Below, one piece after another: positions 1 to 32,835 of a stretch of DNA of 32,835 bases (within the stretch, counting starts at the first letter, position 1; each line of letters opens with the position of its first letter). This DNA comes from a virus. Taxonomy: Duplodnaviria; Caudoviricetes. A model generated the notes under the pieces. The model did not search any database, was not told the origin of the DNA, and was given only the letters and a program-made list of their open reading frames with translations. The translations under genes were made by a program, and so were the position numbers. The DNA lies in IMG/VR virus record IMGVR_UViG_3300046710_000543, positions 1 through 32,835 of that record; one strand, written 5' to 3'.

Positions 1-311
1 GAGGCGTGCTCCGTCGAGGCTTGCTCCGTCGAGGCTTGCTCCGTCGAGGCGTGCTCCGACGAGGCGTGCTCCGACGAGGCTTGCTCCGTCGAGGCGTGCT
101 CCGTCGAGGCGTGCTCCGTCGAGGCGTGCTCCGACGAGGCGTGCTCCGACGAGGCTTGCTCCGTCGAGGCTTGCTCCGTCGAGGCGTGCTCCGACGAGGC
201 GTGCTCCGACGAGGCTTGCTCCGACGAGGCGTGCTCCGTCGAGGCGTGCTCCGTCGAGGCGTGCTCCGTCGAGGCTTGCTCCGTCGAGGCTTGCTCCGTC
301 GAGGCTTGCTC
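1..311. repeat. 15-bp tandem repeat GAGGC(G/T)TGCTCCG(T/A)C, 20 full units plus a partial unit
   Basis: Read directly; encodes the pentapeptide repeats on the minus strand. Confidence 0.97.
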
Positions 312-612
312 GCGCTTTGACAGCCGCTTCGACTGTCAGCTTGATAGTATTTTTTTCGGCGTCGTGCTCAAAGAGTACTCCGCCGGTCCACCAGTGTTTG
401 ATTTCAATTTTCATAAGATAGTTCACGCCTCGACATTGGTCCCTCCTGGCGGCGTTGACGGCGTCCTGCCATTCCTCTTTGGTAATCGGCGCGGAATGTT
501 TGTGATGGCCCGGCGCTGCCGGTTTGGCGGGGCACCAGTGCTGTCGCAAGCCGCGTGTGGTGAAGTTGCCCTGCCCGCAAAGCAGGCAGGTGACGAGCAG
601 TTCCTTTTTCAC
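1..612 (-). CDS. Pentapeptide-repeat protein, truncated at the window edge, with a possible N-terminal C2HC zinc-finger segment
   Basis: Not in the ORF track. The frame is open from GTG 612 (GTGA overlap with the ATPase stop) through ATG 414 ([34 protein letters not shown]) into A(R/S)L(D/V)G repeats. The start may be 612 or 414. Confidence 0.85.
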
Positions 613-1643
613 TTGCCCTCCTTCATCTGCAACATGCCGGCGCGGCGTTGAGCGGCGGTGGAACAGAGCGCCTTGACGGCGGAGGTGACCATGCCGAGCG
701 TGAGAGTCACGTCTTCGTCATCGGCCTGTTCGCGAGCGTCACGGATGGCGCTGGCCAGGGTGGTGAGGTTGTAGCGCGCGGTGACGAGCGGTTGCAACTC
801 GCCCGCCACGGCCTTGAGTTCGGCGTTCTTTTTGAAGCCGGCGCCGGCCAGATATTCCACCACGTCGCCGGCGCTGATGCCATCGCGGTAATCATCGTGG
901 ATCGGCTGGAGACAGCGGCGCAGGGTCTGCCGGCTCTCGCCGATGGCGCTGCTGCTGCGGCCCACGATCACGTCGAACTCTGTGGGGAAGCCCAGATAGA
1001 CGAACCGCATGGGGGTCTCATCCACCAGGTCCTTGAGTAGTTTGAATAAGACGATCCCGCCATTGTGGGCCTCGTCAATGAGGAGCACGATCTCGCCGAG
1101 CGATTGAGCGTGCTTGATCAGTTCGCTCATTTGTTCGCCGGGGTTGCGCGTGAGACTGCCACCGAGCTTTTTGGTGATGGCGCAGGCGAGTTGGTAGGAC
1201 TTCTCCCTCCATGAATGCAACAAGCGCAGATAAAAGTACGGGGACGTTTTTTCCGCATCCAACAACTGGCTGGCCCACCAGCTCTTGCCCACGCCCTGCG
1301 GCGCGAGAGAGATGAGGCCGCGAATGTCCAGCGGCGATGCGAGCAGCCGTTCAAACTGCGCGTTCATCTGCACGACGTAAGGCAGTGATGCGTTGAACTG
1401 CTCGGCATCGAAGCCGCGCGCGCCGTCAATCTGCTCCGCGAACTTTGTCAGCTTGGCCAGGATGCGGGATTCATTGACGTGGCCAGCCCAGTCACCGGCC
1501 TTGAGCTTGATCCAGGTCTTGTGACTGCCGAGATATTCTTTATAGCGCGCCGCGAACCGCGCGTCGGTGAGTCCGAGCGCCTTCTGGTGCGCGACGAAGC
1601 GTTTGACGAGGTCGTTGACTGCTACCGTGTGCCCGATTTCCAT
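609..1643 (-). CDS. MuB-like AAA+ transposition ATPase
   Basis: Walker A APQGVGKS, Walker B LLIDEAH, HTH-like N-terminus; downstream of the transposase. Confidence 0.85.
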   Translation of the reverse strand: MEIGHTVAVNDLVKRFVAHQKALGLTDARFAARYKEYLGSHKTWIKLKAGDWAGHVNESRILAKLTKFAEQIDGARGFDAEQFNASLPYVVQMNAQFERLLASPLDIRGLISLAPQGVGKSWWASQLLDAEKTSPYFYLRLLHSWREKSYQLACAITKKLGGSLTRNPGEQMSELIKHAQSLGEIVLLIDEAHNGGIVLFKLLKDLVDETPMRFVYLGFPTEFDVIVGRSSSAIGESRQTLRRCLQPIHDDYRDGISAGDVVEYLAGAGFKKNAELKAVAGELQPLVTARYNLTTLASAIRDAREQADDEDVTLTLGMVTSAVKALCSTAAQRRAGMLQMKEGK

Positions 1644-1647
1644 AAAT

Positions 1648-1677
1648 GGTTGAAAGTTGTTGGTTGAGGGTTGAAGG
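1648..1677. repeat. Heptamer array (GGTTGAG family) just upstream of the ATPase start
   Basis: ggttgaa agttgtt ggttgag ggttgaa gg. Confidence 0.8.
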
Positions 1678-1914
1678 TTAAGTCGCCTGCCGGCGCAATT
1701 CCTTCTGCTGGCTGGCCAATCGGCGGGTCTGATTTTTCAGTGTGGCTTTGAACCGGCGCAGGTGGTTTGTGAGCCGCGTCTTGGTTGACTCGATTTCTTT
1801 TTGGTTTTGCCCGATGCGCTCGCGTGTGCAGGTAATGGCCCGCGCGACGCGCGCAAGTTCGAGAATGGCGGCCGTCATCGTGCCCGTCTCGGTAAGACTG
1901 ATTGTCATTCGCAT
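1678..1914 (-). CDS. Small basic coiled-coil protein (78 aa)
   Basis: ATG at 1914 (MRMTISLTE...). The longer ORF to 2580 overlaps the transposase and is not used. Confidence 0.65.
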   Translation of the reverse strand: MRMTISLTETGTMTAAILELARVARAITCTRERIGQNQKEIESTKTRLTNHLRRFKATLKNQTRRLASQQKELRRQAT

Positions 1915-1939
1915 TTTGTTCCTCCGATTTGGTTGGTTG

Positions 1940-3976
1940 TTAAACTTCCTGTAAAAGTTTTCGCAGCGAATACGGCAACTCAGCCGGACGCGCGGTGGTG
2001 GGACGAGGCGGCAAGGCTTCGGCGGGTGCCGCGTGGCGGATGTCGCGCGGCGAGGCCGCTGCCGATGCGCTGCCGTGGTCCGGCGTGTTGGTGACTTCGA
2101 CCACATTGCCCCGGCCGTCGCGGGCGCTCGCGGTGCGAGTTCCCACCTGGCCGGGACGCGGCGCGTGGCGTGCCTGCGTGGCCACAAAACTCTTTTGCTT
2201 CCGCAGACCCATGTCGCCGCGGTCCACCGCGCCGGTGCCGTAACGTTCCTCGACGGTGTAAATTTCCACGCCCGCAGGCGCGCTGGAGAGTTCCATTTTT
2301 GGCCCCGGCAATTCGCGCGGCGCCACAAACATGAATTCGCCCGGCTGCCAGCCTTGGAAATTGGCGGAGTTGCTTTGCGACGTGCGGTTGAAAACCGCGA
2401 TGCCCGCGTTCGGATTTGTCTCGTCAATCTTGTAAAACAATTCGTAGCCATCCCCGAGTGCGGCGAACTTCTCATCGCGGAACTGGTAGTCATGCCCGCG
2501 CAACTCGGCATTGATGTAGCCATTCCGCAGCGTGGTTTTGCGCATGTCGCCGGGCAGGCAGGCGGCAAAGAGCCGGCCATTCAGCGGCAGCAAACCAACC
2601 CGCTGCAAATCCTCCCAGTGCGCGTCTTCGCGCGTCTTGCCGGGAATGCCGCTCGGCAACAGCCGGGACCGGCGCATGGCCTCGGCGATGCAGTCCGCCA
2701 GTTCCGCCTGCGATGCAAAATTAAGTTCGCTCGGGTGATGACTGCCGGCGCGCACGCGGCGCAGTTGTTTGCCGGGCAATTCGTATTCGCCGGCGTAGCG
2801 GCCGATGTGCTGAAATCTCCGGGCGATGACCGCGATGTCCGTTTGCAACGGATTGAAGTGGGTCTCGATGTGCTTCGTGTGCGCGCTGCGTTTGTAACTC
2901 ACTTTGCAGCCGCAAAGGCCGAGGCCGGATGCGATGGTGGCCATTTCATTTTCCGCCATGCCGGGCCGCGTCACAACTTCCTCGACCAGCCATTCGCCCT
3001 CGCGCTTCCAGCCGGAGATCATCCGCGCCTTCCACACGCCCTGCTCGAATTCCACAAACGGAGGCACACCGCCGATGGCCAGGCAGATGCCGTAAAACGT
3101 GCGCAGAATATCCTCGGCGCGATAACTCTCGCGCACGCGCGCCACCAGCTCGACGGTCTGCCAAAATTTGTGTTTGGCAAAAATAGCGTAGAGTCCCTGG
3201 CGCGATAAAATGGTTGAGGGTTGAGAGTTGAGGGTTGAGGGAAGGTCAATGTAGAAAGGATGATTTTCGCTCATGTCGTCCATGCTCAACGTGTAGGCGG
3301 CCGGCGTTTCAAAACGGTCGCCGTTCGGCAGCCGGCAGGTCCAGTCGCGCCGGGCGCTGGCGCCGTAAAGTTGCGCGTGCTTCGGCCCGCGAATGGCCAT
3401 CTCAGTCTCCGGCGTGACAGATCCACGCAAAAAGCTCACGAACGCCGTGGGTTGGTAGCCTTCAAGCAGGCGCGGCTTTAATTTATCCGGGCACTCCGGC
3501 TCGTAAGTGAAGTGCCGCAGCGCGCTGGCAATTTTTGCCGTGCGCCGGTCGTTGGCGGCAGCGGCGCTGGAGGCGCCCATCGTGGCCACGTAAAGTTCAA
3601 GGAGCTTTTTTCGGACACCTTCATCCTTCAACAGAAACTCCCATGAGCAATCGCGCCCGCCGGTCTTCTCCGGCGCAAGACGTTCGGGTGTGAGTTCGGC
3701 ATCGGTCAGCTTGCCGAATTTTTTCACCAGGCGGCTTAACGTGGGTGCTGACGTGCCGACGATCCGCGACACTTCGTAACAAATGTAACCACGCGCAAGG
3801 TATGGACGCGCCGCCCGCAGAATGCGACACCACTCCGCGCCTTTGTCGAGTGCGAGACGTTTCATCACGGGGACCGGAATTGGAGTCAGAGTTTTACAAC
3901 CGCCCTCATCCCTGCCTTCTCCCCCAGGAGAAGGTGAGGCGTGCGGCGCGGGAAATGGTTTAAGGAAGTAGTCCAT
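1940..3976 (-). CDS. MuA-like DDE transposase
   Basis: 678 aa. N-terminal HTH (EVSRIVGTSAPTLSRLVKKF), acidic motifs SMDDMS / EFEQGVW / KHIETHF, Mu-transposase-like C-terminal beta region (LRNGYINAELRGHDYQF); lies upstream of the AAA ATPase. Confidence 0.85.
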   Translation of the reverse strand: MDYFLKPFPAPHASPSPGGEGRDEGGCKTLTPIPVPVMKRLALDKGAEWCRILRAARPYLARGYICYEVSRIVGTSAPTLSRLVKKFGKLTDAELTPERLAPEKTGGRDCSWEFLLKDEGVRKKLLELYVATMGASSAAAANDRRTAKIASALRHFTYEPECPDKLKPRLLEGYQPTAFVSFLRGSVTPETEMAIRGPKHAQLYGASARRDWTCRLPNGDRFETPAAYTLSMDDMSENHPFYIDLPSTLNSQPSTILSRQGLYAIFAKHKFWQTVELVARVRESYRAEDILRTFYGICLAIGGVPPFVEFEQGVWKARMISGWKREGEWLVEEVVTRPGMAENEMATIASGLGLCGCKVSYKRSAHTKHIETHFNPLQTDIAVIARRFQHIGRYAGEYELPGKQLRRVRAGSHHPSELNFASQAELADCIAEAMRRSRLLPSGIPGKTREDAHWEDLQRVGLLPLNGRLFAACLPGDMRKTTLRNGYINAELRGHDYQFRDEKFAALGDGYELFYKIDETNPNAGIAVFNRTSQSNSANFQGWQPGEFMFVAPRELPGPKMELSSAPAGVEIYTVEERYGTGAVDRGDMGLRKQKSFVATQARHAPRPGQVGTRTASARDGRGNVVEVTNTPDHGSASAAASPRDIRHAAPAEALPPRPTTARPAELPYSLRKLLQEV
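3212..3241. repeat. Heptamer array inside the transposase core, read in frame as PSTLNSQPST
   Basis: ggttgag ggttgag agttgag ggttgag gg. Confidence 0.9.
3903..3934. repeat. REP-like palindromic element in the transposase N-terminus (SPSPGGEGRDEG)
   Basis: ccctcatccctg CCTTCTCC ccca GGAGAAGG; same layout as the element at 18727-18773. Confidence 0.7.
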
Positions 3977-3978
3977 GC

Positions 3979-4917
3979 TTATTTCTCGCGGCGTTTGAGT
4001 TCCGTCTTGATGACCCTGGCGAATTCGGCCAGCAGATCGTCGGGCATCTGCTCGACGACCGGCGGCAGTTCATTGAGCGCGGCCTTGCGCGTCTCCGGTT
4101 CCCACTTCTGCCAATAGATAAATTTATTTTTTAGACCGCGCATGGCGTCGCCGAACAGGCTCAACTGTTTTCCAACCTTCTCCGGACGGCCGCCGCCGTG
4201 CTCGTGGCCGATTTTGCGATTGTGTTCCTGCGCGTTAATCTGTTTTACGGCCGTCAGCACCGCGCCCAGGCCGTAGGGCCGCGTGTGTTTATCCTCCGGG
4301 TCCTCGGCCATCAAAATGCGCGGCTCAAAAAACTTCTTGAACGTGGTGTTGGCCTCCTTGTTCCCGTCCCGATCCGTGATCGTGCGCGGCGTTGTGTCCG
4401 GCCAATAGGTTGTGTGCAGTTCGCTGGCTTGAAGTAAAACGCGGTAGGAGATTCCCAGTTCAACGGCGATTTCCTCGGGGGTTTGCTCCCCGATCCGCAC
4501 TGAGTGCGGATCGGGAGCCGTCGCGCCTCTTTTTAGGTTGGAAAGTGACCGGTTTTTTGCCTCTGAAACCATTTCCTCCAGCATGGGCGCGAGCAGATAA
4601 GCGAGTTGGCCTTTTGTGTAGTGTTTCCGATTTGCCAGCGTCTCGAAGATGATGGCCATGACCTCGTCCTCCTTCACCACCTTCACGCGCACCTTGGGCC
4701 ACGCGAGCGTTTTCGCGTTCCAAAACCAATGGCGGCCATCCACGATCTCATTCTCGGCGGTGATCAAAATCTCGCGCGCATCCGGCCCGCTGCGTTTCAT
4801 GCCGCGTCGCCAGGCGACCATGCGTTCGTCATCGTTGGCCAGCCGGGGCATGGCCTTGAGTTCGCGGTGGATGGACAGTTGGTTGGGGTCGCGGTATTCG
4901 TAGTTCATAATTTTCAA
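3979..4917 (-). CDS. ParB/Srx-like domain protein with HTH
   Basis: ILITAENEIVDGRH motif, NRKH motif, HTH-like PEEIAVELGISYRVL. Confidence 0.8.
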   Translation of the reverse strand: MKIMNYEYRDPNQLSIHRELKAMPRLANDDERMVAWRRGMKRSGPDAREILITAENEIVDGRHWFWNAKTLAWPKVRVKVVKEDEVMAIIFETLANRKHYTKGQLAYLLAPMLEEMVSEAKNRSLSNLKRGATAPDPHSVRIGEQTPEEIAVELGISYRVLLQASELHTTYWPDTTPRTITDRDGNKEANTTFKKFFEPRILMAEDPEDKHTRPYGLGAVLTAVKQINAQEHNRKIGHEHGGGRPEKVGKQLSLFGDAMRGLKNKFIYWQKWEPETRKAALNELPPVVEQMPDDLLAEFARVIKTELKRREK

Positions 4918-5342
4918 GCGGACATGGCTGCCAGATTGGTTGGTTGAGGGAAAAATTCCACCTGCTGCTGCGGCCTGGCAACGGCGCTGCCGTGCCGCCG
5001 CAGGAACGCCGCCGCCATGCCGGCGTTGGTGAGTTTATAGACACTCAACCACGCGCTCTTGCGGTCCGGACGTTTCGACTTCACGCGCAGCGCATACCAC
5101 TGGCCGTCGGACATGTGGCCCATGGGCCGGATCACATTCGCGTTTTTCAACAACTCGATCACACTGCCGGCAATGCCGGGGCCGTCGCCACGTTCCTTGT
5201 CTGGCACGATGTCCGTGGTGAACAGCGGGCGGCCCTGTTCCAGCGCGTGGCGAACCAGGCTGACGGCGAACCGTTGCAGCTCAGGATTTTTCCAGACGAT
5301 CTCCTGGTCGATGGCCGCGTGAAATTTAGGGTCGTCGCTCAT
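4914..5342 (-). CDS. Hypothetical phage protein, possibly winged helix
   Basis: 142-aa ORF in the operon; its stop overlaps the next start. Confidence 0.7.
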   Translation of the reverse strand: MSDDPKFHAAIDQEIVWKNPELQRFAVSLVRHALEQGRPLFTTDIVPDKERGDGPGIAGSVIELLKNANVIRPMGHMSDGQWYALRVKSKRPDRKSAWLSVYKLTNAGMAAAFLRRHGSAVARPQQQVEFFPQPTNLAAMSA

Positions 5343-5347
5343 CGCTC

Positions 5348-5380
5348 GGTTGAGGGTTTTTGGTTGAGGGCTGAGGGTTC
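5348..5380. repeat. Intergenic heptamer array (GGTTGAG family)
   Basis: ggttgag ggttttt ggttgag ggctgag ggttc. Confidence 0.8.
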
Positions 5381-5386
5381 ACAAGG

Positions 5387-5590
5387 TCAGTTGAACTTCA
5401 CGTTTTGCGGATGTTTGCAGAACCAGATTTGCAGGTAGCCCCAGGCATCCGCGAATTTGTGCTTCCGTTTGAGGGTAGGACAACAAACGGCCGTATATTC
5501 CAGCAACTCCTTCACCGTCGGGCAGCACACCATCAGAAGCATCGGCGGCGCGTCGGCCAGTTCGGGGAGGAGGGTTTTTATTTTAATCAT
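5387..5590 (-). CDS. Small hypothetical protein (67 aa) with a duplicated VCCPT
   Basis: ATG at 5590 in ATGA overlap with the upstream stop. Confidence 0.6.
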   Translation of the reverse strand: MIKIKTLLPELADAPPMLLMVCCPTVKELLEYTAVCCPTLKRKHKFADAWGYLQIWFCKHPQNVKFN

Positions 5591-6333
5591 TCGGAGTTCG
5601 GAGTTCGGAGTTCGGAGTTCGATGTTCGGAGTTCGATGTTCGGAGTTCGATGTTCGGAGTTCGATGTTCGGAGTTCGTTTCGGGAAAAAGTATTCCGCGC
5701 CGGGATGCTCGCGCCGTTGCAACTTGCCAATTGGCGGGTGGCGGTGTCCTTCTCCGGCGCGGAAAGTTTTTGGTAAAGCGACTTCGATCCACGATGGCCG
5801 CGCGCGAGGAGTGTCAGTCTTTTTGCATGGGCAAACCTTTGAAGATACAAGGCCACGGAAAATTCGCTTAAAACTTTGCCCTCCCGCTCCAGCCGGTTTT
5901 TGAAGTCGAGGATGGTGAACGGCTCCTCTTGCGCTTTTAAAAAGTCGTCCAGGAACCGCACGAGGCGCGCGCTCACGCCCGGCACGCTGCTTTTCCCCGC
6001 GGGCGGCCGGCCGTGAGTGTTCAGCCCGCGCGCGCGTAGTTTAGCTGCTTGGATCTGGCTGGCGGTAATCGGCGGCATCACCACCGGCGCGCTGGTCAGT
6101 CCGGACGCCACGGACCGGGCCAGGTAACGCTTGGCCATTTCAACCTCGGCGGGAGTCACGCCGGCGGAGTCAGCTTTAGCTGCAGTTTCCAAGAGGCTGG
6201 TTAGCGGACGGCGACTTGTTGAAATCCGCCAGACGTGCAGGCACAAGCCGCATTGGACAGTATCGCCCGGACGCGCGACATCGCGACCAATTGACGGCAG
6301 CAACTCCCTGCATTCCGGGCATTGTAATTTCAT
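5587..6333 (-). CDS. Zinc-ribbon plus winged-helix-like protein with a repeat-encoded C-terminal tail
   Basis: ATG 6333 (ATGA overlap); CPEC...CGLC; wHTH-like RLVRFLDDFLK...SLYQK. Confidence 0.7.
   Translation of the reverse strand: MKLQCPECRELLPSIGRDVARPGDTVQCGLCLHVWRISTSRRPLTSLLETAAKADSAGVTPAEVEMAKRYLARSVASGLTSAPVVMPPITASQIQAAKLRARGLNTHGRPPAGKSSVPGVSARLVRFLDDFLKAQEEPFTILDFKNRLEREGKVLSEFSVALYLQRFAHAKRLTLLARGHRGSKSLYQKLSAPEKDTATRQLASCNGASIPARNTFSRNELRTSNSEHRTPNIELRTSNSELRTPNSE
5590..5677. repeat. Heptamer array, 12 units: (TTCGGAG)x4 then (TTCGATG-TTCGGAG)x4
   Basis: Counted directly. Confidence 0.97.
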
Positions 6334-6770
6334 TGGAGCCTCCGTTCCAGGAACGCGGCCAGGCTGGCGCGCGTCAGTTCGTGGTTTACCTCGGCCAGCT
6401 CGCCGGTGCGCACCAGGCGCGAGATGGTCATGTGGTTCATCGTCCATTGGAGTTCGATCTCGCCACGAGGGAACGTCCGGCGCGTGCCGAGAATTCTCGG
6501 GATGATTTCTTTTTCCGCCGCCCATCGCACCCCAACCGCTCCCAGCAGCTCCTCTTTCCAAAAGCGCAGTTCCCGAATGTCGCCGTTCGGCTTGACGCCG
6601 ATGTTGAAGACCCACCGCAGGAATTTCGGGTGCGTCGCATCGCCGACACAATTGCGGACGCTCTCGGAATCGCACCCGCGCGCGATGCGCACCGTCTCCA
6701 GCGTCACCAGCACCGTGCGCGCGCTGATCTCCAGCGGCAGACATTTTTGTGTGGCGAGAGGTGAGGTCAT
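6330..6770 (-). CDS. Excisionase/HTH_17-like DNA-binding protein
   Basis: C-terminal EIELQWTMNHMTISRLVRTGEL...LTRASLAAFLERR; TGATG overlap at the start. Confidence 0.6.
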   Translation of the reverse strand: MTSPLATQKCLPLEISARTVLVTLETVRIARGCDSESVRNCVGDATHPKFLRWVFNIGVKPNGDIRELRFWKEELLGAVGVRWAAEKEIIPRILGTRRTFPRGEIELQWTMNHMTISRLVRTGELAEVNHELTRASLAAFLERRLQ

Positions 6771-6961
6771 CACCATCTCCCTTTTTGCGGCCCCGCCGCC
6801 GCCTGATTTAACTGCCCAAACCGCGTATCAATCGCCCGGCAAATTTCATCCTTCTCAAACGAGTTGAGCGTTTCATCTTGAACAGCGTCCAGGCGATACG
6901 CCTGCAACGTGCCGGCATCGGTCGCGCGCGAAATATCAAACAGATAGGCGCACAAGTTCAT
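6770..6961 (-). CDS. Small hypothetical protein (63 aa)
   Basis: ATG 6961 (MNLCAYLFDIS) with overlaps at both ends. Confidence 0.65.
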   Translation of the reverse strand: MNLCAYLFDISRATDAGTLQAYRLDAVQDETLNSFEKDEICRAIDTRFGQLNQAAAGPQKGRW

Positions 6962-7110
6962 GGCTTGCCTCGACTCGGGTTTTTGTCGCCACGCATCCAG
7001 CGCCCGACTTCGGCGCCGTGCAGACAGGGACTGAGCTTTGTGCAGGCGCATCGCCGGCAGGTTCGCTCTTTTTTAGCCTTCAGCCTTGAGCCTTTAGCCT
7101 TTACTTTCAC
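6958..7110 (-). CDS. Small Cys-rich protein (RTCRRCACT...PC) with a repeat-encoded N-terminus
   Basis: GTG 7110 overlaps the upstream TGA; its stop overlaps ATG 6961. Confidence 0.55.
   Translation of the reverse strand: MKVKAKGSRLKAKKERTCRRCACTKLSPCLHGAEVGRWMRGDKNPSRGKP
7073..7107. repeat. Heptamer array (TCAGCCT family)
   Basis: ttagcct tcagcct tgagcct ttagcct ttacttt. Confidence 0.9.
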
Positions 7111-7283
7111 GCCACCCTCCGCAGCAAGGTTGGATTGAGCCGCACCAGGTCGCCCGGCCAGACCTTCCGCCAGTCGAACGAGTAGAGACATTTTTTAAGG
7201 GACCATTGCAGCCGGCGGGTTGCCGCCAGGCACGCCGCGAAACCCGGCGTGTGAATTGTGACGGTGATATTGTTCGTGCTCAT
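7107..7283 (-). CDS. Small hypothetical protein (58 aa)
   Basis: Translated by hand, MSTNNITVTIHTPGF...LLRRVA; ATGA overlap with the Cro-like stop. Confidence 0.55.
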   Translation of the reverse strand: MSTNNITVTIHTPGFAACLAATRRLQWSLKKCLYSFDWRKVWPGDLVRLNPTLLRRVA

Positions 7284-7459
7284 TTCGCGCCTCTTTTGAG
7301 TTGCCGATAACGGCGGGTTAACGACCGGCTCGGTCGGTTGCCTTCGAGAACTTCCCAGAGGTGCTGGCGGGTAACTCCAAGGGTCTCCGCCTGCGCCCCG
7401 ATATTTGGATATTTGACCCTGCGCCGGACCTGTGCTTTATTTGCTGTCGCCTGTGACAT
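7280..7459 (-). CDS. Cro/Ner-like HTH regulator (59 aa)
   Basis: Translated by hand, ...IGAQAETLGVTRQHLWEVLEGNRPS...; divergent from the repressor; below the ORF-track size cutoff. Confidence 0.8.
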   Translation of the reverse strand: MSQATANKAQVRRRVKYPNIGAQAETLGVTRQHLWEVLEGNRPSRSLTRRYRQLKRGAK

Positions 7460-7465
7460 AAAGGC

Positions 7466-7493
7466 AATGTAACAAAACTTACAACCTCGTCAA
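7466..7493 (-). promoter_or_regulatory. Early leftward sigma70-like promoter, probably leaderless
   Basis: TTGACG (7493-7488), 16 nt, TACATT (7471-7466); ATG at 7459 follows after 6 nt. Confidence 0.6.
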
Positions 7494-7517
7494 CACTTAA
7501 TTGAAAGAAAAATTACA
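7468..7517. promoter_or_regulatory. Two putative operators TGTAA-N6-TTACA
   Basis: Perfect copy at 7468-7483; one-mismatch copy TGAAA-N6-TTACA at 7502-7517. Confidence 0.65.
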
Positions 7518-7860
7518 ACTGTCTGGATGGCTCCAGGCGTGGTTGGATGAGCACAAGAAAAACGCCCTTTGGCTTTCAAAGGCCATCGGGCTTTCTCACG
7601 TCACTATTGGGAATTATCTAAAGGGGAAATCAGCCCGATCTGACCATGTTGTTAAATTGGCGCAGTTCTTTAAAGTCAGCGCCGACGAGTTGTTGGGTAT
7701 CAAGCCGCCGCAGGCCAATTACGGAGAACACCAGCCGCAGATTATGACGATGCACGATGCCCCGACAAAGAAAGTAATTGCCAAACTGCGCGGACAGGTT
7801 CAAAACCTGCAAAGTCAAATCATCGAAATCAATTCCACCCTCAACGAACTCGAATCATGA
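7501..7860 (+). CDS. XRE-family HTH prophage repressor
   Basis: LSKAIGLSHVTIGNYLKG...KLAQFFKVSADELLG; C-terminal coiled coil; no S24 peptidase domain. Confidence 0.88.
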   Translation: MKEKLQLSGWLQAWLDEHKKNALWLSKAIGLSHVTIGNYLKGKSARSDHVVKLAQFFKVSADELLGIKPPQANYGEHQPQIMTMHDAPTKKVIAKLRGQVQNLQSQIIEINSTLNELES

Positions 7861-8267
7861 AAACCATCCTCTGCATCCTCACCGCCGTCGCGCTGCTGTG
7901 CGGCTGCGGAACAATTGAACAGTCCATGGCACACAAACTGGCGAAAACGGCCAGACTTGAAGATTACGGTCCGCCGCCGCCAACCAACCACGTTGAACTT
8001 GAAGAGTATTTTGTCCGCGCCGGTCTTAAAGACCCAGACAGTGCTCAAATCCGATTCACCAACAGCGTCCCGGCCCCTTCTATTATTCCCAGTGGCTTTG
8101 CCAGTCCGACGCCCCGGTTGATATGGCAGACATTTTTTGAGGTTAACGCCAAAAACTCTTACGGCGGGTACACTGGTTTCAGTCCCTACCTGTTCGCCTG
8201 GCGCGATGGGAAAATGGTCGCCTACATTTCACCGGGCCAAGGTTTTTGGAATTATTTAGCGCCATGA
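7857..8267 (+). CDS. Lipoprotein
   Basis: Lipobox LLCGC; KDPDSAQ...VNAKNSYGGYTG motif. Confidence 0.85.
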   Translation: MKTILCILTAVALLCGCGTIEQSMAHKLAKTARLEDYGPPPPTNHVELEEYFVRAGLKDPDSAQIRFTNSVPAPSIIPSGFASPTPRLIWQTFFEVNAKNSYGGYTGFSPYLFAWRDGKMVAYISPGQGFWNYLAP

Positions 8268-8647
8268 AAACATGCCCTTACTGCGGCCGGGAATACCCGG
8301 ACGATGCGACGGTCTGCACGATTGACCAGAATTTGCTTGTCCCCGCCGTCGCCGCCGCTCCCGCCCCAGTTGCCCCACCATCTGCGACGAAGGCGTCGCA
8401 GTCACCCGACGAAGCCGGGCAACTCCGGACTCAAGCGGAAAAGTTTCAGTTCTGGTCGTTGATTTTATTCGCGGCAGGTTTGCTCTGCTGGTTGGGAGCA
8501 ATTTTCAGTTTTGTAAACTCTGGCGGTTTGGAAGCCGGCGTTCCCTGGCATTGGGGTTCAATTGGCGGCAGCCTGATCAGCGCCAGCGTCCTGTTGTTTT
8601 TCTTCGCGCAGCTCATCCACATCCGCGCGCTGCTGGCGAAAAAATAA
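8264..8647 (+). CDS. Zinc-ribbon membrane protein with two TM segments
   Basis: ATG 8264 (ATGA overlap); CPYC...CTID and two hydrophobic helices. Confidence 0.8.
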   Translation: MKTCPYCGREYPDDATVCTIDQNLLVPAVAAAPAPVAPPSATKASQSPDEAGQLRTQAEKFQFWSLILFAAGLLCWLGAIFSFVNSGGLEAGVPWHWGSIGGSLISASVLLFFFAQLIHIRALLAKK

Positions 8648-8686
8648 TCCTCGACGGCGTGGGCTGAAACTGACTAGATAGCCCTT

Positions 8687-8722
8687 CGGGCGGCACTGCG
8701 GAGGAGCGGGCCGCCCGTTTTT
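8687..8722 (+). terminator. Intrinsic terminator closing the repressor operon
   Basis: CGGGCGGC...GCCGCCCG followed by TTTTT. Confidence 0.7.
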
Positions 8723-8738
8723 GTCCCCTCACAACTTA

Positions 8739-8788
8739 AGGCTCTCGGAGCCTGCCTCCTTTCTCCCGGTCACGGCATAGTCGCGGCG
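8739..8788 (+). promoter_or_regulatory. Putative activator-dependent late promoter
   Basis: Dyad AGGCTC-tcg-GAGCCT (8739-8753), -10-like CATAGT (8776-8781), no clear -35. Confidence 0.45.
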
Positions 8789-8807
8789 TGCATCGGGCAA
8801 CTATTCT

Positions 8808-8878
8808 GGTTGAGAGTTTTGGGTTGAGAGTTGAGGGTTCGCCTTCAGCCTTCAGCCTTCAGCCTTCAGCCTTAACCA
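8808..8878. repeat. Head-to-head heptamer arrays (GGTTGAG type, then TCAGCCT x4)
   Basis: Read directly; the two halves are imperfectly complementary. Confidence 0.9.
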
Positions 8879-8962
8879 TTGAAGGCCGGCGGGCGGCTTG
8901 TTCCTCCGCAAGGTCGCCCGACCTTGTCACCCAGCAGTCCGCCGGGCCTTCCCCTGCCCAAA

Positions 8963-8990
8963 TCAGAAAGCAGAAAACAGAAAACAGAAA
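8963..8990. repeat. Heptamer array (nCAGAAA x4) ending 2 nt before ATG 8993
   Basis: tcagaaa gcagaaa acagaaa acagaaa. Confidence 0.9.
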
Positions 8991-8992
8991 TT

Positions 8993-9496
8993 ATGATCAC
9001 TCACATTGACGGCGGGCTGAATGGTCTGGTGGCGCACTGGTCGGTTTCCGACGCGGCCGTCGTCCGCACCTTGTCGCATCAGTACGCCGGTTACGAATTG
9101 GCCCAAATCACCACGTACGATGTCGGCGGCAACGTAATTGACGACCACCTGTTCCCGGTCGGCGACCGGGTGTTTATCGAACTCCCGTCCGGCCAATGGC
9201 TTTATGAAGCCAGCCCGGATGGCATGACCTGGCACAACGTACTGGGCAACCAGGAGATCAACGGGTTGCCTCCCATGCTCACCGGCGGGCCAGGTGTTCA
9301 TGTCCAGGTGTTCGTGGACGGCGAGCCAGGCGCGTTGGAAGTCTGGGGCCGCTGCACGCTGCAGGGAGTTCCCGCGCCCGCGCCTGCGCCGGTCATTACC
9401 ACGGCGGCGGTCAAGCAACTCACAACCAACGTGGCGGCTTTGCAAACGAACGTTGCCACCATCAACGCGATCCTGAAACGGAACCGTTTGAAATAA
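8993..9496 (+). CDS. Hypothetical protein, beta-rich with a C-terminal coiled coil
   Basis: ATG 8993 (MITHIDGG); PAPAPAP linker, then heptad pattern. Confidence 0.75.
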   Translation: MITHIDGGLNGLVAHWSVSDAAVVRTLSHQYAGYELAQITTYDVGGNVIDDHLFPVGDRVFIELPSGQWLYEASPDGMTWHNVLGNQEINGLPPMLTGGPGVHVQVFVDGEPGALEVWGRCTLQGVPAPAPAPVITTAAVKQLTTNVAALQTNVATINAILKRNRLK

Positions 9497-9524
9497 ATTT
9501 CCCAAACAAACAAACAACCAAATG

Positions 9525-9556
9525 GCCGCGGTCCCGCAGTGCGGGACCGCAGCTAC
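9525..9556 (-). repeat. GTAG-type REP element
   Basis: Minus strand reads GTAG-CTGCGGTCCCGC-ACT-GCGGGACCGCGG. Confidence 0.75.
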
Positions 9557-9564
9557 AAAATCCC

Positions 9565-10041
9565 ATGAAAAATAAAACCATCCTGTTCGCATCGTTGCTG
9601 GCCATCGGGGCTGGTCTTCTCCTCACCGCCTGCAACACCGCGCCGCGGCGCGACATTGTAGCCATCAAATCTACCGTGCTCGGCTTCGACGTTTCCGCCG
9701 ATGCCGGCACGCAAATTCCGCACGTCCGGCTCGGCCTGGTCAGGAGTTTCTACCAGGTCATTCCCGTTGCCATGAGCACTTCCAATACAGTGGCCTCGGT
9801 GGAAACGCCGAACTACGCCACCAGCATGACGGCGGACATGGGACTCACCAGCCAGCAAGGCTCGGAGGAGTTTGCCACTGGCAATGCGGCCGACTTGCAA
9901 ACCAAGGATAAAACCACCGCACAGATTGGCGCCGCCAAACTTCGCGCGGTTGCAACCGTCTTTACGCCGGCTGGCGCCGTGCCTGTGATTATCCCCGCGC
10001 CCACCAACGCCGTCCCGGTCACCAGCACGAACGCGCCGTAA
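9565..10041 (+). CDS. Lipoprotein, spanin candidate
   Basis: Lipobox LLLTAC; beta-rich; located at the usual lysis position. Confidence 0.75.
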   Translation: MKNKTILFASLLAIGAGLLLTACNTAPRRDIVAIKSTVLGFDVSADAGTQIPHVRLGLVRSFYQVIPVAMSTSNTVASVETPNYATSMTADMGLTSQQGSEEFATGNAADLQTKDKTTAQIGAAKLRAVATVFTPAGAVPVIIPAPTNAVPVTSTNAP

Positions 10042-10043
10042 AG

Positions 10044-10071
10044 CAAAGGCTGAAGGCTGAAGGCTGAAGGT
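10044..10071. repeat. Intergenic heptamer array (TGAAGGC)
   Basis: aaaggc tgaaggc tgaaggc tgaaggt, then taaaATG. Confidence 0.9.
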
Positions 10072-10075
10072 TAAA

Positions 10076-10756
10076 ATGACCGACGCTCGCACCATCTACC
10101 TCTTCGTGAACGGCATTGCCGTCTGGCCCGGCAACTTCACGAACTGGAACAAGCGCGCCGTCACGTTCATCCATACCCAAACGCCACATCGCGCCGAGGC
10201 GTTTGAGTATTTTTGCACGCTCATCACCCGGCCATTCCGCGAGGACCAGCGCGCCAAACATTTCGCCCGCGCCCTCCGCGAATACTCCGCGCGCGGCTGG
10301 CAGATCGTCTGCGTCGGCCACAGCAACGGTTGCGACGTTATCCTGGACGGCCTCAAGCGCGCCGGCTATCTGCGCGTCGAGGCCGTGCACCTCGTGTGCG
10401 GCGCGTGTGAGGCAGACTTTTCGCAGAACGGTTTGAACCATGCCCTGTCCTTTGGCCACATTGGAAAAGTTTACGTTTACAACGCGCTTAAAGATTGGGC
10501 GCTTCCCCTGGCGCACACCCTGCCCGGAAAAATTCTCGGCTACGGCACGCTCGGTTTGGACGGCGCACTGCACATTGCGGAAGACGTAAAAGACCGCGTC
10601 GGTCAACTTTGGTGGGACAGCTACGGCCACTCCACCTGCTGGCTCCCGGACCATTTCCACTGCACGATGAAACACTTTTTTGCCGAGTTGCCCCAAGGAA
10701 TCACCGCCATCGGTCAAAGCCGGCTGCGCCAGCCGGCCTGGGAGGCCCGCCCGTGA
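10076..10756 (+). CDS. Alpha/beta hydrolase (lipase/esterase-like)
   Basis: FVNGI, nucleophile elbow VGHSNG, D in KDWAL, H in YGHS. Confidence 0.85.
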   Translation: MTDARTIYLFVNGIAVWPGNFTNWNKRAVTFIHTQTPHRAEAFEYFCTLITRPFREDQRAKHFARALREYSARGWQIVCVGHSNGCDVILDGLKRAGYLRVEAVHLVCGACEADFSQNGLNHALSFGHIGKVYVYNALKDWALPLAHTLPGKILGYGTLGLDGALHIAEDVKDRVGQLWWDSYGHSTCWLPDHFHCTMKHFFAELPQGITAIGQSRLRQPAWEARP

Positions 10757-10953
10757 TCGACCCCGCCAACATTCCGGCACCGGCGCAGGTACAGTCCACG
10801 TTAAACGCCTGGCATCTCGTCGCGCTCGGCGTCGGCGCGTTCATCACGCACGTCTATCACACCGTCGTCAACGCCGGCGGCGTCAAACAAATCTGGCGCA
10901 ACTTCTGGAGCGGCCCGGCAAAAGACACTCAACCCTCAACTCTCAACCATTAA
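10753..10953 (+). CDS. Small membrane protein, holin candidate, with a repeat-encoded tail (QPSTLNH)
   Basis: GTGA and TAATG overlaps; one hydrophobic segment; array ctcaacc ctcaact ctcaacc at 10928-10948. Confidence 0.6.
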   Translation: MIDPANIPAPAQVQSTLNAWHLVALGVGAFITHVYHTVVNAGGVKQIWRNFWSGPAKDTQPSTLNH

Positions 10954-11294
10954 TGGACCCGAATATCCCGGCCGAAATCTTGAAGTGGACACTCATCACC
11001 CTGGGCGGCCTGTTGGGTCTGGCGGCCATCATCATTGGGATCGTCATGGCGTTCCGTAAGCCGAACAAGGTGAAGCTCGACGACAACCCGGCCATCAAAT
11101 ACGAAAAAGCCCCCAAGCGCTTCAATTTTGAACTCTGCAAAACCCAACACGTCCACCTTGAGCACCGACTAGAAGTGCTTGAGCACTGGCGCGCCGAGGA
11201 GCTGGTCATCAACGCCAAGCGCAACCAAAAGCTCATGTTCGCGCTCGGAAAGATTGCCCAGAAACTGGGCGTGGACATTGAACCCGCCGATTAA
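10953..11294 (+). CDS. Single-TM coiled-coil protein (Mu gp25-like position)
   Basis: N-terminal TM; precedes the gp26/27/28-like genes. Confidence 0.65.
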   Translation: MDPNIPAEILKWTLITLGGLLGLAAIIIGIVMAFRKPNKVKLDDNPAIKYEKAPKRFNFELCKTQHVHLEHRLEVLEHWRAEELVINAKRNQKLMFALGKIAQKLGVDIEPAD

Positions 11295-11298
11295 CCCT

Positions 11299-11550
11299 AT
11301 GACCACACGCGAAGCAAAACTTTGCAAAGCCATCCTGGACGAACTGCACGACCTGGACGGTGGCCAATATACCGAGCTGCAAATCCACGGCGCTGTATTC
11401 ACGCAAGGCTTGAAGTTCTCCCTGGGCGAGTTGGAAGGAGCCATAGCCATTTGCAACGTTCGGCGCTGGATCGTCGGCGCTCCCGGCGTGGCCGGAAAAA
11501 TGAAATGGAACATCAGCGACCGCGGCGCGACCGCGCGACTGGAACTGTGA
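11299..11550 (+). CDS. Mu gp26-like small winged-helix protein
   Basis: ATG 11299; AILDEL...WNISDRG pattern and synteny. Confidence 0.65.
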   Translation: MTTREAKLCKAILDELHDLDGGQYTELQIHGAVFTQGLKFSLGELEGAIAICNVRRWIVGAPGVAGKMKWNISDRGATARLEL

Positions 11551-12117
11551 ATGAAAAAACCAGACAAACTCCGCGCAACGTCGCCGGGCAAACCCGACAG
11601 CGAGCTGACCAAGCTCAAGGCGCGCTGGCGCGATACCATGTCCGAGCCGGCGCGGGAATTCTGGCGGGTGCTCTTTATTTCGCCAACCTCACAGGCGGAA
11701 ATTCGCAAACAGATTTCAGCCAAACTGCATGTCCGGCTGGAGGACGATTCGCAACTGAACCGGTTTCGGGACTGGGAACTGGAGCAACGGCAGATGGACC
11801 TGGAAGCCGAGCGGGCGGCCGAGGAGGAGCGCCGGCTGATCGAGGAACATCCGGACTGGACAAAAGACCAGGTGCGAGAGGATTTGTTGCGGCGTTTCTA
11901 CAACCGCGCCCGGGCGACCGGCGATGCGAAGCTCGGCCTCAAGACCATCGCGGCGGACGCCAAACTGGAATCGCTCGGCTTGGATCGGGAGAAATTAGCG
12001 ATCCTCAAACGCAAGGCGGAACAAGCCGATACGGCCACCGGCATTTTGAAAAACAAGAAACTGACCGAAGACGAGAAACGGCAGCGGATGCTCGAACTGT
12101 TTGGAGTGGGCGCGTAA
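11551..12117 (+). CDS. Small terminase subunit, Mu gp27-like
   Basis: Helical 188-aa protein ending ELFGVG, coupled (TAATG) to the large terminase. Confidence 0.7.
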   Translation: MKKPDKLRATSPGKPDSELTKLKARWRDTMSEPAREFWRVLFISPTSQAEIRKQISAKLHVRLEDDSQLNRFRDWELEQRQMDLEAERAAEEERRLIEEHPDWTKDQVREDLLRRFYNRARATGDAKLGLKTIAADAKLESLGLDREKLAILKRKAEQADTATGILKNKKLTEDEKRQRMLELFGVGA

Positions 12118-13640
12118 TGGCCAACCTAAAATCCACATCCAAAAAGGAAGCCTTCGAGCTTCTGCGCGCGAAGCGCGAGGCCGCGCTCAAGACTGCCGGC
12201 ACGCTTAACGACGTGCCGCTGGATGAACTGGCCGAGCGCGTTAAAAATCATCCCCTGGGCACAAACGTCAACGGTTGGGTGAATCCCTACGCGGCTGATG
12301 ATCCACGCAACCTGCTGCTCGAATATCAGTTTGCGAACCGTGAGGACAAAAGCCGCTTTAAAATTTCCCTCATGGGCCGGCAGACCGGAAAGGATTTCAC
12401 CAGCGAAAGCGAAATCGCCGAGGATTGCCTCGTGCGGCCCAAGACCGACTGGATGATTGCCGCGCCATCCGAACGCCAGGCGCTCGACACGCTCGACCAG
12501 GGCAAGACCTGGGCGGAAGGGTTCGATCTCAAGATTGACGATTACCAGGAAACGCGCGAGGGCAACAGCGAGACGCTGTTGCGCAGCGCGCAGATCACCT
12601 TCAGCAACGGCAGCCGCATGCGCGCCGTGCCGGGCAAGCCGGACACCGTTCGCGGACGCAGCTCGAATGTTTATCTGACCGAGGCGGACTTTTTTGAGAA
12701 CCCCCAGGCGACACTCCGCGCTATTTTTCCGAGCATCACCAATCCGCTGCGCGGCGGTGAAAAGCGGATGCGCATCGTCACCACACCCAACGGTGCCGGT
12801 TCCGCCTGCCAGAGAATCTGGACCTCCCCCGACGGCGCCCGGATGAAGTGGTCGCGCCATTTCACGACCATTTACCACGCGGTATTGATGGGCCTGCCGG
12901 TGGACGTGGAACAATTGCGCGAGGCGTTCGACGACCCGGACGGGTTCAACCAGGAATATCTCTGCCAGTTCCTCGACACGAACAACGTCCTGCTGCCTTA
13001 CGATCTCATCTTCCTGGCCGAGAGCGCGGATGCCACCGAGATGTGGAACCTCGCCGAGTCTGGAAAATCCAATCCCACTTTTTGCGGCATAGATTTTGGC
13101 CGGACCAACGACCCCACCGTCTGCTGGACCTTGCAACAGGTCGGCGATGTTTTGTGGACCCGTGAAGTTTTGGTTTTGAAAAGCGTCTCCTCACCCGACC
13201 AGGAGCAGATTTTAAAATCACGCATCGCCGCCGCGCAGCGCGTCTGCTTTGACTACACCGGGCCGGGCATCGGCCTGGGAGATTATTTGGTGGACCAGAA
13301 GCGCGGCGGGTTTGGCCAGTGGAAGCCGGAGGAGCACAAGTTCGGCAAGGTGGAACTGTTCACCTTCACACCCAAATCCAAACGGCTTTTATTTCCCACA
13401 CTGCGGTCCCGGTTCAAAGATGCCCAGGGCGTTTGTAAAATCCGCGTGCCGGTTTCCACCGTCATCCGGGAAGACCTGCACGAGATGCAGCAAGTCATCA
13501 CGAACGGGGAATATAATTATTGGTCGCGCCGCACCCGCGAAGGCCACAGCGACCGCTGCACCGCCCTCGCGCTCGCTGTGCGCGCCGCGGGAGATTTGCG
13601 CGCCACCTGGGGCGGCGGAAGGGGGGCCAGCCTGATATGA
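12117..13640 (+). CDS. terL: Terminase large subunit, Mu gp28-like
   Basis: GRQTGKD, RGRSSNVYLTE, TTPNG, FNQEYLCQF, nuclease motifs GIDFGRTND, DYTGPG and HSDRCTALALA; start moved to ATG 12117. Confidence 0.92.
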   Translation: MANLKSTSKKEAFELLRAKREAALKTAGTLNDVPLDELAERVKNHPLGTNVNGWVNPYAADDPRNLLLEYQFANREDKSRFKISLMGRQTGKDFTSESEIAEDCLVRPKTDWMIAAPSERQALDTLDQGKTWAEGFDLKIDDYQETREGNSETLLRSAQITFSNGSRMRAVPGKPDTVRGRSSNVYLTEADFFENPQATLRAIFPSITNPLRGGEKRMRIVTTPNGAGSACQRIWTSPDGARMKWSRHFTTIYHAVLMGLPVDVEQLREAFDDPDGFNQEYLCQFLDTNNVLLPYDLIFLAESADATEMWNLAESGKSNPTFCGIDFGRTNDPTVCWTLQQVGDVLWTREVLVLKSVSSPDQEQILKSRIAAAQRVCFDYTGPGIGLGDYLVDQKRGGFGQWKPEEHKFGKVELFTFTPKSKRLLFPTLRSRFKDAQGVCKIRVPVSTVIREDLHEMQQVITNGEYNYWSRRTREGHSDRCTALALAVRAAGDLRATWGGGRGASLI

Positions 13641-13759
13641 CCAAATTTTCCTCAAAAGCGGCATTCTGGCATCTTTCCCGCCATTCGCCTGCCGGACGCC
13701 TGCTAGACCCCTGCTGTTCGCGGCAGCAGGCAGAATTTTTGGGGGTCACACCCGCATGA
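13637..13759 (+). CDS. 40-aa spacer ORF linking terL and portal
   Basis: ATGA overlaps at both ends; no motif. Confidence 0.4.
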   Translation: MTKFSSKAAFWHLSRHSPAGRLLDPCCSRQQAEFLGVTPA

Positions 13760-16038
13760 ATCCGGATTTTGCCATCAAGGCGGAAAATTTCCTACGCACC
13801 CAGACCGCCATGCGCGACTGGCACAAGGTCGCCTTCCTGACAAAAGATGTCTCAGACGCCACGCTCGGCCAGGGAAATTTCACCCAGGGCATCCCCGCTT
13901 TTTGGTTCGCCCGCGGCATTGACGGCGGCTCAGGCGATCACCTCTCGCAACCCTACGCCGCCAGCGCCTGGGTCCGGCGCGCCATCAAATTTGTTTCCGG
14001 TCCCATCAGCTCCGTTGACCTGGTGTTTTCCCGGCCGTCATCGAGCACGGCCATGCGCCGACACAAAGGCAAGGGACCGCGCCTCTTCACCGCGCGCGGC
14101 ATTGTGCGCCGCGACGCCACCGCCGAGGTCGAACTGCCTCAGATCCGAGAGTTCCTCAAACAGCCCATGCTCGGCCTCACCTACGAAGATTTTGTCGAGG
14201 CCAGCATCGGCTGGATGAAGTTGCAGGAATGTTTCTGGATCATCGCGGATGAAGGTGCGCGCGTGCCGTTTCCGGAAGTGAAGACGAATCCGTTCGCGCC
14301 CATCATCGTCGCCCGTCCGGACCGGATGCGCGCCACCGTCGAGGCCGGCAAGATCATCGCCTGGAATTTCACCGACGCGAGCGGCAAGGTCTGGGAACTC
14401 GAACCCGAACAAGTCGTGCGCCTCTTCGGCTGGAATCCTTACGACCCGCATCGCGGCCTGGGCGATTATCCCAGCGCGGCCCTGGCCGCCGAGAGCCATC
14501 ACCTCGGCTCCAAGTTCAAACGCAACCTCACGGCGGACAATGATACCGCGCCCATTATCTCCGCAAAAAACGGAACGCCCACCGACACACAGATCGAGCA
14601 GATCAAACTTTCCATTGCCGAGCGGCGCTCGGCCCGCATGCGCGGCAACTCCAAGGCGCTCTTCCTGCCCGGCGAGGTGGACGTGCATGATCCCAAGATT
14701 CTATCCGTGGACGCCGCCTTCATCGCCGGCATGATGGAAGACCGTCACGAAATCTTCATGGCCTTTGGCGTTCCGCCGAGTCTCGCCGACGTGCGCGCGA
14801 GTTATTCCATCGGGCAGGCCAGCGACTGGTTCGCGCTCGTGTTCAATACCTGCATTCCCGAAGGCAACAAGTTTTGCGCCGCGCTCGAATCCCTCATCAA
14901 GCTCCTCACCGGCGAGAGCGTCGAGGTATCGCTCGACTGGGACGATCACTACGTCATGCAGCAGGTCCGCAGCGAACGGATGAAGGATGCGGACAGCCTC
15001 TTCATCAAAGGAATGCCGATGAAGCAGGTGAGTGAGTATCTGAATCTCGGCCTGCCGGAATACGACGAATGGGACCAGGGCTATATGCCCATCAACCTCA
15101 CGCCCGTCAGCGCCGCGCAGAATGAAGCCGCGCAGACCGTCGAGCCGGTCACCACCGATGATTTCGCTGAAGGCGAGCCAACAAAGCCTGGTGAAGCGAA
15201 ACCGCCGGTCACGGCCATGCTGCGCGTTTTGAAAATTGGAAAGCAGAAAGCAGAAAGCAGAAATAAGAAAATATGGGAAGCGCACATGCGGCTGCGCGCG
15301 AAGTCGGTCAAGTTGTTCCAGTCCAAATGCTCGAAGGTCTTTAACGACTACCGCGTGACCGCGCTGCGCCGGTTCGAAGCCGCGCAAAAGTCCGTGGTGG
15401 CGGCGGACCTCACCAGCAAAGGTCTCGTGGACGTGATCTTCAACCCCAAGTTGTTCGGCCTCGACCTGTTCAAGGCGCTCGATCCCGTCATGCGCGCCAC
15501 GCTGCAGACGGCCGGCGATGAACTCCACGACGAGATCGGCCAGGACGATCCCTGGAAAATGGCGCCGCGCCAGGCGATCAACTTCATCAGTCTGCGCGAA
15601 GGAAAAATAAAAGACGTGGGCGAGACCGCCCAGGCGCAGCTTAACAACGCGCTGGCCACCGGCATTGACGCCGGCGAGACCACCGAGCAACTCGCCGGCC
15701 GTGTGCGCGGCGTGTTCAACGATCTGCAAAAGTTCGAGGCCCGCCGGATCGCGATGACCGAGACCAGCGCGGCCTACGGTTTCGCCCGGCACGAGGCCAT
15801 GACCGATGCCGGCATCGAATACAAAGGCTGGCTCACCAGCCACGGTCCCACCGTGCGCGAAGCCCACGCCCAGGCCGAGGCCGATTACGCCGACAACCCG
15901 ATCCCGCTGGACGAGCCGTTCATCGTGGACGGCGAGGAGTTGATGTATCCCGGCGATGAGAGCGGCTCGCCCGAGAACGTGATCAACTGCCATTGCATCC
16001 AGCTCGCCATGAAAAAACCGGAAGGAGAAACCGCATGA
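13756..16038 (+). CDS. HK97-family portal fused to a MuF/SPP1 gp7-like head morphogenesis domain
   Basis: Portal motifs (WVRRAIKF, RPDRM, EIFMAFGVPPSL), then RIAMTET...KGW...VREAH...YPGD...INCHC. Confidence 0.9.
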   Translation: MNPDFAIKAENFLRTQTAMRDWHKVAFLTKDVSDATLGQGNFTQGIPAFWFARGIDGGSGDHLSQPYAASAWVRRAIKFVSGPISSVDLVFSRPSSSTAMRRHKGKGPRLFTARGIVRRDATAEVELPQIREFLKQPMLGLTYEDFVEASIGWMKLQECFWIIADEGARVPFPEVKTNPFAPIIVARPDRMRATVEAGKIIAWNFTDASGKVWELEPEQVVRLFGWNPYDPHRGLGDYPSAALAAESHHLGSKFKRNLTADNDTAPIISAKNGTPTDTQIEQIKLSIAERRSARMRGNSKALFLPGEVDVHDPKILSVDAAFIAGMMEDRHEIFMAFGVPPSLADVRASYSIGQASDWFALVFNTCIPEGNKFCAALESLIKLLTGESVEVSLDWDDHYVMQQVRSERMKDADSLFIKGMPMKQVSEYLNLGLPEYDEWDQGYMPINLTPVSAAQNEAAQTVEPVTTDDFAEGEPTKPGEAKPPVTAMLRVLKIGKQKAESRNKKIWEAHMRLRAKSVKLFQSKCSKVFNDYRVTALRRFEAAQKSVVAADLTSKGLVDVIFNPKLFGLDLFKALDPVMRATLQTAGDELHDEIGQDDPWKMAPRQAINFISLREGKIKDVGETAQAQLNNALATGIDAGETTEQLAGRVRGVFNDLQKFEARRIAMTETSAAYGFARHEAMTDAGIEYKGWLTSHGPTVREAHAQAEADYADNPIPLDEPFIVDGEELMYPGDESGSPENVINCHCIQLAMKKPEGETA
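15229..15270. repeat. In-frame heptamer array (GCAGAAA) at the portal-MuF boundary
   Basis: ttgaaaa ttggaaa gcagaaa x3 taagaaa = LKIGKQKAESRNKK. Confidence 0.85.
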
Positions 16039-16229
16039 GCAAAACTTTCACCAGGGCTTTGCGCCCGGACATCAAGGTCCGCCGGACCGGCTGGCTCGGC
16101 CTGGGCCGCAAAATCGAAGTCAGCGGCGGCGGCCTGACCTATCGCGTGGACCGCAAGGGCGCGAATGCGGACACCGCCGCCGCCATCAACAGTCGCATCC
16201 CGTTCACGACCATCCGCAAACCGCTATGA
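16035..16229 (+). CDS. Small basic protein (64 aa)
   Basis: ATGA overlaps at both ends; AGGAG upstream. Confidence 0.65.
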   Translation: MSKTFTRALRPDIKVRRTGWLGLGRKIEVSGGGLTYRVDRKGANADTAAAINSRIPFTTIRKPL

Positions 16230-16528
16230 TCCGCCACCCGTCACCCGTCACCCGCCACCCGTCACCCTGGAGCGATGCCGGGTCGCTGAAAGCCGTCCGC
16301 CGCGAGATGGTCAAGGCGCGCCTGGCGGACACCGTGGCCGTCTCGATGAGTTTGAGAAATTTCTGGCGGCCGCTGGTCCTCTGGCGCGCCGTCAAGTTCA
16401 TTTTCCGAAACCAGCGCCGGCAGAAGATCCTCGCGCGCCTGTCGCGCGCCCGCATGGGCTTCGCCTGGCGCGATTCGCGTCCGCTCAAACTCCAACGCCA
16501 GCTCGGCCTCAAACCAAAATTATCATGA
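16226..16528 (+). CDS. Very basic 100-aa protein with a repeat-encoded N-terminus (RHPSPVTRHPSP)
   Basis: ATGA overlaps at both ends. Confidence 0.6.
   Translation: MIRHPSPVTRHPSPWSDAGSLKAVRREMVKARLADTVAVSMSLRNFWRPLVLWRAVKFIFRNQRRQKILARLSRARMGFAWRDSRPLKLQRQLGLKPKLS
16231..16267. repeat. Heptamer array CCG(T/C)CAC x5
   Basis: Read directly. Confidence 0.9.
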
Positions 16529-17211
16529 ACACGATTCGCAGAGTCATCCACCCGGCCCTCAAAATTATTGACGAGAAGAATTTCATCGCCGAGTTCACCG
16601 CCAGCGACGAAACCATTGACCTCACCAACGAGGTCATCCGCGCCGGCGGCTGGCGCTTCAAGTTGGCCAAGAAGAATTTCCCGATGGTCAACTCGCACGA
16701 CTATTCCGACATCCGCAATGTCCTCGGCAAGGTCATCGAGTTCGGCGTCGTCGCCGGCAAGCTCATGAACACGGTGCAGTATGCCTGCGACGTGGCGGAG
16801 AATCAGCTCGCCCAGTTCGCCTGGAAGATGACCTTGGCCAAATATCTTCCGGCTGTCAGCGTGGGCCTGGTGCCGCTCCTGGTGGCCACGCGCTGGGACG
16901 CGGACAAAAAAAATTACGAATCACAGCGCGCCGACCTGAAGCTCGCGCGCGAGCAGATGCCCGATGTGATCTACATCGAGCAGGAACAAATCGAACTTTC
17001 GCAATGTGTCATCGGCGCGAACCCCAACGCCGTGGCCAAAGCCTACAAGGCCGGCGTGCTCTCCGATGCCGACCTTGATTTCCTTTCCACCGAAGTTGCC
17101 AGAAACAAAATCGCCGACTCGACCGATGGTCCCGCTGCCGTCGAGAAGGCCCGCCAGCGGGTGCGGATGGCCACCTTGATGGAGTTCACCACGAAAATTA
17201 AAAAATTGTAA
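16525..17211 (+). CDS. HK97-type prohead protease
   Basis: ASDETID, NSHDY (His), AVSVG (Ser), ELSQCVIGANPNA; start ATG 16525. Confidence 0.88.
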   Translation: MNTIRRVIHPALKIIDEKNFIAEFTASDETIDLTNEVIRAGGWRFKLAKKNFPMVNSHDYSDIRNVLGKVIEFGVVAGKLMNTVQYACDVAENQLAQFAWKMTLAKYLPAVSVGLVPLLVATRWDADKKNYESQRADLKLAREQMPDVIYIEQEQIELSQCVIGANPNAVAKAYKAGVLSDADLDFLSTEVARNKIADSTDGPAAVEKARQRVRMATLMEFTTKIKKL

Positions 17212-17212
17212 T

Positions 17213-18718
17213 ATGCACAAACATAAATATCTCAAACCGTTCGCGCTGCCCGTGCTCGCACTCGTCGCGCTGCCACTCCTCCTCTGCATCGCGCTCTTCG
17301 CCTTCGTCATGCTGCCCGCCGCGGCCCAGGCCGGCGTGAGCTGCGCCATCGCACCGCTCGTCATCCCCAAGGGCAAGGCGCTCACGGATGAGGAATTCCA
17401 GGCCACACTCTTCGGCGGCGTCAACTCGCTCATCGAAGAGCAGGGCACCTTCAAATCCGCGCAACAGAAAATCCTCGATGACCTCGGCCGGTCCGACAAG
17501 GAAGTCAAGGCCTCGCTCGAAGACCTGACCAAGGTCAAGAACACCACCAACGCCACGTTCGAGGACATCATGAAGCGCATGGAAAAGGTGCAGCGCCAGG
17601 TGATGCTGAACAGCCGCTCCAGTTTCCGCTCGCCCATCGAGCGCGCGTTGGCTAGCGAGGAATTCCGGTTCAACCTCAACGCCATCGCCCGCTATTTGCT
17701 CGCGCAAAAAGACGGCAGCCTGGATCGCCTCGATCCCGCGTTTAAAAAGGCCGTGGACGATTACCGGCCCAAAGCCAAGGCACTCACCGGCGTTGACACC
17801 GGTCTCGGCCAGGCCACCGTGCCCACCGATACCTTCAACGAGATTTACGATCTCCTGTTGGAGTACGGCGATTACGCCACGCTCGGCGTGCAGCGCGTCG
17901 GCGCCCGCGTGAACGTCCTGCCCATTGCCACCAGCCGTCCGCAGTTTTACTGGATCGGCTCGCAAAGCACATTAGCGGAAGGTTCCACCATCACCAGCGG
18001 CGCCTTCACCGGCGGCCAGGTGATCAACATCATCAACACCTGCGCCGTGCTCATGTACGTCGCCCGCGAACTGCTCGCGGATTCCACCGTGGATCTCGCG
18101 CCTTACGTGATCCGGCAGATGGTCGAGTCCGCCAACTGGGGTCTGGACACCGCCGCCTTCATCGGCACCGGCAACATGGACACCACCAACGCCGGCTACG
18201 TCGGAATTTTCAACGCCGCGCTGGCCAACACGAACCTGGCTTGCGCCGCCGGCGCTGGCCGCACGACAGCCGGCATCCTGAAGATTGACGACTTTGTCAA
18301 CACGGTCCTCACCGTGTCGGCCCAGGTGCTCAATCGCAAACCCATGTGGTGGATGCACCCGCAGATGCTCGCCCGCATCGCGCTTATCCGCGATAACAAC
18401 GGCCGCCCGATCTTCCAGACCTGGCAGGAAGTGCCCAACCCCGGCAGCATCGGCAGCATTCTCGGCTACCGCATCCATCCCACGGCCATCGCGCCCACTA
18501 CGGACGGAGCCAGCCAGCCCGTCGCCGTCTTCGGCGATCCGCAAGGCCAGAGCGTCTGCATCCGCGAAGATTTGGAACTGGCCACCAGCGACGACATCGG
18601 CTTCCCGCAAAACCTGCGCGCCTTCCGCGCGCTGGTCCGCGCCGGTGTAAAAATCAAAACCCTCCCCGCGAGCACCACGCTCAAACCCTTCGCCGTCCTT
18701 TCGACCGCCGCGGCATAA
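17213..18718 (+). CDS. HK97-family major capsid protein with a hydrophobic N-terminal extension
   Basis: Coiled-coil delta domain, TVPTD..EI, ELLADS, DTAAFIGTG, WWMHP, RDNNGRPIF, ILGYRI, VFGD. Confidence 0.92.
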   Translation: MHKHKYLKPFALPVLALVALPLLLCIALFAFVMLPAAAQAGVSCAIAPLVIPKGKALTDEEFQATLFGGVNSLIEEQGTFKSAQQKILDDLGRSDKEVKASLEDLTKVKNTTNATFEDIMKRMEKVQRQVMLNSRSSFRSPIERALASEEFRFNLNAIARYLLAQKDGSLDRLDPAFKKAVDDYRPKAKALTGVDTGLGQATVPTDTFNEIYDLLLEYGDYATLGVQRVGARVNVLPIATSRPQFYWIGSQSTLAEGSTITSGAFTGGQVINIINTCAVLMYVARELLADSTVDLAPYVIRQMVESANWGLDTAAFIGTGNMDTTNAGYVGIFNAALANTNLACAAGAGRTTAGILKIDDFVNTVLTVSAQVLNRKPMWWMHPQMLARIALIRDNNGRPIFQTWQEVPNPGSIGSILGYRIHPTAIAPTTDGASQPVAVFGDPQGQSVCIREDLELATSDDIGFPQNLRAFRALVRAGVKIKTLPASTTLKPFAVLSTAAA

Positions 18719-18726
18719 ACCTGATC

Positions 18727-18773
18727 CCTCTTTTCCTCTCCCCGTCAAACGGGGAGAGGATCAAGGAGAGGGG
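18727..18773. repeat. REP-like palindromic element after the capsid gene
   Basis: CCTCTCCCCGT caa ACGGGGAGAGG (18735-18759) plus a GGAGAGGGG tail. Confidence 0.8.
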
Positions 18774-18809
18774 AAATTTAAAAACTGGAAAATTCAACGA
18801 CTGTAAAAT

Positions 18810-19841
18810 ATGAAAACTGAACACGAAATCAAAGCTCTTCCACTGGAAGAGAAACAGAAGCTCGTCATCGAGCTGCGCGCCATCAAACCCGGCGACAAGG
18901 CTTACGCCAACGCCAAAGCCATCATCGAACTCATCACCGGCCATTCCAAGTGGAAGGAGCCGAAGACCTTCGAGGTATTAAACATAACCAGCCACGACGT
19001 CAGTGTGGATGGCAACATCATTGCCCCCAATGCCACCGGCAAGATATACTTCTGGCAATATCTGGCGCTCGCACGCTTTTTGGAAGCTGCCCCTGAGTTG
19101 GAGGAAGAATTGGCCGTCAGAAAAGATGCATTCTGGGCACTCGAAGCAAGAAGCGCCGCATTGGCACCCAAGCCCGAAGCGCAAAATATCGCCGATACTG
19201 TCAAGACGGCCATTGCCGACGGCTTTGCCAGTCTTAAAGAGAACGCCGGCAAGGTTGCCGCGCTTATCGCATTGCTCGGCTGCCTGTTGTTTGCCTCCGG
19301 CGCGCAGGCGCAGGTGCAAACCACGGCCGTCGGCTCCGCCGGCAACTACCACACCTACTACGTCGCCGGCCTCAACGGTGGCACCAACAACATCGCCGCC
19401 GCCACCACGGCCGGGTTTACCGTGCCGGTCACCACCACGACGGGCATCATCACCAATGCCAGTTGGAACTTTTCCAACGGCATCTGGACCAACACGCTCA
19501 CCTTCACTACTAACACGAGCGTCAACGTTCCCGGCCTCCTCGCAATCCCCAACGTTGACCAGTTTGCGCTCACGTTCGGAGGCGCTTCCGTAACCGCGTC
19601 CAATGTCCTCGAAACCGCGAGCGTTGACTATTCGCCCGACTCCATCAACTGGCAGACCAACAAATGGTCGCTGATCATTACCACCATCGGCGTCGGCCAG
19701 GTCACCACCAACGTAGATGTGAACGGCTGTAACGGCGGGTACCTCCGGCTAAACAGCATCATCAACAGTTCCATGTACTACGCGCTGACCAATATCTTTT
19801 TCGAGGTCAGCGCCAAGGCCAGCCGCACCGGCCCGTTCTGA
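18810..19841 (+). CDS. Decoration/cement-like protein with an internal signal-peptide-like segment
   Basis: Follows the capsid gene; KVAALIALLGCLLFASGAQA at about aa 148-167; C-terminal YSPDSINW...GYLRL beta-sandwich pattern. Confidence 0.7.
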   Translation: MKTEHEIKALPLEEKQKLVIELRAIKPGDKAYANAKAIIELITGHSKWKEPKTFEVLNITSHDVSVDGNIIAPNATGKIYFWQYLALARFLEAAPELEEELAVRKDAFWALEARSAALAPKPEAQNIADTVKTAIADGFASLKENAGKVAALIALLGCLLFASGAQAQVQTTAVGSAGNYHTYYVAGLNGGTNNIAAATTAGFTVPVTTTTGIITNASWNFSNGIWTNTLTFTTNTSVNVPGLLAIPNVDQFALTFGGASVTASNVLETASVDYSPDSINWQTNKWSLIITTIGVGQVTTNVDVNGCNGGYLRLNSIINSSMYYALTNIFFEVSAKASRTGPF

Positions 19842-19855
19842 GGCCCGTTAAAGCC

Positions 19856-20050
19856 ATGTTAATTCAGCCGCCAAAGGACAAGATGATGCGACGGAGCGGG
19901 GTTATTACCCGCCCGGCGCCGACTCCTCTTTTGGCGGTTTCTGCACCACGACGTTCGACAACGTCGGACATTTTGCCAAAATCAAACTCAAAAATTCCCG
20001 GTTCGCGTCCGCGGCTCGTCACGAGCGTTGAACCCAACCCAGGAGACTAA
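19856..20050 (+). CDS. Small basic protein (64 aa)
   Basis: PPKDKMMR start; in operon. Confidence 0.55.
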   Translation: MLIQPPKDKMMRRSGVITRPAPTPLLAVSAPRRSTTSDILPKSNSKIPGSRPRLVTSVEPNPGD

Positions 20051-20054
20051 CGAC

Positions 20055-20099
20055 ATGAAGTTTCAGCCTTTAGCCTTTAGCCTTCAGCCTTCGCCATGA
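20055..20099 (+). other. Heptamer-encoded mini-ORF MKFQPLAFSLQPSP
   Basis: AGGAG at 20041-20045, ATG 20055, TGA overlapping ATG 20096; array at 20061-20091. Confidence 0.6.
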
Positions 20100-20767
20100 A
20101 CGCCGGCTTTTCCAATCTCACCACGCTCAAAGCCTACCTGCTCGCCGCATCACTGCGCAGTCGCACAGACTTTGACGGCGCCATCACGGCCATCGGCCAT
20201 GGCGTGGCCGGCCTGTTTGGAACTTTCTGCAACCGCGATTTTGCTTATCTTGCCGGCGCGCAGGACGTCACCCAGGGCGATCGCGAATTCTGGTACTGCC
20301 GGCGCGCGCCTGTCACCCGGTTCACCAACGTCGAACTCCGCTTTTTCCGCGCCGATAACTGGATCAGCATCTTCGGACAGCCCCTCGCCGCCGATGAAGC
20401 CAAGGGGCTGATTCATTTCGGCTACACGCTCGGACGGAGTCCCATACAAGTGCGAATCACCTACAACGGAGGGTTCTGGTGGGAACAACTTGAACCAGCG
20501 GACATCGGCTATCCCACCGCCGTCCCCGTCGACATCACCAACAACGCCGCCGGCATTTCGCCCGCGCTGTTCAATTTGCCACCCGACCTGTTGAGCGCCT
20601 GGCTCGTGCAGTGTGAAATCTTTTGGAAGATGCGCGACAAGCTCGGCGTGGGAATTATTGGCACCGAAACGAAAGGCCGCGGCCCGCTTTACGCCATCAA
20701 CGATCTAGATCTGGCGCCGGTCGTTAAAACCATGTTAACGCCCTATAAACGCTACCAACTCACCTGA
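20096..20767 (+). CDS. Head-tail adaptor (gp6-like)
   Basis: LTTLKAYL...FCNRDF...ITYNGG...LPPDL...VKTMLTPYKR. Confidence 0.8.
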   Translation: MNAGFSNLTTLKAYLLAASLRSRTDFDGAITAIGHGVAGLFGTFCNRDFAYLAGAQDVTQGDREFWYCRRAPVTRFTNVELRFFRADNWISIFGQPLAADEAKGLIHFGYTLGRSPIQVRITYNGGFWWEQLEPADIGYPTAVPVDITNNAAGISPALFNLPPDLLSAWLVQCEIFWKMRDKLGVGIIGTETKGRGPLYAINDLDLAPVVKTMLTPYKRYQLT

Positions 20768-21369
20768 TGGCCGCCTCTTTCCAAATTAAAATCGCCCGCG
20801 ACCTGTCGCAGTCCAAGCTCAACGACCCAGCCGGCCTCGCCCGCGCGCTGCTCCATGCGATGGATTATCAAAACCAATTGACCGTCTCCCACATCCAGGA
20901 GGCTTACGCCAGTTTTCCAGCCGACCAACCGACGACGATGGAAGGGCTGCGCGTCATCTCCAACCGGCTGCGCTCCAGTTACCGCGCCAGCGACGCCACA
21001 ATCACCGCCGCCGGCGTCATGTCGGACATCGGTTCAAACGTCGTCTATGCGGGCATTCAGGAGTTTGGCGGACAGACCCGCGCGCACGACATTGTCGCCC
21101 GCAACGGCAAGGCGCTGGCCATCGGGTTCGGGGGAAAGTTTTTCAGCGGCGCGGATTTTAGCCAGGCCCTGAAGGGGCTGCGCGGCGACCGCCGTGCGCA
21201 GGGGTCGGAACTTTTTGCCGACATGAACGGAATAGTGTTCCGAAAAGTCGTCCATCATCCCGGCTCGGACATCCCGGCACGCCAGCCCATCCAGCGCGGC
21301 ATCGAGGACCGTCTGCCGGAATACAACGCGGCTTTTTCGGAAGTCATTGACCTCTTTTTCAAAAACTAA
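20767..21369 (+). CDS. Neck/tail completion protein (Mu gpG / virion morphogenesis family)
   Basis: LRSS...GSNVVYAGIQEFGG...IPARQP. Confidence 0.8.
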   Translation: MAASFQIKIARDLSQSKLNDPAGLARALLHAMDYQNQLTVSHIQEAYASFPADQPTTMEGLRVISNRLRSSYRASDATITAAGVMSDIGSNVVYAGIQEFGGQTRAHDIVARNGKALAIGFGGKFFSGADFSQALKGLRGDRRAQGSELFADMNGIVFRKVVHHPGSDIPARQPIQRGIEDRLPEYNAAFSEVIDLFFKN

Positions 21370-21842
21370 TGATGACGCTCAAAACATTGACCGACCTGGA
21401 GAGCGCGACCCTGGCGCCGCTGCTTGCCGCCGGCAAATCGCTGGCCGGCGCGTCCGTTGTTGTCGAAGACGTGCAGGATTTGAACACCGAGATCGTTCAA
21501 GCCATGTCCGACATCGGCCTGATGATCCTGCTCGGCACGCCGTCTTTTACCAATCGTTCCGGCACTTCCCCCGGCTCCATCGTCGCGGCCATCGATCAGG
21601 AAATCCTCATCGGCGAAGTCCCCGCCGTCTGGCGCAACGCGGGCGACACCAATGTCCATTGCCAGGTCGCCGCTCAGATTGTGTCCGTGGCGCTGCAAGG
21701 GCTGCTCCTGGGCACCAACCAGCGCCTGAGCGTCATCTCCGGCGAACCGCTCGGCACGTTCAAGGGAGAAGTAAAATCAAATCCGTCCGTGTTCCAATAC
21801 TACCGGCTGCACGTCGAAGTGACGATGAGCCTTCAACCATAA
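21369..21842 (+). CDS. Putative tail terminator
   Basis: Size and position before the tail tube gene. Confidence 0.55.
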   Translation: MMTLKTLTDLESATLAPLLAAGKSLAGASVVVEDVQDLNTEIVQAMSDIGLMILLGTPSFTNRSGTSPGSIVAAIDQEILIGEVPAVWRNAGDTNVHCQVAAQIVSVALQGLLLGTNQRLSVISGEPLGTFKGEVKSNPSVFQYYRLHVEVTMSLQP

Positions 21843-21872
21843 CACTCAACCAACAACACTCAACCAACAACC
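21830..21872. repeat. Heptamer-based array (TCAACCA/ACAACAC) across a gene junction
   Basis: ttcaacc ataacac tcaacca acaacac tcaacca acaacca, then ttATG. Confidence 0.8.
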
Positions 21873-21875
21873 ATT

Positions 21876-22430
21876 ATGCAAGCCCAACCATCCGTCATCG
21901 CCACTGGCGATTTCCTGTACTTCGCGCCTTCCGGCAAGGCGTTCACCATTCCCGGAGCCGGCACTGTGTCGGCCACGGCCAAACCCGACCCCACTGACAC
22001 CGTCTGGACGACTTACGCCCTCGGCACGGTCAAGAAGCCGACCAGCGACAAGGTCACGTCCAAGGAGGCCAAGATCACCGCGCCCATGCCCGGCACCGGA
22101 ATCATCACCACGCGCCAGATCCTCCGCACGGAGCATGACCTGGTCATGACCGTGGAGATGAACGAAGTCAGCCGCCTTGCGCTGGCCGGCTTTTACAAAG
22201 CCGCGCTCATTGAAGTGGCGGACACCTCGTTCCATCCTCTCGGCGGTCCCGGCAGCATCATGGGCTGGCTCAAGCGCCAGCGCTACGACGCCACCAACGG
22301 TCTCTACATCGTGGACGACTGGTGGGTGGACATGAACGTCACCGACATCTCCGTCGGCGAAAACAACATAATCAACCCGAAGTTCGAGTTCACCTGGCTG
22401 TACAGCGCCCTCGCTGGCAGCGCGATCTGA
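21876..22430 (+). CDS. Major tail tube protein
   Basis: 184 aa, beta-rich, GDFLYF...WTTYALGTV; synteny. Confidence 0.7.
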   Translation: MQAQPSVIATGDFLYFAPSGKAFTIPGAGTVSATAKPDPTDTVWTTYALGTVKKPTSDKVTSKEAKITAPMPGTGIITTRQILRTEHDLVMTVEMNEVSRLALAGFYKAALIEVADTSFHPLGGPGSIMGWLKRQRYDATNGLYIVDDWWVDMNVTDISVGENNIINPKFEFTWLYSALAGSAI

Positions 22431-22433
22431 AGC

Positions 22434-22463
22434 GAAGGCTGAATGCTAAAGGCTAAAGGCTAA
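22434..22463. repeat. Heptamer array (TAAAGGC family)
   Basis: gaaggc tgaatgc taaaggc taaaggc taa. Confidence 0.85.
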
Positions 22464-22485
22464 AAAAAGAACCGAGGAAAGAACT

Positions 22486-22659
22486 ATGACAAAAAACTTT
22501 ACTGGCGAGAGGCCGGGAACCATTGACCATCGCAATCCGCCCAAGCCGCAGGCGGCAACCAAGTCCGATCCGAAGCCGGATCATTTCACGCGGGAGAAAA
22601 CCGCGCCGATCAGCGCCCCGGCCAAAAAGCCGGACGCCGCGAAACCGAAATCCGCGTAA
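22486..22659 (+). CDS. 57-aa Pro/Lys/Ala-rich protein
   Basis: Translated by hand, MTKNFTGERP...KPKSA; GAGG upstream. Confidence 0.55.
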   Translation: MTKNFTGERPGTIDHRNPPKPQAATKSDPKPDHFTREKTAPISAPAKKPDAAKPKSA

Positions 22660-22670
22660 AAGGACTTCGT

Positions 22671-22694
22671 CCTCACGCGGCGGGCCGCGTGAGG
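22671..22694. other. GC-rich hairpin
   Basis: CCTCACGCGGC gg GCCGCGTGAGG. Confidence 0.75.
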
Positions 22695-22713
22695 GCGCAT
22701 CCACTTTTAATAT

Positions 22714-23796
22714 ATGAACTCTTTTTTACTGGGTTGTTTGGTTGCCTTGTTGTTCAACTTTCCGGCCCGCGCCGTCTACTTCGGCACCAACATTCCCGGC
22801 AACATCCCGCAGGCCAGCGTGTTCGCCACCAACATTCCCGGCAACATCCCGCTGTTCAGCGGCTACCAGTACTCAAACGTTGTTGCCGGCTTTTCCATCT
22901 TGCGAACGGCAACGAATTATTGGCTGAACACGGGGGCGCTGGTATCGGTGGAGTTGACCAATGGCGGGGCCTGGCGCATTGGTGGCAGCTGGATCGTGTC
23001 GAACGTCGCGGTGAGCGGCGGCGTGTCGCTGGTTATTACCTGCAGCCAGTATCTCGGTTTCACCACCGCGAATCACGACCTGCACGGCAATAAACTTTTA
23101 GGCCAGCATAACCTGACGAACAGAAACTTCGTAACCGTGTCTTGCGCCGGTGGACAATTCGACGCGACCCTTCCCGGCACTTACAATCCAGAATGTGAGA
23201 CGTTGACCGGCGATGTGTTCACCTGTTCTTGCTCGGGCGGCTTTACCAACTTTGATCTAAATTTTGATGGAGACAATGAGCCTTATTACAACGGTTGGAG
23301 AGTGATCGAACGGGCCGCGTTTTTGTCGTTCTATGGTGGCATTGGGTTCCATCCGACCACGGGAAGTTATTTCTCGGCACCCTCAGCCGAAATCACGCCC
23401 GGAGCCAATTACGCCGAATTCGATTTAAGTTCGGGCGGGTACGTTCTCGTCTGCGACATTGGGCAGTTCGATTGCCACAACAAAAATTTTAACATGCTGG
23501 ACCCCGGCGATGGTGGAGGGATCATTTTCACGCGGCCGACTTATTTCACAAACTGGGCTGTTAACGGCATGCAACTGATCAGTTGCCCGGCATTGGCCGG
23601 GATGGCTTATACGAACGGCGTGGCGATAGCCAACCCACAGTTGAACTTCGTGGCATTGAGAACGAATGCCTGGACTGCCTCCGAACTTTCGCCGGGGAAC
23701 GGGTTTGGCTTGTGGCATTCCAACCGGACGGACTTGTACTTCAATCGGAACTCAGCGGGCACGATCCAAACGTATAAAATCGGCTCAATTCCGTAA
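22714..23796 (+). CDS. Exported Thr/Asn/Cys-rich protein
   Basis: Signal peptide ending PARA; TNIPGNIP twice (26-nt duplication, 22785-22810 and 22827-22852). Confidence 0.8.
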   Translation: MNSFLLGCLVALLFNFPARAVYFGTNIPGNIPQASVFATNIPGNIPLFSGYQYSNVVAGFSILRTATNYWLNTGALVSVELTNGGAWRIGGSWIVSNVAVSGGVSLVITCSQYLGFTTANHDLHGNKLLGQHNLTNRNFVTVSCAGGQFDATLPGTYNPECETLTGDVFTCSCSGGFTNFDLNFDGDNEPYYNGWRVIERAAFLSFYGGIGFHPTTGSYFSAPSAEITPGANYAEFDLSSGGYVLVCDIGQFDCHNKNFNMLDPGDGGGIIFTRPTYFTNWAVNGMQLISCPALAGMAYTNGVAIANPQLNFVALRTNAWTASELSPGNGFGLWHSNRTDLYFNRNSAGTIQTYKIGSIP

Positions 23797-23809
23797 ACCC
23801 CGCACCACC

Positions 23810-24616
23810 ATGAACAACACAAAAAAGAATCTGCTTTCTGCTTTCCGCCGGCCCGTGAAGTCTTTGCTCCTTGCTTCACTGGGCTGCTTTCTGCTTTGGC
23901 TTTTCCCGGCCAGCGCCCAATTTTCAACCAATCCCATCGGCACCATCCCAGCCACCAACAGTTTCGGGACCAATGCTTATCTTTGGGGGACGAACAGCCA
24001 GGCATTTACCACCAACAAGCCAGGCAATATCTCGCCGACCAACGCCTTCGGGACCAACGCGATCCACTTTGGCACCAACAGCACCGCGTTTGCCACGAAC
24101 GCGCCGGGGACCGCATCGCTGCCGCTGCAGACGAATATTTATCTGGTCGGGACCAATCTGGTCACCAACATCTTTTCCGGCCGGTTCTCCACCAACGCGC
24201 CCGGCAATCGCACAAACTCCGGCACGTTCACCGGAACGGCGGGACGGATCGCAATCATTACGGGTGTCAGCAATTTGGTGACGACGATCATGACGAATTA
24301 TTCATTAATCGTGAGCAATGCCGGCTGCTCCTCCATGAACGGGTTCTATGACTGGACGGGAAACAATTACTACGTGATGCCCGGCGGCACGAACATAATT
24401 GACTGGCGCTCCTACCCCCCCAGCACGCTTAAAAGCAATTCCACCGTCGAATATCTCTCCGGCGGAACTCTTACAGGTACCTATGGCACGAACAGTTACG
24501 GAAGCACTTATCCCGTTGGGATTGGTCCTCTGCCGACAGTTTTGGATTCTGCAACGCGGTTTGTCCTGTCAACCAATCTGGCCAGTACCATCAGTTACAC
24601 CACCAATTATCCCTAA
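23810..24616 (+). CDS. Exported TN-repeat protein
   Basis: ATG 23810; signal peptide ending PASA; 19 TN dipeptides counted. Confidence 0.8.
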   Translation: MNNTKKNLLSAFRRPVKSLLLASLGCFLLWLFPASAQFSTNPIGTIPATNSFGTNAYLWGTNSQAFTTNKPGNISPTNAFGTNAIHFGTNSTAFATNAPGTASLPLQTNIYLVGTNLVTNIFSGRFSTNAPGNRTNSGTFTGTAGRIAIITGVSNLVTTIMTNYSLIVSNAGCSSMNGFYDWTGNNYYVMPGGTNIIDWRSYPPSTLKSNSTVEYLSGGTLTGTYGTNSYGSTYPVGIGPLPTVLDSATRFVLSTNLASTISYTTNYP

Positions 24617-24620
24617 TATT

Positions 24621-25070
24621 ATGGACAAAAACACCACGCTCTTCGGCGGCAAAACCATCACCGTCCACTTTGAATCAATCTTCGCCGACGGCTCGACCAC
24701 GCCGGACGCGCAAGTCAAGGTCCGGCAGATCCCGGTGCGCGAGTACGAGACGGGATTTCCGTTCGTGGATGACGAGCCGGCCCTGGCTGGATTTCTCTGC
24801 GGCAAAGACAAACCCTGGGCGATCAACTTGACCCCCGAATCTTTTGAGGAAGTCCTGACCATCGGTCGGGAGGTCAATGCGAAGGGTTTTTTTTCCTTCT
24901 GCCAGCGCCGTACGGAACGCGCGGCGCGCGAGCAGGCGGCTATGATTGGCATCATGGCCACGCTGCCGCCGGAGACGCTGAAGGCGGCGATGGAGCGGGG
25001 TCTGGCGATACAGGCACAATCTCGCTCGCCGATCTTGTCGCCCGGATTTGTGTCGCCACCGGCCAGATAG
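24621..25070 (+). CDS. Tail assembly chaperone (gpG-like)
   Basis: ATG 24621; EVNAKGFF motif with a slippery site; precedes the tape measure gene. Confidence 0.8.
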   Translation: MDKNTTLFGGKTITVHFESIFADGSTTPDAQVKVRQIPVREYETGFPFVDDEPALAGFLCGKDKPWAINLTPESFEEVLTIGREVNAKGFFSFCQRRTERAAREQAAMIGIMATLPPETLKAAMERGLAIQAQSRSPILSPGFVSPPAR

Positions 25071-25240
25071 ACCGCGAACTGGCCACGGCGCAGACGCTGG
25101 AATGGCTGCAGTTGCTGGCGGACGCCGCAGCGCGGCAGCGCACGATGGAATTGCTGGATGCCGCCGTGGCCGCCCGCGCCGGCCAGGCCACCGTGGACGG
25201 GTTTAAAGATTTTACGAGAGAGCTGAAAACCAAATTATGA
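24621..25240 (+). CDS. Frameshifted tail chaperone (gpGT-like), -1 shift at 24884-24893
   Basis: G GGT TTT TTT; the -1 frame is open to TGA 25238-25240 (...LEWLQLLADAAARQR...AARAG). Confidence 0.8.
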
Positions 25241-25329
25241 AAGCAGAAAGCAGAAAGCAGAAATGGGGCACCGGCTGCCCGGCCGATTTCAGCTTTCCCA
25301 ATTTCTACTTTCTGCTTTTGCTTTTGTGA
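25237..25329 (+). other. Inverted heptamer arrays forming the mini-ORF MKAESRKQKWGTGCPADFSFPNFYFLLLLL
   Basis: ATGA overlap with the gpGT stop and GTGA overlap with the tape measure start. Confidence 0.6.
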
Positions 25330-27188
25330 GCGAACCAATACGCATCATCGTCACGGCGGAAACGGCGCAAGCCGCCGCCGCGCTGCAGGCGTTTGTCTCG
25401 CAGACCAGCTCCGGGCTGAAGACGCTCGTGCCGGCGGCCGGTGGCGCGGGCAACTCGCTCACGCAACTGCGCCAGGCCACGCTGCTCACCCGCGAAGGTT
25501 TCCACAGTCTTTCCGCCGCGGCTTTGTTGCTGGGCGGCTCGCGCTTCCCCATGCTCGCCCAGGCCATCATAGGCGTGCGCAGCGCCATGATGGGCGTGCG
25601 CACGACGGCCATGTTGACCGGCGCGACACTCACGGCCACCGCCAGCGTGCTTGCCATTTTTGCGGCCGCCGCACTGCCCGAAGTTGTCTATTGGTGGAAG
25701 GCGCACAAAGCCGCCGAAGAGGAGGCAATGTCAATTACGCTGCTTCACAACCAGCAACTGGAAATTCAGGCGTCGCTGCTCAAACAAATTACCGCCATCC
25801 GGTCCGCCGGATTGATTGACCAGCGGGAAGCGGACCTGTTTGCAAAAATGGCGCAGAGCGGCGATGCCGGACGGACGGCCGTAAGCAAGGAAATGATCGC
25901 TCGCGGTTTGAACGTCCCAGCCATCGAGTTCACCAAGCTGGCGAAGAAAATCTACGACGATGGCCTGGCCGCTTACGACAAGGAACGACAGAAGGCATTG
26001 GACGAATTTTACGCCCGCAAGATCGAGCTGGAAGGGTTCGCCAAAATCGGCGGGCCACTCGCCGACCCCATCAAACAAGCGGAAGCGGCGTACCAGAACA
26101 GGAAGAATTACGAGGACGAGATCGCCAAAATAAACCAGAAAGAGCTGGATGCCAACGAGGAGAAAAACAACAAACTCGAACAGAGCAACCGGGAATTCTG
26201 GGAGGCGGACGCGGCTATCCAGAGGCAAATAGACGAGGAAATAAAAAAGGACAAACTCGAAGCCCTCAAGGAGGTCGTCGAGGCGCAACAGCAGCAGCGC
26301 GACGCGCTCATGGAACGGAAGTTCGACATCGCCAACGACCCGGAACTGACCGAAACCCAAAGGGCCGCTGCGCTGCAAAAAGTTTTACAGTTGCAAATCC
26401 AGAATGCCCGCAGCGTCCAGGAGGAACTGCGCTACAAAAAAGAACTAAAGCAACTTCAGGACTCTCAAACATTTGGCGGCCAATTCCGGCAGGCATACGT
26501 CCAGCTCCAAAACCTGAACAACTTGGCCATGGAATCGGGCGCTTTGTTCCAAAATGTTTTTAACACGGCCGTCTCCAGCATCAGCCAAAATATCACCGGC
26601 CTTATCATGGGCACGGAAACCTGGCGGCAGGCGCTGATGAACATCGCCAACACCGTCATCGAATCCATAATTCAGGGCATCATCCAAATGGGCGTCCGCT
26701 GGGTGCTGACCCAAACAATGATGGCCATCCTCGGCGAAACGCTTTCAGCCTCGGCCGTCGGCGTGGCCGCCGGCGAAGCCGCGGCACTCGATGCCATCTG
26801 GTGGACGCCGGCCGTGCTCTCCACCGTCGCCACCGCCGGCGTGACCGCCATTGATGCGCCGGGATTGGTGGCTGCCGCGATGCTCGGCTTCGCTGAAGGC
26901 GGCTACACCGGCACCGGCGGCACGCACGACGTGGCTGGCGTGGTCCATCGCGGTGAATATGTCTTCCCTCAATCCGCTGTGAATCGCATCGGCGTCGGCA
27001 ATCTCGCGGCGCTGCATCAAGGCGGCAACGGCGCCCCCGCCGCTGGTCCGGCTTCGGGTTCTAAAACCAACACCTCCATTTACGCCTTTACCGATCCGCG
27101 CCAGATGGCCGATCACCTGGAGAAAAACGATGACCACGAAAAATGGGTCGTGGACGTGATGAGCCGAAACATTCACCGCTTTCGATAA
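25326..27188 (+). CDS. Tape measure protein
   Basis: GTG 25326 (SEPIRIIVTAET); Ala-rich and coiled-coil; C-terminal GFAEGGYTG...GVVHRGEYV. Confidence 0.9.
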   Translation: MSEPIRIIVTAETAQAAAALQAFVSQTSSGLKTLVPAAGGAGNSLTQLRQATLLTREGFHSLSAAALLLGGSRFPMLAQAIIGVRSAMMGVRTTAMLTGATLTATASVLAIFAAAALPEVVYWWKAHKAAEEEAMSITLLHNQQLEIQASLLKQITAIRSAGLIDQREADLFAKMAQSGDAGRTAVSKEMIARGLNVPAIEFTKLAKKIYDDGLAAYDKERQKALDEFYARKIELEGFAKIGGPLADPIKQAEAAYQNRKNYEDEIAKINQKELDANEEKNNKLEQSNREFWEADAAIQRQIDEEIKKDKLEALKEVVEAQQQQRDALMERKFDIANDPELTETQRAAALQKVLQLQIQNARSVQEELRYKKELKQLQDSQTFGGQFRQAYVQLQNLNNLAMESGALFQNVFNTAVSSISQNITGLIMGTETWRQALMNIANTVIESIIQGIIQMGVRWVLTQTMMAILGETLSASAVGVAAGEAAALDAIWWTPAVLSTVATAGVTAIDAPGLVAAAMLGFAEGGYTGTGGTHDVAGVVHRGEYVFPQSAVNRIGVGNLAALHQGGNGAPAAGPASGSKTNTSIYAFTDPRQMADHLEKNDDHEKWVVDVMSRNIHRFR

Positions 27189-27226
27189 AGGCTGAAGGCT
27201 GAATGCTAAAGGCTAAAGTAAAATGA
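27186..27226 (+). repeat. Heptamer array containing the mini-ORF MLKAKVK (27203-27226)
   Basis: taaaggc tgaaggc tgaatgc taaaggc taaagta aaATGA. Confidence 0.85.
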
Positions 27227-29241
27227 TCTCAGTAACGTTCAACGCCGCCGCCGCCTACCTGCTCGACGATGCGCCGAACTGGGCCGCTGGCGCGTTCGTG
27301 GTTGAGGCCACGATCCCGGCGAGTTATGAGCGCGGCCTGACCGGCCGCGAGACGCGCAGGCCCACTGCTGACACGCTGCGGCTCAACTGCAAGTTCACCG
27401 CCACGCTCACGTCATCCGCCGCCATCACCGCGCTGCGCAACTCGTTGCAGGCGCTGAACACGCAGCCCGTGCTTTGTCCTTTCTGGCCGGCCGGCTTTGC
27501 ACCCGGCATCACGCCGCCGGTTGCGGCTGCTTATTACGCGCTGTTCAATACGGACGGCAGTTATGACTCAATTCAGGCTGCTGCCAGCCTGCCATTTGCC
27601 AAGCAGGCTTACCCGCTCATGGTTGGAATTTTGGCGCAAAGTCCCGAGCCGACGCTGATGGCCGGCGGCGCGGCTGAGGTTGGTTTTGAATTTGCCGACA
27701 ACGGCAATTACCCGCTCACACCGGCGACGTTCGCCGCGCCAAATGGTTTGACGGCCGCCGGCGGCGTGCGCCCGCTCTTTCCTTTCCTGCCGGACTGGAC
27801 GACACTGCCCAAATCCGGCGGCAGCGAGCAGGATATTGACCGTCGGCAGATCGGCCAGTTGCGCACGCTGGCCACCGCGTACTACACGCAACGCGGGCGG
27901 CGCAAGACGCAGCAGTTCTTCACCCTGCAAACTCACGACGCTTTTAATCTGTTCCGGTTCTTTGCCGACATGGGCGGCGAACAAAACAATTTCTGGCTTG
28001 GCGCGGCGCTCAACGAGGCGAACCTCACCGCGAACCTTGGAGCCGCCGCCACCAGCCTGACGGTGGACAATGGTCCGGCGCTCGGCACGAACGCTTTTAT
28101 CCTGCTCGGCGACGGCGTCAACCGTGTGCCGCTCGTCGTGAGCAGCGTCGCCGGCAACACATGGAACCTGGCCGCCGCGCCGGGGACCGCTTTTAAAGTG
28201 GGATTAACGACCATTGAAAGCCTCGTTTTGGCGCGCTTTGATGCGCTGAAACTACAGGTAAATTTCTCGTCGCCGATACTTGCCACCGCGCAGATCAGTT
28301 TCAAGGAATTGCCTTGGGAGACCAATGCTGTGGCCGGCGAGACTTACGGCACGACCATGGGCGCGCTGCCGCCAACGGCCAGCTTTTTCAAGTTCACCCA
28401 GGTCATGCCCAGCGGGACCACGACGTGGTATTACACCGGATTTGAACGCGATCTATCCGACGGCACAAACACCTGGCTGTCCGCGCCGATGGAATACGAC
28501 AGCATTACCGAGACGGCGGACCTCAAGCGAAACCAGACCACCATCACCGCGCGCAATTTCTCCGGCAATCCGCTGGCGCTGCTTTTTCCGATGGCGTTGG
28601 AGTGGCCGTTGATGCTGGAAATCTTTGAGGGCGACGTGACACCGTCCACCAGCGCGGTTTCAAATCTGCGCTGCTATTTTTACGGCGAGGTTGGCGGCGC
28701 GGACCTGGAGCCGCCCTTCATCACCGCGCAATGCGCAACGCTCTCGCACATTTTTGACCGGCAGATTCCGCGCCGGCTTTATCAGCGCACCGATAATTGG
28801 GTGCTCTTCGAGACCGCCAACGGACTGCTGCCGGCGAACTGGCAGTGGAATGCCGTCGTCGTGAGCTACGACGCAACGGCCGCCACGCTGGTCATCGGCA
28901 CCATCACCAGCTCCAACGGTGCCACGCTCACTGCGCATTATTTCAGCGCCGGGTATTTCATCGTCACGGCCGCCAGCGACGGCAAACAGCAGGTGCGCAT
29001 GATCGGCGACAACACCGCGCCCGCCGGCGGCCACATGTCGCTTTACCTTTCAACTCCGTTGACGACCGCGCCAACGGCCGGCGACGTGGTGAACTTGTAT
29101 CCCGGCTACGACGGCCTGGCCACAACCGCGCAAAGCAAGTTCAGCAACTATCAGCAGAAGTTCGGAGGGTTCCCGTTCATGCCCGTGGGCAATCCGAGCG
29201 TGTTGCGCATCACCCAGCCGGCTGGAGGCGGAAAGAAGTAA
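27223..29241 (+). CDS. Distal tail / hub fusion protein (DUF2163/BR0599-like C-terminal half)
   Basis: C-terminal GDVVNLYPG.D...SKFSN...FGGFPFMP; N-terminal SYERGLTGRETRR. Confidence 0.75.
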   Translation: MISVTFNAAAAYLLDDAPNWAAGAFVVEATIPASYERGLTGRETRRPTADTLRLNCKFTATLTSSAAITALRNSLQALNTQPVLCPFWPAGFAPGITPPVAAAYYALFNTDGSYDSIQAAASLPFAKQAYPLMVGILAQSPEPTLMAGGAAEVGFEFADNGNYPLTPATFAAPNGLTAAGGVRPLFPFLPDWTTLPKSGGSEQDIDRRQIGQLRTLATAYYTQRGRRKTQQFFTLQTHDAFNLFRFFADMGGEQNNFWLGAALNEANLTANLGAAATSLTVDNGPALGTNAFILLGDGVNRVPLVVSSVAGNTWNLAAAPGTAFKVGLTTIESLVLARFDALKLQVNFSSPILATAQISFKELPWETNAVAGETYGTTMGALPPTASFFKFTQVMPSGTTTWYYTGFERDLSDGTNTWLSAPMEYDSITETADLKRNQTTITARNFSGNPLALLFPMALEWPLMLEIFEGDVTPSTSAVSNLRCYFYGEVGGADLEPPFITAQCATLSHIFDRQIPRRLYQRTDNWVLFETANGLLPANWQWNAVVVSYDATAATLVIGTITSSNGATLTAHYFSAGYFIVTAASDGKQQVRMIGDNTAPAGGHMSLYLSTPLTTAPTAGDVVNLYPGYDGLATTAQSKFSNYQQKFGGFPFMPVGNPSVLRITQPAGGGKK

Positions 29242-29265
29242 ATGCTAAAGGCTGAAGGCTAAATG
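29239..29265 (+). repeat. Three heptamers between two TAAATG, mini-ORF MLKAEG (29242-29262)
   Basis: TAAATGc taaaggc tgaaggc TAAATG. Confidence 0.85.
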
Positions 29266-29823
29266 AAACCATTCTTTTCCACCGTCGAAAAAATCCTGCG
29301 CCTCGAAACCGCTGCCGCTGCCTGGCTCGGCACGCCCTTCATGCCGCACGCGGCCGTCAAGGGCGCCGGCGTCTGCTGCCAGAAACTCGTCGGCTCTCTT
29401 TACATCGAGAGTGGATTCATCCCCGCCGGTTTTGAGTTACCCGACGGCCCGATGGACTGGAGCCACGCGCACAAAGACAGCCTCATCGCCGCCTTCATGG
29501 ACCGCCAGCCGAATTTTCAGCCTTTAGCATTTAGCCTTCAGCCTTTTTTTCCCGGCGACATGCTCGGCATCAAAATCGGCGGCTGCGTCCATCATTGCGG
29601 CATCGTGATCACCGCCGACGGAAAATTCATTCACTGCCTGCGCGGCAGCGGCGTCATTTTCAGCAACATCCGCGACGCGAGTTATCTCCAGCGCATTCAA
29701 AAAATCTGGCGCCCGATTTCTCAACCTTCACCCCGTGGAATTGAAGCTAATATTCCACGGGGCGAGACCCTCAACCCTCAACCCCTGCCGCGTGGCGAAG
29801 CTTTACGCGGCTCAACCATTTAA
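29263..29823 (+). CDS. Tail NlpC/P60 protein with an internal repeat insert and a repeat-encoded tail
   Basis: WLGTPF, GVCC, PGD, HHCGI, FIH; insert FQPLAFSLQP (29516-29543). Confidence 0.88.
   Translation: MKPFFSTVEKILRLETAAAAWLGTPFMPHAAVKGAGVCCQKLVGSLYIESGFIPAGFELPDGPMDWSHAHKDSLIAAFMDRQPNFQPLAFSLQPFFPGDMLGIKIGGCVHHCGIVITADGKFIHCLRGSGVIFSNIRDASYLQRIQKIWRPISQPSPRGIEANIPRGETLNPQPLPRGEALRGSTI
29720..29818. repeat. TCAACCC heptamer array interrupted by two palindromic inserts
   Basis: Inserts at 29731-29766 (36 nt) and 29784-29810 (27 nt). Confidence 0.8.
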
Positions 29824-30014
29824 TGTTTGGAGGAAATACATCACAACCGCCGACGGCCAAACCCTTCGGAGTGCAGGACCAGATGACCAGCAACCAGCAG
29901 CAGGCGGTTCCCGTCGCGTACATCGCGGGCACCCGCAAGCTCGCCGTGAAATGGCTCACGCCGATCTACAACCTGCGCAGCGCACCCGCGCCCGCGCGTA
30001 CCGGAAAAAAATGA
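29823..30014 (+). CDS. Small tail tip assembly protein
   Basis: AVPVAYIAGTRKL...W motif ending GKK; TAATG overlap. Confidence 0.8.
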   Translation: MFGGNTSQPPTAKPFGVQDQMTSNQQQAVPVAYIAGTRKLAVKWLTPIYNLRSAPAPARTGKK

Positions 30015-30061
30015 TGATAAACACCAAACTTCAGCCTTTAGCTTTTAGCCTTCAGCCTTAA
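30011..30061 (+). repeat. Heptamer array within the mini-ORF MMINTKLQPLAFSLQP
   Basis: ATGA overlap upstream; TAA ends 5 nt before ATG 30067. Confidence 0.8.
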
Positions 30062-30066
30062 TTTTT

Positions 30067-32835
30067 ATGGGCGGCGGCAAATCAGGCTCGGCGCAAAAGA
30101 CCTACAACTACTTTGGCACGTTGGCCGGCGGGGTGTGCATTGGCCCAAACGAAGACCTGGTGGCCATCATCCTCAATTCGCAGGAGGTCTGGCCCAAGGG
30201 CACGCCCTGGGCTGTCGGCCTCTCGTGTGTGCCGGGGACACTCTACGTGTTCGACGCGCAGACGTGGACGTGCACGACCGGCCACACCGCCAGCAACGCC
30301 AACGCGCCCGGCTCCGGACTCGAAGGTTGGACGGAATATGTCTTCACGCGCGGCGGGAATGTTTACGACGATTTCTCCCTCACCGCCAGCGACGGCACCA
30401 TCTACGGCGTCATGCGCTTTTATTGGGGCACGACGGCGCAGACCGTGGACGACTTATTGGGGTCCACTGGCAATGACGGCGGTGTGAAGGGCAACCTCGG
30501 CTTCGGCGATCAGCATCCAGATTACGAAGGAGTCGCCTACGTCGTTGTCCGCGATTTTTTGCTCGGGCAGGAGGTCCAGTCCGGCCCGAACATCGAGATC
30601 GTCGTGCGCCGCAAACCGAACCAATCCGTCGTCACCGGCGCGGCTGCCGGCATTACCGAAGGCCAGGCGAACCTCGCGGCCGTCGCGGCGGAACTTTTAA
30701 AGGATGCAAACTGTCTCGGCCTGCCCTCAGGCATGGTTGATAGCACGAGCTTCCAGGCCGTCGCCGACTGGTTGCAAACCTACCAGGCCAAATATGGAGC
30801 CAGCGTCCTCATTGATGCGTCGGAGTCAATCACCAGCCTGTTCGACAAAATCTGCCAGATGATTGACGGTTACATCCGCTTCAATCCCGCCACGCAAAAG
30901 GTCGAACTCGGCGTCTATCAGCACGGCATCGTGCCGGCTTCTTACACAACGCTGACCGCCGATTCTTTCACAAAATTCCCCAAGCTCACCGTCAAGTCCT
31001 GGCAGGACACCATCAGCCGCGCCACCGTCCGCTACAATTCGCGCCAGCTCAATTATCAACAGACGAGCGTGCAGGTGGACGATCCCCGCGCCTTCGCCGT
31101 GCTCGGTACCGTGCGCGAGCAAAGCCTGGATCGCCCATGGATCGCCCGCGACGCCCAGGCACAGACGCATGGCCGCGAGACCTTGCGCGTGGTCGGCCAC
31201 GCTCAGATGACCGGCGAACTGGAGGTCCGCCGCGAAATCGGCCGCGCCATCCGCGCCGGCGATTACGTGCTCGTGGACGTGGACCTGGAGCCGAATACGA
31301 ATTCCATCTACCAGTATTTCCGCATCACCTCGCGCAAAATCCCGCCGACCGGCCCGATCACCTTGAGCGTCTTTGCCGATAACACCCTTGCGCTCGTGCC
31401 GTGGACCGGTCCCGGATCGCCGGTCATGACCGCTGCCGCGCCGATGCCCCCCATCACCAGCTTTCGTTTCCTCGAAGCGCCGCCGGTATTGAGCGGGCTG
31501 CTTGGCTCGGTCCTTTGCCTTGCCCAACGCCCAAACGATCTGCTCGTCGGTGCGACGTTGTATTTCGACACCAATCCCGCCGGCACATTTTCTTCGCTCG
31601 GCAGTTTTTCTGGTTTCGCCGCCAAAGCCACACTGCACACGGCCTTGACCACCGGCGCCGCGACTCTTGACGTGGACGTGGACACCACGCAGGTGGACGC
31701 GGATTATTTTACGCTTCAATATTCCGCCAATGACGCCGCGAACGACACCTTTCTCGCTTTCGTCGTCTCGAAGGTAGCCAGCGGCGGCGATGCCGGCCAG
31801 GTCGCCGAATCCAGCGGCTACCAAATCATGGAGATTTGCAGCGTGAGCGCGCAATCGCTCACCAGCGCCGGCCGTTACAGTCTCAGCGTATTGCGTGGCC
31901 GCATGGGCACGTCGAAAACCGCGTTCAGCACGGCTAACACCGAGGTCTGGGTGATCCCCGCCGCGTTGTTGGACTTTTTTTATCATCAACTTTTTGCCAC
32001 GATCATTGCAAATAGGGCGCAGGGACTCACGCCGGCCTATGCGCAATTCCGCCTTTGCCCATTCACGTTCGTCAACAGCCTGGCTTTGTCGGATGCCGCC
32101 ACTTTTCAATTCCGCTTCCCGCTGGTTTCATCAGGGCTGCCCACCTTGTCGCTCACGTCTCCGGCGTCATACACGCTCGCGTATTCCAGCCCGAGTTATC
32201 CGTTGAAAATAACCGTCGCTGGCACCTGGACGGATCAGGCCGGCAACCTCGTCGAGATACAGGTGCTCTTGCGCCTTTCCACAGAAAGCTCGGACCGGCC
32301 AGTTTACAACGATTCGTTCCCGCCCATCGGCAGCAAGGCTTTTTCGACGAGCGTTCAAATTGAAAAGGCCGGAAGCTGGCTGATCAAGATCATCGCCCGC
32401 GACGCCTCGAACATCTCCACCGAGCGCGACATCACCGTCACCGTCACCGGCGCTGGCGGGAAATGCGCGCCCGCGCAAATATACGATGTGAACGGTGACG
32501 AGGTCGTGCCGGGTGTCGTTCGCGTCATTCCGTATGGCCCCTTGACCCTCAAATGCCAGACGCCCGGAGCCGTCATCCAATTCAACACGGGCGGTCCGGT
32601 TTTGAAGGGCGGCGTCATTACTGCCAACTTCGGAAATCTCATTTACTCCGAAGGTGTTACGATGCCGATTTACATGCCAGCCACAGAGGGAACATTTGCC
32701 TACGGGACAGCGCCCCTGGTTTACGCCGGAGCCTTTATGTCCAGTTTTGCCCTCATCCTCTATGTGAGCGCCCCGGGATTGACATCCGCCACTGCGGTTT
32801 CGTTGACCATGCAATTGGCTTTAAAGTTGAGTTAA
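30067..32835 (+). CDS. Tail tip / host-specificity J-like protein
   Basis: MGGGKSG...YNY...VCIGP, FYWGT..Q, HPDYEGVAYVV, VLRGRMGT; C-terminal Ig-like beta domains; ends in TAA at the window end. Confidence 0.85.
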   Translation: MGGGKSGSAQKTYNYFGTLAGGVCIGPNEDLVAIILNSQEVWPKGTPWAVGLSCVPGTLYVFDAQTWTCTTGHTASNANAPGSGLEGWTEYVFTRGGNVYDDFSLTASDGTIYGVMRFYWGTTAQTVDDLLGSTGNDGGVKGNLGFGDQHPDYEGVAYVVVRDFLLGQEVQSGPNIEIVVRRKPNQSVVTGAAAGITEGQANLAAVAAELLKDANCLGLPSGMVDSTSFQAVADWLQTYQAKYGASVLIDASESITSLFDKICQMIDGYIRFNPATQKVELGVYQHGIVPASYTTLTADSFTKFPKLTVKSWQDTISRATVRYNSRQLNYQQTSVQVDDPRAFAVLGTVREQSLDRPWIARDAQAQTHGRETLRVVGHAQMTGELEVRREIGRAIRAGDYVLVDVDLEPNTNSIYQYFRITSRKIPPTGPITLSVFADNTLALVPWTGPGSPVMTAAAPMPPITSFRFLEAPPVLSGLLGSVLCLAQRPNDLLVGATLYFDTNPAGTFSSLGSFSGFAAKATLHTALTTGAATLDVDVDTTQVDADYFTLQYSANDAANDTFLAFVVSKVASGGDAGQVAESSGYQIMEICSVSAQSLTSAGRYSLSVLRGRMGTSKTAFSTANTEVWVIPAALLDFFYHQLFATIIANRAQGLTPAYAQFRLCPFTFVNSLALSDAATFQFRFPLVSSGLPTLSLTSPASYTLAYSSPSYPLKITVAGTWTDQAGNLVEIQVLLRLSTESSDRPVYNDSFPPIGSKAFSTSVQIEKAGSWLIKIIARDASNISTERDITVTVTGAGGKCAPAQIYDVNGDEVVPGVVRVIPYGPLTLKCQTPGAVIQFNTGGPVLKGGVITANFGNLIYSEGVTMPIYMPATEGTFAYGTAPLVYAGAFMSSFALILYVSAPGLTSATAVSLTMQLALKLS

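What the first reader, a model, noticed from the sequence alone, without database searches (positions are those of the whole stretch)
17213..17380. Major capsid protein starts with a roughly 44-residue hydrophobic, membrane-type segment
Seen: MHKHKYLK, then PFALPVLALVALPLLLCIALFAFVMLPAAAQAGVSCAIAPLVIP, then KGK, before the coiled-coil delta domain. The ATG is 1 nt after the protease stop, which favours this start. Known: HK97 delta domains are soluble and removed by the prohead protease. Inference: either a helical hairpin (basic residues on both sides) that tethers procapsid assembly to the inner membrane until cleavage, or an SPase I signal (AQA at residue 40). Either would be a non-canonical head assembly route.
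Basis: partly seen in the sequence, partly recalled or inferred. Interest (0 to 1): 0.8.

Follow-up and report, generated by a model that had tools for sequence, protein, structure and literature searches.

The report
Optional membrane-type leader on phage capsid
The capsid gene of this uncultured peat phage encodes an extra greasy front piece that near-identical relatives lack, and which likely pins new shell subunits to the cell membrane until it is cut off, a step I found described for no tailed-phage capsid protein.

Summary
The HK97-fold capsid protein (17213-18718, 501 aa) has a basic start, a hydrophobic stretch (P9-P52) and KGK before a helical delta domain. The leader looks translated: the first ATG has the best start context in 23 of 23 leader-bearing loci, and dN/dS is 0.27-0.57. 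It is optional: 24 of 81 DNA-checked loci have it, 50 lack it, and capsids 97-98% identical occur with and without it. Leader types move between capsid lineages. A classical SPase I signal is not supported: a site followed by polar sequence occurs in 2 of 58 leaders against 37 of 46 control signals. Best reading (0.45): a temporary inner-membrane anchor, cut off in the cytoplasm. Two new leads: K-A-L-T occurs only after the leader and at the delta/fold junction, and a small basic gene X (16226-16528) was found only with hydrophobic leaders. Nothing is shown by experiment. The scan noted similar leaders before on other phages.

The parts
17213..17236 (+). Basic N-region of the capsid precursor (M1-K8)
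   Evidence: Sequence; net charge of at least +2 before the helix in 55 of 58 leaders
17237..17314 (+). Hydrophobic helix h1 (P9-L34), predicted membrane-spanning
   Evidence: KD19 3.02; summed insertion scale -3.5 for residues 14-32 (scale recalled); AlphaFold helix 5-36
17315..17332 (+). Turn P35-A40 with AQA (38-40); a permissive SPase I site, not conserved across the family
17333..17368 (+). Short second hydrophobic stretch h2 (G41-P52), with a recurrent Cys
   Evidence: KD11 2.23, KD17 1.23; Cys after the helix in 40 of 58 leaders; pLDDT under 50 at 39-53
17369..17386 (+). KGKALT (53-58): basic stop and candidate protease site K55/A56
   Evidence: KAL occurs only at 55 and 189 in the protein; present in 7 of 9 close type-A leaders, 0 of 108 non-hydrophobic leaders; cleavage is inferred
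17387..17779 (+). Helical delta (scaffold) domain, D59-K189
   Evidence: AlphaFold helices 59-192
17780..18718 (+). HK97-fold capsid domain; candidate mature start A190
   Evidence: PF05065 199-482; TIGR01554 114.9 bits, cut-off 27.5; Foldseek hits to GTA, actinophage and HK97 capsids, E 1e-12 to 1e-9
16525..17211 (+). Prohead protease, S78-like (228 aa)
   Evidence: ESM Atlas features and structure; found upstream of the capsid gene in the 132 usable loci, a condition of their selection
16226..16528 (+). Gene X: about 90-100 aa, basic (net +16 to +21 in three homologs), with an amphipathic W/F-rich helix; candidate partner of the leader or delta domain; start codon uncertain
   Evidence: 26 homologs, no Pfam domain; co-occurrence; moment 0.8
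18810..19841 (+). Next gene: N-domain, internal signal helix with A-Q-A/Q, jelly-roll C-domain; used as the SPase I control

Best explanation
The capsid gene of this Verrucomicrobiota-type phage encodes an optional, exchangeable hydrophobic leader that likely works as a temporary inner-membrane anchor and is likely cut off in the cytoplasm before the shell closes. Shown from sequence: the leader is under purifying selection, keeps its basic-then-hydrophobic make-up while its letters drift, and is present or absent on near-identical capsids. Inferred: (1) h1 inserts with the basic N-terminus inside; h2 dips back so that KGK and the rest stay cytoplasmic. (2) This concentrates new subunits at the membrane, where portal-nucleated assembly starts in T4 and SPP1. 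(3) A cut at the leader/delta border frees the subunit; in the query's type the candidate is K55/A56, a copy of the K189/A190 junction, so the phage's own S78 protease is the likely enzyme. (4) Protein X may assist types A, D and E; types B and C do without it.
For: dN/dS 0.57, 0.27, 0.46 for leader types A, B, C; GC3 0.73-0.82 as in the rest of the gene; first ATG outscores every start after residue 12 in 23 of 23 loci. Basic N-region in 55 of 58, helix median 18 residues against 13 for control signals, second hydrophobic stretch in 56 of 58. Sequence after the helix is hydrophobic (median KD 1.60) where true signals are polar (-0.12). KAL only at 55 and 189; K-[AS]-L at the delta/fold junction in at least 82 of 146 located junctions; HK97 is cut at K103/S104 (PMC10275583). 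Leaderless relatives begin at or near the same border, so the leader is removable in principle. Membrane-bound procapsid precursors exist in SPP1 and T4 (PMC13212656 discussion; PMC3185693 passages).
Against: No membrane, cleavage or expression data exist. 50 of 81 loci manage without a leader, so any benefit is modest. Delta domains point into the shell, so the anchor must go before closure, whereas HK97 removes its delta domain after assembly (bioRxiv 10.1101/2022.09.09.507160 passage). The K-A-L-T copy is limited to type A (7 of 9; absent from types B-E) and may be a chance product of a basic residue before a helix cap. h2 is a poor membrane segment in the query (+5.9) and only 33 of 58 leaders have a 17-residue h2. 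AlphaFold gives no confident hairpin. No trained topology predictor was available.
Confidence: 0.45

Rival explanations
1. Procoat-like route: h1 is a long Sec/YidC signal, SPase I cuts after A40 on the periplasmic side, and the short h2 plus KGK stops transfer, so the subunit slips back into the cytoplasm starting at G41.
For: The query has Pro35 and AQA at the expected distance; 11 of 12 type-A leaders have a permissive -3/-1 site. The same phages use textbook SPase I signals in the next gene. Filamentous-phage coat proteins are processed this way (PMC3185693).
Against: A-x-A is at chance level over all leaders (13 of 58, 11.3 expected); only 2 of 58 sites are followed by polar sequence; K/R follows the helix in 25 of 58.
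Confidence: 0.17
2. No membrane: the leaders cluster inside the procapsid as a hydrophobic extension of the delta scaffold, and X shields them until assembly.
For: Delta N-termini point inward and bundle in HK97. X identity follows the leader and the delta domain (rho 0.90 each) more than the fold (0.65). X was found only with hydrophobic leaders.
Against: The leader's letters are poorly conserved (37-55% within a type), unlike a packing surface; the positive N-flank fits a membrane rule; types B and C have no X; leaders swap between capsid lineages.
Confidence: 0.15
3. The released leader is itself the product: a small membrane peptide made one-to-one with capsids that acts on the membrane (lysis timing or exclusion).
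For: Its make-up resembles a minimal two-segment membrane protein (recalled likeness to small holins). By eye I saw no clear holin or endolysin among the ORFs between 3.9 and 11.6 kb.
Against: The window is not the whole phage (37,791-base contig on record). Leaderless relatives were not shown to carry a substitute gene (one search covers only about 3 kb each side). No direct test.
Confidence: 0.1
4. A tolerated, nearly neutral extension that is removed with the delta domain and has no function.
For: Lost or replaced many times (14-17 changes on trees of 79 loci, 24 with leader); dN/dS higher than in the fold for types A and C.
Against: dN/dS stays below 0.6 and strong hydrophobicity is kept in several divergent types; a neutral extension would not be expected to stay membrane-like or to travel with X.
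Confidence: 0.1
5. The segment is not translated; the protein starts at M33 or later.
For: Several type-C, D and E leaders have a Met just before the delta start, so a second start is possible there.
Against: Start context 11.5 for M1 against -8.7 for M33; stops in the other frames in 23 and 17 of 23 leaders; codon-type substitution pattern; frame-preserving gaps.
Confidence: 0.03

Closest known systems
HK97 gp5 with delta domain and gp4 (S78) protease
   Same: HK97 fold, helical N-terminal scaffold domain, adjacent S78-like protease, Lys before a small residue at the junction (HK97 K103/S104; PMC10275583 passages).
   Different: About 55 extra residues with a membrane-type helix precede the delta domain; optional and exchangeable; a second K-A-L-T after the leader.
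Membrane-associated head assembly of T4 and SPP1 (PMC3185693 passages; PMC13212656 abstract and discussion)
   Same: Head assembly would begin at the inner face of the cell membrane.
   Different: There the link goes through the portal (SPP1 gp6; T4 connector chaperone) and the SPP1 authors call the mechanism unknown; here the candidate anchor is on every capsid subunit.
Filamentous phage procoat (f1/M13 pVIII; PMC3185693 passages)
   Same: Coat precursor with an N-terminal leader that inserts into the inner membrane.
   Different: pVIII keeps a full transmembrane helix and is extruded; this is an HK97-fold shell protein with a short h2 and no conserved SPase I site.
Staphylococcus phage 80alpha capsid and scaffold leaders cut by host Prp (PMC5744158, abstract only)
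   Same: An N-terminal piece on the capsid protein that is dispensable (pre-cleaved and uncleavable capsid mutants are viable). The short leaders of some relatives may be of this kind.
   Different: Those leaders are short and, as I recall, not membrane-type; Prp is described for Firmicutes (PMC9261936, search listing).

Membership tests
HK97-family capsid protein with delta domain | HK97 fold | tested here: met
   PF05065, TIGR01554 above cut-off, Foldseek
HK97-family capsid protein with delta domain | Helical N-terminal scaffold domain fused to the fold | tested here: met
   Predicted helices 59-192
HK97-family capsid protein with delta domain | S78 prohead protease gene upstream | tested here: met
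   ESM Atlas 0.97-0.98 and TM 0.62 to PF04586 clusters; no HMM hit
HK97-family capsid protein with delta domain | Delta domain removed by the protease | not testable with these tools
   Only the K-[AS]-L junction motif
SPase I (Sec) signal peptide | Basic n-region and hydrophobic h-region | tested here: met
   55 of 58 basic; h median 18 against 13 in controls
SPase I (Sec) signal peptide | Conserved A-x-A after the h-region | tested here: inconclusive
   Present in the query and permissive in 11 of 12 type-A leaders; at chance level over 58 leaders
SPase I (Sec) signal peptide | Polar mature region after the site | tested here: not met
   2 of 58 against 37 of 46 controls; query KD 1.9 after AQA
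Lipoprotein (SPase II) signal | Lipobox ending in Cys | tested here: not met
   1 of 58 leaders match; the query reads G-V-S-C; pattern recalled
Tat signal | Twin arginine in the n-region | tested here: not met
   No Arg in residues 1-58 of the query
Two-helix membrane hairpin | Second segment long enough to recross the membrane | tested here: inconclusive
   Query h2 KD17 1.23 and +5.9; 33 of 58 leaders reach KD17 1.6
Membrane-associated head assembly (T4, SPP1) | Precursors seen at the membrane | not testable with these tools
   Uncultured phage; no match covering 80% of the protein among 50,697 phage records
Prp-cleaved capsid leaders (80alpha) | Prp motif and a host Prp | not tested
   Not searched in the host group

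The most novel reading that the evidence does not exclude
Leader and gene X form a mobile two-part module that builds HK97-type heads from membrane-anchored subunits: the basic amphipathic X binds the membrane and the leader, and the phage protease releases each subunit at a duplicated K/ALT site. With the internal-signal gene behind the capsid gene, this would make the inner membrane a staging platform for the whole head.
Probability: 0.18. Interest if true: 0.82.

Novelty: new variant of a known kind. Interest (0 to 1): 0.57.

Why it matters
How tailed-phage heads attach to the membrane at the start of assembly is open; the SPP1 tomography paper calls the mechanism unknown. A capsid-borne anchor would be a different solution from the portal-based one. 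This family offers natural matched pairs (capsids 97-98% identical with and without the leader) and a candidate partner gene and cut site, so the question can be tested by expressing portal, protease and capsid in a laboratory strain. The limits are that the leader is dispensable in most relatives, the phage is uncultured, and the scan has noted this kind of leader in several other phages.

Tried and rejected
Literature: five searches aimed at a membrane or signal leader on a tailed-phage capsid protein (listings and abstract starts only) showed no paper describing one; the library lacks most subscription papers, and no supplements were read. A TldD-based search listed no paper with that term. 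ESM Atlas on residues 1-110 gave only hits of 0.84, uninformative. X has no PHROG, NCBIfam or precomputed Pfam hit. L168 was a false X hit in an unrelated phage; the L053 hit came from a short repeat outside the portal-protease interval. Clustering leaders by identity merged 56 of 61 into one group, so types A-E are hand-made motifs. Presence of the internal-signal next gene does not follow the leader (12 of 16 against 19 of 27). No RNA holder was listed. A structure prediction of X with the leader and the HMM search of protein representatives were not available, so binding of X and the wider spread of such leaders remain open. A phylum-wide genome sample found only the centre genome (1 of 401); the order-level sample found 15 of 401. 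Among the 15 new loci read, two new ones had hydrophobic leaders on capsids only 34-41% identical, one repeated L099, and two were protease-capsid fusions without a leader.

Full report
Observation. P9-P52 has no charged residue; AQA is 38-40, KGK is 53-55, the internal Met is 33, and the upstream stop lies 1 nt before the ATG. The protein is an HK97-fold capsid protein: PF05065 at 199-482, TIGR01554 above cut-off, Foldseek hits to GTA, actinophage and HK97 shells. AlphaFold gives a helix at 5-36, a low-confidence coil (39-53), delta helices 59-192, then the fold. The upstream gene is S78-protease-like by ESM Atlas only. Contigs of two runs agree with the window over the leader (possibly the source samples). 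The best DNA holders are peat metagenomes. Relatives in genome records are titled Verrucomicrobiota, so the host is inferred. The layout (AAA_22 gene, portal fused to a Mu gpF domain) suggests a transposable phage; I did not test this further.

Is it translated? In three leader types with DNA, dN/dS was 0.57 (7 loci), 0.27 (4) and 0.46 (3), against 0.21, 0.27 and 0.17 in the fold; GC3 was 0.73-0.82; the other two frames held stops in 23 and 17 of 23 leaders. A start-context model trained on 44 short-leader or leaderless loci scored the first ATG above every start beyond residue 12 in 23 of 23 loci (query 11.5 against -8.7 for M33). In five loci a start at residues 9-11, still ahead of the helix, scored higher. 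The model mostly measures A-richness, so it supports the start but does not prove it.

How general is it? Of 120 listed homologs (138 found), 114 were long enough to score, and 51 had a hydrophobic N-terminus. Gene calls can be wrong, so I read starts from DNA. Of 162 loci, 30 were dropped (13 cut, 12 without the protease in view, 4 weak, 1 without ATG); 132 collapsed to 81 distinct proteins, the window's own included: 24 hydrophobic, 7 intermediate, 50 short or none. Ten leaderless genes start overlapping the protease stop, so they are real. P0016 (protein record only, start not read from DNA) and L002 are 98% identical over 452 residues; L002 alone has a leader of about 74 residues. L016 and L109 are 97% identical in the fold and 87-90% in DNA over portal, protease and capsid, but only L016 has the leader. 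Presence changes 14-17 times on trees of 79 loci (shuffled mean about 21). On 36 chosen rows, AU tests rejected one clade for type A (p 2e-5), type C (1e-7) and leaderless (8e-66); the groups were named after I had seen a first tree. So the leader is a module that is lost and exchanged. Several short leaders equal the C-terminal end of type-B leaders, which fits loss by deletion; direction was not tested.

Signal peptide or anchor? The gene after the capsid gene gave an internal control: in this family it carries an N-terminal or internal signal ending A-x-A/Q. A-x-A within 10 residues after the helix occurred in 31 of 46 controls (6.7 expected) and 13 of 58 capsid leaders (11.3 expected); a lipobox in 1 of 58. 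A permissive -3/-1 site occurred in 32 of 58 leaders and 38 of 46 controls, but was followed by polar sequence in 2 of 58 and 37 of 46. Leaders have longer helices (median 18 against 13), a basic N-flank (55 of 58) and a second hydrophobic stretch (56 of 58 at 11 residues, 33 of 58 at 17). Against my reading, 11 of 12 type-A leaders, the query among them, do have a permissive site in the turn, so a procoat-like cut stays possible. These are home-made rules; no trained predictor was available. In the query h1 scores -3.5 and h2 +5.9 on a recalled insertion scale: one good membrane helix plus a short re-entrant piece, not a clean hairpin.

How would it come off? In HK97 the scaffold domain lines and projects into the shell interior and is cut at K103/S104 (PMC10275583, passages). 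An anchor on every subunit therefore cannot persist in a closed shell. KAL occurs twice in the query, at 55 and at 189, the delta/fold junction, where K-[AS]-L is found in at least 82 of 146 located junctions (23 of 169 not located). Seven of 9 close type-A leaders carry this motif after h2; none of the other hydrophobic types and 0 of 108 non-hydrophobic ones do. This points to the phage protease but may be coincidence, since A-L-[TS]-D-E also occurs without the Lys. It would also need the protease to act before closure, which is not how HK97 behaves.

A companion gene. Among 23 neighbouring ORF families, one tracked the leader: X (16226-16528), in 8 of 23 leader loci and 0 of 36 others (p 2e-4, uncorrected, rows not independent). 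Over loci with the portal-protease interval it was in 8 of 23 hydrophobic, 0 of 6 intermediate and 0 of 45 short or leaderless loci. An HMM over all loci hit nine distinct ones, all with hydrophobic leaders, L149 judged by eye. L109 lacks both X and the leader, which lie on opposite sides of a protease gene shared at 88% DNA identity, and type A with X spans three protease lineages. X was not found in four further genomes or records without a type-A leader. Against a core role: types B and C have no X, and X identity follows the delta domain as closely as the leader (rho 0.90 each, 11 pairs). Binding was not modelled.

Comparison with what is known. It is a member of the HK97 capsid family with a delta domain. 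It would work like membrane-associated head assembly in T4 and SPP1, but there the link is the portal (PMC3185693 passages; PMC13212656 abstract and discussion). The 80alpha capsid leader is also dispensable (PMC5744158 abstract). Five literature searches listed no description of a membrane-type leader on a tailed-phage capsid protein. Earlier notes of this scan report such leaders in six other genomes; they are unchecked and not used as support. None matched this sequence.

Verdict. A real, selected, optional and exchangeable hydrophobic leader; most likely a temporary membrane anchor (0.45); SPase I, internal scaffold, active peptide and neutral readings follow. New variant of a known kind; interest 0.57.

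Noticed in passing
window 18810-19841: Gene after the capsid gene: an N-domain of about 145 aa (weak likeness to the DUF7210-type small ORF at this position in relatives, hhalign probability 37%), an internal signal helix with A-Q-A/Q, and a jelly-roll domain (generic Z 7-9). In many relatives the jelly-roll protein stands alone with a textbook N-terminal signal peptide. A likely exported head-cluster protein; the fusion would leave the N-domain membrane-anchored.
   Followed up: partly
window 22714-23796 and about 23813-24616: Two Thr/Asn/Gly-rich ORFs among the tail genes begin with signal-peptide-like sequences ending P-A-x-A; no PHROG or NCBIfam hit.
   Followed up: no
L007, L026, L109 and other short-leader loci: Short leaders of the form R-I-L-x-D followed by a Gly/Asp-rich run match the C-terminal end of type-B hydrophobic leaders; a possible separate processing motif.
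   Followed up: partly
L221 1498-3276 (-), L222 1483-3135 (-): Related protease and capsid fused in one ORF with a short delta region and no hydrophobic leader, in two bacterial genomes; L222 lies beside a ferritin/VIT-like gene by eye.
   Followed up: no
window 16035-16229: A 64-aa basic ORF between portal and X, common in the closer relatives whatever their leader (17 of 23 against 11 of 36); no PHROG hit.
   Followed up: no
window about 16230-16270 and about 5590-5680: Short tandem repeats of about 7 bases inside or at the ends of ORFs; the first matches many unrelated contigs in the same samples, so it looks like a host-type dispersed repeat and makes the start of X uncertain.
   Followed up: no
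window 7857-8267, 9565-10041, 10076-10756, 10953-11294: Two lipoprotein-like ORFs, an alpha/beta-hydrolase-like ORF and a single-helix membrane ORF before the terminase genes, all by eye; no clear endolysin or holin seen.
   Followed up: no
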